A stretch of 64,000 nt of DNA from an uncultured Gemmatimonadaceae bacterium (GTDB lineage Bacteria; Gemmatimonadota; Gemmatimonadetes; Gemmatimonadales; Gemmatimonadaceae), in contig CAVUDW010000002.1 in the NCBI GenBank assembly GCA_963740355.1, positions 2,464,001-2,528,000 on the forward strand, given 5' to 3'. The position numbers were made by a program, and so were the translations under genes. The stretch's first letter is position 1. Each line of letters begins with the position of its first letter. A model generated the notes under the pieces. The model made no database searches. It was not told the DNA's origin and saw nothing but the letters and a program-made list of their open reading frames with translations. Positions 1 through 64,000 of the stretch are shown here, in pieces.

Positions 1-112
1 CCTTGAGGATCGAATCAGGGGCCGAGCGCGCCTGCGCGCGAAGCGGTGCGGCAGCCAACAGCACTGCCAGCACCACCGCACATCGAATGGCGCAAGAACG
101 CAGGAAACTCAG
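1..112 (-). CDS. N-terminal fragment of a probable exported protein (runs off window start)
   Basis: Minus frame from CTG at 112 reads (M)SFLRSCAIRCAVVLAVLLAAAPLRAQARSAPDSILK, a signal-peptide-like sequence. CTG overlaps the pepA stop (CTGA) and follows GAGGA. Confidence 0.55.
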   Translation of the reverse strand, partial: MSFLRSCAIRCAVVLAVLLAAAPLRAQARSAPDSILK

Positions 113-1581
113 TTGATCCTCGAGCGAACGTATTCAACGAACGTGCCGACGGGGCGACCGGTCGGCCCCTTCGGCAGTGACACGAGATCGTTCTCGGAAT
201 ACGCGGTGCCCGCGACGTCGAGATGCACCCACGGATAGCCCTCGGCAAACACCTTCAGGAAGAGCGCGGCCGTGATCGAACCCGCCGCGCGCCCACCCGT
301 GTTCTTGATGTCGGCCGTGTCGGACTTGATCTGCTCTTCGTAGTCAGCGCACAGCGGCAATTCCCAGCCAGGCTCCGCGGCGCGTGCACCCGCAGCCAGG
401 ACATCGCGAACGAGCGTCGCATCGGTACCGAAGACACCCATCAGCGAATTGCCAAGCCCGATCACGACGGCGCCGGTGAGCGTGGCCGCATCGATGACCG
501 CGACCGGGTCGTATTTCTTCGCGTAGTGCAGCACATCCGCGAGGACCAGCCGGCCTTCCGCGTCGGTGTTGACGATCTCGATGAACGTACCATTCGAGGC
601 CTGCACCACATCGCCAGGATTGATGGCCGTACCGGAAGGCATGTTCGTCACGGCACCGACCAATCCCACCACGTTGATCGGCAGCTTGAGGCGTGCGATC
701 GCTTCCATTGCACCGAGCACGCCGGCAGCGCCGCTCATGTCGTACTTCATCCATTCCATGCCAGGCGCCGGCTTGATCGAAATGCCGCCGGTGTCGAAGC
801 ACACACCCTTGCCGGCCAACACCACCGGACGTGTGTCACCGGCCCCGCGGTATTCGACTGCGATCAATCGCGGTTCCTGTGGCGTGCCCTGCGCGACGGC
901 GAGCAGACTGCCCATGCGCAACGCTTCCATTTCGCGACGCCCCAGCACTGTGACGTCGAGACCATGTCGCGCCCCGATGTCGCGCGCCGAATCGGCCAGC
1001 GTATCCGGTGTGCAGAGATTGCCCGGCATCATCTGAAGGCGGCGCGCGAGAGCATAGCCGGCCGCGATCGACTCACCGCTGGCCAGGCCTGCGGCAGCGG
1101 CGGTCTCGTCGGCGACGAGAATGGTGGCGCGCTCGAGCGGCGTGCGCGGCTCGGTTGGCGGCGTCTTGAGTTCCTTGTATTCCCACGCGCCCATCGACGC
1201 GCCGACGATCACTTGTTCGAGGCCAGTGGTGTCGAGACCCGACGGCACCATCAGCGTCATCGAGTTCACGTTCAGGCCGTTGCTGCGCCGGCCAGCGAGC
1301 TGAGCGGCGCGCTTGAGCGCGCTCGAGCGATCGGTCACATCGCCCATGCCCACGAGCAGGACGCGTTCCGGCCCGGTTGGGCCACCAGCGAGGTGGAGCA
1401 CTTCATCGCGCTTGCCTACGAACGCCCCGCGCGAGAACGAGCGGGAAATGGCACCAGCCAGCAGCGTGTCGAGCGCGGCAAGGTCGCTGGGAACCGCATC
1501 ACCCTTTGGGCAGAGAACGGCCAGGACACCGGTGTCGACAGTACTGGCGTCGGCGCGGCGGACAGAGAACGTGAGAGGCAT
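109..1581 (-). CDS. pepA: leucyl aminopeptidase (M17 family)
   Basis: M17 metal-binding motifs GKGVCFDTGGISIK, MKYDMSGA and NTDAEGRL. Start refined to ATG 1581 (MPLTFSVRR); the ORF-track upstream extension overlaps + strand genes. Confidence 0.95.
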   Translation of the reverse strand: MPLTFSVRRADASTVDTGVLAVLCPKGDAVPSDLAALDTLLAGAISRSFSRGAFVGKRDEVLHLAGGPTGPERVLLVGMGDVTDRSSALKRAAQLAGRRSNGLNVNSMTLMVPSGLDTTGLEQVIVGASMGAWEYKELKTPPTEPRTPLERATILVADETAAAAGLASGESIAAGYALARRLQMMPGNLCTPDTLADSARDIGARHGLDVTVLGRREMEALRMGSLLAVAQGTPQEPRLIAVEYRGAGDTRPVVLAGKGVCFDTGGISIKPAPGMEWMKYDMSGAAGVLGAMEAIARLKLPINVVGLVGAVTNMPSGTAINPGDVVQASNGTFIEIVNTDAEGRLVLADVLHYAKKYDPVAVIDAATLTGAVVIGLGNSLMGVFGTDATLVRDVLAAGARAAEPGWELPLCADYEEQIKSDTADIKNTGGRAAGSITAALFLKVFAEGYPWVHLDVAGTAYSENDLVSLPKGPTGRPVGTFVEYVRSRIN

Positions 1582-1687
1582 GTGGCGGAAGTTACGGGGT
1601 CGGGGACGACGCGATACCCGCGGCCGAGGATGGCGGAAGCGGGGGCGGCGCACCGGGAAGTTAGCGGACCTGAACGGGTGAGGCAGG

Positions 1688-2302
1688 ATGCCGGTCCGAG
1701 CGAGCGCGGCCGTGACGGCGTTCGCGTACGAGTCGTCGGTAGCGCATGGGCCGCTCGGATCCGACGCGGCCACTGACTCTCGTCCCTGGCAGACCGTGAT
1801 CTTTCGTCGACGACCGGCACAATCGCAGCTCATCGTCACGACCAACGTGATGCGTCGCCTGGCCTCGCACATGCCGGCGCCACAGGGGCCAAGCCTGCCC
1901 ATGAGCGAGGTGGCGCCTCGCGCCGGTGCGGCGCCGCAGGCCGACGTGGTGGCTGCCGTGCGCGATTCGGGCGTCGTCATTGCGTTTCTCGCCGGCGGCG
2001 GCTCGCGGCATGGCCTCACGGCCCGCGTGTATGACGTCATCACGTCGCAGGCCGGCTGCGGGCTCGGACGCAGTAGCTCGCTGGGAGCATTCGCCGAACA
2101 GTTCTGCGATTCCGCCGACGGCAAGCGTCGCCTGGTGCAGTTGCTGGCGGTGCATCGTCCCTCCAGCGATCCGACCGCACTTCTGACCCGCATGGCGATC
2201 ACCGCGTGGGTGCGCACGGTCGGCCTCGCGGCCAAGACACGCGAAGTGATGGAAGCGGCGGCAACTGGTCTCCCCGACTGGCACACTCCCGGCGACATGT
2301 AG
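1688..2302 (+). CDS. hypothetical protein (204 aa)
   Basis: High GC3 codon usage, SD-like GAGG upstream, fills the gap divergent from pepA; no recognisable motif. Confidence 0.6.
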   Translation: MPVRASAAVTAFAYESSVAHGPLGSDAATDSRPWQTVIFRRRPAQSQLIVTTNVMRRLASHMPAPQGPSLPMSEVAPRAGAAPQADVVAAVRDSGVVIAFLAGGGSRHGLTARVYDVITSQAGCGLGRSSSLGAFAEQFCDSADGKRRLVQLLAVHRPSSDPTALLTRMAITAWVRTVGLAAKTREVMEAAATGLPDWHTPGDM

Positions 2303-2358
2303 GCAACGACAGGGTCGTCTGGCCTTGTTTGTTCGCCGTGCCGCTGCGAAGGTGGGGC

Positions 2359-3624
2359 ATGCGATTCGACAGCAGAAGTCTCCGATCGTGCGGCGCCGTG
2401 CTCGCCGTGGCCGTCCTGCAGTGTGGCGCGGTGCGCGACCTTGCGGCGCAACGCGACAGCAAGACTCCTCCAGCGGTACAAGCCTTCGATCCGGCGGAAT
2501 GTCGCGCTGATTGTTCAGTCGACTCGCTCGTGATCGACGTCGATCGAGGGCGGCGAGCGCAGTCAGGCGTCATGTCTGCGACGCTCATCCTCATCGACAC
2601 GATCGCGATCGCCAAGCGTGGCGCGCCGCCAACGCCGCGCGACCGACCGGTGTCGATCTGGTTCACATGCGACTCGTCGCCCTGCGGAGCGGCCGTGGTG
2701 ACCGGCCGAATCAGTGACAAACGCATCGACGACGCACGGGTGGCGCGACGCACCTCGGCGCTCTGGCCGCTTCCCGCGCCGCTGATGCTGAAGCTGCTCA
2801 AGTCGACCGCAGTGTCGCTGGTCGCCGAGGGCAAGACGCACCCGTTGTCCGCTGCGACCGTGACTGCAACTCGGGCGCTGGTCGAGTCGATTCGCAGTAG
2901 CACACCGACGACACCGTATTCCGCGCGCGCGCAGCTCTACATCGCCACGTTTGCGGCTTTCGGACTACCGGGCGACAGCACGATGGCGGAGGATGTCGGT
3001 ACCGCCACCGAGCCACTGATGATTCCGGACGCCACGACGACCCCGCCAACCCGGGTCGCGACGCTGACACTCGCCGGTCGTGGCGCCGACGCCGTGCCGA
3101 TGCTGGTGCAGGATGATGCCACCGGGGCGGCACCGATCTTTGGCATTGGTGAGTCCGTGACGATTGCGCTTCCAGGCAAGGTCGGTCGTCGCGGGGTCGC
3201 TATTGGAAAGATCACGGCTCGTCAGCGAGTCGAATCGCTGCGTGACGCCTGCCAGGGGATGAAGCTGTGGACCTATCTGGTCGCCTTACCCGCGGCTGAC
3301 GTTGCAGCGGTGGCGCGTGGCAGTTTGCCGTCGCTGCGCCCGGGCGAGTCGATCGATCGATGGAACGGCACCGCCGTGCGCGAGGTCTATCCCGCCCGGA
3401 TGCCAGCGGCGGAACAACGGTTGATCACCGCCAGCCGGTCCGTGGTTGCCCAATTCGTCCGCGAGCGCGCCAGCACGGGACTCCGCGAACGGGACGTTCA
3501 GGTGCTCGCCGCCCTGCCCCGTGCCGCCGGCTACGTGACCAACTTCGGCGTGATCTCGAAGGATGGCGGTGGCAACTGGCACTTCCCGAGTTTGAACCTG
3601 CGCCCCGCGGCCTGCCCTCAGTGA
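2359..3624 (+). CDS. hypothetical exported protein
   Basis: ATG 2359 gives a signal-peptide-like N-terminus MRFDSRSLRSCGAVLAVAVLQCGAVRDLAAQ; long high-GC3 ORF; no family recognised. Confidence 0.7.
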   Translation: MRFDSRSLRSCGAVLAVAVLQCGAVRDLAAQRDSKTPPAVQAFDPAECRADCSVDSLVIDVDRGRRAQSGVMSATLILIDTIAIAKRGAPPTPRDRPVSIWFTCDSSPCGAAVVTGRISDKRIDDARVARRTSALWPLPAPLMLKLLKSTAVSLVAEGKTHPLSAATVTATRALVESIRSSTPTTPYSARAQLYIATFAAFGLPGDSTMAEDVGTATEPLMIPDATTTPPTRVATLTLAGRGADAVPMLVQDDATGAAPIFGIGESVTIALPGKVGRRGVAIGKITARQRVESLRDACQGMKLWTYLVALPAADVAAVARGSLPSLRPGESIDRWNGTAVREVYPARMPAAEQRLITASRSVVAQFVRERASTGLRERDVQVLAALPRAAGYVTNFGVISKDGGGNWHFPSLNLRPAACPQ

Positions 3625-3750
3625 TAGACGCCCTTCCCTCTCAAGCTGAGTCTGGTAGCAGGTAAGGGTTTTCCTGACGGCGGTGTACTGGCCCACCTGA
3701 CATGGTCCCAAGAGTCTCTGGCCCGTCACCATGACCTGTGAGGGAAATGC

Positions 3751-4308
3751 ATGAATGCGTCTGTCTCGAATTCTGAAGAAGAAGTGATCCCGTTGAGCGG
3801 CGTGTCCAATTCGCCCCGGTCGAACGGCGCCATCATCTCGGAGGGCGTGCTCGCTGGATTCGTTGCTGCGAGCGCAGTGGCCGGCGTGTTCCTGATCGTC
3901 GACCTGCTGGCTGGTGAGGCGTTCAGGACGCCGAGGCAACTCGGTGTGATGCTGCTGTCACTGTTCGGCGCCGGAGCGTCGGCATCGGCGGATGTGGCCA
4001 CGCCGCTCGCGCTCTACACACTCTTTCACTTTCTCGCGTTCATCGTGGCCGGCATCCTGGCTGCGGCGATCGTGCAGATCACGATGAAGCAGCCGGTCGC
4101 AATCCTGCTGTTCGTGATCCTCTTCTTTGCATTCGAGGTGGCATTCACCGGCTTCGTCGCCTTCCTCGATGTGACATCGACGGGCGGGATGACACCGCTC
4201 CAAGTGGCGATCGGCAATGTCGTGGCCTCGGTGGCGATGGCGCTCTTCTTCCGTGCACGACACCCGAAACTGCGCACGATCGGCCGGACACTGTCAGCGG
4301 AGGAGTAG
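3751..4308 (+). CDS. hypothetical integral membrane protein (about 4-5 TM segments)
   Basis: Several hydrophobic stretches (GVLAGFVAASAVAGVFLIV, LYTLFHFLAFIVAGILAAAIV, ILLFVILFFAFEVAF); SD GAGGG upstream. Confidence 0.8.
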   Translation: MNASVSNSEEEVIPLSGVSNSPRSNGAIISEGVLAGFVAASAVAGVFLIVDLLAGEAFRTPRQLGVMLLSLFGAGASASADVATPLALYTLFHFLAFIVAGILAAAIVQITMKQPVAILLFVILFFAFEVAFTGFVAFLDVTSTGGMTPLQVAIGNVVASVAMALFFRARHPKLRTIGRTLSAEE

Positions 4309-4375
4309 GCGCGTGCGTGGGGAATGACGGCGCTGCGACGTCGCGTAGATTCGACGCTGCCCCTGCCGCTGGCTC

Positions 4376-4428
4376 AAAAGCAGAACCGCCGCCTCCCGAG
4401 AACATCTCGAGAGGCGGCGGTTTTTTGT
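4376..4428. terminator. bidirectional intrinsic terminator between convergent genes
   Basis: AACCGCCGCCTC...GAGGCGGCGGTT stem with a T-tract after and an A-tract before. Confidence 0.85.
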
Positions 4429-4460
4429 TCGTCCTTCACGCGATCATTGCAAGCAGGGGA

Positions 4461-7400
4461 TCAGTTGAAGGAGTAACGGAGACCGAACTGCAGGCGCCAC
4501 ACATCCAACAGGTCGGAGGTACGCTGGTAGGTCGCCTTCTGGAGTTCGTTGCCGAAGTTGCGCAGGCGGTAGATCGGGATGCCGGCCAGCGCCCCCGTCG
4601 TTGCCGTGCTGCGGTACACGAGCGGCGAGTTCGACACCAGCCGCTGCGCACCACCCCAGTTCTTGTTCAGCATGTTGCCGAAGTTCAGGATGTCGGCGCG
4701 GAAGCTGATCTTGTTGCGCTGACCGCCGATGTTTGTGAACAGCTCCTGCTCGACGGCGAGGTCGGCGCGGAACACAGTCGGCAGGCGAACGGCGCCACGC
4801 TCCGCGTATTCGCCGCGGTGCTTGCTGAGGTACGGATCCTGGTTGATGAACGAGTTCCAAGCCGTGACCTGCTCGGCGGCGGTGAAGGTACGCGCCACAC
4901 CACTGGTCGTGACGGTGTACTGCTCGAAGTTCATCTCGCTGACATTCTTGGCGATGTAGAGCAGGTCGTTGGCCGTGTTCGCGTCGCCGTTCAGGTCACC
5001 CGAGACGATGTACGACGAGTTGCCGAGCGAGCGGAGCTCGTTGAACACCGAGAGCTTGGTGTTGCCGAAGCCGAAGTACTTCTTCGAGTACGACAAGACG
5101 AGGAATGCCCGGTGGCCTGCCCAGTTGCTGGAGAACCCTGCAGCCGGATTGTTCGGATCGGTCGTGATGGCGTTGCCGCTCCATGACCCCGATGCAATGG
5201 AGCCTGGGTCGACAAGGTTGCGCGACGAGCCGTAGCTGTACGCGGCCTTGGCGAAGACGCCACCCGAGAAGCTCTTCTCGAGCGCGGCGGATGCAGTGTA
5301 CGACGTGCCGACGTTCGAGTTGCCGAGCACGATGGCGTTGATGATGCTCGGGTTGATGCGGTTGACCGTGCCGCCACCGATCCAGCGCGGGCGCTGATCC
5401 GGGCCGTTGAACTTGCCGTTCGGCGTGGACAGGTTCGCGTTGATGTACGCCGTCTGGTTGATGTCCTGGTTGTACAGGTACTCAACCGTCGCGATGAAGC
5501 CGTACGGCAGGCGCTGGTCGAGCGCGATGTTGGAGCGCCAGGTCTGCGGGAACCGGTAGTCCGGGATGGTGAGCGCGAGGTCCTGCGTCGCGGCCGGCGC
5601 GCCGGTCACGGTGGTCGGCTTGTATGTATCCGGGTTCGGATTGAACGGGCGCGTGTTGGTGTTGTCGCGCTGGTCGAAGCCGGTCAGGATACCGTTGTTG
5701 CCGATCTGGTTGGACACCCAGACGTAGGCCGGGCTACCGGTGAAGACGCCGCTGCCGCCGCGGAGCTGCGTCGTACGGTCGCCACGTGCATCCCAGTTGA
5801 AGCCGAAGCGCGGCGACCACAGCACCTTCGCGGCCGGCAGACGCGCCGTGTTGTACCGCACGGTGGCACCGATTTCGTCGCGGAACGAGAGTGCCGAGAC
5901 GGACGGGTTGTCGAGCGCGGTGTTCTTGAACTTCGGCACGTCGGCGCGCAGGCCGAGCGTGAGCGTGAAGTGCGGTGCGACGCGGAACTGATCCTGCAGG
6001 TATGCACCGGCATACACCACATCGAGCGGCTGGACCGGCTTGTCCTGACCGGGCACGTTGCTGTAACGCACCTGGAAACGATTCAGCGTGATCGGCGAGG
6101 TGGTGCGGTTCGGGTTCGCCAGGAAGTCGTTCGCGTCGGTGTAGAAATCGGCGAGCGAGTTGTACACGTACGCGCTCTGCTTGCCCGGGAAGAAGACGTT
6201 CTCGGAGCGGTAGCGCTGTGCGGTCACACCGAACGTGATGTCGTGCTTCTCGGTGTTGAGCGTGAGGTTGTTCTGGAACTGGAGCGTGTTGTATCGCAGC
6301 TCATTGTTCGGCGTGAACGGCTCGGAGCCGAACGTCAGGTAGTTGAAGCCGCCGTTGAGGATATCCACCATCGGGAAGAAGGCTCCCTTCGGGGCCCGGC
6401 TCTCGTCGTTCTTGGTGTAGCCCGCGATCATGTTGTTCGAGAGGTTGCTGCGGATCTGCGAGTTCCACTCCCCGACGTAGGAGCGGATGTTCTCGAGGAT
6501 CGCGTAGTTCGTGTTCTCGAATGCCAGCGAGTTCGTGTTACCCGTGCGGCCGCCACCGAGCGACTGCCCGAGGGAGCCGGACGACGAGGCGATCACATCG
6601 GTGCTCGAGTTCAGCTGGGTGTAGCGGAAGCTGAACTTGTTGTTGTCGTTCAGGTTGAAATCGAGCTTGCCGGTGAAGCGGTCCGACGGGGTGCCGCGGT
6701 CGTAGCCACCGATGCCGCCGGTCTCGTAGCCGAACTTTTCCTTCAGGAACGCGGAGAGCTGCGTCACGTCCGTCTGGAGCACGCGGGTCTTGTTGCCGCT
6801 GATCGGCTCAGAACCCGAATTCGTGGTGAACAAAGTGCCCGGCTGGGTGTTCTCGTCCCGCTCGTAGTTGGCGAAGAAGAACAGCTTGTCCTTGATGATC
6901 GGCCCGGAGAGCGTCCCACCCCAGAGGCCAAACGTGAACGTGCCCGGGTTGACGGTCAGCGCGCCGGCCTTGGTGCCGACGTTGCCCTGATTGCGCTGGT
7001 TGCGGTAGACGGCACCGGTGAAGGTGTTGGTGCCGCTCTTCGTCACCGCGTTCACACCGGCGCCGACGAAGTTGCCCTGGCGCACGTCGAACGGCGCCAC
7101 ATTGACCTGGATCTGGTCGATGGCGTCGAGCGAGAGTGGCGACACACCGGTACGACCACCGGGAGTTGCACCGCTGCCGAGGCCGAACGAGTTGTTGAAG
7201 TAGCTACCGTCAACCGTGATGTTGTTGAGGCGGCTGTCCTGACCGGCAATCGACTGACCATTCGACTGCGGCGTGAGGCGCACGAAGTCGTTGATCGAGC
7301 GCGAAATCGTCGGGAGCGCTTCCAGTGCTTCGCGGCTCACCGTCGTGGCAGCGCCAGTGCGCGACGAGCTGAGCACACCGCCGCTCTGTGCCGTCACGGA

Positions 7401-7766
7401 AACCGCTGCGAGTTGCACTGCGGCCGGCGCAATCTCAAATGAGACTTCCGTCGCCACGCCGAGCTGGATGGTGACGTTTGGCTGCGACTGCGGCGCGTAG
7501 CCGATCGTGGTGGCCGTAATCGTGTATGGACCGCCGACACGCATGCCGGGTATGCTGTATCGACCGTCGCCGCGGGTCAGCGCCTGGTAGGCGGTGCCCG
7601 ACGGCTGGTGCACGGCGCGCACTCGCGCACCGACCATGGCAATTCCTGTCTGCTTGGCAGTCACGCGGCCCGAAAGGGAGCCGGTGGTGACGCCTTGAGC
7701 GGTCAGGGTACTCGCCGCTGCGGCCATACTCACCGCGAGCAGCGACGCGACAAAAAATTTCTTCAT
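4461..7766 (-). CDS. TonB-dependent receptor with N-terminal carboxypeptidase-regulatory-like domain (Oar-like)
   Basis: Signal peptide MKKFFVASLLAV..AQ, plug motifs (ITVDG..NNSFG, NAVTKSGTN), C-terminal FGLRYSF; ATG 7766 with SD GGAGA. Confidence 0.92.
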   Translation of the reverse strand: MKKFFVASLLAVSMAAAASTLTAQGVTTGSLSGRVTAKQTGIAMVGARVRAVHQPSGTAYQALTRGDGRYSIPGMRVGGPYTITATTIGYAPQSQPNVTIQLGVATEVSFEIAPAAVQLAAVSVTAQSGGVLSSSRTGAATTVSREALEALPTISRSINDFVRLTPQSNGQSIAGQDSRLNNITVDGSYFNNSFGLGSGATPGGRTGVSPLSLDAIDQIQVNVAPFDVRQGNFVGAGVNAVTKSGTNTFTGAVYRNQRNQGNVGTKAGALTVNPGTFTFGLWGGTLSGPIIKDKLFFFANYERDENTQPGTLFTTNSGSEPISGNKTRVLQTDVTQLSAFLKEKFGYETGGIGGYDRGTPSDRFTGKLDFNLNDNNKFSFRYTQLNSSTDVIASSSGSLGQSLGGGRTGNTNSLAFENTNYAILENIRSYVGEWNSQIRSNLSNNMIAGYTKNDESRAPKGAFFPMVDILNGGFNYLTFGSEPFTPNNELRYNTLQFQNNLTLNTEKHDITFGVTAQRYRSENVFFPGKQSAYVYNSLADFYTDANDFLANPNRTTSPITLNRFQVRYSNVPGQDKPVQPLDVVYAGAYLQDQFRVAPHFTLTLGLRADVPKFKNTALDNPSVSALSFRDEIGATVRYNTARLPAAKVLWSPRFGFNWDARGDRTTQLRGGSGVFTGSPAYVWVSNQIGNNGILTGFDQRDNTNTRPFNPNPDTYKPTTVTGAPAATQDLALTIPDYRFPQTWRSNIALDQRLPYGFIATVEYLYNQDINQTAYINANLSTPNGKFNGPDQRPRWIGGGTVNRINPSIINAIVLGNSNVGTSYTASAALEKSFSGGVFAKAAYSYGSSRNLVDPGSIASGSWSGNAITTDPNNPAAGFSSNWAGHRAFLVLSYSKKYFGFGNTKLSVFNELRSLGNSSYIVSGDLNGDANTANDLLYIAKNVSEMNFEQYTVTTSGVARTFTAAEQVTAWNSFINQDPYLSKHRGEYAERGAVRLPTVFRADLAVEQELFTNIGGQRNKISFRADILNFGNMLNKNWGGAQRLVSNSPLVYRSTATTGALAGIPIYRLRNFGNELQKATYQRTSDLLDVWRLQFGLRYSFN

Positions 7767-8129
7767 TCGCAATCTCCAAAAGTGAAATCCAGCGCCAGCT
7801 GACCTTCGTTACAAAGCTAGTCGAACCTGATGTGGCACGTGCAGAGAACGCTGCGTGGCGGCAGTCCGATGTCAGGGAAAACAGCTGGCGCGCTGGGGTG
7901 GAGCGCGTCGCAGCAGGACGGGGCCGGCGAGCGAATCAGTGCCGCGATTTTTCGCGTGCACTGTGTGACCGGTAGATAGTCGCGGCCGACGTATTCGACC
8001 GCCTTCCATACGCCCCGTGACCGAGGAGTTACAGTCCTGCGCGGCCCCGCTGACGCGGAGCGTCAGGCGGCGGCCATGGCAAGGCGCAGCGTCCAGCTTC
8101 GGACGTGCGAGGTGCTCAGGCTCGAGCAA

Positions 8130-8213
8130 TACCCGGGACGAGACTCGAACTCGTATACCCCGAAGGGTGAGGGATTTTGAGTCCCTTGCGTCTACCGATT
8201 CCGCCACCCGGGC
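8130..8213 (-). tRNA. tRNA-Leu (CAA anticodon), CCA not encoded
   Basis: GCCCGGGTGGCGGAATCGGTAGACGCAAGGGACT-CAA-AATCCCTCACCCTTCGGGGTATACGAGTTCGAGTCTCGTCCCGGGTA; cloverleaf with long variable arm and TTCGA T-loop. Confidence 0.96.
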
Positions 8214-8311
8214 AGGATGACTCGACAAAAGTAATCAGATCAGGGCGGTTGCGCGAAGCCCTTGATTTACAACGTCTTGCGGTATCGAGTCGCCACACGG
8301 CCGTCGGCCCG

Positions 8312-10759
8312 CTACCACCGCTCCACCGTCGCCAGCACCGCCGACCCGCGCGGATCCTTGAGAAGGCGCTCGAATCGAGGCCCATGCACGCCGGCCACCA
8401 GCACCGCGTCATGATCGCGCGCCGCTCGCTCGAAGAGGCCCACGGCCGAGTCCATGTCTCCCAGTGCGGCCAGGGTCGCCGCCAGCGTCGCCAGCGGGGG
8501 CAGCTTGCCCCCAGAAGCGTCGCGCATCTGCAGCATCAACTCGCGGGCCTCGTCCACCTGCCCCGCCTCGGCCCGGGCAAGCGCGAGCAACGCCCGGGTT
8601 TCATTGGTCTCACCCCGGCTGCCCGCGTTGGCGTAGCGCTCGACCTGCGAAACAGCATCCGACGCGCGATTCATCGCCATCAGCGCGTCCGCGCGCACGG
8701 CAATGGCGTCGTAGAGCGTCGAATCCTTCATCAGGACGGCGCGAGCGACGGCCTCGGCGAGGTCGGGCTTCTTCTCCGAGAGTAGCACCTGCGCCTCCCA
8801 GGTCCTGAAGAGCGGCGATGCCGCCTCAAGCGACAGCGCTCGCTTGATCCGCGACCGCGCGGTGTCGAAATCACCGACATGGTTCGCGAGTTGGCCGTAC
8901 CACCCCCACGTCAGCGCCGCTGTCGAGTCGAGCGCGAGCGAGCGCTTGAACAGCGACTCGGCCTCGCGATTCGCACTCCGACCCAGGCGCACGAACGCCA
9001 GCGCTGCGTAGGCTTCGGCTGACGTCGAGTCGAGGCTGAGTGCACGCGTCGCGGCCGCCACCGATCGATCGCGCGACGCTTCCCCTGCCGCTGCGCCTTG
9101 CGATGAAGCGATCGCCAGCGTCAGCGCGAGCAGCGACTGTGCACGCGCTGACGCAGGATCGCGCGCGATCGCCTGCTCGAGCAACGGCAATGCCGCTGAG
9201 ACGTCCAGCGCGCGTAGGGCAGACGATGCGCGCAGCACGAGCAGCGCTGCAGCCGGATCGGCAACGCTCGACGAGCTGACATTCGTGTCAGCGATGGATG
9301 GTGCACGTCCCCTGGCTGCTGCTGCCGCACCCGTGGCCATGTCGCGTTCGAGGCCGCCCACGTCCGCGATGGCGCGAGTGAATTTTGCACTCCAGCGCGC
9401 CTTGCCGTCATCGACATCGAGCACTGTCAGGTCAACGAGCAGCGAATCACCTTGTGCGCTCAGCGTGCCCGTGAGCACTGCCGCCGCACCGAGTTCCCGT
9501 GCCACCGCGCGCGGGTCGAGCCCGCGTGCGCGCAACTGCGCGGCGCTCATTCGACCAAGAACTGGCACACCAGCACGTGCGCTCAAGCGTGCAACCTCGT
9601 CAGCCAGCCCGATGCCAATCGCGCTGTCGACGGCCGTGCCACTCGTAGGCGCCAGCGGCAGAATGACGATCGACCCATCGATCGTGGCGGGCCGCACAAC
9701 AGTCGGAACCGGAATCTCCTTTGCCTTCGGTGAGCGCGTGGCCAGGAATCCACCAATCGCCGCCAGCAACAATGCGGCACCGGCCAACGGTGCAAATCGC
9801 CGAAGGTTGGTGGATTGTGTCCTGGCCGGCTCGGGTTGCGCAGCTTGCGCGCCAGTTGGCTGCTTCGTCACGGCCGGCACGTAGGCGGGGGTGAGCGAGC
9901 GCTCGGCAATCGCGCGCTCCGACACATCCACTCCCTGCAACACTTGCAGGATGTTGGCCGCGCTGGATGGTCGCTCTTGTGGTGAGGCGGAGAGGCAGCG
10001 CATCACCAACCGCACGAATGTCGCCGGGACGTCGCGACGTGTCAGCGTGATGGGGGCGGGCTCGTCATCGAGCACTGGCGCCGTGGGGTCCTGCCGCGCG
10101 CGTCGCACGAACGCCGGCATCCCGGTCAGCATCTCATACGCCGCGCATCCCCACGCAAACAGGTCGGCGCGATGATCGACGGTCGAACCTTCCACCAACT
10201 GTTCCGGTGCGCGATAGCCGGCATCGCCGGTGGCCCGTGCAGCGGCAGGCGTCGTCGCGAGCTGTGCATCGGCGACCCCCTGCTCGATGCCGAAATCGGT
10301 CAGCCTGCCTGTCTTCTGTGAAATCAGGATCCGATCGGGCGTAATCCCAAGGTGGACCGCGCCGAGACCGTGTGCATACTCGAGCGCGTTCAGGATGTCG
10401 CGCAGGATCCCGACCGTTTCTTCGAGCGTCAGCGGCGGTTGCTCGAGCAGCCGCGCCCGCAACGTCACACCTGGCACGTAGGGCGTGATGATGTAAGGCA
10501 GCCCTTCCGCAGCGCCAAGCGCGATGGCGGGCACGATACCCGGGTGGTTGAGCCCGGCCGCGCGTTCGGCGCTGGCGAAGAATCGCTCGAAATCGAGCGC
10601 CCCGGCAAAACCCGGCGAGAGCACCGTCACCAGAACGGCACGGTTGAAAATGTTCTCGCGTGCGATGAAGGCGCGCGCAAGGCTGGTGCTGGTCGTTTCC
10701 CGTTCGAGCGCGTACTCGTCACCGAGCGCTTGCTGGAGTGGGGCGAAAAGGTCGCTCAT
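8312..10759 (-). CDS. Hanks-type Ser/Thr kinase-like protein (probable pseudokinase) with TM helix, TolB-N-like domain and TPR repeats
   Basis: Kinase fold motifs LNHPGIV, TDFG, APEQ and DHRADLFAWG..YEMLTG; TM LAGAALLLAAIGGFL; TPR-like C-terminus; start refined to MSDLFAPLQQ. Confidence 0.9.
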   Translation of the reverse strand: MSDLFAPLQQALGDEYALERETTSTSLARAFIARENIFNRAVLVTVLSPGFAGALDFERFFASAERAAGLNHPGIVPAIALGAAEGLPYIITPYVPGVTLRARLLEQPPLTLEETVGILRDILNALEYAHGLGAVHLGITPDRILISQKTGRLTDFGIEQGVADAQLATTPAAARATGDAGYRAPEQLVEGSTVDHRADLFAWGCAAYEMLTGMPAFVRRARQDPTAPVLDDEPAPITLTRRDVPATFVRLVMRCLSASPQERPSSAANILQVLQGVDVSERAIAERSLTPAYVPAVTKQPTGAQAAQPEPARTQSTNLRRFAPLAGAALLLAAIGGFLATRSPKAKEIPVPTVVRPATIDGSIVILPLAPTSGTAVDSAIGIGLADEVARLSARAGVPVLGRMSAAQLRARGLDPRAVARELGAAAVLTGTLSAQGDSLLVDLTVLDVDDGKARWSAKFTRAIADVGGLERDMATGAAAAARGRAPSIADTNVSSSSVADPAAALLVLRASSALRALDVSAALPLLEQAIARDPASARAQSLLALTLAIASSQGAAAGEASRDRSVAAATRALSLDSTSAEAYAALAFVRLGRSANREAESLFKRSLALDSTAALTWGWYGQLANHVGDFDTARSRIKRALSLEAASPLFRTWEAQVLLSEKKPDLAEAVARAVLMKDSTLYDAIAVRADALMAMNRASDAVSQVERYANAGSRGETNETRALLALARAEAGQVDEARELMLQMRDASGGKLPPLATLAATLAALGDMDSAVGLFERAARDHDAVLVAGVHGPRFERLLKDPRGSAVLATVERW

Positions 10760-10829
10760 CGAACGTAAACATGCCTCCCGATGCGGGGAAATGCACCTGG
10801 CGATGGGGGCGGATACCGCAGCGGCTCGG

Positions 10830-11729
10830 CTATCGTGGCGCCGCGCTGATGGCTGCACGCCGCAGCGCTTCGATCTCCGCGATCATTCCCTGCACCTGGG
10901 CACGGACGAGGATCCGTCCCTTTTCCCGCGTCGCGAGCGTGGCGTTGCCGAACGTACCAGTGCGGGACCACGTCTTTCCGTCTCGCACCGCTGCAGCGGA
11001 GTCTCGCGTGAGCCCTCCGGCGCCCGGGTGATAGTCGTTCGGGGCGCGTCGCATCTGGACGACGTGCGGATGCATGTAGAGCATCATCGATGTCTCGAGT
11101 TCGTCGGCGTGGGTGCCGCCTTCCTGCTGTCGGACACGGTCCTCGGCCTCCTTGCCGACCTTCAGGATGTCGGTGTAGACCATCACGATACCGCTGGCCG
11201 CCAGCGAATCGCGCGCCGGGGCGAGTGCGCGAAGTGTGGATACGCCGGTGTTGAGCACGTAGAATCGCCGTGGGCCATGCCGCGCAATCGATCGAATGAT
11301 GTCCACGATCATGTCGCGCGCTGTTTCCATCCGCAGCGACGTCGATCCCGGATATTCTACGAACGCTGGATAAAAGCTGTAATTGACCGTCGGATAGACG
11401 ACGACACGGGTGCCGGCCGCTACCGCCTTTGCGAAGTACTCAGCCAACAACCAGTCATTGTTCAACGGAAGGTGTGGCCCATGCTCCTTCGCCTGCGCCC
11501 CCAGCGGGATCATGACGACGGCTGCGGTGTCGAGGAGTGCGACCGCGTCGGTCCATGGCAGCGCTTCGATCCGGATGCTGCCTGCCGGTGCCCGCCCCGA
11601 CTGCGCCTCGAGGGACGCAACGGGGGATGCTGCGCCGACGCAGAAAAGAGTGATGCACAGTCCGCGGAAGCGCGTTCCGCGCACGGGTCGGGTCTTCGAA
11701 GGCACCGCTGGCCGATCACGTGACGTCAC
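10830..11729 (-). CDS. creatininase/creatinine amidohydrolase family protein, with signal peptide
   Basis: KEHGPHLPLNND and HADELETS motifs; GTG start overlaps the upstream stop (GTGA). Confidence 0.88.
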   Translation of the reverse strand: MTSRDRPAVPSKTRPVRGTRFRGLCITLFCVGAASPVASLEAQSGRAPAGSIRIEALPWTDAVALLDTAAVVMIPLGAQAKEHGPHLPLNNDWLLAEYFAKAVAAGTRVVVYPTVNYSFYPAFVEYPGSTSLRMETARDMIVDIIRSIARHGPRRFYVLNTGVSTLRALAPARDSLAASGIVMVYTDILKVGKEAEDRVRQQEGGTHADELETSMMLYMHPHVVQMRRAPNDYHPGAGGLTRDSAAAVRDGKTWSRTGTFGNATLATREKGRILVRAQVQGMIAEIEALRRAAISAAPR

Positions 11730-13756
11730 GGCGTCGATCCTTGCAGATATCTGGCGTACCAGGTGTGATATCGATCGAGGCGATCACGCACGAACGAGGG
11801 TCGCTCGATGCCGTGAAACTGGTCTGGATAGACGACCAGCTGCGTTGGTACACCGAGCGACTTGAGCGCCTGGAACATCTGCTCGCTGCCGATGATCGGC
11901 ACGTTGAAATCGCTCGCACCGCCCATGAAGAGCGTCGGCGTCGAAATTCGATCAGCGTTCCAGAAAGCGCGCGAGACCTTGTCCCACATCGGCTTGTTCT
12001 TCCATGGCACGCCGAGCTCCTGCTCGTACTGATACACATACTGGTCGGAGCCATACATCGAAGACTGCAACGCGCTGCCCGCGCCGCTGATGGCGGCCTT
12101 GAATCGCGGCGTGGTCGCGATCGTGTAGTCAGTCAGGATGCCGCCGTAACTCCAGCCACCAATGCCGAGTCTATCCGGATCAGCGAGACCGAGCGCGATG
12201 AGGTGGTCGACGCCTGCGAGCAGGTCCTGCACCTCCTTGTTGCCCCAGTCGGCGAAGATGGCCTTCTTCCATGCTTGGCCTCGACCAGAGCTGCCGCGAT
12301 AGTTCACGGAGAGGACGAGATAGCCGTCAGCGGCGAACAGTTGACGCTCCATCGTCGGTAGCCAGACACCGCTATCGAACAGGTGTTCGTCCTGCCCGTT
12401 CGGGCCGCCATGGATGCGGAGAAGCAGCGGATATCGCTTCCCGGCAGTGAAGCCGGCCGGCTTCACCAGGAGCGCGTTGACCGTCTGGCCGTCCTTGTTC
12501 GGGAACGAGATGTCTTCCGTCGCACCAAGCTGCAGTTCCGCAAACAATGCGTCGTTCACGTGCGTCAGGGACCGTTGCGTTCCATTCTCGAGCACGTGCA
12601 GCTCTGCCGCGACGCTCGCCGTTCCATCTCGCGTAACGATTTTTCCATCGGGAGCCACATCGAATGAGGTGACGACGCGCCTGCCTGTCAGCAGCCGCGT
12701 CACGCTGCCGTCCGCTATCGCCACTCGAGCCAGGTGCACCGCGCGATCATCACCGAGCAGGAATGCGATCGTGGCACCATCATGGCTCCAGTGCAGGTCG
12801 CTGACATCGCGGTCGAGTGATGTGGCGAGCAGCCGTGGCGCCCCGCCGTGGCTCGGAATGACTGCGATCGTGTTCTGCGAATAGGCGTAGAGTCGCGGCT
12901 CGCTACCTTGCAGATAGGCGATCTGCGTGCCGTCGGGACTCCAGACGGGCCCTTCGTCAGCACCGGCCCACGAGGTGAGCTGGATGGGTGTCGCGCCAGA
13001 AACTGCGTCCACCACGAACAGGTCAGTGTAGTTGCTGCGATCAGGATCCGTGCCGGCTCGCTGACTGACGAATGCGATGCGCTTGCCGTCAGGCGACCAT
13101 TGCAGCTGCGAATCATCGAAGTCACCGTTCGTGACCTGAACCGCCTTGCGTGACGCCACGTCCACGATCCAGATGTGGTCTCGCCGGCGATTGAGGTAGC
13201 CGTCGTAGTCTCGCTTGAATGCGTAGCGATCGATGACGATGGGCTTTGGGCGCTTGCTCTTCACGGAGTCCGGCAGTGCGTCGTCGGCAGCGCTATCGTG
13301 CGAGATGACGGCGACACGCGAGCCATCAGGCGACCATGCGTACTCTGCAACGCCACCGCTGAGCTCCGTCAGCCGCTCGGCCTCCCCACCGGATCGATCG
13401 AGCAACCAGAGCTGGCCGCCCTTGGACTCAAAGCGCCCGGAGACGAACGAGAGGTAGCGATTGCCCGGACTCCACCGCGGATTCGACTCATCCTCTGGTG
13501 AACTGGTGAGGCGAATGGTGCGATCACCAGCCCAGTTGACCATCCAGACGTCGGAGTCGCGAGCATCCTTCACCGAGTCGACAGTCGTGACCGTGTACGC
13601 CACCCATGCGCCGTCTGGTGAGATTCGAGGATCGCCCACATCCCGTAACCGATAGATGTCGTCAGCCCGAATGGGGCGCTTCGCCTGAGCAGCCATGACT
13701 GCCGGCAGAAGGGCGATGACAGCAAGGACAACGACGCGCTGCAGCACCTGGCGCAC
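11726..13756 (-). CDS. S9 family (acylaminoacyl/dipeptidyl) peptidase, exported
   Basis: PD40-type WSPDG repeats, IHGGP, nucleophile GGWSYGG, Asp in SDFNVP, His in FHG; GTG 13756 with purine-rich SD and signal peptide. Confidence 0.93.
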   Translation of the reverse strand: MRQVLQRVVVLAVIALLPAVMAAQAKRPIRADDIYRLRDVGDPRISPDGAWVAYTVTTVDSVKDARDSDVWMVNWAGDRTIRLTSSPEDESNPRWSPGNRYLSFVSGRFESKGGQLWLLDRSGGEAERLTELSGGVAEYAWSPDGSRVAVISHDSAADDALPDSVKSKRPKPIVIDRYAFKRDYDGYLNRRRDHIWIVDVASRKAVQVTNGDFDDSQLQWSPDGKRIAFVSQRAGTDPDRSNYTDLFVVDAVSGATPIQLTSWAGADEGPVWSPDGTQIAYLQGSEPRLYAYSQNTIAVIPSHGGAPRLLATSLDRDVSDLHWSHDGATIAFLLGDDRAVHLARVAIADGSVTRLLTGRRVVTSFDVAPDGKIVTRDGTASVAAELHVLENGTQRSLTHVNDALFAELQLGATEDISFPNKDGQTVNALLVKPAGFTAGKRYPLLLRIHGGPNGQDEHLFDSGVWLPTMERQLFAADGYLVLSVNYRGSSGRGQAWKKAIFADWGNKEVQDLLAGVDHLIALGLADPDRLGIGGWSYGGILTDYTIATTPRFKAAISGAGSALQSSMYGSDQYVYQYEQELGVPWKNKPMWDKVSRAFWNADRISTPTLFMGGASDFNVPIIGSEQMFQALKSLGVPTQLVVYPDQFHGIERPSFVRDRLDRYHTWYARYLQGSTP

Positions 13757-13901
13757 CCCTTCCCCACTTCGACAACGCCGCCCCACCCTCGTTTGATCAC
13801 CCTCTGCCGCCACGGATGCGTGTGCGGATACGTTGGTCGCCTCGGCGATGCGTGAATTCCGTCGGAGCATTGACGCAGGTGCAGTTGGGGGAGAACTGTC
13901 G

Positions 13902-15275
13902 TCAGCCTGGGGTTGCGGCCGTCGTGGCTGTTGGATTGAGAGTACGCGATGGCGACGTCGCCCACCAGACGGTGGCTGCACCGAGGACGCCGGCAACAAC
14001 GGACGCGATCACGATGCCGAGTTTTGCCTGGGACAGCTCCACAGTCCCCGGGAAGGCGAGGGCGGAGACAAAAAGGGACATAGTGAATCCAATACCGGCG
14101 AGTCCGGCGACCCCGGCAACCATCCGCCAGGTGGCACCCGTCGGCAAGGATGCACCGAGGCGTGTGGCAATCCAGGTGCTGGTGAGGATGCCGATCGGCT
14201 TGCCGAGGACCAGCCCCAATGCCACACCGATGCTGACTGAGCCGATCAATGACGGTGCCGCGTCGTCACCTCCGCCGAGCGACACACCGGCGTTCGCGAG
14301 CGCGAAGAGGGGCATGATCCAGAAGTTCACCGGGGTGTGCAAGAGATGGCGAAAGTGTGCGAGGGGCGGCTGTGCCTCCTCGACGGCCGTCTCGATTGCT
14401 GCCAATGCACGCTGCTGGCCGCCGTTCGAGAGCACCGGGCGATCATCTTCCCCGGTCGCCACCTCGAATTCGTTCAACCGCTGACGCGCTTCTTCCTCGA
14501 ACACCGCGGGCTCGATTCGAGAGCGCGCCGGAATGGTGAGCGCGAGCAGGACGCCCGCGACGGTGGAATGCACGCCGGAGCGCAGCACGCAGTACCACAG
14601 TGCGATCCCCAGCAACGCATAGACACTTTTCCAGGCAACGCCAGACAGGCTGGCCGCGATCAGCACGAGCAGCACGCCGCCAGACACCAGCAACCAGGAC
14701 ACGGACGGCGCATGCCCGTAGAAGAGGCTGATCACCAGCACCGCGCCGAGGTCGTCAGCGATCGCCAGTGCGGCGAGAAAGACGGTCAAGGCGGGGGGGA
14801 CGCGGGAGCCCAGCAGGGCCAAAACGCCGAGCGCAAACGCGATGTCGGTTGCGGTGGGAATGCCCCACCCTGGCGCGCCAGGCGTGCCGTGATTGAGCGC
14901 AAGGAAGATGAGAGCCGGCGCGACCATGCCGCCCAACGCAGCAGCCAGGGGGAGCGACGCACTCCGCAGCGTGGAGAGCTCGCCGACCAGCATCTCACTC
15001 TTGATTTCGAGACCGACCAGCAGAAAGAACACGGCCATCAGGCCGTCGCTGATCCACTCGCGGAGCGTGAGAGAGAAACTGCCCGTGCCAAAGCCGAGCG
15101 AAAGCGGCGTCTCCCAGAACGCTTCGACCGACGAATGCCAGGGACTGTTTGCGAGCGCCATCGCGATCGCCGCCGCGACGAGGAGCGCGACACCACCACC
15201 TGCCTGCCATTCCGCGAACTGCCGGAAGGGGCGAAAGATCCGGACGGCGAGGACCTGCGGCTGCGGAGAATTCAT
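13902..15275 (-). CDS. nhaA: Na+/H+ antiporter NhaA
   Basis: WISDGLMAVFFLLVGLEIK, GWGIPTATDIAFALG, LAIADDLGA and GIGFTMSLF motifs. Confidence 0.95.
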   Translation of the reverse strand: MNSPQPQVLAVRIFRPFRQFAEWQAGGGVALLVAAAIAMALANSPWHSSVEAFWETPLSLGFGTGSFSLTLREWISDGLMAVFFLLVGLEIKSEMLVGELSTLRSASLPLAAALGGMVAPALIFLALNHGTPGAPGWGIPTATDIAFALGVLALLGSRVPPALTVFLAALAIADDLGAVLVISLFYGHAPSVSWLLVSGGVLLVLIAASLSGVAWKSVYALLGIALWYCVLRSGVHSTVAGVLLALTIPARSRIEPAVFEEEARQRLNEFEVATGEDDRPVLSNGGQQRALAAIETAVEEAQPPLAHFRHLLHTPVNFWIMPLFALANAGVSLGGGDDAAPSLIGSVSIGVALGLVLGKPIGILTSTWIATRLGASLPTGATWRMVAGVAGLAGIGFTMSLFVSALAFPGTVELSQAKLGIVIASVVAGVLGAATVWWATSPSRTLNPTATTAATPG

Positions 15276-15280
15276 CCCGT

Positions 15281-15319
15281 AAAATAGCTCGAGCCGCCCC
15301 CGTGGAGGGCGGCTCGAGC
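15281..15319 (-). terminator. intrinsic terminator after the ECF operon; its U-tract doubles as a possible nhaA -10
   Basis: GCTCGAGCCGCCC-loop-GGGCGGCTCGAGC followed by TATTTT on the minus strand. Confidence 0.75.
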
Positions 15320-15353
15320 CGGAAATCGAGGCGACAATTGTCGCTTACGTCAG

Positions 15354-15944
15354 CTATTCCGGTGGGGGATCGCCACCGCGAACGCTATCGGCACGCTGCT
15401 GAATCCTTCGACGCAGCTGCTCCATCATCCCGATGTAGCGCGCACGTTGCTCCGGGGTGAGAAACTCGCTCAGTGCCTCTTGCTCCTTCTGCTGCAGTTC
15501 GAGGCGCTGGCGTTGCGCATCGAGCAGGTCGTCGAGCAAGCGCGCCGTGTTGGGCGAGCTCGTCGAGTCGCCGGACGCAATCGACTGGCGCAAGTCGCGA
15601 CGGATCCGCATCTCGTCGCGCGCGACCTTCAATCTCTGCTCACCAAAGCGACGGTTGACGTCCATCAGTCGCGTGGCCTGCTGATCGGTGAGGTTGAGGC
15701 GTTGACGAACCACGCGAGCGAGTGCTTCACGAAGGGAGTTCTCGACGCGCAGGCGCTCCGCCGCGGCCTTGTTGTTACGAAGCGGATCTTCAGCATTCAG
15801 CTCGGCGCGCGCGGCCTGTCGTGCTTCGCGTCGCGCGCGCATCGCTTCGCGGGCGGTAGTGGCATCCTGTGCGCCCGCGTTCACGGCGCTTATCGCCAGC
15901 AGGACGAAGCTCAGCATGATGCCGGGAATACGACGACTGGTCAT
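15354..15944 (-). CDS. Spy/CpxP-like periplasmic helical protein
   Basis: Signal peptide, LNLTDQQ and FLTPEQRARY motifs; translationally coupled to the anti-sigma gene (ATGA). Confidence 0.8.
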   Translation of the reverse strand: MTSRRIPGIMLSFVLLAISAVNAGAQDATTAREAMRARREARQAARAELNAEDPLRNNKAAAERLRVENSLREALARVVRQRLNLTDQQATRLMDVNRRFGEQRLKVARDEMRIRRDLRQSIASGDSTSSPNTARLLDDLLDAQRQRLELQQKEQEALSEFLTPEQRARYIGMMEQLRRRIQQRADSVRGGDPPPE

Positions 15945-16510
15945 GCGCCCTCGCCTGCGAGGAGATCTGCGCCCATGTCAGGGTCGGCCGACGGCACGCC
16001 GTCCAGCGCCTGAATGTCCGCCTCGAGGGCGCGGAGTTGCTCAACCGACAGCTCATCAGTCGACGCACCAAGCCCGAGCTGCATGGACGTCGCGGCCACG
16101 GCGACGGATTCTGCACGCACACTCGGCGTCAACGGCATTGCTGCCCTGGTGCGGCCGGAGTACACCGTCACCATCGTGCCGCCGCCTACAATCACCAGCA
16201 GCGCTGCCGCCCGGGCGAACCGCTGCGAAATCCACGGACGCTTCGCCTCGCGCCGGGCCGCCAATTCATCGATCTCGGGCGCGAGCGTTGCGGCGGGAGG
16301 CGTCGGAAGTGCCGCAACGATGCGCGACACATCGAGCGTGGGCGCCGCGGCATGCGCCGTCCGGATCGCGCGCAGCATCGCCAGCTCTGCCATCAAGTCG
16401 GGATCGGCGGCTACGGCGCGCTCGACGGCCGCTGCCTCGTCCGCCGCGAGGCGTCCGTGCAGCAGGTCCGGCAGGCAATCCAGCAGTTCATCCCTCGTCA
16501 TGTCACGCAT
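15941..16510 (-). CDS. putative membrane anti-sigma factor
   Basis: ASD-like N-terminus (LPDLLHGRL..E...VE) without the HxxxCxxC motif, one TM (AAALLVIVGGG), directly downstream of an ECF sigma. Confidence 0.8.
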   Translation of the reverse strand: MRDMTRDELLDCLPDLLHGRLAADEAAAVERAVAADPDLMAELAMLRAIRTAHAAAPTLDVSRIVAALPTPPAATLAPEIDELAARREAKRPWISQRFARAAALLVIVGGGTMVTVYSGRTRAAMPLTPSVRAESVAVAATSMQLGLGASTDELSVEQLRALEADIQALDGVPSADPDMGADLLAGEGA

Positions 16511-17066
16511 CGAGATACTCCTTCACGGCACGCATTGCATTGTGGTAGTGCACCCGCGCGGCGCCTTCAGTCGTGTCGGCGATCACCGCAATTTCCTTGT
16601 ACGACAATCCTTCCACCACCCGCAGTGTGAAGACTTCACGTTGCATCGGTGACAGTCGTGCCACCGACTGGCGCACCCGCTGTTCCGATTCGTCGGCCAC
16701 CACACCATCCAGCACGTCATCGGCCGATACCAACTGGTCCTGCGCATCCTCGATCGCGACGTGATTCCGCTCACGACGGGTTGACCGCCGCTGATCCAGC
16801 ACCAGTCGTCGGGCAATCGTGAAAAGCCACGACCGCAACGATGATTCCCCACGAAACGAGTCGAGCGACCCGAAGGCGCGCACGAACGTGTCCTGCACCA
16901 GCTCCTCCGGTGGCGTCAGCACACCGAGACTGGACACGAACCGGGCCAGTGAGGTGGCGTGCCGCTCCACCAGTGCAGTGGCGGCACGCTGATCTCCGCT
17001 CTTCCAGCGGGCGATCAGCGCGCGGTCAACCTCTGCGTCGTCGCCGGCTCGGTTCAGGTCTGGCAT
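16503..17066 (-). CDS. ECF RNA polymerase sigma factor
   Basis: Region 2 EELVQDTFVRAF..SWLFTIARR; region 4 LSPMQREVFTLR..EGLSYKEIA; start refined to ATG 17066. Confidence 0.93.
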   Translation of the reverse strand: MPDLNRAGDDAEVDRALIARWKSGDQRAATALVERHATSLARFVSSLGVLTPPEELVQDTFVRAFGSLDSFRGESSLRSWLFTIARRLVLDQRRSTRRERNHVAIEDAQDQLVSADDVLDGVVADESEQRVRQSVARLSPMQREVFTLRVVEGLSYKEIAVIADTTEGAARVHYHNAMRAVKEYLDA

Positions 17067-17082
17067 GTCAGTCTGGTAGGCA

Positions 17083-17106
17083 GACGCGGGACGCGCGGCG
17101 ATGTTA
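17083..17106 (-). promoter_or_regulatory. putative autoregulatory ECF promoter
   Basis: TAAC-N16-CGTC ending 16 nt upstream of the sigma ATG; matches the generic ECF AAC/CGT architecture. Confidence 0.6.
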
Positions 17107-17181
17107 AGGGAGCTCTGCTGAGCTCCCGACACCTCGCCTCCCTCCGTCGCGTCGCTGGCCACGTCTGCCCCTCCCCGTCTG

Positions 17182-17886
17182 ATGCCGATTCACCCCGTCC
17201 CCGCCCTCATCGCCCATCGCGGCCTGCCTCGCCAGCACCGCGAGAATACCCTGCCCGGGTTCCTCGCCGCCACAACCGCTGGATCGGACGGCTGGGAATT
17301 GGACGTGCATGCGACGCGCGACGGGGTGCTGGTGGTACATCACGATGCCGTCCTGCCGGCCGGCGCCGGTTCGCTCGCGGGTGCCGCCATTGCTGCCCAC
17401 GACTGGGACGCGCTCTCGGTGGCGACGGTCGGTGCCGGTGGCGAGCGGATACCCACCCTCGATGCCGTTTTGGATGCCGCAGGCAGCAACGCGATCGTCT
17501 ACGTGGAGGTGAAGGCGCGTGGCATCGAGGAACTGGTGGCGGACTGTCTCGCCCGACACCCAGCCACGCGGACCGCTGTCCACAGTTTCGACCATCGCGT
17601 GGCGCAACGCATCCAGGCGGCACATCCGACCATCGCCGTGGGCATCCTGATGGATTCCTACCTCGTCGACCCCGTTCACGCCCTGCGTGGCGCCGGCGCG
17701 CGCGACTACTGGCCCCATCGCGAGATGGTGGACGAGGCGCTGGTCGACGCGGTACACGCCGCCGGAGGCCATGTCATCGTCTGGACGGTCAATGATCCCA
17801 CCGAGGCGCGGCGGCTGGCGGCGCTCGGTGTCGATGCGCTCTGCTCCGATGTCGTTGACGAGTTGCGACAGGCGCTCCGCGAATAG
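17182..17886 (+). CDS. glycerophosphodiester phosphodiesterase
   Basis: IAHRG..ENTL, ELDVHATRDG..VVHHD, VEVK and VWTVND motifs. Confidence 0.93.
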   Translation: MPIHPVPALIAHRGLPRQHRENTLPGFLAATTAGSDGWELDVHATRDGVLVVHHDAVLPAGAGSLAGAAIAAHDWDALSVATVGAGGERIPTLDAVLDAAGSNAIVYVEVKARGIEELVADCLARHPATRTAVHSFDHRVAQRIQAAHPTIAVGILMDSYLVDPVHALRGAGARDYWPHREMVDEALVDAVHAAGGHVIVWTVNDPTEARRLAALGVDALCSDVVDELRQALRE

Positions 17887-17990
17887 CCGGAGGAGTGCGT
17901 ACTTGGCGAGTGCGTAGTTGGCGGTGCCTCGTGTGAGGCGGCACATTGGCCTCGCCCCCTTTTCGCAGCCCACCTTCGGAGGTCGAGCTC

Positions 17991-19418
17991 GTGCGTCATT
18001 TCTATGTGCTGATGTGTGTCGCCGGGACTGCGCTGCAAGCGCAGGCCCAAGGCACACCCGCGGCGCCTGCCAAGCCCACCATCGCACCGGGTACCGGTGC
18101 GGTGGCTCTGCCGAACGCAGACCCGTTTCCAAGTACGTACCGCGCCCCGGTGTCACGCGCGGTCGTGATCACGAATGCCACGATCCTGACTGCGGCAGGC
18201 CCGCAGATCGATCGCGGCTACATCGTGCTGCGCGACGGCAAGATCGTGTCGGTGGGTGCCGGTGCGGCGCCCAGCACGGCAGATGCGGAAGTGATCGACG
18301 CCAATGGCCGCTACGTCACGCCCGGCCTGATCGACACACACTCGCACCTTGGCGTGTATGCGGCGCCTGGTGGCGAGGCGCTGAGCGATGGCAACGAAGC
18401 AACCGCACCGACGACCGCCCGAGTCTGGGCCGAACACAGTGTCTGGCCGCAGGACCCGCAGTTCCCGCGTGACCTCGCCGGCGGCGTGACCACACTGCAG
18501 ATCCTGCCAGGTTCAGCGAACCTGATCGGCGGACGGAGCGTGGTACTGAAGGTGGTCCCGAGTGTCAGCGCACAGGGCATGAAGTTCCCTGGTGCCAAGT
18601 ACGGGCTGAAGATGGCCTGCGGTGAGAACCCGAAGCGCGTCTACGCGAGCCGTGGTCCGTCAACGCGAATGGGTAACGTCGCTGGATATCGCGCGGCCTG
18701 GATTCAGGCCGAGGCCTACCGCCGTCGCTGGGACAAGTGGCTAGCTGACAAGTCGGGTGATCCACCGCAGCGCGACCTCGAACTCGAGACGCTGGCGGAA
18801 GTGCTGCGCGGCAATATCCTCGTGCACAATCACTGCTACCGTGCCGACGAAATGCTGCAGATGATCGACATCGCGAAGGAGTTCGGTTATCGCATTCGAT
18901 CATTCCACCATGGCGTGGAAGCGTACAAGCTGGCGGATGCAATGGCTCGTGACAGCATTTCCGGGTCACTCTGGAGCGACTGGGGTGGCTTCAAGATGGA
19001 AGCGCTCGATGGGATTCGCGCCAATCTCGCGCTGGTGCACAACGCCGGTGCGCGCGCCATCGTGCACTCCGATGACCCGAGTGGCTCGCAGCGATTGAAT
19101 CAGGACGCGTCCAAGGCGCGCGCGGCAGGAGCGGTGGTCGGCATCAACATCGACGACGCCACGCTCATCAAGTGGATCACCATCAACGCCGCCTGGGCGC
19201 TCGACCTGCACGACCGGATCGGGTCACTCGAGGCAGGAAAGAACGCGGACGTGGTCCTCTGGTCGGGTAATCCGTTCAGCGTCTACACGCGCGCTGACCG
19301 TGTCTTCATCGATGGCGCCACACGCTACGATCGCATGGATCCGAAGCAGCAGTGGCGGACAGACTTCGAGCTCGGCTTCGTGCCTGCGCCATCCACCGTG
19401 ACCGGAGGGCGCCGCTGA
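17991..19418 (+). CDS. exported amidohydrolase (imidazolonepropionase-like), metal ligands intact
   Basis: PGLIDTHSHLG, KMACGENPKR, HNHCY, HHG, HSDD and GSLEAGKNAD; GTG 17991 with SD GGAGGT. Confidence 0.9.
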   Translation: MRHFYVLMCVAGTALQAQAQGTPAAPAKPTIAPGTGAVALPNADPFPSTYRAPVSRAVVITNATILTAAGPQIDRGYIVLRDGKIVSVGAGAAPSTADAEVIDANGRYVTPGLIDTHSHLGVYAAPGGEALSDGNEATAPTTARVWAEHSVWPQDPQFPRDLAGGVTTLQILPGSANLIGGRSVVLKVVPSVSAQGMKFPGAKYGLKMACGENPKRVYASRGPSTRMGNVAGYRAAWIQAEAYRRRWDKWLADKSGDPPQRDLELETLAEVLRGNILVHNHCYRADEMLQMIDIAKEFGYRIRSFHHGVEAYKLADAMARDSISGSLWSDWGGFKMEALDGIRANLALVHNAGARAIVHSDDPSGSQRLNQDASKARAAGAVVGINIDDATLIKWITINAAWALDLHDRIGSLEAGKNADVVLWSGNPFSVYTRADRVFIDGATRYDRMDPKQQWRTDFELGFVPAPSTVTGGRR

Positions 19419-20698
19419 TGCGCACCATGCGTACTGCCGCCCTCGCGGCCATGACAGTCGTGCTGGCAACGCGAGGCGTTGCACAGGAAACCGTGGCCAT
19501 CACCGGTGGCACCATCTACCCGGTGAGCGGCCCACGGATGGAGAACGCCACCATCGTCTTCACCAACGGCGTGATCACGGCGATGGGTACCAACGTCGCG
19601 ATTCCCGCCAATGCCCGACGCATCGACGCGGCTGGCAAGTGGATCACGCCGGGTCTGGTATCGCCCGTCACCTCGCTCGGTGTCGTCGAAGTTGGCGCCG
19701 TGCCAGAGACGCGTGACGCAAGCGCGCGCGGGACGAATCGCGTGTCGTCGTCGTTCCGCGTGTGGGATGGATTCAATCCCCGCTCGGTGAGCCTGCCGGT
19801 CGCGCGCCAGGATGGCGGCGTGACCACGATCGGCGTCATGCCGTCGGGTGGCATGGTCGCAGGCCTCGGAGCGGCATTCGACCTGCGCGAAGGCGAGTCC
19901 GCCGAGGGGATGCTGCGTAAGGCGCCGGTGGCCATGGTCGCCACGCTCGACAACGCGGCAGCGGCGGGTGCCGGCTCTCGTGGTGAGGCGCTCGCCAAGA
20001 TGCGCACGCTTCTCCGCGATGCGCGGGAGTTCAACCTCGCACGGGCGCGCTACGATGCGGCCGCCATGCGTGAGCTGAGTGCGGCGCGTGCAGACCTGGA
20101 TGCGATGCAACTGGTGCTGAAGGGCACGATCCCGCTGGTGATCGGTGCCGATCGCGCCAGCGAGATCCTCAACGCGATCGCGCTCGGCAAGGAGTTCGGA
20201 ATCCGGATCGTGATCACAGGCGCAGCCGAGGCGTGGAGCGTCGCACCGCAGTTGGCGGCCGCGAAGGTCGCCGTCATGACGGGCGCCGAGAACAACATCC
20301 CATCGTCGTTCGCTGAGCTTGGTCAGCGCCAGGAAAATCTCGCGCTGTTGCGGGCTGCTGGCGTGACGGTGGCGATCGTGGGAAATGGCGCCGGCGGCGA
20401 GGAAGGCTTCAACGTTCGCAATCTGCGTTATGAGGCTGGCAATGCCGTCGCCTATGGCATGTCCTGGGACGAGGCGCTGCGCGCAATCACGCTCGCGCCA
20501 GCGGAAATCCTTGGTGTGAGCGACAAGGTCGGTTCACTGGCCATCGGCAAGGCCGCCAATGTCGTCATCTGGACGGGTGACCCGTTCGAATACGCCACGC
20601 AGCCGGAACGGGTGTTCGTGGGTGGCAAGGACACGCGGGTCATGACCCGACAGGACCAGCTCACGCAACGTTATCGGCAGTTGCCCGTTAAGTACTGA
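19418..20698 (+). CDS. exported amidohydrolase-fold protein, metal ligands lost
   Basis: Same fold (IDAAGKWITPGL, GSLAIGKAAN) but HxH replaced by PVTS; ATG overlaps the upstream stop (TGATG). Confidence 0.88.
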   Translation: MRTMRTAALAAMTVVLATRGVAQETVAITGGTIYPVSGPRMENATIVFTNGVITAMGTNVAIPANARRIDAAGKWITPGLVSPVTSLGVVEVGAVPETRDASARGTNRVSSSFRVWDGFNPRSVSLPVARQDGGVTTIGVMPSGGMVAGLGAAFDLREGESAEGMLRKAPVAMVATLDNAAAAGAGSRGEALAKMRTLLRDAREFNLARARYDAAAMRELSAARADLDAMQLVLKGTIPLVIGADRASEILNAIALGKEFGIRIVITGAAEAWSVAPQLAAAKVAVMTGAENNIPSSFAELGQRQENLALLRAAGVTVAIVGNGAGGEEGFNVRNLRYEAGNAVAYGMSWDEALRAITLAPAEILGVSDKVGSLAIGKAANVVIWTGDPFEYATQPERVFVGGKDTRVMTRQDQLTQRYRQLPVKY

Positions 20699-20717
20699 GA
20701 ATCTGCAGTGTGAGTGT

Positions 20718-20749
20718 ACAAGGGGTCGGCGAAGGTGCCGGCCCTTTGT
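20718..20749. terminator. probable terminator between convergent genes
   Basis: ACAAGGGGTCGGC-GAAGGT-GCCGGCCCTTTGT hairpin. Confidence 0.6.
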
Positions 20750-20769
20750 CGTTCACGGCAATCAGCGGG

Positions 20770-22929
20770 TCAGCGCGCTACGCCAAGATCGAGGCCCACA
20801 TACCAGTTGCGCAGCGGTGACGGCTCGAGCACGCGTCCGAACGCGCCGTTGACGGTGACTGCACCGACATACGCGGTGTTGCGAGCGTTGAGCAGTCCGG
20901 CGAACGGCTCGACGCGATAACCGTTCCACGAGCCGGTCCACGCGGCGCGAACATTGGTCACGCCGGTACCCCAGCCTGGTACGCGGATGGTGTTGAAGTC
21001 ATCAGCGAAGAGGGCGCTAGTCCACGTCTGGTCGGCGTCAATCGTGATCCGCTTGAACGAGGCAGAACGAAAGCCGACGCGCAACTGCTGCGGTGGGACA
21101 CCGGGCAACTGCTTTCCGTCCAGCGTGTCCACGCGCGTGCCATTCTTCTGCCGGTAGTCGGCAAATTTCAGGTCGGACCAGGTGTAGGCGACGTTGAGTG
21201 ATGCGAGCGAGGCGACACGCACACTGCCGCCCGCCTCGATGCCGATGTTCTTCGTTCGACCGGCATTCTCGAAGTAGGCAGTGCCGTCCACCACACGTGA
21301 CTGCACGATGGCATTGCGAACGTTGGCGCGATACGCCGCCACGTTCCAGCTCGCGAGCGTGGACGCCGCGCCGCGCGCACCGATCTCCATGCTCACGGTG
21401 CGCTGCGGACCGAGGTCCGGGTTGAACCCACCCACACGATCCGGTCGCGCTTGCAGTTCGGTGGTGGTCGGCGTCTCGAAGCTGGTGGAGATGTTCGCGT
21501 ACGGGGCAAAGGCGCTCCAGCCTGTGACGGTGATGCCGGTGTGCCCGCTGGCCGCTGACAGCGTACGCCGACCGCTGTTGTCGCCACCGTTCACGCCACC
21601 ATCACCAGTGAAGCGATCGCTCACGGAAAATCCGATGCGATCGTACCGGCCACCGGCGCTGAGTAATACCCGTTGTGTTGGTGCCCATTGTGCCTGGATG
21701 TATGGTGCCAGGCTCCGGACCGTCTCGTACTGGTTGAGGATGATCGTATCGGTCACGGCGGTTGGCCGCCCACCAGTGGCGCGCTGGTTCATCCGCAGGT
21801 CGCGCATCTGCTGCAGGTCGAGCCCTGCTGATACACTCGGTGACGATGCCGCATCGCCGAGATTGCGCCGCGCGCTGAGGCGCGTTCCAGCGAACTGGCG
21901 ATCGAGTGTCGAGTAAATCCCCGTCAGCGCCGTGACCGTCCCTGGTGGCGCGGTGGACAGTGCGTTGCGGACTACGCGGGTGCTGAGCCATGTCGTGGCG
22001 ACGTATTCGGTGCGCTGCGACGCTGACCCGTGATGGTACGACGCGCTCAGCTGATCTTGCTTCACGCGTCGATCGGCGCCGCGTCGCACGTTCGCTGCGC
22101 TGGCTGAATCCCGGTTGATGGCGTATTCCGCAAAGGTCAGCGCGCCGGGATTGACGGCGTTCGGCACTTCGGCCACCTGCGCACGCAACTCGAGTCGGCT
22201 ATCGGCGCCGAGCGAGTAGTCGAGGGCCGCGTTGAGCTGCCGCGTCTGCGCCCCGCTGTACTGTCGAAAGCCATCGTACGACGTGCGGGTAAGGGACAAC
22301 GAGCCGATCGCATTTCCCGCGCGACCAACTGTGCGCAACTGGACTTTCCGTTCGCCGAACGATCCGGCCAGCAGGCGCACGCTCTGGGCGAAGGGCGTCG
22401 GCGCGCGAAGGTCGTTGGAGAACGACAGCACGCCTGCAGAGCCATTGCCGTACAGCGACGCCGTGCTCCCGCGCAGCACCTCGATACGATCGATGTTGCC
22501 GAGCTCCACATTCGTGAGCTGCGACTGCCCATCGGGCAGCGTCTGCGGCACACCGTCGAGGAAGACCTTCACGCCGCGCAGGCCGAAGTTTGCGCGAGCC
22601 CCTGCACCGCGAACCGAGATGCGTGAGTCAGTGGCGAAGTTGTAGCGGCTCGCCACGAAGACGCCTGGTATCGATCCGAGCGCCTCATCGAGGTTCACGG
22701 TGGGCTGTGCGCGACGCAGTTCTCGCACGCCGACGACACCCACCGCCCACGGTACCTTCTCGAGCGATCGTTGGTCGGCCATCACCCGAACGGTGACGGT
22801 GGTCAGCGGCTGGATGCGTGTTGAGTCGACGCGCGCTGAGTCACGACCCGATTGCCGTTGCGCGGTGGCGCTGACCGGTACGAGCAGCAATGCGGCGATG
22901 ACCTGAACGATGTGGCGAGAGCGATTCAC
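20770..22929 (-). CDS. TonB-dependent receptor, YncD/PqqU-like
   Basis: Plug motif RISVRGAGARANFGLRGVKVFLDGVPQTLPDGQSQ; IEVLRGSTASLYGN; FETPTTTEL. Start uncertain (GTG 22929 or TTG 23013). Confidence 0.88.
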   Translation of the reverse strand: MNRSRHIVQVIAALLLVPVSATAQRQSGRDSARVDSTRIQPLTTVTVRVMADQRSLEKVPWAVGVVGVRELRRAQPTVNLDEALGSIPGVFVASRYNFATDSRISVRGAGARANFGLRGVKVFLDGVPQTLPDGQSQLTNVELGNIDRIEVLRGSTASLYGNGSAGVLSFSNDLRAPTPFAQSVRLLAGSFGERKVQLRTVGRAGNAIGSLSLTRTSYDGFRQYSGAQTRQLNAALDYSLGADSRLELRAQVAEVPNAVNPGALTFAEYAINRDSASAANVRRGADRRVKQDQLSASYHHGSASQRTEYVATTWLSTRVVRNALSTAPPGTVTALTGIYSTLDRQFAGTRLSARRNLGDAASSPSVSAGLDLQQMRDLRMNQRATGGRPTAVTDTIILNQYETVRSLAPYIQAQWAPTQRVLLSAGGRYDRIGFSVSDRFTGDGGVNGGDNSGRRTLSAASGHTGITVTGWSAFAPYANISTSFETPTTTELQARPDRVGGFNPDLGPQRTVSMEIGARGAASTLASWNVAAYRANVRNAIVQSRVVDGTAYFENAGRTKNIGIEAGGSVRVASLASLNVAYTWSDLKFADYRQKNGTRVDTLDGKQLPGVPPQQLRVGFRSASFKRITIDADQTWTSALFADDFNTIRVPGWGTGVTNVRAAWTGSWNGYRVEPFAGLLNARNTAYVGAVTVNGAFGRVLEPSPLRNWYVGLDLGVAR

Positions 22930-23009
22930 GACAACGGGAGCGCGGGAATTGATGGCAGGTGCGGAGGTGACATCCCAGCACGCGCGCGAGGCGGAAGATT
23001 CCGAAGAAT

Positions 23010-24648
23010 TCAACGCGGCGTGGCGGAAATTGTTGCGACCATCGCCGGGCGTACCCGATGATGGCTCGCCTGCTCGAAGGCGTACCCTGCCCTGAAGAGC
23101 TGCGGTTCACTCCAGGCGGCTCCAAAAAACGAGATGCCCACGGGTAGCCCGTTCACGCGACCGGCTGGCACGGTGAGGTGCGGATAGCCGGCGACGGCGG
23201 GCGCCGATGAGACGCCACCGCCAAAGTGGTCGCCGTTGACGAGGTCGATTGTCCACGCCGGACCACCAGTGGGGCCGATCAACACGTCACAGCGCGTGCG
23301 GCGCAGCACCGCATCGATGCCCTCGCGACGCGACAGGCGGACACACTTCTCCCGGGCGCGACGATAGGCCGGACTGCTCAACGGACCGCGCTTCTGCGCC
23401 TGCGTGAAGAGTTCCTGGCCAAACCACTGCAACTCGCGTTCGTGATTCTTCTCGTTCCAGAGGATCAGTTCCGCCAGCGAATGCACAGGGATCGAGGCCG
23501 GAAGCTGCGACAGGTACGCATTCAGCCCGGCCTTGAATTCGTAGGACAGTACTTCCCCCTCCTCGGCGCCGTATTTGTCGGCGTTGGGGACGCTGGCGTT
23601 GTCGATGATGACCGCACCGCGCTCGCGCATCAGCCGGATCGCATCTTCCATCAGCGCGTCGACACGCGAGTCGAAGCCGAAGTAGTTGCGCGCGATCCCG
23701 ACACGCATCCCCTTAAGACCATCGACGTCGAGCGTACGCGTGTAGTCGGTGGTCACGCCAGCCGGCATGGCGCGCATCGCGCTGTCCGAGCTGTCGCGCC
23801 CGATCATGCCATTGAGCAGCAGCGCCGCATCGCGCACGGTGCGCGTCATTGGGCCCGCGGTGTCCTGGCTGGCAGAGATCGGAATGATGCCGGTACGACT
23901 CACCAGGCCGACCGTGGGCTTCAAGCCAACGATGCCATTGAGTGAGGAGGGACAGATCACGGAACCGTCGGTCTCCGTGCCGATCGCCGCAATGCAGAAG
24001 TCGGCGGCAACGGCAGCGCCACTTCCCGAACTGGAGCCACACGGCGAACGATCGAGTGCGTGTGGATTCTTCGTCTGTCCGCCGCGGCCACTCCATCCAC
24101 TACTCGACCGATTGCCGCGGTAGTTGGCCCACTCACTGAGATTCGTCTTGCCGAGGATCACAGCGCCGGCCGTTCGCACGCGTTGTGCGACACCTGCATC
24201 ACGACGCGCGCGATGGTCCGCCAAGGCAAGTGAGCCAGCACTGGTGCTCATGCGATCACCGGTGTCGATGTTGTCCTTGAGCAGGATTGGCATGCCGTGC
24301 AACGGGCCGAAGGTGCTGGCCGGTGGCACGCTCCGCATCTGCGGCATCGGCCAGCGCCAGCGCGTCAGGATTGATCTCGATCACGCTGTTCACGCGAGGC
24401 CCATCGGCGTCGAGTGTGCGGATGCGCATCAGGTAGTGCTCGGCGAGGGCGCGGTAGGTCAGTCGTCCGGCGGCGACTTCAGCTTGTGCGCTCGCAATGC
24501 CCAGGTCGTCGAGCGCGCCAGCGAGGTGCAGGTCGACGTTCGCCGACTGTGGTGCGCGCGTTACGAGTGCGTCCAGCCGTCGCAGCGGGAGGGATGCAGA
24601 GAGTGCGACTCCAGCGGCAAGGAAATCCCGGCGTTCCATGCGATGCAT
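23010..24648 (-). pseudogene. Tat-exported amidase-signature enzyme interrupted by one extra base near 24309 (pseudogene, recoding or sequence error)
   Basis: N-part MERRDFL (Tat)...DAERATGQHL in one frame; GPLHGMPILLKDNID, GKTNLSEWAN, GSSSGS and GTETDGS in the next. Removing one base gives a 545-aa amidase. Confidence 0.85.
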
Positions 24649-24755
24649 CCCGTGTCGAGAGTTGTGCGTCGAGGCGGCGTACGGGGTGATTCTGCGCGGT
24701 TGAGCACGGTGGCGCCAGTACCGGGTGAAATGCGCAGTGCTGGCGATCGAACGGG

Positions 24756-24788
24756 AAAAGCAAAACGCCCCCGCACTGCGGAGGCGTT
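24756..24788 (-). terminator. intrinsic terminator of rplU-rpmA
   Basis: AACGCCTCCGC-AGT-GCGGGGGCGTT followed by TTGCTTTT. Confidence 0.85.
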
Positions 24789-24807
24789 CGACATCACAAC
24801 GAGGAAT

Positions 24808-25092
24808 TCAGTCTGCGGCGACCGCGACGGCTTCGACGTTCAGCGGCTTGACGCTGACCTTGATGCGGCGCTTGTCCTTCGGGGAGAACTCGACGACGCC
24901 ATCGACCAACGAGAAGATCGTGTAGTCGCGGCCGAGGCCAACGTTCGTGCCCGGGTGCACCTTGGTGCCACACTGGCGGATGATGATGCCGCCGGCGCGC
25001 ACGAATTCGCCGCCGTACTTCTTGACGCCACGGTACTGCGGATTCGAATCGCGACCGTTGCGGGATGAGCCTACGCCTTTCTTATGTGCCAT
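24808..25092 (-). CDS. rpmA: 50S ribosomal protein L27
   Basis: [24 protein letters not shown]. Confidence 0.98.
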
Positions 25093-25099
25093 TTGAGTC

Positions 25100-25417
25100 T
25101 CAGCCCAGCTTGATGTCGGTGATACGGACTTCAGTGAAGCCCTGACGATGGCCCTGCTTTCTGGCGTAGTTCTTCCGGCGGCGGAACTTGAAGACGACGA
25201 TCTTCTCGCCGCGGCCGTGCTTCACGATCTCGGCCGACACCTTGGCGCCAGCGAGCGTGGGCACGCCCGTGCTCACCGACTTGCCGTCGGATGCGAGCAG
25301 GACTTCGTTGAATTCCACGGCACCGCCCGCATCGCCAAGGAGCGAGGGAATCCGATAGGTCTGGCCAGCACTGACGCGGAACTGCTTCCCGCCGGTGCGA
25401 ATGATCGCGTAGCTCAT
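25100..25417 (-). CDS. rplU: 50S ribosomal protein L21
   Basis: [13 protein letters not shown] and [16 protein letters not shown]. Confidence 0.98.
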
Positions 25418-25450
25418 AGGTGTACGACGTGTAAGGGTAATGAGCCCACG

Positions 25451-25479
25451 AAGTTAGCCGTCCCGGACTGGGGTGTCAA
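25451..25479 (-). promoter_or_regulatory. sigma70 promoter of rplU-rpmA
   Basis: TTGACA-N17-TAACTT. Confidence 0.85.
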
Positions 25480-25534
25480 CGGCTGCGTGGTGCCGGGGCC
25501 GGCAGAATTGCTTCCACGCGACCCCTCAATGTAT

Positions 25535-25562
25535 CCGAAACCGGGCCGAAAGTCGCCCGAAA
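25535..25562. promoter_or_regulatory. triple direct repeat CCGAAA-N5-CCGAAA-N5-CCGAAA, candidate LexA operator
   Basis: Copies at 25535, 25546 and 25557 (11-bp period); same motif as in the lexA upstream region. Confidence 0.55.
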
Positions 25563-25583
25563 CTCAGTCCGCGATCCCTCTGC

Positions 25584-25803
25584 AATCCTCGAACAAGATC
25601 TCTGACCCCTTGATCGGGCGCTACGATCAAGATCTCTGACCCCTTGATCAGGCGCTAAGTCTTTGCCCGCCAATATCTTACACCGCGAAATCCCCGAACA
25701 AGATCTCTGACCCCTTGATCGGGCGCTAAGTCTTTGCCCGCCAATATCTTACGCCGCGAAATCATCGAACAAGATCTCTGACCCCTTGATCCGCCTTGAT
25801 CCG
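25584..25803. repeat. intergenic repeat array: four 22-bp cores within 71-bp tandem units
   Basis: CAAGATCTCTGACCCCTTGATC at 25594, 25628, 25699 and 25770; units 25628-25698 and 25699-25769 are 67/71 identical. Confidence 0.95.
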
Positions 25804-25806
25804 CGC

Positions 25807-27402
25807 TCAGGCGAGGGCGTACTGCGCCGTCACGTCCCGCTGCGCGCCCTTCACGACCAGCTTGTACTCGTCAGGCCGGAGCAGGGGGTCGTCGCGCAGT
25901 TCCAGCGGGAACGACACGATCTTCTCGAGCCGCGCGAGGATATCCGGCTCCTGCTCCAGGACGTACATCGCCACATCCGGGTGCAGCTTGACCACCATCG
26001 GGTCACGGCGCCCCTCGACGCCGATCCGCTTCACCGACCGTTCGACCCGCCGCACGATCGTCTCCGGCGTGAAGATGCGCCCGGTGCCGTTGCAGGTCGG
26101 GCATGGCTCCGTGGTCGCCTGGAGATGGCTGGCCCGGACCCGCTGCCGCGTCATCTCGATCAGGCCCAGCTCGCTCACCTGGAACGCCTTCGTCCGCGCC
26201 CGGTCGCGACCGAGGTGCGTGCGTAGTTCCTGCAGCACCCGGTCGCGGTTGGCTCGCGTCTCCATGTCGATGAAGTCGCAGACGATGATGCCGCCCACGT
26301 CACGAAGACGAAGCTGACGCGCCACTTCGCGCGCCGCTTCCATGTTCGTCTTCATGATCGTCTTCTCGGGATCCTTCTTGCCGGTATACCGGCCCGAGTT
26401 GATGTCGATCGACACGAGCGCCTCGGTCGGCTCGATGATCAGGTACCCACCTGACGGCAAGTCGCACCGGCGCTTGAAGATGTCGCGGATCTCCGCCTCG
26501 ACTTCGTGCTTGTCGAAGAGCGGCTGCGTTTCCTCGTAGAGCTGCACGCGATCGACCAGCTCAGGGCCGACGCCCTTGAGGTACTCCACGATCTCGTTGT
26601 ACAGCTGCCGACTGTCGACCACCAGCTTGTCGACCTTGGCACTGAACAGGTCGCGAATGATGCCGCGGGCGAGGTTGGTCTCGCGGTGCACCAGCGCCGG
26701 CGCGCGCATGAACTGCCGCTTCCGGTTGATCCGCTTCCAGTTGTTGATCAGGCCCGTCAACTCGCGCTCGAACGTCTCCGCGGTGACGTCCTCGCCGACC
26801 GTGCGCACGATGACGCCACCGGCATCCTTCGGCAGGAAGGCATTCACCTGCTCCTTGAGCCGCTGACGCTCGGCGCGCTCGCCGATCTTGCGGCTGACAC
26901 CAACCCGCGATGCGAACGGCATGTACACGAGGAACCGGCCGGCCATCGAGACCTGCGCGGTCACGCGCGGGCCCTTGGTCGAGATCGGCTCCTTGCTCAC
27001 CTGCACCAGGATCGTGTCACCGCGCTTCAGGACATCCTGAATCTGCGGCGCTTCCTTCTTTGGCGGGCGTCCGGAGGTCGGCGTGTCGCTGCCGCGCGAG
27101 GCCGCATCCTGCGCAGCTTCGGCCGCGTCCTCGCCGTCGTTTTCATCGTCGTCATCGTCATCGTCGTCATCCGTCTCGTACACGAGATCGGAGGCGTGCA
27201 GGAAGGCACTCTTTTCCGTGCCGATGTCGACGAACGCAGCCTGCAACCCTGGCTGGACCGCTTCCACGCGACCGAGGTAGATGTCGCCGACCATGCGGCG
27301 TGCCTCGGGACGCTCGACCAGCAGTTCAACCAGCTGGTCGTCTTCAATGATGGCCACGCGCACTTCACGTGCGGCGGCATTGATCAGGATGTCACGCTTC
27401 AT
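25807..27402 (-). CDS. rng: ribonuclease E/G family
   Basis: S1 domain GDIYLGRV..AAFVDIG, KEPISTKGPRVT, IDINSG, GGIIVCDFIDM, Zn-link CPTCNG; start ATG 27402. Confidence 0.95.
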   Translation of the reverse strand: MKRDILINAAAREVRVAIIEDDQLVELLVERPEARRMVGDIYLGRVEAVQPGLQAAFVDIGTEKSAFLHASDLVYETDDDDDDDDDENDGEDAAEAAQDAASRGSDTPTSGRPPKKEAPQIQDVLKRGDTILVQVSKEPISTKGPRVTAQVSMAGRFLVYMPFASRVGVSRKIGERAERQRLKEQVNAFLPKDAGGVIVRTVGEDVTAETFERELTGLINNWKRINRKRQFMRAPALVHRETNLARGIIRDLFSAKVDKLVVDSRQLYNEIVEYLKGVGPELVDRVQLYEETQPLFDKHEVEAEIRDIFKRRCDLPSGGYLIIEPTEALVSIDINSGRYTGKKDPEKTIMKTNMEAAREVARQLRLRDVGGIIVCDFIDMETRANRDRVLQELRTHLGRDRARTKAFQVSELGLIEMTRQRVRASHLQATTEPCPTCNGTGRIFTPETIVRRVERSVKRIGVEGRRDPMVVKLHPDVAMYVLEQEPDILARLEKIVSFPLELRDDPLLRPDEYKLVVKGAQRDVTAQYALA

Positions 27403-27752
27403 GCACGCCTCGCGGCACCGCGTGAGGCGACCCTTGCACACGCAGCCCGTGGGCTGACCAACGTGAAAGTTGACCGACACGCGGACGCGCGCCGGCCACC
27501 AGCGGATGCCGCACTACGCGCCTCACCCGGTCGAATCAGCGTTGCCCGCCCGCAAGACTTTGCGGCTCCGCGTGCGCGACTGCGACCGGTGGCCATCAGC
27601 TGATGGCCGGTGAAACGAGTACGGCCTGATTCACCCAACGCCGCAATTCCAGCGCCGACTGCAAATCAGGGGCAAACACACCATTGCGGGGGTCGCTCCG
27701 CAACAGCGATCGGGCGCAGCGCACTCAGGCGCGCCGCACAGCAACGGGAAGG
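27403..27752 (-). promoter_or_regulatory. long structured 5' leader of RNase E/G
   Basis: Multiple hairpins, one sequestering the SD (27406-27429); no convincing ORF. Confidence 0.55.
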
Positions 27753-28394
27753 CTATCGCGGCGTCACGCCGGACGGCACCCCAGTCGAGAGTGAAAAGCC
27801 AGAACCGGAGATTGGCCCGCCCTCATTCGGCGCATGTCGGAACGGACTGAAGATCAGCCAGAGCAGCACCACCAGGAATCCGAGCCCGGCCTGCCACTCG
27901 TTGTGACGCATGTAGAGCTTGAAGCTGAAGGCCCCCGACCGATCGGCACCCACCGGCCCCGACCAGGCAGACAGCCGAGGAATGAACGCCGGCACGTTGG
28001 CCTCGTATTCCGCATACGCCGCACCGTAGAGCCCGCGCAGGAAGTCACGCTCGCGTTCGATCGTCGGCTTGTAGACCACCAGCCAGAAGACCAACACCAG
28101 AATCACGGCCACCCAGTGCGCCGCGATCCCGAAGCCGAGCGCCAGCAGGAAGCTCCCGAAGTAGAGAGGATTGCGCGTGTGCGCGTACGGACCGGTCGTC
28201 GTGAGGACCTGATTCTTCACGATGTGCCCCGTCGACCAGGCTCGGATCAACGCACCGAGAAAGGCCACAATCCCCCCGACCAGGATCCGGTCGGGGGTCG
28301 CATACCGCGGAGCGAACCAGAGAAAAGCCGCGCCAAAGAGGAACCCGAGCGGAACGCGGATCCGCTGCGTCAGCGATCGTTTTCCGTCGTTCAC
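27753..28394 (-). CDS. isoprenylcysteine carboxyl-methyltransferase / phospholipid methyltransferase family membrane protein
   Basis: LTTTGPYAHTRNPLYFGS and E..L..LYG..Y.EY...VP.FIP motifs; TM segments. Confidence 0.88.
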   Translation of the reverse strand: MNDGKRSLTQRIRVPLGFLFGAAFLWFAPRYATPDRILVGGIVAFLGALIRAWSTGHIVKNQVLTTTGPYAHTRNPLYFGSFLLALGFGIAAHWVAVILVLVFWLVVYKPTIERERDFLRGLYGAAYAEYEANVPAFIPRLSAWSGPVGADRSGAFSFKLYMRHNEWQAGLGFLVVLLWLIFSPFRHAPNEGGPISGSGFSLSTGVPSGVTPR

Positions 28395-29608
28395 CCGGTG
28401 ATTTCCTTGACCAGATGGCGGGCAATCACAAGGCGCTGGATCTCCGATGTGCCCTCACCGATCTCACAGATCTTTGCGTCGCGCATGTATCGCTCGACGG
28501 GATAGTCCTTGGTGTAGCCGTAGCCGCCGTGGATCTGGATGGCCTTCAACGTCGCGCGCATCGCCAATTCCGAGCAGAAGAGCTTGGCCATGGCGGCTTC
28601 CTTGCCGTACGGCTTGCCCTGCTGCGCCAGCATGGTGGCGTGGTACGTGAGATGCTTCCCCGCCTCGATCTCGGTGGCCATGTCGGACAGCTGGAACGAC
28701 ACGCCCTGGAAGTTCACGATCGATTGCCCGAACTGCTTGCGCTCGATCGAATACTTGCGCGCCTCCTCGAACGCGCCCTCGGCGATGCCCAGCGAGAGCG
28801 CGGCGATGCCGATGCGGCCTGCGTCGAGTGTGCGCATGAAATTGATGAACCCCATCCCTTCTTCACCGAGCCGATTCTCGACCGGCACCTCGACGTTCTC
28901 GAAGATCAACTCGCGCGTGTCGCTGGCGCGCCAACCGAGCTTGTCTTCCTTCTTCCCGGCGCGGAATCCCGGCATCGGCACGATGGAATCGTCATGCCCG
29001 ATGCCAACGGCCCTGGCCGCCGCGAGGTCGACGGTTTCCTTGGTGAGGATGAAGGAACTGATGCCCTTCGTCCCCGCCGCTGGATCGGTGACTGCCGTCA
29101 CGATGAACACTTCGCCAACACCCGCATGGGTGATGAAGCGTTTCGTGCCATTCAGGATATAATGGCCGTTCTTTCGGACCGCCGTCGTCTCCGTTCCACC
29201 GGCATCGCTACCGGCGTTCGGTTCCGTGAGGCCAAAGCCGCCCAGCACCTTGCCGGCGGCCAGCAACGGCACGTACCGCTGCTTCTGCGCGTCGTTGCCG
29301 AAGTACACGATCGGAGATGTGCCGAGCGTGGTGTGGGCCGAGATCGTGATCGAGTGGCTGGCGCAGACCTTGGCCAGTTCATGGATCGCGATGATGAACG
29401 CGGTCTGGTCGAAACCTGTACCGCCCAGGTCCTCCGACCATGGAATGCCGAAGAGACCGAGATCGGCCATCTTCGCAATGTTTTCCCACGGGAACGACGA
29501 GTCGGCGTCGTGCTTCGCAGCGACCGGTCGGATATGGTCTTCTGCAAAGCCCCGGACCATTTCCCGGACCTGCAAGTGCTGTTCGTTGAAGTAAAGCGAG
29601 TCGTCCAT
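28391..29608 (-). CDS. acyl-CoA dehydrogenase
   Basis: FGLTEPNAGSDA, NGTKRFIT, RKQFG, QIHGGYGY and IGEGTSEIQR; start refined to MDDSLY. Confidence 0.95.
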   Translation of the reverse strand: MDDSLYFNEQHLQVREMVRGFAEDHIRPVAAKHDADSSFPWENIAKMADLGLFGIPWSEDLGGTGFDQTAFIIAIHELAKVCASHSITISAHTTLGTSPIVYFGNDAQKQRYVPLLAAGKVLGGFGLTEPNAGSDAGGTETTAVRKNGHYILNGTKRFITHAGVGEVFIVTAVTDPAAGTKGISSFILTKETVDLAAARAVGIGHDDSIVPMPGFRAGKKEDKLGWRASDTRELIFENVEVPVENRLGEEGMGFINFMRTLDAGRIGIAALSLGIAEGAFEEARKYSIERKQFGQSIVNFQGVSFQLSDMATEIEAGKHLTYHATMLAQQGKPYGKEAAMAKLFCSELAMRATLKAIQIHGGYGYTKDYPVERYMRDAKICEIGEGTSEIQRLVIARHLVKEITG

Positions 29609-29751
29609 TAGGCAGGCGTTGGGGGCAGCCACGTGTGGGCGCCCGTAAACCGGGAAGTTAGCGGATGGTGCTGCGGTCGGTGATGCAGGATGTGATTGAA
29701 GTCTCGGGCGGTGTCGACTGTTTCAGACGCACACCCTCGCCCTGATGTTTC

Positions 29752-31815
29752 TCAGCGTCCGTGTGCGCGGATCACGTCCAGGAATGGCTCCGCATACCGC
29801 TCGAGCTTGACGGGCCCGACACCCGGCAGCGTGGCCATGGCGGCAGTCGTCAAGGGCCGCCGCGTGGCAAAGGCGGCGAGGGTGGCGTCTGGGAAGACCA
29901 CATAGGCCGGCTTGCCGGCCGCGAGCTGCGCACGACAGGCCTTGAGCGCGTTGAACAATTCCGTGTCCGACTCCGTGACGGCTCCACCCTTCTCGGTCTG
30001 CTTGCGCTGCTTGTCCCGCCGCTCATTCGGATCGCGCGGCGCCTTGGTGCGGGCCGCGCCGCCGGTCGCCCACGCGCTGCGGATGGCGGGTGCCGCTCGG
30101 CGTTCACCGAGACAGTTGTCACACGCGCCGCACTCCGCGCGGGCCGCCGGGTCGCCGAACCATTGCAGCAACGCCTGGCGACGACAGGTGGTGGCGTAGG
30201 CGTAGCGCTGCATGGCTTCGAGCTTGTCGAATTCGCGTTGCCGGCGGCGATCGATCGAACGCCAGTCGATGGTGACGCGGTCGAGCGACATCGCTGGATC
30301 CACCAGTCGCAAGCCGCCGCCGACACGCTCCAGGGCAACGAACTGTCGTGATTCCAGGCGCTCCAGCATCGGGAACGATCCCGCGAATCCACCGAACGCG
30401 GACGGCAGCACATCGAGGTCGATGATGGCGCCACGCGTGAGTTGATCCTTGGCCATTCGCCAGCAGGCTCGGAGCAGGTCACGCTCCATTTCGAACCCCG
30501 CCCCGAGTTCCTCGCGAATGCGCTCCGGCGTCGCGAGCAGGCGGAGTCGGACCAGCCCGGCTGATTCTGGATCCCACCGCAGGACGCCAGCGTCCGCCAG
30601 CACACGGAGCGCGGATTCCACGGCCTTCGACGACACCTTGCCACCGATGCCGCCGGCCAGTTCGTCTGCTGTTGCCGACACCACGCCGCCACGGTCCGCT
30701 TCTCGCTGGCACCGACGGTGCACTTGCTCGATCAGCGCGCGATCGGGCAGTGCGGACTTGATGAAGAATTCGTGTGTGAAGCGATCGGGGAACGCGTGCA
30801 GCAGCACACAGCGGCTCTGCTGGCCGTCACGTCCCGCACGGCCTGCTTCCTGATAGTACGCCTCGAGGGTGCCTGGCATCGCGTAGTGGACGACCAGTCG
30901 CACGTTCGACTTGTCGACGCCCATGCCGAAGCTGTTCGTGGCCACGATGACCCGTGTGCGCTCGGACATGAAATAGTCCTGCACACGTCGGCGACGTTCG
31001 TCGTCGAGGCCGGCGTGATAGGCGCTGGCTGGCACGCCCTGGTCATCGAGATACTGGGCCATGCGCTCGACGGTCTTGCGCGTCGACGCGTAGACGATGC
31101 CGGTGCCGTCCTCGAGGTTCCGCAGCAGGTCGAGCACCACGGCGTCCTTCTCGCGATCACCCTTGGCGGCGATCACCTGGTACGAGAGGTTCGGCCGATC
31201 GAACCCGGTGACGATGATTTCCGGATCCTGCAGGTCGAGGATGCGTGCGATGTCTTCGCGCACCACCGGTGTTGCGGTCGCCGTGAGGGCGATTGTCGGC
31301 GGATTGCCGAGTCGCTGCCGCACCTCACCCACGCGTCGGTAGCTGGGACGGAAATCATGTCCCCATTCGCTGATGCAGTGCGCCTCGTCCACCGCCAGGA
31401 GCGCCACGCCGATGGCCTTCAAACGCTCGGCCGTGGCCCCGACATCGAAGCGCTCCGGGGCTACGTACAGCATCTGGATCTCGCCGCGCTGTGCGCGCAC
31501 CAGGCGATCAGAGACTTCCGCACTGGACAACGTGCTGTTGATGAACGCGGCCGCGATCCCACGTCGCTCGAGCGCGTCCACCTGGTCCTTCATCAGCGAG
31601 ATGAGTGGGGACACCACCACCGTCAGGCCGCGTGTGATCAGCGCGGGCACCTGATAGCAGAGCGACTTGCCACCGCCGGTGGGCAGCACGACGAGGGTGT
31701 CGCGCTTGTCGAGCACACTCCTGATGGCACGTTCCTGCCCGGGGCGAAACGCAGGATAGCCAAAGCGATCCTTGAGGACCGCCAGCGCATCATCGAATGT
31801 GGGAGAGTTCAGCAT
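29752..31815 (-). CDS. recQ: RecQ family DNA helicase with HRDC domain
   Basis: PTGGGKSLCYQ, DEAHCISEWGHDFRP, QEAGRAGRDG, Zn site CRR..CGACDNC, HRDC PAYVVFPDATL. Confidence 0.95.
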   Translation of the reverse strand: MLNSPTFDDALAVLKDRFGYPAFRPGQERAIRSVLDKRDTLVVLPTGGGKSLCYQVPALITRGLTVVVSPLISLMKDQVDALERRGIAAAFINSTLSSAEVSDRLVRAQRGEIQMLYVAPERFDVGATAERLKAIGVALLAVDEAHCISEWGHDFRPSYRRVGEVRQRLGNPPTIALTATATPVVREDIARILDLQDPEIIVTGFDRPNLSYQVIAAKGDREKDAVVLDLLRNLEDGTGIVYASTRKTVERMAQYLDDQGVPASAYHAGLDDERRRRVQDYFMSERTRVIVATNSFGMGVDKSNVRLVVHYAMPGTLEAYYQEAGRAGRDGQQSRCVLLHAFPDRFTHEFFIKSALPDRALIEQVHRRCQREADRGGVVSATADELAGGIGGKVSSKAVESALRVLADAGVLRWDPESAGLVRLRLLATPERIREELGAGFEMERDLLRACWRMAKDQLTRGAIIDLDVLPSAFGGFAGSFPMLERLESRQFVALERVGGGLRLVDPAMSLDRVTIDWRSIDRRRQREFDKLEAMQRYAYATTCRRQALLQWFGDPAARAECGACDNCLGERRAAPAIRSAWATGGAARTKAPRDPNERRDKQRKQTEKGGAVTESDTELFNALKACRAQLAAGKPAYVVFPDATLAAFATRRPLTTAAMATLPGVGPVKLERYAEPFLDVIRAHGR

Positions 31816-31921
31816 GCGGGAACGCGTGGAACGGCGTGACTGTCAGGGCGCACGCCGTCCAGCATCACCGGGCAAGTCAGCGCCGCGTCATCGCGGGCTG
31901 CAGGAAATTGCACCGCTGCAA

Positions 31922-32368
31922 TCAGGTGATGAAGCCAGCCTTCGAGGCCTGCTGTGATTCCCAGCGGGCCTTCAGGCGCGCGCGGCGGCGCTCCATCTCC
32001 TCCAGCGCGTCCGGCATCGCCATCACGACCTTCTCGATGTTCGCGCAGATGCTCGGCCCCATCCGCCCGCGCAATTCGCCGAGGAAAGGATGCACCTTGG
32101 CGAAGGTGCCGATGATCTCACCGTGCGATGCCACGAACGACTCCTGGTCGATGGCACCAGTCACCACCATGGATGCGGCCATGTCCCAGTAGCCGATCAC
32201 CATGCGCATCCATGAATTCTTCTCACCCATCTGCTCCTTCAGGTATTCGTCGAAGGTGGCCGGATGGAATTCGAGCAGGAACCAGTCGCGCGCCTTCCGC
32301 AGCAGCGGTTCGCGGCGAAGATCGAACAGCTGGATGTTGAGCTGCGCGGATTCAAATGGTGTCGGCAT
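31922..32368 (-). CDS. conserved hypothetical helical protein (DUF4760-like)
   Basis: LFDLRREP..RKARDWF and RMVIGYWDMAAS.V..GAID pattern; start refined to MPTPFES. Confidence 0.7.
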   Translation of the reverse strand: MPTPFESAQLNIQLFDLRREPLLRKARDWFLLEFHPATFDEYLKEQMGEKNSWMRMVIGYWDMAASMVVTGAIDQESFVASHGEIIGTFAKVHPFLGELRGRMGPSICANIEKVVMAMPDALEEMERRRARLKARWESQQASKAGFIT

Positions 32369-32397
32369 GAGTGTGGCAGTGGGTGATGATACGATGG

Positions 32398-34884
32398 TCA
32401 GACGGCGCGCGCGAAGTGTCCGCGCGTGAACGCCTGGCCATACAGGGCACGCACACGATCGGTGCCGGCACGCTCTCCGGCTTCCAGCTCGTCGATCATG
32501 GCGCGATAACCGGCCACGACATCGGCAACAGGGTCGCCTGGCACGTTGAACAGCAGGCGATAGTGACGGATGCCGCCACGCCACAGGCGCGGCAGGTACT
32601 CTCCCGCCTCGATCGGTCGCGAGTGCAGGAGTCGATTGCGGCAGGCACTGTCAGTGGCCACCGGGAAGGTGTACCCGGCGGGATCGGTAATCGAGACGTT
32701 GGTGTGTTTCTGCACGCAGAGATCGCGACAGGTCGTCACCACGCGGTCGAAGGCAGCCGAGAGCACACAGTGTTCGATGGTCATGCCCTCGGGGCGACCG
32801 AAGACCACGGCATCGAAGGTGGCACCCTTCCACGGCTCGCTCACGGCCAGCATCTCATCAACGGTATGCTCGACCGACAACGTCAGTCGGCGCGCGCCGA
32901 GCGAAAAGAACTCCGCCGCCGTGTGCTGGTTGAACACGTTGAGCGCGTAGTCGCCGGTCACGTCTCGCCCTTCTGCGGCAAGCTCGGCGAGCAGGCCGAG
33001 ATGGCCCGTCTGGATCGGCAGCATGAGTCCGAGCCACTTGCTGACTGCACGCCGGTCTTCCGGCCGAACGATCGTGGGTGTGCGGAGGCGCAGCCCGACG
33101 CCCTTGGCGATCAATTGCTCCTGCAACGCCTTCACCTTCGAGAGCGAAGGTGCCGGGTGCCGCAGGAACGGATCGAACACGATTTCCGTCGCACCCGCCA
33201 CGGCGGCCGTCAGCGCGTCCTCGATCGAGTAGACCTCTGCAATCAGCGCGGTGGTCGATTCCGCCGGGATGGTATCGGGAGACTCGATCGCGACGGCGAT
33301 TGCGGACTCGCGAGCGGCGAGGCGGGACTGCTCTGCCCAGTCGCGTTGCACCAGCAGCTGGTCAACGATGTCCTGTCGCAGGCGGTTGAGGGCGCTGACT
33401 GGCAGGAAGAGATCAGCCGACAAGCCGCTCCGATCGAGCACCCCGAGCGCAAAGGGTGTCTCGCCAAGACGACCGAGCTGCTCACGGAGCATGGTGTCAT
33501 CCAGCGCGCGCTTGGTTGCCGGCGCCAGCGCCGTCTCGCTGCGGGCGCTGACTTCGTCATCGCCACAGGTCGCGACGAGCTTCAATGGGCCGCCAGCGCT
33601 CCCGAAGAGTCGCATGTCGAGCCGGTGCTTCCGCTTCTGGATGTTCGTCGGCAGTGCCGCGTAGCTCTCGCGAGCGGCTGCGAGCAGCGCAGCATGCGAC
33701 GAGCGTACGACCGTCCAACCGATCGGGATGCGCTGCCGGGTGGCAATCACCTGACGGAAACGCCCATCCTTCTTCGACACGGTGCGGACGGCGGTGACGG
33801 AGAATCCAACGGCCTTCGTGCCGCCTGCTTCGGGCGGTTCAAAACCAACACCGTCCCCGACTTCGATGGCATGACTGACGTCCACGGTGAGCTCGCTGGC
33901 GCTGGCGTCGATCACCGTGCCGAGCGTCATGCCGTGGTTGTCAGGCTGGTCGCGCGTGATGTAGTCGCGACCCGCCCGCCCGCCGTACATGCCGCCGGTG
34001 TTGCCGCGGCTGTAGATCTGCACGAGAGGCTCGGTCTCGACGATGCTCGGCGGCGTGCGATCACCCGTTGCCAGGCGCGTCAGGAAGCTGCGATAGCCGT
34101 GGGTGACGGTGGCCACGTACTCTGGCTTCTTCTTCCGACCTTCGATCTTCAGGCAGCCAACACCAGCATCCGCGATGTCGGCGAGATGATCATGTGCCGC
34201 AAGATCCTTGGCGCTGATGAGATAGCCGCGATCCAGCTCACTGCCATTCGACTCATCGGTGAGCACATAGTCCTTGCGACAGCTTTGCGCACACGATCCA
34301 CGATTGGCGGAGCGCTCCGAGATCATGCCGGACATGTAGCACTGTCCGCTGTACGAGATGCAAAGCGCGCCGTGAATGAACGTTTCGAGGCCGAGCTCAG
34401 GCACGGCGGCGCGAATGGCGCGAATGTCGTCGAGCGTGTTCTCGCGTGCCAGCACGACGCGCTCGACGCCAAGCTTCTGCATCACCAGCGCGCCGGATTC
34501 ATCATGCACGGTCATCTGCGTCGAGCCGTGGATCTCGAGACTCGGATAGACCTGGCGGATGAGCCGAACGACGCCGATGTCCTGCACGATCGCGGCGTCG
34601 ATGCCACGATCGATGCACTCACCGAGGTAGCTCAGCGCGATCGCCAGTTCTGACGGCTTGACGAGCACATTGAACGTCAGGTAGATGCGTGCGCCGTGTT
34701 GATGCGCGAGTCGGCAGGCCGCCTCCAGCTCATCCAGTGTGAGCTGCGCCCCTTCGTCGCGCGCATTGAACTGCTCGGCGCCCAGGTAGACGGCGTTGGC
34801 GCCATTGGCGACGGCCGCGCGGACGGCGTCAAAGGAGCCGGCTGGCGCGAGCAATTCGGGGACGGACCCTGCGGTACGAGACAT
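32398..34884 (-). CDS. U32 family Fe-S protein with DUF3656 (RlhA-type 23S rRNA hydroxylase)
   Basis: PELLAPAG, HGSTQM, HGALCISYSGQC..SANRGSCAQSCR and KIEGR; long C-terminal extension. Confidence 0.9.
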   Translation of the reverse strand: MSRTAGSVPELLAPAGSFDAVRAAVANGANAVYLGAEQFNARDEGAQLTLDELEAACRLAHQHGARIYLTFNVLVKPSELAIALSYLGECIDRGIDAAIVQDIGVVRLIRQVYPSLEIHGSTQMTVHDESGALVMQKLGVERVVLARENTLDDIRAIRAAVPELGLETFIHGALCISYSGQCYMSGMISERSANRGSCAQSCRKDYVLTDESNGSELDRGYLISAKDLAAHDHLADIADAGVGCLKIEGRKKKPEYVATVTHGYRSFLTRLATGDRTPPSIVETEPLVQIYSRGNTGGMYGGRAGRDYITRDQPDNHGMTLGTVIDASASELTVDVSHAIEVGDGVGFEPPEAGGTKAVGFSVTAVRTVSKKDGRFRQVIATRQRIPIGWTVVRSSHAALLAAARESYAALPTNIQKRKHRLDMRLFGSAGGPLKLVATCGDDEVSARSETALAPATKRALDDTMLREQLGRLGETPFALGVLDRSGLSADLFLPVSALNRLRQDIVDQLLVQRDWAEQSRLAARESAIAVAIESPDTIPAESTTALIAEVYSIEDALTAAVAGATEIVFDPFLRHPAPSLSKVKALQEQLIAKGVGLRLRTPTIVRPEDRRAVSKWLGLMLPIQTGHLGLLAELAAEGRDVTGDYALNVFNQHTAAEFFSLGARRLTLSVEHTVDEMLAVSEPWKGATFDAVVFGRPEGMTIEHCVLSAAFDRVVTTCRDLCVQKHTNVSITDPAGYTFPVATDSACRNRLLHSRPIEAGEYLPRLWRGGIRHYRLLFNVPGDPVADVVAGYRAMIDELEAGERAGTDRVRALYGQAFTRGHFARAV

Positions 34885-34940
34885 TCCTGAAAGATAGCGA
34901 CCCCGGGTGCCTGCGGGGCCGTCCAGGGCCCCAGGCGAGG

Positions 34941-35111
34941 TCAGTCGGTCGGTCCGCGCTCCGTGCGCTTCCGGACGAACCGGAGGATCAGCGCCACCGC
35001 CAGCGTGCCGATCGCGGCCAGGCGAAAGGGGTCGCTGTCCTCGAGAACGCCGTACCCGAACATGCCCGCGCCGATCAACGTGAGCGCGATCTGGACGGTG
35101 ATGATGGTCAC
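34941..35111 (-). CDS. small two-TM membrane protein (56 aa), below ORF-track cutoff
   Basis: MTIITVQIALTLIGAGMFGYGVLEDSDPFRLAAIGTLAVALILRFVRKRTERGPTD; GTG overlaps the hydratase stop; very high GC3. Confidence 0.75.
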   Translation of the reverse strand: MTIITVQIALTLIGAGMFGYGVLEDSDPFRLAAIGTLAVALILRFVRKRTERGPTD

Positions 35112-35914
35112 GGCTGGCGCGTCCGATCAAGGAACTTGCGAACGCCGGCACGGAAATCCTCCGTGGCACGGGACTCCACATTGGTGGCGACACCGATGCC
35201 GATGCTCTGCGCAAAGTCGAGATCGTCCATGCGGTAGAGCAACCGCTTGGTCAGGCCAACCGCCGTGCGCGGGGACTTCACCAGGGCGTCGATGGTCTTC
35301 GTCACCTCGGCCGGAAACGCCGCGGTCGGAATGCAGCGGCTGATGAGACCAATGCGCTCTGCCTCCGCCGCACTGATGAGGCGCCCTGTGAGCACCAGCT
35401 CTGCCGCCCGCTTCTCACCCACGGCCCGGCGCAGCATCGTCATGACCATCGCCGGAACGAAGCCGATCCGCACTTCGGGATAACCGAAGACTGCCGACTC
35501 TTCCGCGAGGACGATGTCGCATGCCGTCGCCAGGCCCGCTCCGCCCGCGAGGGCGCGGCCGCGCACGATGGCGACGATCGGCTTCGACATCTCGCGCATG
35601 GTCGAGAACACACGACCGAGCGCACGTGCGTCCTCGATGTGCGCGTCGGGGCCGCTCTCGAGCGTTGCATCGAGGGCCGTCAGGTCGGCACCGGCGCAGA
35701 AGTCGTCGCCGTCACCCTCGACGATGATCACACGCACGTCGTCCGCCGCCTCGAGTTCGAGCAGCGCTGACGTCAACTCTACGGCGGTCTGCTGATCGAG
35801 TGCGTTTTTCTTGTCTGGCCGTGCGAGCGTTATGACGCCAAGCCCCTCGGCGCGCACGGTGCGAATGCGCGACCGGACCACGGACAGCGACGACGGCGTC
35901 GGTCGGCTCATCAT
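35108..35914 (-). CDS. enoyl-CoA hydratase/crotonase (methylglutaconyl-CoA hydratase-like)
   Basis: RPDKKNAL, FCAGADL, GRALAGGAGL..ACD and FGYPEVRIG. Confidence 0.92.
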   Translation of the reverse strand: MMSRPTPSSLSVVRSRIRTVRAEGLGVITLARPDKKNALDQQTAVELTSALLELEAADDVRVIIVEGDGDDFCAGADLTALDATLESGPDAHIEDARALGRVFSTMREMSKPIVAIVRGRALAGGAGLATACDIVLAEESAVFGYPEVRIGFVPAMVMTMLRRAVGEKRAAELVLTGRLISAAEAERIGLISRCIPTAAFPAEVTKTIDALVKSPRTAVGLTKRLLYRMDDLDFAQSIGIGVATNVESRATEDFRAGVRKFLDRTRQP

Positions 35915-36292
35915 TTACTCCTGGTTGCCCTGCACTGGGAGTTTCAGCGCCGCCGCTTCGTCGGCCGGCACGTTCAACACCATGCGCAGCATGGCGGTCG
36001 ACACCACCTTGCCCTGTGCATCGGTCTTGAGTGACAAGGTACCACCGCCGTCGAGGGCGCCATGCAGCAGGAAGTTCAGCGCATTGAGATTCGGCAGTTC
36101 AAAGCGTTCGACCTTGCCGGAGATCAGTGCGCCGTAGTGATCGCGCACACGCTCGGTGGTGAGTTCGCGCGCCAATAGCGGATACCATTCCGGGCGCAGG
36201 GCAATCACGCCGCAATTGGCCATGTCGCCCTTGTCACCCGATCGGGTGTGCGCGAGATCGAGCAGGCGGACCTGCACTGTCGGCTGTGTCAT
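35915..36292 (-). CDS. AtuA C-terminal-like domain protein (standalone)
   Basis: [35 protein letters not shown] and D.QGK motifs. Confidence 0.85.
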
Positions 36293-37650
36293 GACACCAC
36301 CTCAACGTGCGTCGTGACGACGCGCTTGTCGATCAGCGCCGGCCAGTAGGCGATGACCTCCTCGACTTTCGGGCGACCACCGGCAAATCCGGTGACGCTG
36401 GGCGGACCATTGAGCACCAGGGGCGCGATCTCTCGTGTGAAGCGCTCGACGCTGGCCCGATCCTCACCTCGTACACCGATGCGGTATTGCACTTCTGGCG
36501 CGTCACGCCCGTCGCCCGCGAGGTGGCCGTGCGTGGCGTTGGCGCCGACGAATTCGGAAAGCACCTGGTCGAACTTCAGGCCGAGTCGATCGAGGCGTTC
36601 CCGCAAGATCCGATTGGCGAGCTCTGCTTTTTCCATCGCATCGGGCCATGAGTACACGAGCGAACCAACCGCCTTGTACCCGGCGCGATAAGCGATGGAC
36701 ACCTTGAGGAACGGCGTCGCAGGCCCACCGGCGATGCCGTGGACCCGGACACGGTTCTCACCGTCGGCGGCAACCCGAATCGACGTGAAATCCGCGACGA
36801 CGTCAGGCGTGATGTAGGCGTGAGGATCGCCCATCTCATACACCAACTGCTCGGTCACACTCGGCACGCTGACGCGTCCGCCGGTATTGGGATGCTTGGT
36901 GATCACGAATGACCCGTCCTCGACGACTTCGGCGATCGGGTAACCGATGTTCGCGAGGTCGGGGATCGAGCGCCATTCGTGCAGGCAATTGCCGCCGGAT
37001 GACTGCGCACCGCATTCGAGTATGTGTCCGGCGACGATGCCGGCAGCGAGCTGGTTCCATGAATCCGCCGCCCAGCCGAACTCATGTCGCAGCGGAGCCA
37101 TCGTGAGCGCGGTGTCTGTGGAACGACCCGTGACCACGATCTGCGCACCTTGTTGCAGCGCCTGCACGATGGGTGTGGAACCGATGTATGCGTTCGCCGA
37201 GAGCACCCTGCCTCGCACGGTGGAGAGCGGCGCGCCAGTCTCCATGTGCTTCAGCTCGTGCCCGGCCGCCAGCAACTCATCGATGCGCGGCAGGAGATCA
37301 TCACCGGTGACGACACCGATCTTCACCTTGCCACCGTGACCAGCCTTGGCGATCGCAGCGACCAGTGCTTGTGCACAGGCGACGGGATTCACGCCGCCAG
37401 CGTTGGCAATGACCTTCACGCCGCGTTCGACGATCCCGGGCAGCACGCTCTCGATCGCCCCGATGAAATCGCGCGCATACCCCATCGCGGGATCACGTTC
37501 CTTCTGCTTTTGCAGAATGGACATCGTGACTTCGGCGAGATAATCGAGCATGAGGTAGTCGATCGGCCCACCGTCGACCTGCTGCCGTGGCGCGTCGAGC
37601 GAATCGCCCCAGAAGCCCTGACCGCTGGCAACGCGTACCGTCCGTGTCAT
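36289..37650 (-). CDS. acyclic terpene utilisation AtuA family protein (DUF1446)
   Basis: [43 protein letters not shown] 37650 with SD GGAG. Confidence 0.92.
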
Positions 37651-37672
37651 CGTATCTCCAGGCGTGACTGCA

Positions 37673-39295
37673 TCACGCCATTTCCATCGGTTGCGGCGGG
37701 AGCACGAAGGCTCCGAGATGAGGGCCCGGATTGCGGCGCGCGGCGCGAAGCGCGAGCGCCAGCAAGGGGCGAGTGTCTTCGGGGTACACGATCGCATCCG
37801 CAAAACCACGTGCGGCAGCGTAGCGAGCGTCCAGCTGTTGTTCGTAGTCCTCGCGCATGGTGGCAATCGACTGCTGCAACTCGTCCGACGGAGCGGCACC
37901 GACTTTCTTCAACGCCTCGAGCGTCGGTCCGTGCACGGCCGCGATCGCGCTTTCGCCTTCCATGACGGCCATGCGACCGGTGGGCCAGCTGAGGATCAGG
38001 TCGGGATCGAAACCCTGCGCTGCCATGGCGTAGTAGCCGGCGCCGGACGCGTGGTTCACCGTCAGCACGATCTTCGGCACGCGCGCTGTCGCCATCGCCT
38101 CGACCCAGCGTGCACCAGCGCGAATGATGCCGTCGTGTTCTGCCTCCGGCCCAACCATGAAGCCAGAGACATCCTGCACGAAGAGCAACGGAATACCCTG
38201 CCGGTCGCAGCGATCGATGAAGAAAGCGACCTTCTCTGCGCTCTCGGCGTAAATGATGCCACCGAAACGCGGCTTCTCACCCGGGCGACCCTTGATCAGT
38301 CCGCGCTGGTTCGTGATCACACCAACCGCGATGCCTTCGATGCGAGCGTCGGCGCAGATCACTTCCTTCGCGAGGTCGCCCTGGAATTCCATCAGGGAGC
38401 CGGCGTCGACGACCGCCTCCAGCACATGGTGCATGTCGTAGGACATGCGATGGTCAGCCGGCAGCACATCGTAGAGCGACTCCGGCGCACGCGCTGGCGC
38501 CGTCGGGGCGACATCGGCGTTGCGAGCGTCGTGTTGCGCACCAGGCAGCCGCTGGATCATCTCGCGCAACATGCGCAAGCAATGCGGATCATCGTCGGCG
38601 GTGTAGTGTGCCACACCGCTGATCGCCGTGTGTGTGCTGGCACCACCGAGTGTTTCACCATCGATGGTCTGGCCGGTGGCGCCCTTCACCAGGTTCGGTC
38701 CGCCGAGTCCCATGAAGGAGGTGCCCTTCACCATCACGATCACGTCGCTGAGCGCCGGCAAATAGGCGCCGCCCGCGATGCACGGACCCATGACGGCCGA
38801 CAACTGCGGAATGCGCAGGTATCGCCGCATGATCGAGTTGTAGTAGAAGATGCGCGCCGCGCCGTACTGGCCCGGGAACACACCGCCCTGGTACGGCAGG
38901 TTAACGCCGGCGCTGTCGACCAGATACACGATCGGCAATCGACACCGCATCGCCAGTTCCTGCGCGCGGAGGATCTTCTTGATCGTTTCAGGCCACCAGG
39001 AACCCGCCTTCACGGTGGCGTCGTTGGCGACGATCACGACTTCACGGCCCTGCACGACGCCGAGCGCCGTGATCACGCCGGCCGCGGGGGCCTGGCCGTC
39101 ATACTGGTCGTACGCGACGAGCAGTCCGAGTTCGAGAAACGGGGCACCGACATCACACAGCGCGGTGACGCGCTCTCGTGCCGTCAGCTTGCCGCGGGCA
39201 TGCTCCTTTGCCGATCGCTCGGGACCGCCACCTTCACGAACTTTCGCCTCGACTTCCCGAACGGCGTCGCTGAGCTGCCGCAGGCGCGTACTCAC
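37673..39295 (-). CDS. acyl-CoA carboxylase beta subunit / carboxyltransferase (MCC/GCC-like)
   Basis: [37 protein letters not shown] and GAGYYAM. Confidence 0.93.
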
Positions 39296-39705
39296 GTCGG
39301 CAGCGACTCCTTCTCCGCAAACCAGGTGCGGATGAATTCGACCAGGTCAGCGGTACTCGTTCCGGGGCCGAAGAGCTGGCCGACGCCCTGTGCCTTGAGC
39401 GATTCCATGTCTTCCTTCGGGATGATGCCGCCACCCGTGAGGAGGATATCGTCGCGCCCCTGCTCCTTGAGCAACGTGAGCACGCGTGGAAAAAGCGTCA
39501 TGTGGGCGCCGCTGAGGATCGACAGCCCAACGACATCCACGTCCTCCTGGACGGCCGCCGTAGCGATCATCTCGGGGGTCTGGTGGAGTCCTGTATAAAT
39601 CACTTCCATGCCGGCGTCGCGCAGGGCGGCCGCCACAACCTTGGCACCACGGTCGTGGCCATCGAGCCCCGGCTTCGCCACCAGCACGCGAATCGGTCGG
39701 GTCAT
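39292..39705 (-). CDS. acyl-CoA mutase cobalamin-binding small subunit
   Basis: [10 protein letters not shown] (DxHxxG), SILSGAH and GGIIP. Confidence 0.95.
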
Positions 39706-39744
39706 AACACTGAGGTCGTAGGGACGAATGACAGCATGGGAAAG

Positions 39745-40530
39745 CTAGCGGCGGGTTCGCTTGCGAGGGAGCAATGGCTTCCGGGCCACCAGCAACATCT
39801 CGGCCGAGGTGCGGCGGAGGGGCCGATCCTCCAGCCCGTCATACACCGCCTCGACCTCGAGGCCGGCGTCGGTACAGAGCTCAGCGAGGCGCGTGGCCGT
39901 GTAGAGCCGGATCCGGTGCATGCGCTGACCGGCCCCGGACGGGCCCCGCCACGTGGTCTGGATAGTGATCTCACCGCTGATCGGGTCGAACGCGCGGTCA
40001 TGGCTGACGGCGGTGCCGTCCTGCGTCTTCCAGCTGTCGCGACCGACCCAGCGCGACACGACGCCGTCGCGGCTGCCGCCGTACCAGACCAAACGGCCGC
40101 CGGGCGCCAGCACCCTCGCGAACTCCTCGATCACAGTCGCGTCGTCGCGGGCGTCGTCGAAGAATCCAAAGGACGTGAACAGGTTGAGCACTGCATCGAA
40201 CTTGCCCGACCAGGGTGCGGGCAGCGAGCGCATGTCGCCGCGTCGGTACCGAAGTCGCTTGCCCGTGCCACGCTCCTTGGCGATGCGAAGCAACGGCATG
40301 GAGTAGTCGACGCCCGTGACGTCGTAGCCGGCCTCGGCCAGCAGGTGGGCGTGCCGTCCCTGCCCGCATGGACAATCGAGAATTGCCGCACCGTCGGGCA
40401 ACTCGAGGATTTCCATCAGACGCGTGACTTCGGCACGATTGATGGTTTCCTCGAACAGTGGCTCGAATTCGAGGAGATAACTCTCGTCGAAGTAGGTCTG
40501 CCACCATGCGGATTCTTGTCCAGGCGTCAT
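39745..40530 (-). CDS. class I SAM-dependent methyltransferase
   Basis: ILDCPCGQGRH, GVDYS, GDMR, FTSFGFF and LAPGGRL; start refined to MTPGQES. Confidence 0.9.
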   Translation of the reverse strand: MTPGQESAWWQTYFDESYLLEFEPLFEETINRAEVTRLMEILELPDGAAILDCPCGQGRHAHLLAEAGYDVTGVDYSMPLLRIAKERGTGKRLRYRRGDMRSLPAPWSGKFDAVLNLFTSFGFFDDARDDATVIEEFARVLAPGGRLVWYGGSRDGVVSRWVGRDSWKTQDGTAVSHDRAFDPISGEITIQTTWRGPSGAGQRMHRIRLYTATRLAELCTDAGLEVEAVYDGLEDRPLRRTSAEMLLVARKPLLPRKRTRR

Positions 40531-40572
40531 CGGATGCGACGGAAAGCTCTTGCCGAGGAGAACTGCGCGGGG

Positions 40573-40619
40573 AAAACACACCGACCGCCCGCGCCATCCA
40601 CGATGGCACGAGCGGTCGG
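40573..40619 (-). terminator. probable intrinsic terminator after the mutase large subunit
   Basis: CCGACCGC..GCCATC-GTG-GATGGC..GCGGTCGG followed by TGTGTTTT. Confidence 0.65.
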
Positions 40620-40672
40620 ATCATCAAGCGACCGACAACTGATCCGCGACGGACGCGGAACGCGGTGGTCGA

Positions 40673-42364
40673 TCAGAAGAAGACCGGCTCCCGATAGGCT
40701 CCGAACACATCCTCGAGCGCCGCACGAATCTCGAACAGGGTGGCATAACTGCGGGCGCAATCGAGGATCAACGGCACCAGGTTTGCCGATCCCCGCGCTC
40801 CACTACGCAACGCGTCGAGATTCCGCTGGACGGCGGCGTTGTCGCGCGTCGCACGCATGGTCGCCATGCGCTCACGCTGTTCGCGTTCCGCATCCATGCC
40901 AACCTTCAGCAGCGGGATGGTGATCTCCTCGTTGTCGTTCGTGAACTCGTTGACGCCGACCACCAGGCGCCGCCGCTGCTCGATTTCCCACTGATGCCGT
41001 GATGCGGCCTCGGCAATCTTGCGCTGGAACCACCCTTCCTCGAGTCCCTTCACGACACCGCCCTGCTCCTCGATCTGTGCGAAGAGTGCTTCGGCCTCGC
41101 GCTCGAGCGAATCGGTGAGTGATTCGACGTAGTAGGACCCGCCCAGTGGATCCATGACGTTCGGGATGCCCGTTTCGTAGGCGAGAATCTGCTGCGTGCG
41201 AAGTGCCACCTGCACCGCTTCCTCGGTCGGCAGCGCGAGGGTCTCGTCCATCGAATTAGTGTGCAACGACTGCGTGCCGCCGAGCACGGCGGCGAGCGCC
41301 TGATAGGCCACGCGCGCGACGTTGTTCATCGGCTGCTGTGCCGTGAGCGTCACACCAGCCGTCTGCGAATGGAACCGCAGCATCCACGACTTCGGATCGC
41401 GCGCACCGAATTTTTCGCGCAGGACACGGGCCCAGATGCGACGTGCGGCGCGCAGCTTCGCGATTTCCTCGAAGAAATCGTTGTGGATGTCGAAGAAGAA
41501 CGAGAGCCGCGGTGCGAACGAGTCCACGTCCAGCCCGCGCGCGATCCCGCGCTCGACGTAGGTGAAGCCGTCTGCGAGCGTGAACGCCAATTCCTGCGCA
41601 GCGGTCGCACCCGCCTCACGGATGTGGTACCCCGAGATGGAAATCGTGTTGAAGAGCGGCGCGTTCTGCGCGCTCCACTCGAATCCGTCGACGATCAGGC
41701 GCAGCGCGGGCTCGATCGGGAAGCACCAGGCATGCTGCGCCATGTACTCCTTCAGGATGTCGTTCTGGACCGTGCCACGAATCTTCGAGGCCGGCACACC
41801 CTGCTTCTCGGCGGCGGCGATGTAAAAGCAATAGAGGATCAGCGCCGGGCCGTTGATCGTCATCGACGTCGACACCTGGTCGAGCGGGATGCCGTCGAAG
41901 AGCGTCTCCATGTCGGCGAGGGATGAGATCGAGACGCCGGTCTTGCCGACTTCGCCTTCCGAGCGTGGATGATCGGCGTCGTAGCCCATCAAGGTCGGGA
42001 AATCGAACGCCACCGAGAGCCCGGTCTGTCCCTGCGAGAGCAGGAACTTGAACCGCTCGTTCGTGTCGCGGGCCGAGCCGAAGCCTGCGAACTGGCGCAT
42101 CGTCCAGAGCTTGCCGCGATAACCGGTGGGGTGAATTCCGCGCGTGAAGGGCCATGCTCCTGGCACTTCGAGTGCGATTTCCGGATCGGGCCCGTCGAGC
42201 GGTGTGTAGAGGGGCTCGACCGGGTTGGCAGAATTCACGTAGGCGATGTCGCGCTTCTCGCCCTTCTCGTAGCGTGCACGCCAGCTCGCTACTTCGTTGC
42301 GGAGCCGTTCGAGCTCAGCCTGCTGCTCGCGGACGGTCTCGGAAAGATCAGAGATCGAAGTCAT
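40673..42364 (-). CDS. B12-dependent acyl-CoA mutase large subunit, isobutyryl-CoA mutase type
   Basis: [44 protein letters not shown] and GGTQSLHTN. Confidence 0.93.
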
Positions 42365-43494
42365 GTCGGGAGCCCCGCCATCAGGGTTGCACTACGCGCC
42401 AGGAGCGCATCAGCGATTGCAAACGGAGTGGTGTCACCACGCTCGAGAGCGGGAAGCGCGTCATCGATGAACGACTGCGTGCCGGCGTCGCTCCACAACC
42501 GACGTCGCAGACGGTCCTCGGCAACCTCCACGACCCGTTCGCGCATCCGGCTCCGGCGCCGCTCCGCCAGTCCGCCTGAATCCTGAAGGTAGTCGAAGTG
42601 CCGGGTGATGGCCGCGAGGAGCTCGGGGATACCGCGGCCATCGGCCGCCACGGTATTCACCACGGCGGGGACCCAGCCGCCTGCGGCATGTGGGTCGGCC
42701 GAGGCTTCCCGCGCCGCTTTCGCCGGGGACAGCGCCTTCTGTGCGGCGGCCTTTTCGGCGGTGCCCAGCTTCCGCAGGTCTACTCCGTGATGGGCTGGTA
42801 CACCACGCATCGTGTCGCCCATCCGCATGCCCAACATCAATTCGATGTCGCCGCGCAGCCGGTCGGCACCCGGGCGATCACTCTTGTTGACGACGAACAG
42901 GTCCGCGATCTCCATCACGCCGGCTTTCAGCGTCTGGATGCTGTCGCCGCTCTCCGGGACGAGCACCACCACGCTGGTATCGGCCGTGCGCGCGACGTCC
43001 AGTTCACTCTGCCCCACACCGACCGTCTCGATGAGAATGCGGTCGAACCCGAATCCGTCCAGCACGTCGCACGTTTCGCGCGTGGCCGCAGCCAGCCCCC
43101 CGAGCGATCCACGGGTGGCCATCGACCGGATGTAAACGCCGGGATCGAGTGCGACCCGCTCCATGCGGATGCGATCACCGAGCAGCGCGCCGCCCGTGAA
43201 TGGCGAGGTCGGATCGACGGCGACGACGGCGACCGTCAGGCCATCGGCACGCATCGCCTCGACGAGGGCGGTGGTGATCGTACTCTTGCCTGCGCCCGGC
43301 GGCCCCGTGATGCCAATGCGTCGCGCGCGGCCAAGGCGAGGGTGGAGCACGGCGAGCAAGGCGTCGAAACCACTGCGATGGTTCTCGACGATCGAGATCG
43401 CTCGCGCCAGCGCGGCCCGTTGTCCGGCGTCGAATGCCGTCAGCAGTGATGCGATGGCCGGTGGCACGTTCACGGAATCAGCGATTCCAGTCAT
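42361..43494 (-). CDS. meaB: MeaB/ArgK-type GTPase chaperone of B12 mutases
   Basis: [37 protein letters not shown] and NKSD. Confidence 0.95.
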
Positions 43495-44465
43495 GTCGTG
43501 ACGGGATCTGGTTGGTGTTCATCATGTTCGTCGTCGATGTCACCCACGACTTCTTCGAGCAGGTCCTCCAGCGTCACCAACCCCAGCACCGGACCGTCGC
43601 CCTCGCGCACGAGCGCCAGGTGCTGGCGGTTCTGCAGCATGGCGAAGAGCTGGTCGCTGCACTTGCGATCGATCGACGCGATGCCGACCGGGCGCACCGG
43701 CAGCGCCGCCTCGCCCTCGCTGGTGAGGACGTCGCGCACGTGGACCATCCCGACGACGTTGTCGAGCGTGTCCTTGTACACCGGCACCCGGCTGTAACCG
43801 GACTGTGCGATCTGGCGTGCCTGGTCGGCATGCGAGAGGGTCACATCGAGTGCGAAGACCTGGTCGCGCGGCGTCAGGACGTCGCGCAATGTTTTATCAC
43901 CGAATGCGACCAATCCGGTGATGATCTCACGCTCTCCCGGCAAGCTGACACCCTCGCGTTCGCCTTCGCGGAGCAGCACCTCGAGCGCCTCGCGTTCGGC
44001 GTTCGCTGGCGTCGCCGTGCTTTCCGGGCGCAACACCCGCTCGAGTGCGCGCGCCGGGAGCAGGAACACCGCCAACACCACTTCGACGACCTGCAGCACC
44101 GGCAGCAGGAAGGGGGCCAACGGCACGGCCCAGCGCTGGCCGACGGCGCGGGGCACGGCAACGCCGAGGATCAGGATGCCCAGCGCGGTCAGCAGCAACC
44201 AGACGGCAAGAGTTCTCGGCTCGTCGCGCAGTGCAAGCGACAGCATCGCCCCGCCTGACAGGACGATGGCCGCTGCGCCCGCACCAGCGGCGTGCTGCAG
44301 CCGCTGTGGCTGCTCCAGGTAGGCCTCCGCCAGGCCGGCACCCCGCAATCGCTGCTCGACCCAGTGTCGCAGCCAGATACGACTGACCGCGCGCACCGCT
44401 TGCGACGCCAGCGTCATGGCTGCGACACCGGCAATGATGAGGAGGGCAAGTGAAAAGGAGCCCAT
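43491..44465 (-). CDS. CNNM/hemolysin-family membrane protein with CBS pair (no C-terminal CorC domain)
   Basis: TM N-terminus, SGYSRVPVY and GLVTLEDLLEEVVGDIDDEHD. Confidence 0.88.
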   Translation of the reverse strand: MGSFSLALLIIAGVAAMTLASQAVRAVSRIWLRHWVEQRLRGAGLAEAYLEQPQRLQHAAGAGAAAIVLSGGAMLSLALRDEPRTLAVWLLLTALGILILGVAVPRAVGQRWAVPLAPFLLPVLQVVEVVLAVFLLPARALERVLRPESTATPANAEREALEVLLREGEREGVSLPGEREIITGLVAFGDKTLRDVLTPRDQVFALDVTLSHADQARQIAQSGYSRVPVYKDTLDNVVGMVHVRDVLTSEGEAALPVRPVGIASIDRKCSDQLFAMLQNRQHLALVREGDGPVLGLVTLEDLLEEVVGDIDDEHDEHQPDPVTT

Positions 44466-45700
44466 CAGCCTTCCTCGCCGTCAGGGCTTTCGACCAGTGG
44501 CTCCAGTCGCTCGAAGTACACGCGCAGCACTTGCCGACGCCGCACCTGCTCGACGACCACGCGGAACCCGGCGATCTCCAGTTGCTCACCGGCCCGTGGT
44601 ACGCGGCCGAGTCGCTCCATGATCAAGCCGCCCACGGTGCCGACTTCGTCACTTTCGATGTCGACGCCAAGCGTCTCCGACAGCTCGTCGAGCGTGATCC
44701 GGCCCGTGACCCAGAATTCACGATTCGCCCGACTCTCGAACTGCCGCTCCGCTTCGGTGTCGTGCTCGTCCTCGATCTCGCCGACGATCTCCTCGAGAAT
44801 GTCTTCGATGGTGACGATGCCAGCGGTGCCGCCATACTCGTCCATGACGATCGCGATGTGCTTGCGCTGCGAGCGAAACTCACGCAGCAAGGCATCGATC
44901 GGCTTGGTCGGGGGGATGTAGTAACCAGGGCGCATCCGCGACAGCCAGCCCTGCGCGGGCTCCTCGTCGTCGAGAATGTCAGCGAGCAAGTCCTTCACAT
45001 ACAACACGCCGATCACGTCGTCGATCTGTTCGCGATAGACAGGCAGTCGCGAGTGCGCCGATGAGCGGAAGCGATCGATCACTTCCGACCAGGGCGTCTC
45101 GCGTTCGATTGCGATCAGCTCCACGCGCGGCGTCATGATCTCCTGCACCTGCGTTTCGCCGAGCGAGAAGGCGCCCTGCAACAGCGTCCGTTCCTTGCCC
45201 GTGACGTCAGCCTCGGCGGCCACGATGTCGAGGAACTGCTCGGTCGCCACATCGTCGGCGTCGGCATCGACCTTCGCGACCGGAAATGCGGAGGCGAGCC
45301 CATGCTCGACCCGTTCCATCAGGAGCACCAGCGGTGTCGCCATCAGCGTCACGAAAGCTGCCCAACCTGACAGCCACGCACTTGGGCCATCGGCACGTGT
45401 CGCACCGATCGTGCGCGCGAGGGTCTCGGCCGCGCCAACGACCGCCAGAAGCAGCACGAGCGCGGCGATCAATTGCGGGCCTGACTCCTGCCAGAGCGGT
45501 GGTGCCACGGCACCGGCGAAGAGGAAAAACAGCAGTCGCGAACCGCTCAGCGCCCGATGCACGCGTTCACGATCGCGCACCAGCCACGCCCGACGCACAT
45601 CGTCGGCCGGACCGGCGGTGAGGCTTGTGACAAGGCCATCCGCCGCAACGGAGGCACCGGCGGCGAAGAGAAGGAATGCGAACAGCAGCCAGAGCAGCAT
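44465..45700 (-). CDS. CNNM/HlyC-CorC family protein with CBS and CorC domains
   Basis: IMTPR, HSRLPVY, DEYGGTAGIVTIEDILEEIVGEI and TVGGLI; start refined to MLLWLLF. Confidence 0.9.
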   Translation of the reverse strand: MLLWLLFAFLLFAAGASVAADGLVTSLTAGPADDVRRAWLVRDRERVHRALSGSRLLFFLFAGAVAPPLWQESGPQLIAALVLLLAVVGAAETLARTIGATRADGPSAWLSGWAAFVTLMATPLVLLMERVEHGLASAFPVAKVDADADDVATEQFLDIVAAEADVTGKERTLLQGAFSLGETQVQEIMTPRVELIAIERETPWSEVIDRFRSSAHSRLPVYREQIDDVIGVLYVKDLLADILDDEEPAQGWLSRMRPGYYIPPTKPIDALLREFRSQRKHIAIVMDEYGGTAGIVTIEDILEEIVGEIEDEHDTEAERQFESRANREFWVTGRITLDELSETLGVDIESDEVGTVGGLIMERLGRVPRAGEQLEIAGFRVVVEQVRRRQVLRVYFERLEPLVESPDGEEG

Positions 45701-45705
45701 ACCGG

Positions 45706-46158
45706 TCAGACGAGGCCGCGACGAATGGCGGCACGGAGATACTTCTCCTGTGCACGCCACATCGGCGACTGCACGCGGGCCTCACCATCCGGATGTTCGA
45801 GGCCCAGCGTGTGCAGCGTACCGTGGATCACCAGGCGCGCGATCTCCTCGCGGACCGGCACGCCCCACGCCTTCGCGTTCAGTCGCGCGACGTCGGCGCA
45901 GATATACATGTCCCCCGTCACCGGAGCGTCATTCACGGGGCGTGTCAGCTCGAAGGTGATGATGTCCGTCGCACCGGCGTGCCCGAGCTGCTCGCGATTC
46001 ATCCGCGCCATGGCCCGCGACGAGAGGAACGTCACGCTGATGATGGCGTCATCGATTTCTTCCGCCTTCAGTGTCAGGCGGACGAGTGCATCAACTCGTG
46101 CGGCACTGAGTGGCGCACGCTGGCCGCCCGGCGCGGCAGACTCGACTTCGATCGGCAT
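45706..46158 (-). CDS. ybeY: rRNA maturation endoribonuclease YbeY
   Basis: TDIITF and HGTLHTLGLEH; adjacent to phoH. Confidence 0.92.
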   Translation of the reverse strand: MPIEVESAAPGGQRAPLSAARVDALVRLTLKAEEIDDAIISVTFLSSRAMARMNREQLGHAGATDIITFELTRPVNDAPVTGDMYICADVARLNAKAWGVPVREEIARLVIHGTLHTLGLEHPDGEARVQSPMWRAQEKYLRAAIRRGLV

Positions 46159-46200
46159 CAGCGTCGGCCTGCGTTGGCGACGCTGCGTCGCTGCGGAGGG

Positions 46201-47154
46201 TCAGTTTCCACTGTCATGCGCATAGGCCCGGATGATGTCCCGTACAAGGCGATGCCGGACGACATCGGCTTCGCTGAAGTAGTGGAACGCGATCCCTTCC
46301 ACGCCGGGAAGAATGCGCTCCACCTGCATCAATCCTGACTGCTCACGCGTCGGCAGGTCGATCTGCGTCTTGTCGCCCGTGATGACGATCTTTGAGTTCA
46401 CGCCGAGGCGGGTGAGGAACATCTTCATCTGGGCATTGGTGGCGTTCTGTGCCTCGTCGAGGATCACGAACGCATCACCGAGGGTCCGGCCACGCATGAA
46501 GGCCAACGGTGCAATCTCGATGACGCGGGTCTCGAGCGCCTTGATCACGCGCTCCGGCGGCATCATCTCGTCGAGCGCGTCGTACAATGGACGCAGGTAC
46601 GGGTCGACCTTGGCTTGCATGTCGCCCGGCAGGAACCCGAGCGACTCGCCGGCCTCGACGGCAGGGCGCGCCAGCACGATCCGCTTCACCCGCTTCCGCA
46701 TCAACGCATCGACGGCCGCCGCCACTGCAAGATACGTCTTGCCGGTACCAGCAGGGCCGATGCCGACGACGATGTCATGGTCGGCAATCTTCTGCAGGTA
46801 CTCCGCCTGCCCTGGCGTCTTCGCCTGCACCACACGCTTGATGCCTGGCAATGCAATGCGCGCGGGATCGAGGGGACCCGACTCGCCAGTGGTATCCTCG
46901 GACATGCGCAGCACATCGTCTGCCGTGAACGACGCACGCTGCCGTGCGGCCTCCACCATGCGCTGCGCCGTGTGCATGGCGCGATCGACCGCCTGCGGCT
47001 CGCCAGCAAGCGTGATCGCCTCGCCACGCATGCCAACGCGCACACCGTGAATGCGACCGAGCTCGATCAGGTTGGCGTCGTTCACACCAGCGAGCGTCAG
47101 CAGATCGGCGCCCTCGGTGGAGACCTTTTGCGTCACGAGTGTCGTTCCGGTCAC
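46201..47154 (-). CDS. phoH: PhoH family ATPase
   Basis: GPAGTGKTYLA, RPAVEAGESLGFLPGD, AFMRGRT and DEAQN. Confidence 0.95.
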   Translation of the reverse strand: MTGTTLVTQKVSTEGADLLTLAGVNDANLIELGRIHGVRVGMRGEAITLAGEPQAVDRAMHTAQRMVEAARQRASFTADDVLRMSEDTTGESGPLDPARIALPGIKRVVQAKTPGQAEYLQKIADHDIVVGIGPAGTGKTYLAVAAAVDALMRKRVKRIVLARPAVEAGESLGFLPGDMQAKVDPYLRPLYDALDEMMPPERVIKALETRVIEIAPLAFMRGRTLGDAFVILDEAQNATNAQMKMFLTRLGVNSKIVITGDKTQIDLPTREQSGLMQVERILPGVEGIAFHYFSEADVVRHRLVRDIIRAYAHDSGN

Positions 47155-48944
47155 GACGGCTCCTTGAGCTTGATGGCGAGGCTGAGCGCGCTCAGGTCAC
47201 GCTCGCTGACAGGGCTTGGCGCACCTTCGAAGAGCGCACGCGCCGCGGTGGTCTTCGGGAAGGCAATCACATCACGCAGCGACGTCGAGCCGGCGAGCAA
47301 CATCGCAATCCGGTCGAAGCCGAGCGCGAAGCCGCCGTGTGGCGGTGCGCCGGCGGCCAGGCCGTCGAGCAGGAAGGCGAAGCGTCGCTGGATTTCATCC
47401 GCCGGAACCTTGAGCAACCGGAAAATTGTCTCCTGCACCACCGGATCGGTGATGCGGATCGATCCAGAGCCGAGCTCGTTGCCGTTGTAGACAGCGTCGT
47501 AATGCATGGCGCGACAGTTCCACGGCTCGGACTCGAGCATGTGCGTGTCGTCAGGATGTGGCGCGGTGAACGGGTGGTGCGCGGGCATGTGCTCGCCCGT
47601 TTCGGGATCGAGTTCGAACAGCGGGAAATCCACGATCCAGCAGAAGGCGTGTGCCGTGCTGGGCGCAATCTCGGGACGGCGCGTCAATTCGAGGCGCACC
47701 TGGCCCATGCCTGGCAGCGCCGTCTTGTCACTCCCGACACCAGCGAGCAGGAGATCGCCAACGGCGCCGCCGATCTTGTCCATCGTCTCTGCGCCGAACG
47801 CTTTCGTGCCCTGCCCTTCCCAGCCGGCCTCCGTGCGCTTCGCCCACAGCAGTCCGCCCAGTCCATTCGACTTTGCCACCGCTGCCAGCGCATCGATCTC
47901 CTTGCGCGAGAACGCGGCACCATTGGCAACGCGGATGCCGCGCAACTTGCCACCTGCCGCAATGCCGTCGTGCACGAAGGCTGCGGCGTCTGGCTGCACA
48001 TGGGCCGTCCAGTTCTCCAGCTCGAAGCCATATCGCAGGTCTGGCTTGTCGATGCCGAAGCGCTCCATCGCATCGGCCCATCGGATGCGCTGGAACGGGG
48101 TCACGATGTCGTGGCCGGCCACCTTCCAGAGCGCCACCAGCACGCGCTCGATCGTCGCCTGCACGTCCTCCTGTGTGACGAAGGCACATTCGATGTCGAT
48201 CTGCGCGAACTCCGGCTGGCGATCGGCGCGAAGGTCTTCGTCGCGGAAGCAGCGCGCAATCTGGAAGTAGCGATCAAAGCCCGCCACCATCAACAGCTGC
48301 TTGTAGATCTGCGGCGACTGTGGCAGCGCGTAGAACTCGCCCGGATGCACCCGGCTCGGTACGAGATAGTCGCGCGCACCTTCGGGAGTCGTCTTGGTGA
48401 GGATCGGCGTCTCGATCTCGAGAAAGCCTTGCGCGGTCATCGTCGAGCGAGCGACCTGCAGCAGACGATGACGGAGGATCAGGTTGGCCTGCAACTCGGG
48501 CCGGCGAAGATCGAGGATGCGATGCTTCAGTCGCAGTTCCTCCGCTGCGAGCTTCTCGTCCTTGCCGCGTGCGACAGGGATGGCCGGAGTGACCGCCGGG
48601 CCGACGATCCGCAGCGACGTGACCTGCAACTCGATGGTGCCGGTCTCGAGATCGCCGTTCACCATTTCAATGGGCCGTGCCGCCACCACACCTTCCACCT
48701 CGACCACCGTTTCGGCGCCAAGCTTGTCCGCGGCGGCAATGACGTCCGCCGGCGTGAATCGCGGATCACAGGTCGCCTGCAGCAATCCGGCGCGATCGCG
48801 CAAGTCGAGAAAGACGATGGCGCCCATGGACCGGCAGCGGTGCACCCAGCCACCGAGGCGAACGGTCTGGCCAACGTGTTCCGAGCGCAATTCGCCGCAC
48901 AGATGGCTGCGGCGCGAAGTGGCGAACAGTGAAGCAACAGTCAC
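47151..48944 (-). CDS. aspS: aspartate--tRNA ligase
   Basis: TPEGARDYLVPSR, LPQSPQIYKQ, CFRDEDLRADRQPEF, HHPFT and PPHGG; GTG 48944 overlaps the vanZ stop. Confidence 0.97.
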   Translation of the reverse strand: MTVASLFATSRRSHLCGELRSEHVGQTVRLGGWVHRCRSMGAIVFLDLRDRAGLLQATCDPRFTPADVIAAADKLGAETVVEVEGVVAARPIEMVNGDLETGTIELQVTSLRIVGPAVTPAIPVARGKDEKLAAEELRLKHRILDLRRPELQANLILRHRLLQVARSTMTAQGFLEIETPILTKTTPEGARDYLVPSRVHPGEFYALPQSPQIYKQLLMVAGFDRYFQIARCFRDEDLRADRQPEFAQIDIECAFVTQEDVQATIERVLVALWKVAGHDIVTPFQRIRWADAMERFGIDKPDLRYGFELENWTAHVQPDAAAFVHDGIAAGGKLRGIRVANGAAFSRKEIDALAAVAKSNGLGGLLWAKRTEAGWEGQGTKAFGAETMDKIGGAVGDLLLAGVGSDKTALPGMGQVRLELTRRPEIAPSTAHAFCWIVDFPLFELDPETGEHMPAHHPFTAPHPDDTHMLESEPWNCRAMHYDAVYNGNELGSGSIRITDPVVQETIFRLLKVPADEIQRRFAFLLDGLAAGAPPHGGFALGFDRIAMLLAGSTSLRDVIAFPKTTAARALFEGAPSPVSERDLSALSLAIKLKEPS

Positions 48945-49321
48945 GCAACTGACTCCCGGCGCCGTGCAAGCGCCGTCACGAGAGATAGACCACCGGCAGC
49001 GCCAGCGGTGTCGGCCAACCAGTCCTGCACGTCCATACTGCGATTCGGAATGAACTGCTGATGCCATTCATCGGCCGCACCAAGTGCCGAGACGACCAGA
49101 AGCCATCGCAACGCGGTGAGCATCATGCTCGTTCGCGCCGCCCACGCCACTGACGCACCAAGCAGCGCATACGCCGAAAAATGAACGACCTTGTCACTGT
49201 TGTGTGGCATGCTCGGCGGATGCGGCCATGACGTTGCCGTGAGGATGCCGAGCACAACGACGAACGGCACCAGCCAGCGTGTCCACTCGCGCGATCGCGC
49301 GGCGGGGAGCGGCGCGGTCAC
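48941..49321 (-). CDS. VanZ family membrane protein
   Basis: DKVVHFSAYALLG and DEWHQQFIPNR..D..D..AD; GTG 49321 with SD GGAGGT. Confidence 0.88.
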   Translation of the reverse strand: MTAPLPAARSREWTRWLVPFVVVLGILTATSWPHPPSMPHNSDKVVHFSAYALLGASVAWAARTSMMLTALRWLLVVSALGAADEWHQQFIPNRSMDVQDWLADTAGAAGGLSLVTALARRRESVA

Positions 49322-49773
49322 AGGACCTCCGCGCCGAGCAACCGCTGTACGAATTCGTCCGCAGTGGAACAATGCATCAAGTCTTCGCGGACCGCTTCAT
49401 GCCGCAGAATCCGCGAGATGCGACCCAGGGCGCGCACATGGGCACCCGCCGCGCTGCCCGGCCCGAGCAAAAGGAAAAACAACGAGACCGGCTTGCCGTC
49501 GAGGGCATCGAAATCGATCGGCTCTGGGGCCACGCCTGCCGCCACGATGATGGTGTCGACCTCATTCGTACGGCCGTGCGGGATGGCGATGCCGCTCCCG
49601 ATGCCCGTGCTGAGCAGCTTTTCCCGGTCGAGGACCGCTGTCACCATGGTCTCGAGTGCAGCCGGACTGGCCGAGGGCATGGCGAGCTGGACCAGCTCAC
49701 GCAACACCTCGTCCTTCGTATGGCTGACAAGCGGAACCTTGACGCGCTCCGGTGTGAGAAGATCGGACAGCAA
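49318..49773 (-). CDS. PTS EIIA component (Fru/Ntr family), orphan
   Basis: REKLLSTGIGSGIAIPHGR with the phospho-His; FDALDGKPV. Confidence 0.9.
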   Translation of the reverse strand: MLSDLLTPERVKVPLVSHTKDEVLRELVQLAMPSASPAALETMVTAVLDREKLLSTGIGSGIAIPHGRTNEVDTIIVAAGVAPEPIDFDALDGKPVSLFFLLLGPGSAAGAHVRALGRISRILRHEAVREDLMHCSTADEFVQRLLGAEVL

Positions 49774-49945
49774 TTCTCGATGGTTTCGGGGATCTGGATG
49801 AAACTAGCGGCCCCGTCACAGGCGGGGTAGCGCGGCGGCGTCCAACGCCTTGTGCGACAAGTGGTTGGAACCTCGAAGCGACGGACAGGAACCGCCGAGA
49901 TGATCGGCGGGGACGGAGAACGCCGGGCAGTGGTTAGAATTCAGG

Positions 49946-51007
49946 GTGACCACGCCCCTGACCAATCTCCTCGACCTGACGCCAGCGGACGCTCGGCAGG
50001 CCCTTCTGGCTGCACTCGTCGAGCTCGGGCAGCCGTCGTATCGAGCCGATCAGGTTCTCCGCCGGCTCTGGATCAACCCGGCCCCCGACTTCGACGCGAT
50101 GTCGGAGTTGCCGGTCGGCCTGCGCCAATCGTTGGCGGAACGATTCACCCTGCCGCGGCTCACACTCGCCGTTCGCCAGGCATCGACCGACGGGACCGAG
50201 AAGTTCCTCTTCACGATGGCCGATGGTCAGGCGATCGAGACGGTCGCGATCCCCGACGGCGATCGCATGACGTTCTGCATTTCGTCGCAGGCGGGGTGCG
50301 CACTCGCCTGCGCCTTCTGCGCCACTGGTGTGATGGGATTCCAGCGCAACCTCGCGGTGCACGAGATCGCAGGCCAGGTTCGCGAACTGGCGATGCTCTC
50401 CCCGCCCGTGAAGGCGACCAACATCGTCTTCATGGGCATGGGCGAGCCGCTCATGAACTGGAAGGCGGTCAGCCCGACCCTCACTATCCTCAATTCGCCG
50501 GAAGGCTTCGGCATTGGGGCGCGCCACATCACCGTCAGCACGGTCGGCGTGTTGCCTGGGATCATCGCGCTCGGTCAGCGTGCGGAGCAGTTCCGCCTCG
50601 CGATTTCCATTCATGCGCCGAACGACAAGCTCCGGCAGGAACTGATGCCGGTGAATACGAAATTTCCGCTTGCCGAGGTCATCGCCGCGGCCGCCGCGTT
50701 CGACCGTCGCGTCACCTTCGAATACGTGATGCTCGGCGGCGTCAACGACAAGCGGGTGCACGCGGACGAATTGGCATCGCTGGCGACGGATTGCCGCGCC
50801 TTCGTGAACCTGATTCCGCTGCATCCGGGTGGAGGGCTTGGCTTCGACCCCACCCCACGCGACAGCATTCATCAATTCGCCAACTGGATTCGCGACGATG
50901 GTGTGGAAGTCGCGATCCGCCGCAGCCGCGGGTTGGACATCAGCGCGGCGTGCGGGCAACTGCGCGTCGAAAAAATCGGACGCCGTCGCGAACTGACCGC
51001 GCCCTGA
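49946..51007 (+). CDS. rlmN: 23S rRNA m2A2503 radical-SAM methyltransferase
   Basis: CISSQAGCALACAFCATG, VFMGMGEP, EYVML and DISAACGQL. Confidence 0.96.
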   Translation: MTTPLTNLLDLTPADARQALLAALVELGQPSYRADQVLRRLWINPAPDFDAMSELPVGLRQSLAERFTLPRLTLAVRQASTDGTEKFLFTMADGQAIETVAIPDGDRMTFCISSQAGCALACAFCATGVMGFQRNLAVHEIAGQVRELAMLSPPVKATNIVFMGMGEPLMNWKAVSPTLTILNSPEGFGIGARHITVSTVGVLPGIIALGQRAEQFRLAISIHAPNDKLRQELMPVNTKFPLAEVIAAAAAFDRRVTFEYVMLGGVNDKRVHADELASLATDCRAFVNLIPLHPGGGLGFDPTPRDSIHQFANWIRDDGVEVAIRRSRGLDISAACGQLRVEKIGRRRELTAP

Positions 51008-51008
51008 A

Positions 51009-51443
51009 TCAGGGGTGAAATGCTTCGAGCGGCGGCTTGTAGGCGCTGCCGAGTTTCACCGTCAGATCGAGCCCACGATCGAGCGAGTCCTTTCCTCGCT
51101 CGATCTGCGCCCCGCCCAGCACACGTGCGGCGCGATCGGCGGCTTCGGGCTTGTTGGTATAGTCGATGATCAGCGTCTGCCCGCGACGTCCCTTCGGATC
51201 ATTCGCGTAGCTGATCACATCGAAGCCGCGGTCCCGCAACAGGAATGTGGCGCGGCGTGCGAGCCCCGTCACGCCACTCGAGTTCAGGACTTCGACGACG
51301 ATGCGCTCGCCTTGCGGCGCCCGCGTCGTGTCGCCAAGCACCGCCAGCACCCCTGTACCGGACCAGCGCCGCGCACCGTACACGCCGACCGCAATCACCA
51401 CCAGCAATGCAACGCCCAGCAGAACGACACGCGATCGTTTCAT
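51009..51443 (-). CDS. LytR C-terminal domain membrane-anchored protein
   Basis: N-terminal TM; VEVLNSSGVTGLA..L..RGF and DLTVKLG. Confidence 0.85.
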   Translation of the reverse strand: MKRSRVVLLGVALLVVIAVGVYGARRWSGTGVLAVLGDTTRAPQGERIVVEVLNSSGVTGLARRATFLLRDRGFDVISYANDPKGRRGQTLIIDYTNKPEAADRAARVLGGAQIERGKDSLDRGLDLTVKLGSAYKPPLEAFHP

Positions 51444-51988
51444 CGAACGGCGTTCCACAGTGCGACGGTCTCAGGATGGAGGCCCTTCCCTTCACGAAGT
51501 GACCATTCGAGGCGACACTTCACGACCTGCCGAAACACGCCCGCGAAGTCACTCGGCACCAGCGCGGCGAGCCATGCCCGTTCCGACACCATGAACTTGC
51601 GCCCCGGCTCGAGAAAGTCCGCCATGAAGAGGGCCTGACCAGTGCGCGCCCAGGCGGGATTCCCTAGCGTATGCCAGCGGATCGCGTCGAGTACATCGCG
51701 TCTCGCTTCGCCGAGGGATTCGAGCCGTGCAGCCGCAGCCGGGCCGTGCAGGATCTCGGGCGGCGCCGCAGTGTCCAGCGAGAGTTCGCGGAGTAGCGGT
51801 TCTTCCGCATCGCGCAGTGCATCGTGAAGGAGTCCCGCGTCATGCCAGGCGACGCGCTCGGCATCGGGGATCGCCATCGCGCTGGCCCATGTATCCAGCA
51901 ACCCCGTCACGCGGGCGATGTGTTCGCGGCGTTTCGGCGATGCGATCGCCCACACCGGGAGCGGAACGTCAATCGGTTTCGGAGTCAT
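51440..51988 (-). CDS. HD-domain phosphohydrolase (YqeK-like)
   Basis: RREHI, GLLHD, LHG, AIRWHT and FMADFLEPGR. Confidence 0.85.
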   Translation of the reverse strand: MTPKPIDVPLPVWAIASPKRREHIARVTGLLDTWASAMAIPDAERVAWHDAGLLHDALRDAEEPLLRELSLDTAAPPEILHGPAAAARLESLGEARRDVLDAIRWHTLGNPAWARTGQALFMADFLEPGRKFMVSERAWLAALVPSDFAGVFRQVVKCRLEWSLREGKGLHPETVALWNAVR

Positions 51989-52851
51989 CAGGACTGCGGC
52001 GGGAAAGGGTCGCCGAGGCGATGGTTGTCGAGGAGTCGCGTGGCACCGACACGGGCTGCAACGATGAGGAAGTCATTCGCCCTCGCGATCGCCACCGGCA
52101 TCATGCGCCGTGGGTCAACGATGTCGAGATAGTCCAGTATTGCACCTTGTTCTGCCAGCACGACCTGTTCGCCAACGGCGCGCAGTCGTGCAGGGTCGCG
52201 CTCTCCGTCATGGAATGCGGCGACCGTCGCGGCCAGCGCACGTGACAGGGCCAGTGCGGCAATTCGTTGCGATGCGTCGAGGTAGCGGTTCCGACTCGAC
52301 ATGGCGAGGCCGTCGCGTTCCCGCACGATCGGTGCGATATCCAGCACGATCGGGAAATCGAGGTCGTCCACCAGCGCTCGAATGAGCGTTGCCTGCTGCA
52401 GGTCCTTCTGGCCGAACACCGCGACATCCGGCTGCACGAGATTGAAGAGCTTGGCCACCACGGTCAGCACACCTGCGAAGTGGCCCGGCCTGATGGCCCC
52501 CTCCCAGCGATCGGCGACCGACTCCGGCACGATGCTGACGACGCGAGGTCCCGGATACATCACCTCGACGCTCGGCACGAAGGCGATCGTCGTGCCGTGC
52601 TGGGCTGCCGCCGCAAGGTCGGCTTCCTCGGTGCGGGGATACTTGGCCAGGTCTTCCGTCGGTGCGAATTGCAGCGGATTGACGAAAATGCTGAGCACCA
52701 CACAATCACACACGGCGCGCGCGCGATCGAGCAGCGAGAGGTGGCCGGCATGCAGCGCACCCATCGTGGGCACGAAGCCAACGCGATCGCCGCGGCCACG
52801 CGCCGCGGACACCGCCGCGCGCAAGGCGACGGCATCCCGTACGACGAGCAT
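51988..52851 (-). CDS. panC: pantoate--beta-alanine ligase
   Basis: PTMGALHAGH, FVNPLQF, FGQKDLQQ and GLAMSSRN. Confidence 0.97.
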   Translation of the reverse strand: MLVVRDAVALRAAVSAARGRGDRVGFVPTMGALHAGHLSLLDRARAVCDCVVLSIFVNPLQFAPTEDLAKYPRTEEADLAAAAQHGTTIAFVPSVEVMYPGPRVVSIVPESVADRWEGAIRPGHFAGVLTVVAKLFNLVQPDVAVFGQKDLQQATLIRALVDDLDFPIVLDIAPIVRERDGLAMSSRNRYLDASQRIAALALSRALAATVAAFHDGERDPARLRAVGEQVVLAEQGAILDYLDIVDPRRMMPVAIARANDFLIVAARVGATRLLDNHRLGDPFPPQS

Positions 52852-52853
52852 TG

Positions 52854-53693
52854 TCAGCTGAAACTCGTGCTCTCGTCGGGATAACGACCTGCGCGGACAT
52901 CGTCCGCGTATTCCGTCACCGCCGACTTCACGATACCCGCCACATCCGCGTACCGCTTGAGAAACTTGGGCTTGAATCCTTCATTCAGGCCGAGCAGGTC
53001 TGGCAGCACGAGGATCTGGCCGTCACATCCCGCGCCTGCGCCGATCCCAACGGTCGGGATGTGAAGCGCATTGGAGATGTTGCGAGAGAGTTCGGTGGGC
53101 ATCAACTCCAGCACGATGCCAAAGGCCCCGGCGTCCTGCAGCGCAAGCGCGTCGGCGAGCAGCTGTTCGGCAACGTCCACCTCCCGTCCCTGCACGCGAG
53201 CGCCGCTCAGTGCGGTATCACTTTGCGGCGTGTAGCCGATGTGCCCCATCACCGGAATGCCGACGTCCACACAGGCGCGAACCGACTCGAGCGCCGTGCG
53301 CCCTGCGCCTTCGAGCTTGACGGCCGTGGCATTCGTCTCTGCAAGTGCACGACCCGCATTGCGCACTGCCTCGCTGGCACTGACCTGGTACGTCATCCAG
53401 GGCATGTCGAAGATCAGCATCGCGCGCTTCACGCCACGCCGGACCGCCGCGCAGTGCCAGATCATCTGGTCGAGGGTCACGCGCTTCGTCGAGTCGTGCC
53501 CCGCGATGACCATGCCGAGGGAATCGCCCACCAGCACCATGTCCACACCAGCCGCATCCACGAGGCGCCCGAAGAGGACGTCGTATGCAGTGGTGGCGAC
53601 GATCTTCTCGCCCTTCGCCTTCTTCGCCTGCAGGTCACGGATCGTGACCGGCTTCCCATTGGTCGCCGGTGGTGGCGTCATGTGTGCGCTCAT
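52854..53693 (-). CDS. panB: 3-methyl-2-oxobutanoate hydroxymethyltransferase
   Basis: TAYD, LVGDSLG, VKLEG, GHIGYTPQ and GIGAG. Confidence 0.97.
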   Translation of the reverse strand: MSAHMTPPPATNGKPVTIRDLQAKKAKGEKIVATTAYDVLFGRLVDAAGVDMVLVGDSLGMVIAGHDSTKRVTLDQMIWHCAAVRRGVKRAMLIFDMPWMTYQVSASEAVRNAGRALAETNATAVKLEGAGRTALESVRACVDVGIPVMGHIGYTPQSDTALSGARVQGREVDVAEQLLADALALQDAGAFGIVLELMPTELSRNISNALHIPTVGIGAGAGCDGQILVLPDLLGLNEGFKPKFLKRYADVAGIVKSAVTEYADDVRAGRYPDESTSFS

Positions 53694-53703
53694 TCAGTCC
53701 TCG

Positions 53704-54231
53704 TCAGGCAACGGTTTCCCAGGAGCCGGACCAGCGTCGCTCATGACGAGCGTCGTCGCTGCCGGCGGTGTCCATGCCCGCGTGCACCTGCGCAGCGGCG
53801 ATCGCCTCTGCCGCTCCATCAACACCAAGCAACTCCGCCAACTCCCGCTGCCAGAACTTACGGTCGGTGAGACCAGGGTGCGGCACCAGCAGTTCGCGAC
53901 TGGTCACGGTCACCGCGTCAGCCCAGACGATATCCAGATCGAGTGTCCGTGGTCCCTTCGTCACCAGGCGTTCCCGCCCATGCTGCTCCTCGATGGCCTG
54001 CAGCTCGGCGAGCAAGGCAGGCAGGCTGGTCGTCGTGTCGACGAGCAACATCTGGTTCAGGTACGCTGGCTGCGGCGGCCCAAACGCCTCAGTCTCCTCG
54101 ACCTGCGAGGAGGCGACGAGCGTGATGCCGTCGAGCGACGCGACGGCATCCACAGCACTGCGCAGCAGCTCAAATCGGTCCTGCATGTTGGAACCAAGCG
54201 CAATCGCGACCCGAACGCGTGGGGTGGTCAT
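53704..54231 (-). CDS. folK: 2-amino-4-hydroxy-6-hydroxymethyldihydropteridine diphosphokinase
   Basis: IALGSN, GPRTLDLDI and VPHP; start refined to MTTPRV. Confidence 0.95.
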   Translation of the reverse strand: MTTPRVRVAIALGSNMQDRFELLRSAVDAVASLDGITLVASSQVEETEAFGPPQPAYLNQMLLVDTTTSLPALLAELQAIEEQHGRERLVTKGPRTLDLDIVWADAVTVTSRELLVPHPGLTDRKFWQRELAELLGVDGAAEAIAAAQVHAGMDTAGSDDARHERRWSGSWETVA

Positions 54232-54584
54232 GCGCGGACACCGCCCTCGACCACCACTTCGGCATGGTCGAGGGGGCCAGGAAGTGCGACGTGCGGCTTC
54301 CGGATCGCCACGCGCGCGCCGAGGACATTCGGGCACGCCATGGCGCCATCGACGATGTGCTGCGCGATCGTCTCGAGGTACAACAGCGGCCCCTGCGAGA
54401 CGACCGCGCTCGCGACCGCGTACAGGTCACGATAGTCCACGCCAATGCTGCCAGTGTCGACGCTTGCGGCCCACACCGTCAAATCAATCTCCAACGGTTG
54501 CGCAAACTCGGCTTCGTGCGGCAGGACGCCGACGCAGACGTGAAAGCGCATGTTGCGGAGCGTGATCTCTACTGGAGACGGCAT
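54228..54584 (-). CDS. folB: dihydroneopterin aldolase
   Basis: GVLPHE...Q...D, VDY, LETIA and IRKP; start refined to MPSPVE. Confidence 0.9.
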   Translation of the reverse strand: MPSPVEITLRNMRFHVCVGVLPHEAEFAQPLEIDLTVWAASVDTGSIGVDYRDLYAVASAVVSQGPLLYLETIAQHIVDGAMACPNVLGARVAIRKPHVALPGPLDHAEVVVEGGVRA

Positions 54585-54642
54585 GCAGTCCGAAGTGGGG
54601 TGTGCAACGATGACGTGGTGCGATGTGGCGACGTCGACAATC

Positions 54643-55433
54643 CTACTGACTGCAGCTGTCGAGGCCAGCGCGCAATTCGCGCACCAGTGACAGGGCCGCA
54701 TCGACCGACGTCTCCGCCAACTTCACGACCGCACTTCCAACGACGACACCATCGGCCATCTCGCCAACGACTGCCGCCTGATCCGCCGTGCTGATACCGA
54801 AGCCGACACAAATGGGCAGCGCCGTCGCACCACGCAGGCGTTCGATGGTCTCCGGCAGGTCGCCCGCCAGCGAGTCCTTCGCACCGGTCACGCCGAGCCG
54901 ACTGATGAGGTACACGAACCCGCTGCCATGTCGCGCGATCTCTGCCATGCGCGTGGCCGGCGTCGTGGGTGCCACCAGTCTCACATACGCCAACGGCGAT
55001 GTCCCGAGCCATTCTTCACGCTCGGGATCGGCGCCGACGGGAAGGTCGGTGATCAAGATGCCAGACACGCCTGCATCGGCAGCGCGCTGCAACGCATCCG
55101 GCCCCGCATTCATGACCGGGTTAAGGTAGCTGAACAGCACGACCGGCACGGTGAGATTGGCATCGCGCACCATCTCCAACGCACCATCGAAGTTCATGCC
55201 CTGTTCAAGCGCGATCTGCGAGCTGCGCTGGATGACTGGCCCATCCGCCAGCGGATCGGAAAACGGGACGCCCAGCTCGATACAGTCGGCGCCTGCGGCT
55301 TCGAGCCCCTGGAGAAGCGCCGCCGAACGTGCTCGGTCGGGATGCCCCGCCGTGATGTACACGACGAGCGCTTTCCGCCCCGCAGCACGCATCGCGTTCA
55401 TGTGCTGGGTGAGGTGTGCTGCCGCCCCGACGC

Positions 55434-55437
<4 letters not shown>
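54643..55437 (-). CDS. trpA: tryptophan synthase alpha subunit
   Basis: [21 protein letters not shown] and VGFGIS. Confidence 0.97.
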
Positions 55438-56639
<1,202 letters not shown>

Positions 56640-57332
56640 CTACTGCACTCCTGCGAGAGACAATTGTTCATCGTCCCTGCTGTCGCTGCGCGCTGCGGCG
56701 ACGAATCGCTGCAGGCGCGCTTGATCCTTGATTCCGGGGGCCGATTCGACTCCCGACGAGACGTCCACTACATCCGGCGACAGAAGCCGGATTCCCTGCT
56801 GCACATTTTCCGGCGTCAATCCGCCGGCCAGAATGAGCAACGCACTCGACTCCGGCGCGGTGCGGATGGCACGCAATGGCGCAACCAAGGCACGCCAATC
56901 GATCGCCACGCCCGTCCCACCAAGTGCACCGGGGACGTAGGCGTCGAGCACCACGCCATCGGCAACTTCAAAAAGCGCGCTGGCCCGCTCCGCATCGAAC
57001 GATTGCGGCGGGACGCGCAACACGGCCCAGATGCCGCCAGGCCACCGCTCCCGCAGGTCGAGCACCATCCGCGGTGACGGGTCACCATGGAGTTGCACGA
57101 TGTCCGCGCCCGCTTCCATTGCGGAGCGAACGATATCATCCACCGGCTCGTGCCCGACCACAACGACGCGGGTTGCGGTTCCGGCCTGATCGAAGACGGT
57201 GCGGGCGGTGGCGGGCGTGAGCAGCCGCGGACCGCCTGCGAGAATGGCGCCGACGTATCGCGCACCCGCCGCCAACGCTGCGGCGGCGTCACCCGGACGA
57301 GTCAATCCACAGATCTTCACGGCGGCCGTCAT
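56640..57332 (-). CDS. trpF: phosphoribosylanthranilate isomerase
   Basis: VKICGL, QLHG, GGTG, LAGGL and DVSSGVE. Confidence 0.95.
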   Translation of the reverse strand: MTAAVKICGLTRPGDAAAALAAGARYVGAILAGGPRLLTPATARTVFDQAGTATRVVVVGHEPVDDIVRSAMEAGADIVQLHGDPSPRMVLDLRERWPGGIWAVLRVPPQSFDAERASALFEVADGVVLDAYVPGALGGTGVAIDWRALVAPLRAIRTAPESSALLILAGGLTPENVQQGIRLLSPDVVDVSSGVESAPGIKDQARLQRFVAAARSDSRDDEQLSLAGVQ

Positions 57333-57335
57333 GCG

Positions 57336-58166
57336 TCAGGCCCGTCGGCGCACACGAGCCACGCCGGTGAGGCTGGCCACCGCGTCGGTCGGAGACGCGG
57401 CCGCTGACACCGAGGAACCGACCAGCACCGCGTCGGCGCCACAGGCCGCGGCGCGTTCGACGTCGCTCCTGTCGTGCACACCGCTTTCGTAAATCGCGAG
57501 GTGTGTGACCGGCACCAGCGGCAACAGACGTGCGCTCACCGCAGAATCGAGTTCGAGGGTCTCGAGATCGCGGTTGTTGACGCCGATCAGCAACGCGCCT
57601 GCCGAGAGCGCGTCGTCTAGTTCTTCCTCGTCACGCACTTCGACCAGCGGCTCGATGCCGAGCATTCGTGACACAAAGACCATTTCAATCAAGACATCGG
57701 TCGGCAACGCACGGGCGATCAGCAGCGCGGCCGCCGCGCCCGCACGCCGCGCTTCAACCAGCTGCACGGCATCGGTGATGAAATCCTTGCGAATGCACGG
57801 GCCAAGTCCGAGCGCCGCTGCGACGCGCAGGTCGTCCAGCATCCCGCCGAACTCGAGGGGCTCCGTGAGGATCGAAAACGCTGACGCACCGCCGTCGGCG
57901 TACGCCCGCACCTGCGTGGCCGCGTCGAGCGACACGTTGATGGCGCCCTTGGAGGGCGAGCTGCGCTTCAGCTCCGCGATCACCGCGACGTCCGGTCGCG
58001 CGGTGAGCGCGGCGAGAATGTCGACGGTCGGCGGGGTGCTGAGCGCCTCAGCGACCTGGTCGGCGTACGGCTTCGCCGCGCGCGACTGCGCCGCACGCTC
58101 GGCGCTTGCCGAGCTCAACCGGCCGAGTGGGCCAGCAGGCGGGGTCCAGAGGCGAGCCACTTGCAT
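57336..58166 (-). CDS. trpC: indole-3-glycerol phosphate synthase
   Basis: IAELKRSSPSKG, SILTE, RKDFI, GVNNRDL and ESG. Confidence 0.96.
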   Translation of the reverse strand: MQVARLWTPPAGPLGRLSSASAERAAQSRAAKPYADQVAEALSTPPTVDILAALTARPDVAVIAELKRSSPSKGAINVSLDAATQVRAYADGGASAFSILTEPLEFGGMLDDLRVAAALGLGPCIRKDFITDAVQLVEARRAGAAAALLIARALPTDVLIEMVFVSRMLGIEPLVEVRDEEELDDALSAGALLIGVNNRDLETLELDSAVSARLLPLVPVTHLAIYESGVHDRSDVERAAACGADAVLVGSSVSAAASPTDAVASLTGVARVRRRA

Positions 58167-58206
58167 TTCGGGATTCCTTCGGCAATAGTCTTCGGCAGTT
58201 CTTCGG
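58167..58206. promoter_or_regulatory. two tandem candidate LexA operators (YTTCGG-N5-CTTCGG)
   Basis: TTCGG at 58167/58178 and 58191/58202 (11-bp spacing within each pair) in the trpC-lexA divergent region. Confidence 0.65.
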
Positions 58207-58273
58207 GGCGGTCGCCCAGCCTCGGCAATCTAGCGTAGTCACTTCGTCCTCTGTATCAGCCGGAGCCGGACCC

Positions 58274-58885
58274 ATGTCGCTCACCAAGCGTCAGCGTGAA
58301 ATCCTCACCTTTCTTTCGCTCTACAGCGACGAGAACGGCTACGCGCCTAGCTTCGAGGAAATTGCCGAGTATTTCGGCTTTACCAGTCTGGCCACGGTGC
58401 ATGAGCACCTGAGCAACCTCGAGCGGAAGGGCTACATCCGGCGCGGCTACAACGAGAGCCGGGCGATCGAGATCCTTCCGTCGGATTCGTCACCCCGATT
58501 CGTCGAGTTGCCGCTGTTGGGTCTGGTTGCCGCCGGCATGCCGATCGAAGCCGCGGTCACGGGCGAAACGATGGCCATTCCGCCGGACATGCTGCGGAAG
58601 ACCGGGAACCACTATGTGCTCAAGGTTCGCGGCAACTCGATGATCGACGAGCAGATTCGCGACGGCGACTTCGTCGTCGTGAACGAGCGGAAGAGCGCCG
58701 ACAACGGAGAGATGGTGATCGCGCTGTTGGAGCGCACGTCGGCCACCGTCAAGCGCTACTACCGTGAGAAGGACGGCCGCATCCGCCTGCAGCCGGCCAA
58801 CGATGCGATGGAGCCGATCTTCACCGACGAGCGGAACCTCCTGATTCAGGGTGTGGTCGTGGGTGTGCTCCGGAAGTACTCGTGA
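58274..58885 (+). CDS. lexA: SOS repressor LexA
   Basis: LTKRQ..PSFEEI..SLATVHEHL HTH, VAAG cleavage site, GNSM catalytic Ser, TVK catalytic Lys; ATG 58274. Confidence 0.97.
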   Translation: MSLTKRQREILTFLSLYSDENGYAPSFEEIAEYFGFTSLATVHEHLSNLERKGYIRRGYNESRAIEILPSDSSPRFVELPLLGLVAAGMPIEAAVTGETMAIPPDMLRKTGNHYVLKVRGNSMIDEQIRDGDFVVVNERKSADNGEMVIALLERTSATVKRYYREKDGRIRLQPANDAMEPIFTDERNLLIQGVVVGVLRKYS

Positions 58886-59265
58886 GCGCGGCAGGATCGT
58901 TCCGAGGGTTGCGGACGGCGATTTACGCCGTGGCTGACCTGCCGCGGGCGAAAGCCTGGTACACCGAGGTGCTGGAGCGCGCCCCGTACTTCGACGAAGA
59001 GTTTTACGTCGGCTTCAATGTCGGCGGCTTCGAGCTGGGCCTGATCCCTGAGCCGGAAGCGCCAGCGGAGCGCGACGCGGCGGGCGTGCCGTTCTGGGGC
59101 GTGGCTGATGCAGAAGTAGCGTATGCGCGGCTCCTCTCACTTGGTGGCCTCGATCATGAGCCGATTCAGGATGTCGGCGGGGGCGTGAAGATCGGCGCCG
59201 TCCGCGATCCGTTCGGGAACGTGCTCGGGGTCGTCGAGAATCCGCATTTCCGTTTTGAGGAGTAG
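58882..59265 (+). CDS. VOC/glyoxalase family protein
   Basis: VADL..AKAWY and VRDPFGNVLG; GTG overlaps the lexA stop. Confidence 0.9.
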   Translation: MSAAGSFRGLRTAIYAVADLPRAKAWYTEVLERAPYFDEEFYVGFNVGGFELGLIPEPEAPAERDAAGVPFWGVADAEVAYARLLSLGGLDHEPIQDVGGGVKIGAVRDPFGNVLGVVENPHFRFEE

Positions 59266-59378
59266 CCTCAAAACGACCCCGGAATCTCAAGTTGGGACGG
59301 TAAACATCCGAAACTGACGGGTGATCCACGGCCGGTCGCGACCACGCGCCAGCCTCTCACCACCGCTCGGATTTCGGC

Positions 59379-60569
59379 ATGCGCCTCGTTCTCCTGGACA
59401 ATGAGCACCACGTTGCCGACGCCCATCGGCGCGCACTGAGGACGGTTCGGCCCGAGTGGGACGTTGTCCTGGCGACGAGCAACGCGGCGGCCATTGCGGC
59501 GCTCGAAGCGGCGCCGGCCGACATCTTCATCTCGGAACTCGGTCGGCCGCCGGCAGATGGTGTGGCGCTGTTCGAGGCGGTGAAGGAACGGTGGCCGGCA
59601 ACCGTGCGAATCGCGCTCTCCGAATTTGCAGAGCGAAGTGTGGCACTCCGCCTCGAGCGTAGTGTGCATCGATTCCTGCACAAGCCTTGCGACACGTACA
59701 TGCTGGCGATGCTGATCGAGCGGAGCAGCACGCTGCGCGGCGCGATCAGCGATCCAACGGTGCTGGCGGCGATCGGTGGACTGGAAGCGATTCCGCGGCC
59801 GCCGGTCACAGTGCAGGCTCTCGAGAAGGTGCTCGCTGATCCAGACGCGGGTGTCATCGCCGTGGCCGCCGTGATCAGTCGCGACGCGGCCCTCACCGCG
59901 CGATTGCTTCGCGTGGTGAACAGCTCGTTCTTCGGCGTGGGCCGTCAGGTGACTCGCGTCGACGCAGCGGTGAACTTCATGGGCGTGTCACTGGTGCGAG
60001 CGATTGCACTGGCCGACGGCGCGACGCGATCGTTCAAGGTTGCGCCGGATGTGCTCGACCTCGATGAATGGAACATGCACGCCGTGCGGGTGGCGGCTTC
60101 GGCGCGCGACATCACGCTTGCGATGTGTCCACAGGACCGGTCGCTTGCTGACGAAGCGTTTCTCGCAGGCCTCCTGCACGATGTCGGGCAGGTCGTGATG
60201 GCGGGTGTCGCACCCACCGCATGGCGAGAACTCGAAACACTGGCGCTCAGCGAAGCCACGCCGATCAACGATCTCGAGCGGCGCAGCGATCGGGTCTCAC
60301 ACGCATTGGTGGGTGCGTACCTGCTCAGTCTTTGGGGACTTCCGTCCAGCGTCGTGGAAGCCGTCGCGTTTCATCACACGCCGGAGCGTCTCGCCGGCAC
60401 GATGTTCGACGCGTCCATCGCCGTCCACGTCGCGGATGCGTTGGCCGCCCGTAGCCCAGGTCGCGCGGCCCCGGCGCTGCACTTGCCCAGCGTGGCTGGT
60501 GCGGGGATTTCTGACGAACAGCTCGACGCGTGGCGGTCTCGCTATGGCGCACTCGAGGTCGCGGCCTGA
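59379..60569 (+). CDS. HDOD domain protein with degenerate N-terminal receiver domain
   Basis: Receiver-like N-terminus (LLDNE..DIFISE..FLHKP); HDOD motifs D.ALTARLLRVVNSSFFG, AGLLHDVG and HALVGAYLL.LW.LP. Confidence 0.9.
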   Translation: MRLVLLDNEHHVADAHRRALRTVRPEWDVVLATSNAAAIAALEAAPADIFISELGRPPADGVALFEAVKERWPATVRIALSEFAERSVALRLERSVHRFLHKPCDTYMLAMLIERSSTLRGAISDPTVLAAIGGLEAIPRPPVTVQALEKVLADPDAGVIAVAAVISRDAALTARLLRVVNSSFFGVGRQVTRVDAAVNFMGVSLVRAIALADGATRSFKVAPDVLDLDEWNMHAVRVAASARDITLAMCPQDRSLADEAFLAGLLHDVGQVVMAGVAPTAWRELETLALSEATPINDLERRSDRVSHALVGAYLLSLWGLPSSVVEAVAFHHTPERLAGTMFDASIAVHVADALAARSPGRAAPALHLPSVAGAGISDEQLDAWRSRYGALEVAA

Positions 60570-60623
60570 GCGGCTTGAGTCATCGTCGGCGGAACGGAGA
60601 TGACCCAATACTGTCGAACCGAG

Positions 60624-61664
60624 TCAGGCGCTCCGAACTCTTGACGCCGCCACCAACGCGTCGAGCACCGCCAACGCCGCACCCGTGTGCATCGCGCCCT
60701 TGACCTCCTCGACGAGGGGCGCAAAGTCGCCGCCGTCGCGATGCACGAGCAATGCGGCTGCGGCGTTGAGCGCCACTGCGGCCTGAGCGGCCTCACTACC
60801 GCCACCAGCCAGCACGGCACGTACGATCGCGGCATTCTCCGCCGGCTCGCCACCCACGAGATCGTCAGCCGAAAGGTGGCGATACCCGTAGTCCGCCGGG
60901 TCGATCGCCCACTCGCGCACATCCGCATCCGCACGTAATTCGCGGACATGCGTCACGCCCAGCGGTGAAATCTCATCCATGCCGGGCTCGCCATGCACCA
61001 CCAGCGCATGCGTGGTGCCGAGTTCGCGCAGCGCACCAGCGATCAGGTCGAGCCTCGCGCGATCGGCGACGCCAATCACCTGACGTCCAGCGGTGGCTGG
61101 ATTGGCGAGCGGGCCAACCATGTTCATCACCGTCTGGATCGCGAGCTCGCGACGCACCGGCCCCACATGGCGCATGGCGGGGTGCATGAGAGGCGCGAAC
61201 ATGAAGACGATACCGACCTCGCGAAGGATCGCCGCCATTCGCGCCGGCGTGAGGTCGATCTGGACGCCGAGTGCCTCGAGCACGTCGGCGCTGCCACTCT
61301 TGCTGGTGAAGCTGCGATTGCCATGCTTCGCGATGCGAACGCCGCAGGCGGCGGCCACCAGTGCGGCGGCGGTCGAGATGTTGAACGTCGACACCGCACC
61401 GCCGCCAGTGCCACAGGTATCGACCAGCGCATCTGCGGCGTCCGCATCGAGCGTGATCATGGCGCGGCGCAAGGCACGCGCGGCGCCTGCGACTTCCGAT
61501 GGCGTCTCGCCCTTTACGCGCAATCCCATCAGGAGCGCCGCGACCTGCGCCGGGGTTGCGGCACCAGCCATCACCACGTCGAATGCAGCGCCTGATTCGT
61601 CCGCGCTCAGGCTGTGCCCACTCGCGAGCCGGCGCACTGCGTGACGCAGCAGTTCGTCAGTCAT
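60624..61664 (-). CDS. trpD: anthranilate phosphoribosyltransferase
   Basis: DTCGTGG, FNIST, KHGNRS.TSKSGSADVL and GMDE; start refined to MTDELL. Confidence 0.96.
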   Translation of the reverse strand: MTDELLRHAVRRLASGHSLSADESGAAFDVVMAGAATPAQVAALLMGLRVKGETPSEVAGAARALRRAMITLDADAADALVDTCGTGGGAVSTFNISTAAALVAAACGVRIAKHGNRSFTSKSGSADVLEALGVQIDLTPARMAAILREVGIVFMFAPLMHPAMRHVGPVRRELAIQTVMNMVGPLANPATAGRQVIGVADRARLDLIAGALRELGTTHALVVHGEPGMDEISPLGVTHVRELRADADVREWAIDPADYGYRHLSADDLVGGEPAENAAIVRAVLAGGGSEAAQAAVALNAAAALLVHRDGGDFAPLVEEVKGAMHTGAALAVLDALVAASRVRSA

Positions 61665-61713
61665 CGCGCGTTCTCCCACGACCTTGCCGCCACGTCGTCG
61701 TCCTGCCGCGCGC

Positions 61714-63018
61714 TCACGTTGCGGACAACACTGGCAAGAGCCGCTCGGCGAGGCGTGCCTGCGTTGCGACCAGCGCGATGATCAGCCCGAGGAGGCGCAC
61801 GCGATCCACGTCGGCCTCGGTGAACACGCCCTGCTGGTTGCGATTGGCGATGTTGACGACGCCGACCAGGTCTTCGCGATACACGAGCGGGAAGCAGATG
61901 AAGCTGCCGCTGGTGAAGTATTCATCCTTGAGCAAGGGATGCTGGCTGGCTTGCGATGCGTCGGTCACGAGGATGACCTGGCGACTGGCGGCGACCTTGC
62001 CGGCCACACCGCTCCCGATGGCCACTCGATAGCCGTCGCGAACATCGCGCGCCACGCCGCGCGCAGCGGCCAGATAGAGCATCCCTGGCTCGGGAGCGCG
62101 CATCATGAGTGACACACGCTGCGCCTGCATGTCCTCGCCGACCAACGTGAGCAACTCGTCGGCCAGGCGACGTGGATCCGGCGAGCTCGCATCCATCGAC
62201 AGCACACGGTCGATCAGGTATACCGTGCGCTCGCGATCGCGCAGCTCTTCGTTGCGCCGATGCAGCTCGATGTGCGCCTGCTCGGTCTGGCCCAAAGCCG
62301 CTTCGAGTTGCTTTTGCAGGCTCTCGGCGCGGCGTTGGAAGCGACGCGCATCTTCCTGGATCCGACTGGTTTCGCGTTCCAGCTGCACGACTCGCGCACG
62401 ATCCGCGCCGTCGTTGAGCACCTGTGCCTGCGAGGACATCTTCGTTTCCAGCTCACCGAGGCGACGATCGTACTCGCCATGGATGCGCTGCGTCACTGAC
62501 TCGAGGGTGATGACGGCCTCTCGCCGCGCATCGAGTTCCGCGAACCGGGCGAAGGCAAGATCGAACAGTGCCGCGTTCGGAAGAAACTTTTCGATCGTCC
62601 GTCCGCCGAAGAACTTCTTCGGTTCGACCACCGTGAGGACGCCCCCGAGCGCACCATCGAAACGCAGCCCGCGAATCGACAGGGTGGCATTTTCGACCGG
62701 CGGCAGGCCAAGCAGGCGCGCGAAGTCGGCCGCGCGCTCGGTGACGTCGACGAAAGTGGAGCCGGCGGCGATCCCCTGCCGGACGCCGATGGGGAGCTGA
62801 TCGAAGGCGACTTCGAGCTGCGTCGGGCGCGACGAGCCGACGGTGGTCGGGCTCAGTCGGTCGGTGAGGAGCTCGCGGCGGCCGTCGTAGCGGAAGAACG
62901 CCAGATATGCGCCGCGATCCAGTTCAGCGAGCGCTTCGCCAAGCACACCGATCGCGCCGCCGAGATCAGGCGCGACGGCCAGCGAATGCGCCAGGGAAGC
63001 GAGCGTGCGAGGAGCCAT
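61714..63018 (-). CDS. GAF-like / coiled-coil / GAF domain protein
   Basis: C-terminal GAF (GSGVAGKVA, SFICFPL..LVGVVNI), central heptad region, GAF-like N-terminus; start refined to MAPRTLAS. Confidence 0.82.
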   Translation of the reverse strand: MAPRTLASLAHSLAVAPDLGGAIGVLGEALAELDRGAYLAFFRYDGRRELLTDRLSPTTVGSSRPTQLEVAFDQLPIGVRQGIAAGSTFVDVTERAADFARLLGLPPVENATLSIRGLRFDGALGGVLTVVEPKKFFGGRTIEKFLPNAALFDLAFARFAELDARREAVITLESVTQRIHGEYDRRLGELETKMSSQAQVLNDGADRARVVQLERETSRIQEDARRFQRRAESLQKQLEAALGQTEQAHIELHRRNEELRDRERTVYLIDRVLSMDASSPDPRRLADELLTLVGEDMQAQRVSLMMRAPEPGMLYLAAARGVARDVRDGYRVAIGSGVAGKVAASRQVILVTDASQASQHPLLKDEYFTSGSFICFPLVYREDLVGVVNIANRNQQGVFTEADVDRVRLLGLIIALVATQARLAERLLPVLSAT

Positions 63019-63131
63019 CTGGTGGGTGGGGGTCAGTGCGGCGCAGCGCGTTCCGACGGCGCACTGCCGCCCCAAGGGTGACGGGCTCGTGCGGGGTTGT
63101 CAATCCGTTGTCCCATCACGACTTGGATTGC

Positions 63132-63160
63132 TTGAAGTCACTTCCCGGGCGGCCTAGCTT
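63132..63160 (+). promoter_or_regulatory. sigma70-like promoter of truA (leaderless arrangement)
   Basis: TTGAAG-N17-TAGCTT, 7 nt before the ATG. Confidence 0.55.
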
Positions 63161-63167
63161 TGTCCCA

Positions 63168-63958
63168 ATGTCGCGCCGCACCTTCCAGTTGGTCGTTCAG
63201 TACGATGGCGAGGCCTTTGCCGGGTGGCAGCGACAGCCGGCGCAGCGGACTGTGCAAGGCGTGCTCGAAGACGGCCTTTCCCGCTTGATGCAGATGCATG
63301 TTCCGGCCATCGGCGCGGGCCGAACCGATGCAGGTGTGCACGCACTGGGCCAGGCGGTGAGTATCACGGCACCTGAAAAGTGGGAGCCAGAGCGGCTGCG
63401 ACGCGCGCTCAACGCAGTCCTGCCACGCGACGTGCGTTGTTCAGCGGTGCACCAGATGCTGCCCGAATTTCATGCGCGCTACAGTGCCGTCCAGCGCCAG
63501 TACCATTATCTGGTCGGCACCGATGCGGACGCGTCCAGTCCGTTTCGATACAACCGGGAGTGGGCACTCGCGCACCCCCCTGCCCTGGATCTCCTTAAAG
63601 CCGAGGCCGCTTCGGTCGTTGGCGAGCACCAGTTTCATGGGTTTGCCGTCAAAGGCACGGCGCCTGCGGACGACGATCATCGGTGCGACGTGCAGGTGTG
63701 TCGCTGGGAAGTCCGTCCCGGTGGATTGGTGCTGGTGATCGCGGCGAACCGATTCCTGCACCACATGGTGCGCTTTCTGGTCGGCACTATGGTAGAGGTC
63801 GGTACTGGTCGGCGACCGCCGGCACCGTGCGCTCGCTGCTCGACGCGGCGACGAATCGCGACGTCAGCCCTCCGGCTCCGGCCTGCGGCCTGTACCTTGA
63901 ACACGTCAGATATCCGGCCCACTTGTACATTGCCGCGCCGCCAGCGGTCGCGGCCTGA
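63168..63958 (+). pseudogene. truA: tRNA pseudouridine(38-40) synthase TruA, one base missing near 63816-63820 (likely sequence error)
   Basis: YDG..F.GWQ, GRTDAGVHA, FHARY and FLHHMVR in the frame from 63168; C-terminal PAPACGLYL..VRY in a shifted frame. Restoring one base gives 263 aa. Confidence 0.9.
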
Positions 63959-64000
63959 TCCATATGTCGAACGCCCTTTCCGTCATCACGCACCGCCGCG

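Follow-up and report, generated by a model that had tools for sequence, protein, structure and literature searches.

The window analysed here is a 64,000-nt stretch of the genome of an uncultured soil Gemmatimonadaceae bacterium, and it contains an array of nine genes on the minus strand. Read from its upstream end, the array comprises MeaB, the G-protein chaperone of B12 mutases (42361-43494; PF03308, 304 bits; TIGR00750, 341 bits against a cut-off of 241); a 563-aa mutase large subunit of the isobutyryl-CoA-mutase (Phe/Gln) type (40673-42364; PF01642, 736 bits); a class I SAM-dependent methyltransferase (39745-40581; PF13649/PF08241); the 137-aa B12-binding small subunit of the mutase (39292-39705; PF02310, 93 bits; TIGR00640, 177 bits); the 540-aa beta subunit of an acyl-CoA carboxyltransferase (CT; 37673-39295; PF01039, 451 bits); a 453-aa AtuA-family protein (36289-37650; PF07287, 510 bits); a 125-aa AtuA ferredoxin-like protein (AtuA-Fd; 35915-36292; PF23544, 99 bits); a 268-aa crotonase-family enoyl-CoA hydratase (35108-35914; PF00378, 174 bits); and a 56-aa open reading frame (34941-35111) that matches no family.

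Family matches and coordinates confirm what a sequence-only reading of the window had described, namely nine co-directional genes that mostly overlap or abut. Overlaps of 4 nt join a CNNM gene to MeaB, MeaB to the mutase, the B12 subunit to the CT, AtuA to AtuA-Fd, and the hydratase to the 56-aa frame; the AtuA-Fd and hydratase genes abut, and the gaps are 22 nt (CT/AtuA), 39 nt (methyltransferase/B12 subunit) and ~90 nt (mutase/methyltransferase). We place the AtuA start at 37650 and reject a GTG at 37899; the open frame is exactly 453 aa in four relatives, and the stretch upstream lacks coding-like codon-position GC. Tight same-strand packing continues beyond the array, through two CNNM/CBS genes upstream and U32 peptidase, DUF4760 and RecQ genes downstream, and is not peculiar to these nine genes.

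The mutase large subunit carries a clear substrate-residue signature. It reads RQF-AGF where human methylmalonyl-CoA mutase (MCM) has RQY-AGF and HcmA has RQI-AGF, KEYMAQ where MCM has KEFMVR (a Gln at the Arg position), and SVAFD where HcmA has STDFD (an Ala in place of the Asp of HCM). Among 28 neighbouring mutases in 80 related loci, 26 contain both motifs, and all 26 carry the Phe and the Gln. From these residues, the enzyme most likely interconverts isobutyryl-CoA and n-butyryl-CoA, on a signature that does not separate isobutyryl- from pivalyl-CoA mutases. Because Gln replaces the Arg of carboxylate-binding mutases, this enzyme would not be expected to accept the carboxylated compound that the CT produces. 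The small subunit has the motif D-G-H-D-R-G, which fits DxHxxG, and MeaB has the P-loop GPPGAGKST; by tblastn, MeaB is single-copy and the small subunit is the sole mutase-type copy in the genome, where three further PF02310 matches fall outside the array, in frames 565, 1272 and 346 aa long. A second, unlinked large subunit, of the methylmalonyl (Tyr/Arg) type with RQY and KEYIAR, has no adjoining B12 gene. The single small subunit is probably common to both large subunits, and MeaB probably serves the unlinked one as well.

This arrangement resembles the IcmA/IcmB and MeaB system of Streptomyces and the fused IcmF in its split large and small subunits, its Phe/Gln residues, the DxHxxG motif of its small subunit and the overlap between the MeaB and large-subunit genes. 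It differs in that MeaB and the small subunit are single-copy here and probably serve a separate MCM large subunit as well, and in that the large subunit has HcmA (559 bits) as its closest solved sequence, with IcmF at 297 bits. The Streptomyces isobutyryl-CoA mutase supplies polyketide precursors (PMC2847961), whereas the role here would be catabolic. A possible follow-on enzyme of the mutase is a short-chain, butyryl-CoA-type acyl-CoA dehydrogenase on the same strand, 5.3 kb downstream of the array (28391-29632), which scores highest in the PDB against butyryl-CoA dehydrogenases (5ol2_C, 415 bits; 1buc, 331 bits), with isovaleryl-CoA dehydrogenases at 238-259 bits. The genome carries ten acyl-CoA dehydrogenases, of which this one was typed and none identified as an isovaleryl-CoA dehydrogenase.

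Judged by sequence, the CT is methylcrotonyl-CoA carboxylase (MCC) beta-like. Its closest solved relatives are MCC beta subunits, with M. tuberculosis AccD1 at 393 bits, P. aeruginosa MCC beta at 390 and human MCC beta at 355; geranyl-CoA carboxylase beta (309 bits) and S. coelicolor PccB (274 bits) score lower. The sequence-only reading had noted that the window holds no biotin carboxylase or carrier, HMG-CoA lyase (HMGL) or epimerase, and had suggested a search for the biotin subunits elsewhere in the genome; whole-genome profile matches place these functions outside the window or find them absent. Biotin carboxylase occurs on contigs C1 and C4 only, biotin/lipoyl domains on C1, C4 and at two distant sites of C2, and methylmalonyl-CoA epimerase at C2:1735359. 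There are two biotin carboxylases, both stand-alone, and two carrier proteins; one set adjoins a PccB-like carboxyltransferase, and the whole genome contains no fused MCC alpha subunit. The crotonase reaches no NCBIfam model at its cut-off; its best PDB match is the generic hydratase 1uiy (165 bits), and known methylglutaconyl-CoA and isohexenylglutaconyl-CoA hydratases score only 88-93 bits. Its gene is missing from two of 15 order-level neighbourhoods and is found in 18 of 34 Gemmatimonadota loci. We propose that it is a 3-methylglutaconyl-CoA hydratase.

AtuA and AtuA-Fd find their only clear structural matches in the chains A and B of the two-subunit citramalate lyase CmlAB of Raoultella planticola (9erq/9evf). 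A profile of 42 AtuA relatives matches 9erq_A (CmlA) with an E-value of 2.7e-15, and the AtuA model (pLDDT 95) matches 9evf_A with an E-value of 2.9e-27 and a TM score of 0.74, the next PDB match having an E-value of 8.7e-4 and a probability of 0.25. For the AtuA-Fd model (pLDDT 90), the sole PDB match with an E-value at or below 0.001 is 9evf_B (9.3e-4, probability 1.00). AtuA-Fd contains the invariant motif HxRSGDKGD and is fused to AtuA in many homologues; in P0233 and P0220, AtuA, AtuA-Fd and the hydratase form a single polypeptide. Identity between AtuA and CmlA is only 15-16%, and in the motif GH[LI][IL]EC the His that is invariant in the AtuA group is Lys in CmlA, which retains the E-C. 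We propose that AtuA and AtuA-Fd are the large and small subunits of a CmlAB-like carbon-carbon lyase. The sequence-only reading held that AtuA has no settled biochemical role, a view now out of date, the solved citramalate lyase subunit A being an AtuA-family protein; its expectation that the gene context would help to assign AtuA function is supported.

CmlAB removes acetate from a tertiary-alcohol acid, converting citramalate directly into pyruvate plus acetate (bioRxiv 10.64898/2026.01.16.699985), and AtuA is listed as an HIHG-CoA:acetate lyase (PMC4847356). The substrate of CmlAB is a free acid, whereas the neighbours here are enzymes of CoA esters, and in Enterobacteriaceae the cmlAB genes are described as lying with glutamate mutase, methylaspartase and mesaconase (PMC4682846). 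The title of 9evf shows that the solved complex contains ADP, so its chemistry may differ from that of a simple lyase. In the thn operon of anaerobic naphthalene degradation, the AtuA-family proteins ThnQ and ThnS are annotated as lyases amid CoA-ester beta-oxidation-like genes, although that pathway handles ring cleavage products and the operon table of the source lists neither a carboxyltransferase nor a B12 mutase (PMC12016498).

The distribution of AtuA bears on what such a lyase would cleave. No HMGL was found at the NCBIfam cut-off in this genome (94.5% complete), the best score being 42.9 bits against 246. Across 121 Gemmatimonadota genomes, AtuA and canonical HMGL are nearly exclusive: 91 have AtuA alone, six HMGL alone, three both and 21 neither, counts that overstate the evidence because kin genomes are not independent. 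The cluster itself never contains HMGL. AtuA is present in 91 of the 98 genomes with a CT orthologue, and five of the remaining seven carry an HMGL over the cut-off, with one more holding a sub-threshold HMGL-like gene (190 bits). In the genomes that have the CT and HMGL and lack AtuA, MeaB, mutase, B12 subunit and CT are kept in place and only AtuA and AtuA-Fd are gone. AtuA losses fall at four places on the CT tree, whose starred branches force at least three; judging from this tree, AtuA was lost at least three to four separate times. Five AtuA-bearing genomes of other phyla all have a CT homologue and both mutase types, and none has HMGL. In this bacterium, an AtuA-family two-subunit lyase seems to take the place of the usual HMGL, a substitution that would give the long-unassigned AtuA family a concrete, testable job.

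The mutase-AtuA neighbourhood is conserved far outside the genus. Linkage of mutase and AtuA genes holds for Gemmatimonadales, where order and strand are unchanged in the 15 neighbourhoods fetched from three sampled families, and for some Pyrinomonadaceae, but not for other families. Among Acidobacteriota (Blastocatellia/Pyrinomonadaceae), eight of 20 loci have a Phe/Gln mutase or its B12 subunit no more than 10 kb from AtuA, in an arrangement that differs from that of Gemmatimonadales, being rearranged and partly convergent. Linkage is gone in families f7-f9 and in two of three genomes checked in f6, and a search of 10 kb around AtuA found a mutase at none of eight Bryobacterales/Terriglobia and none of 15 Ignavibacteria/Bacteroidota-type loci. 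Of the 13 genomes examined from outside the order, nine have AtuA and CT either 90-760 kb away from the mutase or on different contigs; the mutase occurs without AtuA or CT in all six genomes of f11 and f12 and in G072 and G144; and two genomes of one genus have an IcmF-like fused mutase instead of the split Phe/Gln enzyme. Unrelated genes (methyltransferase, subtilase, baeRF and HAD) are found within the array, and AtuA orthologues sit amid housekeeping genes in Ignavibacteria and relatives.

We read the region, with a probability of roughly 60%, as two modules, related yet separable, that would break down methyl-branched acyl-CoAs, most likely ones derived from valine and leucine. In the first, MeaB, the Phe/Gln large subunit and the single small subunit would interconvert isobutyryl-CoA and n-butyryl-CoA, a step that could lead valine carbon into ordinary beta-oxidation. 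The second would remove a beta-methyl branch in the style of the Liu and Atu pathways: the CT, with a biotin carboxylase and carrier from elsewhere in the genome, would carboxylate 3-methylcrotonyl-CoA, the crotonase would hydrate 3-methylglutaconyl-CoA to HMG-CoA, and AtuA with AtuA-Fd would cleave HMG-CoA, replacing the missing classical HMGL. By analogy with CmlAB and the proposed AtuA reaction, this cleavage may give acetate and acetoacetyl-CoA. The Liu pathway of Pseudomonas (liuABCDE) likewise has an MCC-beta-type CT and a crotonase-family hydratase, with HMG-CoA as the expected product, followed by cleavage. It differs in its LiuE (HMGL), which is nowhere in this genome and in whose place we find the AtuA/AtuA-Fd pair; in its fused LiuD alpha subunit, where biotin carboxylase and carrier are here separate genes on other contigs; and in LiuA, which we did not identify here. 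A B12 mutase set stands alongside in our array, and Liu clusters are not known to carry one. The genes would come close to standard leucine or propionate catabolism, with a non-standard lyase step. The gene set and branched acyl-CoA theme of the sequence-only reading are upheld; its new, linear B12 pathway, in which rearrangement, (de)carboxylation and hydration are joined, is not supported, with the mutase Gln, the mutases without AtuA or CT, the distant loci and the unrelated genes all weighing against it.

A concrete form of that linear pathway would have an isovaleryl-/pivalyl-CoA mutase feed pivalate-type (quaternary-carbon) substrates, as isovaleryl-CoA, to a dehydrogenase, the carboxylase, the hydratase and the AtuA lyase. 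An uncarboxylated substrate fits the replacement of Arg by Gln, IcmF reportedly also converts isovaleryl-CoA and pivalyl-CoA into each other (PMC10481361), the mutase set and CT remain adjacent even after AtuA loss, and Phe/Gln-type mutases adjoin CT and AtuA in two phyla in different arrangements. We nonetheless consider it unlikely. The mutase retains the Phe of isobutyryl-CoA mutases, a site whose enlargement favours pivalyl-CoA; the nearby dehydrogenase is of the butyryl, not the isovaleryl, type; the mutase occurs unlinked from or without CT and AtuA, and is replaced by an IcmF-like enzyme in one genus; and nearly every member of the class has the cluster, as would better fit a core amino-acid function than a rare substrate. 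Somewhat less likely again is an Atu-type isoprenoid pathway, the substrate class that the sequence-only reading itself entertained, in which the CT would be a geranyl-CoA-type carboxylase beta subunit and the B12 mutases would take the terminal isobutyryl-CoA and propionyl-CoA. Given what is established about branched-chain beta-oxidation, the breakdown of isoprenoid chains would be expected to yield substrates for both mutase types. The Pseudomonas Atu pathway (atuABCDEFGH) shares with our array an AtuA-family and an AtuA-ferredoxin domain and likewise proceeds by carboxylase (AtuC/AtuF), hydratase (AtuE) and AtuA, three steps described as the Atu core (PMC4847356). The AtuA of Thauera, however, is a 615-aa protein (PMC4847356), whereas here it is split into two genes (453 and 125 aa); the CT is closer to MCC than to geranyl-CoA carboxylase; the array holds no atuB/D/F/G/H-like genes, and no dehydrogenase, synthetase or alpha-subunit gene of the atu set; the alternation of AtuA with HMGL points to HMG-CoA as the substrate; and the AtuA orthologues of Ignavibacteria and relatives lie amid housekeeping genes.

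The least probable of these alternatives is that the genes are neighbours by descent, with conserved synteny and no coupling, so that MeaB, small subunit and mutase would serve propionate and valine metabolism and CT and AtuA would have some unrelated role. Packing that runs on into the CNNM, U32 peptidase, DUF4760 and RecQ genes, the interspersed unrelated genes, the loss of linkage in f7-f9 and in part of f6, and the unlinked Bryobacterales/Terriglobia and Ignavibacteria/Bacteroidota-type loci all accord with it. Against it stand the differently arranged, partly convergent Blastocatellia loci, which inherited gene order does not explain, and the joint presence of AtuA, CT homologue and Phe/Gln mutase in all five outgroup genomes. 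The methyltransferase, whose start is ambiguous (GTG at 40581 or ATG at 40530), is probably a passenger gene; 16 of 34 Gemmatimonadota loci have it, whereas families f2 and f3 have baeRF and HAD genes at that position. The 56-aa frame looks coding, with a third-position GC of 0.93 and 82-88% identity in two same-genus genomes, and its two hydrophobic stretches suggest that it is probably a small membrane protein.

The window carries a minus-strand array of nine genes that runs from 43494 to 34941 in the order MeaB, mutase large subunit, methyltransferase, B12 small subunit, carboxyltransferase (CT), AtuA, the AtuA ferredoxin-like protein (AtuA-Fd), a crotonase and a 56-aa ORF. All but the 56-aa ORF have strong Pfam or NCBIfam matches, and the junctions comprise five 4-nt overlaps, one abutment and gaps of 22, 39 and ~90 nt, in agreement with the sequence-only reading, which had described nine same-strand, mostly overlapping or abutting genes. 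AtuA starts at 37650, and its domain and that of AtuA-Fd lie on two adjoining genes with a 4-nt overlap. The 56-aa ORF has a coding-like composition (third-position GC 0.93), and its predicted product resembles a two-helix membrane protein. Equally tight same-strand packing extends upstream into two CNNM/CBS genes and downstream into genes for a U32 peptidase, a DUF4760 protein and RecQ, so that an operon cannot be delimited here from packing alone. The two CNNM/CBS genes (43491-45760, minus strand) lie in tandem, resemble CorC/HlyC-type transporter genes, share overlaps of 1-4 nt with each other and with MeaB, and are syntenic with the array throughout Gemmatimonadaceae. Since Mg/Co transport is the annotated role of CorC-type proteins, these genes could conceivably be linked to the supply of cobalt or B12.

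Pseudomonas needs AtuA (DUF1446) to use terpenes, as has been known since the first description of the atu cluster, and we know of no reaction ever demonstrated for this protein. The window protein matches the AtuA domain PF07287 at 510 bits, and its partner matches the AtuA-Fd domain PF23544 at 99 bits. Searched against the PDB, a profile of 42 diverse AtuA relatives returned one match, CmlA of citramalate lyase (E 2.7e-15), and the AtuA structural model (pLDDT 95) matched 9evf_A, the CmlA chain (E 2.9e-27, TM 0.74), and had no other convincing match. The AtuA-Fd model (pLDDT 90) had as its sole match at E <= 0.001 the CmlB chain, 9evf_B (E 9.3e-4, probability 1.00), which was reached by fold search only; sequence searches of the PDB with the single AtuA-Fd sequence or a 23-row profile gave nothing relevant. 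Because the two models match chains A and B of one complex, AtuA and AtuA-Fd together resemble the two-subunit citramalate lyase, with which they share architecture and folds, whereas the identity between AtuA and CmlA is 16%. AtuA is fused to AtuA-Fd in many homologues, and these fusions, with the two-chain fold match, settle that the two belong together. Triple fusions of AtuA, AtuA-ferredoxin and enoyl-CoA hydratase occur in the homologues P0233 (898 aa) and P0220 (843 aa), and such fusions with a crotonase tie the hydratase and AtuA to consecutive steps. Near their N-terminus, AtuA-Fd proteins (35915-36292; alignment A2) carry an invariant H-x-R-S-G-D-K-G-D stretch, which looks like a putative phosphate- or nucleotide-binding loop; this is notable given the ADP present in the solved complex of citramalate lyase. 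Raoultella planticola CmlAB is reported to split citramalate directly into pyruvate and acetate (bioRxiv 10.64898/2026.01.16.699985). The genomic settings differ: acyl-CoA enzymes neighbour the window AtuA, whereas an enterobacterial DUF1446 gene lies in a cluster of glutamate mutase, methylaspartase and mesaconase genes, for which the step that cleaves citramalate had at that time not been identified (PMC4682846). ThnQ and ThnS appear as AtuA-like lyases in a table of a further paper (PMC12016498).

The strongest evidence for the AtuA pair as an HMG-CoA-cleaving step is that AtuA has been lost repeatedly just where HMG-CoA lyase (HMGL) is present. The host genome (5.4 Mb, 94.5% complete) has no HMGL: the best score against NF004283 was 42.9 bits (cut-off 246), and PF00682 matched only in frames of 539 and 421 aa. 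Our phylum sample comprised 121 Gemmatimonadota genomes, each at least 85% complete, including the unpublished G086 and G125; it is small, its members include non-independent kin, and its counts are to be read accordingly. The NCBIfam HMGL model was passed in 9 of the 121, an AtuA orthologue was present in 94 and a CT orthologue in 98. AtuA occurred without HMGL in 91 genomes and with it in 3; 6 genomes had HMGL only and 21 had neither, 17 of these 21 coming from families f10-f12 and also being devoid of CT. Among the CT-bearing genomes, 91 of 98 had AtuA, and 5 of the remaining 7 had HMGL. G060, with CT and without AtuA, has an HMGL-like gene below threshold (190 bits), and G143, whose CT lies on a 2974-bp contig, has neither AtuA nor HMGL. 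The AtuA-less genomes keep the MeaB-mutase-(methyltransferase)-B12-CT array, with AtuA and AtuA-Fd alone gone, and the crotonase is retained in AtuA-less G062 and G106. A maximum-likelihood tree built from 43 CT sequences needs four changes to account for its six AtuA-less rows, and at least three changes are forced by well-supported branches. In five AtuA-bearing genomes that represent other phyla, HMGL never exceeds the cut-off, and all five carry a CT homologue together with both types of mutase.

Two more specific forms of this exchange were considered and set aside. Replacement of AtuA by HMGL in situ, looked for in AtuA-less genomes, is contradicted by all ten loci fetched, in which HMGL lies elsewhere; the vacated site holds unrelated genes, for DinB, a P450, a saccharopine-dehydrogenase-like protein and a histidine kinase. 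The second form, in which HMGL travels with an acetoacetate CoA-transferase, would fit an AtuA that yields acetoacetyl-CoA; it is seen in G062 and G072 and is not general, since genomes of genus g17 have HMGL and no PF01144 match. Some PF01144 gene is present in 32 of the 121 genomes, the host among them. In the AtuA-less G062 (L146:8223-10476) and G072 (L147:8189-11691), the HMGL gene is followed by genes for CoA-transferase subunits (PF01144), and in G072 a family III CoA-transferase gene stands ahead of HMGL; the unit looks like a lyase plus acetoacetate activation.

The CT scored 393 bits against AccD1, 390 against Pseudomonas aeruginosa MCC beta, 355 against human MCC beta, 309 against geranyl-CoA carboxylase beta and 274 against PccB, and by sequence MCC beta subunits are its closest characterised relatives. 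Relative to Mycobacterium tuberculosis AccD1 and P. aeruginosa MCC beta, it has a 15-residue insertion (~329-343; window 38267-38311) directly after the conserved VGVITNQ in its C-terminal half. Genome-wide searches bore out the earlier observation that biotin carboxylase, biotin carrier, HMG-CoA lyase and methylmalonyl-CoA epimerase are missing from the window. The fused alpha subunit (biotin carboxylase plus carrier) is absent from the whole genome; the biotin subunits sought elsewhere were found outside the window, on contigs C1 and C4, as two stand-alone biotin carboxylases (450 and 504 aa) with separate carriers. Contig C4 holds a second, PccB-like CT with the 504-aa biotin carboxylase and a separate carrier protein, and C1 holds an AccC-like carboxylase and carrier. 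The crotonase belongs to its family with no specific NCBIfam model at cut-off, and scores 93 bits against the 5jbw/5jbx chains, which we take to be LiuC.

In the working that we consider most likely, CT would carboxylate 3-methylcrotonyl-CoA with biotin subunits encoded in trans, the crotonase would hydrate the carboxylated product, and AtuA/AtuA-Fd would then cleave the hydrated compound. The products could be acetoacetyl-CoA and acetate, not acetoacetate and acetyl-CoA, by analogy with the cleavage of citramalate to pyruvate and acetate and with the reaction proposed for AtuA as an HIHG-CoA:acetate lyase; given the ADP bound in 9evf, the mechanism may be nucleotide-dependent. A more far-reaching reading is that AtuA/AtuA-Fd constitute a second, widespread type of HMG-CoA-cleaving enzyme that is not related to HMGL and cuts on the free-carboxyl side to give acetoacetyl-CoA and acetate (acetyl phosphate if the ADP reflects ATP use), and that in Gemmatimonadales this enzyme is wired to a B12 mutase with a Phe/Gln signature (possible pair pivalyl-/isovaleryl-CoA) that supplies this route, in a single B12-dependent branched-chain pathway. 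Taken jointly, these propositions are tentative, and we give them about one chance in five.

The large subunit of the window mutase (563 aa, PF01642) and its separate small subunit (137 aa, PF02310/TIGR00640, with a DxHxxG motif) fit the split IcmA/IcmB layout, and the closest solved sequence is the 2-hydroxyisobutyryl-CoA mutase large subunit HcmA (E 1e-166), followed by methylmalonyl-CoA mutases (MCM). In alignments, the window protein has RQF-AGF where human MCM has RQY-AGF and HcmA has RQI-AGF; KEYMAQ against KEFMVR of human MCM, placing Gln at the MCM Arg position; and SVAFD against STDFD of HcmA, placing Ala at the HcmA Asp position. The first two substrate positions are presumably Tyr89 and Arg207 of Propionibacterium MCM, and we take the HcmA substrate residues to be Ile90 and Asp117. 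An MCM identity was rejected on the Phe/Gln pair in place of Tyr/Arg, the Tyr/Arg form being a second copy in the genome, and the missing Arg argues against a carboxylated substrate; an HcmAB identity was rejected on Phe and Ala where HcmA has Ile and Asp. The Phe/Gln signature itself we take to be the mark of isobutyryl-CoA mutases. It is found in all 26 of the mutases readable at both motifs among the 28 that neighbour AtuA loci (of the other two, one shows the Gln motif only and one is cut off).

An isobutyryl-CoA/n-butyryl-CoA role for MeaB, mutase and small subunit fits three observations, none of which is proof: a downstream dehydrogenase, a crotonase in Pyrinomonadaceae and an IcmF-like replacement. 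The genome gave ten matches to acyl-CoA dehydrogenases, of which the one in the window (28391-29632, minus strand) was typed; it is of butyryl-CoA type and lies downstream of the array by 5.3 kb, past the U32 peptidase, DUF4760 and RecQ genes. In Pyrinomonadaceae an extra crotonase adjoins the mutase. Two genomes of one genus, G090 (C1:908749-909846; L188) and G107 (C1:3283247-3284347; L189), have an IcmF-like gene (open frames of 1165-1178 aa, KEDQAQ at the Gln position) and no split Phe/Gln mutase. It is also possible that the enzyme is a pivalyl-/isovaleryl-CoA mutase that supplies the carboxylase, crotonase and AtuA module directly.

The second mutase large subunit (G000:C2:2211691-2213301; L051:9691-11301), a Tyr/Arg protein of 536 aa, lies outside the window between FBPase and ArgRS genes, with no B12 subunit gene or MeaB beside it. 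The genome has just one mutase-type small subunit and one MeaB, both in the window, and these probably serve both large subunits; the Tyr/Arg protein must borrow the window small subunit or use an unrecognised partner. A single small subunit and a single MeaB, apparently for two large subunits, make a tidy case in which to study cofactor-loading chaperones that have several clients.

AtuA is present in all 41 genomes of the order Gemmatimonadales, the host included, and gene order and strand are identical in 15 neighbourhoods from three families of the order. The AtuA of a cultured relative, Gemmatimonas phototrophica, is 84% identical to the window protein. AtuA-Fd was present in all 15, CT and the B12 subunit in 14 each, and mutase, MeaB and crotonase in 13 each; the misses of CT, B12 subunit, mutase and MeaB fall at contig ends. 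In families f2/f3, a same-strand subtilase gene (937-1005 aa) stands between CT and AtuA (L036:10736-13549, L038:10833-13820, L156:11222-14239), occupying a gap in which a biotin carboxylase was considered and rejected, and baeRF-family and HAD genes stand between the B12 and mutase genes.

More widely, we compared 80 loci of named genomes, each taken around an AtuA orthologue (54-82% identity). Many of these loci stop at contig ends, so that the counts are lower bounds. The 34 Gemmatimonadota loci had CT in 30, AtuA-Fd in 31, crotonase in 18 and a mutase or B12 gene in 28; the corresponding numbers were 9, 13, 11 and 8 of 20 in Blastocatellia/Pyrinomonadaceae, 6, 2, 2 and 0 of 8 in Bryobacterales/Terriglobia, 0, 10, 0 and 0 of 15 in Ignavibacteria/Bacteroidota/Chlorobi-type loci, and 0, 2, 1 and 0 of 3 otherwise labelled. 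The Blastocatellia arrangement differs, with mutase genes convergent and 2-5 kb off or the B12 gene directly upstream of AtuA, and the four annotated Ignavibacteria-type loci have housekeeping neighbours. Linkage of mutase to AtuA holds in Gemmatimonadales and in 8 of 20 Blastocatellia loci, and was not seen in the Bryobacterales/Terriglobia and Ignavibacteria-type loci.

Within the phylum sample, a strict DNA pattern for W-T-x-R-Q-F-x-G-F occurred once per genome in 97 of 121 genomes and a control pattern nowhere; family f6 falls outside it solely through R-L-F, with the Gln kept (3/3 checked). The Phe/Gln mutase is also present in families f11 and f12 (6/6), which are without AtuA and CT orthologues, and in G072 and G144. 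For genomes outside the order, the distance between mutase and AtuA is within 10 kb in G058, G078, G145 and G103 and 90-760 kb in G087, G110, G093, G099 and G108, and the two are on separate contigs in G115, G125, G133 and G134, while CT and AtuA stay adjacent almost everywhere. The mutase and CT/AtuA modules are thus associated but separable.

Compared with the Liu and Atu clusters, the array has an AtuA-type lyase at the expected HMGL position, is missing the alpha subunit and adjoins an isobutyryl-CoA-mutase-type B12 set with single-copy chaperone and small subunit; LiuE, the HMG-CoA lyase of the Liu cluster, is absent from the genome. Every enzyme kind in the array is already known, and the array by itself reveals no new chemistry. 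Our literature search found no paper on this cluster or linking AtuA to a B12 acyl-CoA mutase; papers mentioning AtuA, mutase and carboxylase together concern other topics, by their titles and abstracts. What changes is that AtuA function becomes testable: the pair alternates with HMGL in at least three to four independent lineages with the remaining cluster in place, which predicts a specific activity and turns the old AtuA question into a simple assay. If that activity is confirmed, the annotation of leucine catabolism as incomplete is wrong for Gemmatimonadota, for many Acidobacteriota and for bacteria of the Ignavibacteria type, and the pathway would be closed in metabolic models of these groups, which are abundant in soil. 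An acetoacetyl-CoA-yielding AtuA would, in addition, allow leucine breakdown without the need for acetoacetate activation.

P0122 (1257 aa) is another unusual AtuA fusion, in which a single polypeptide joins AtuA to a Ser/Thr protein kinase and TPR repeats. Locus L059, on contig CALQGY020000009.1 of a MAG labelled Candidatus Kuenenia stuttgartiensis, carries a complete Gemmatimonadaceae-type array with an AtuA 82% identical to that of the window; its CT groups inside Gemmatimonadaceae on the CT tree, and its placement in the Kuenenia MAG is probably a binning error.
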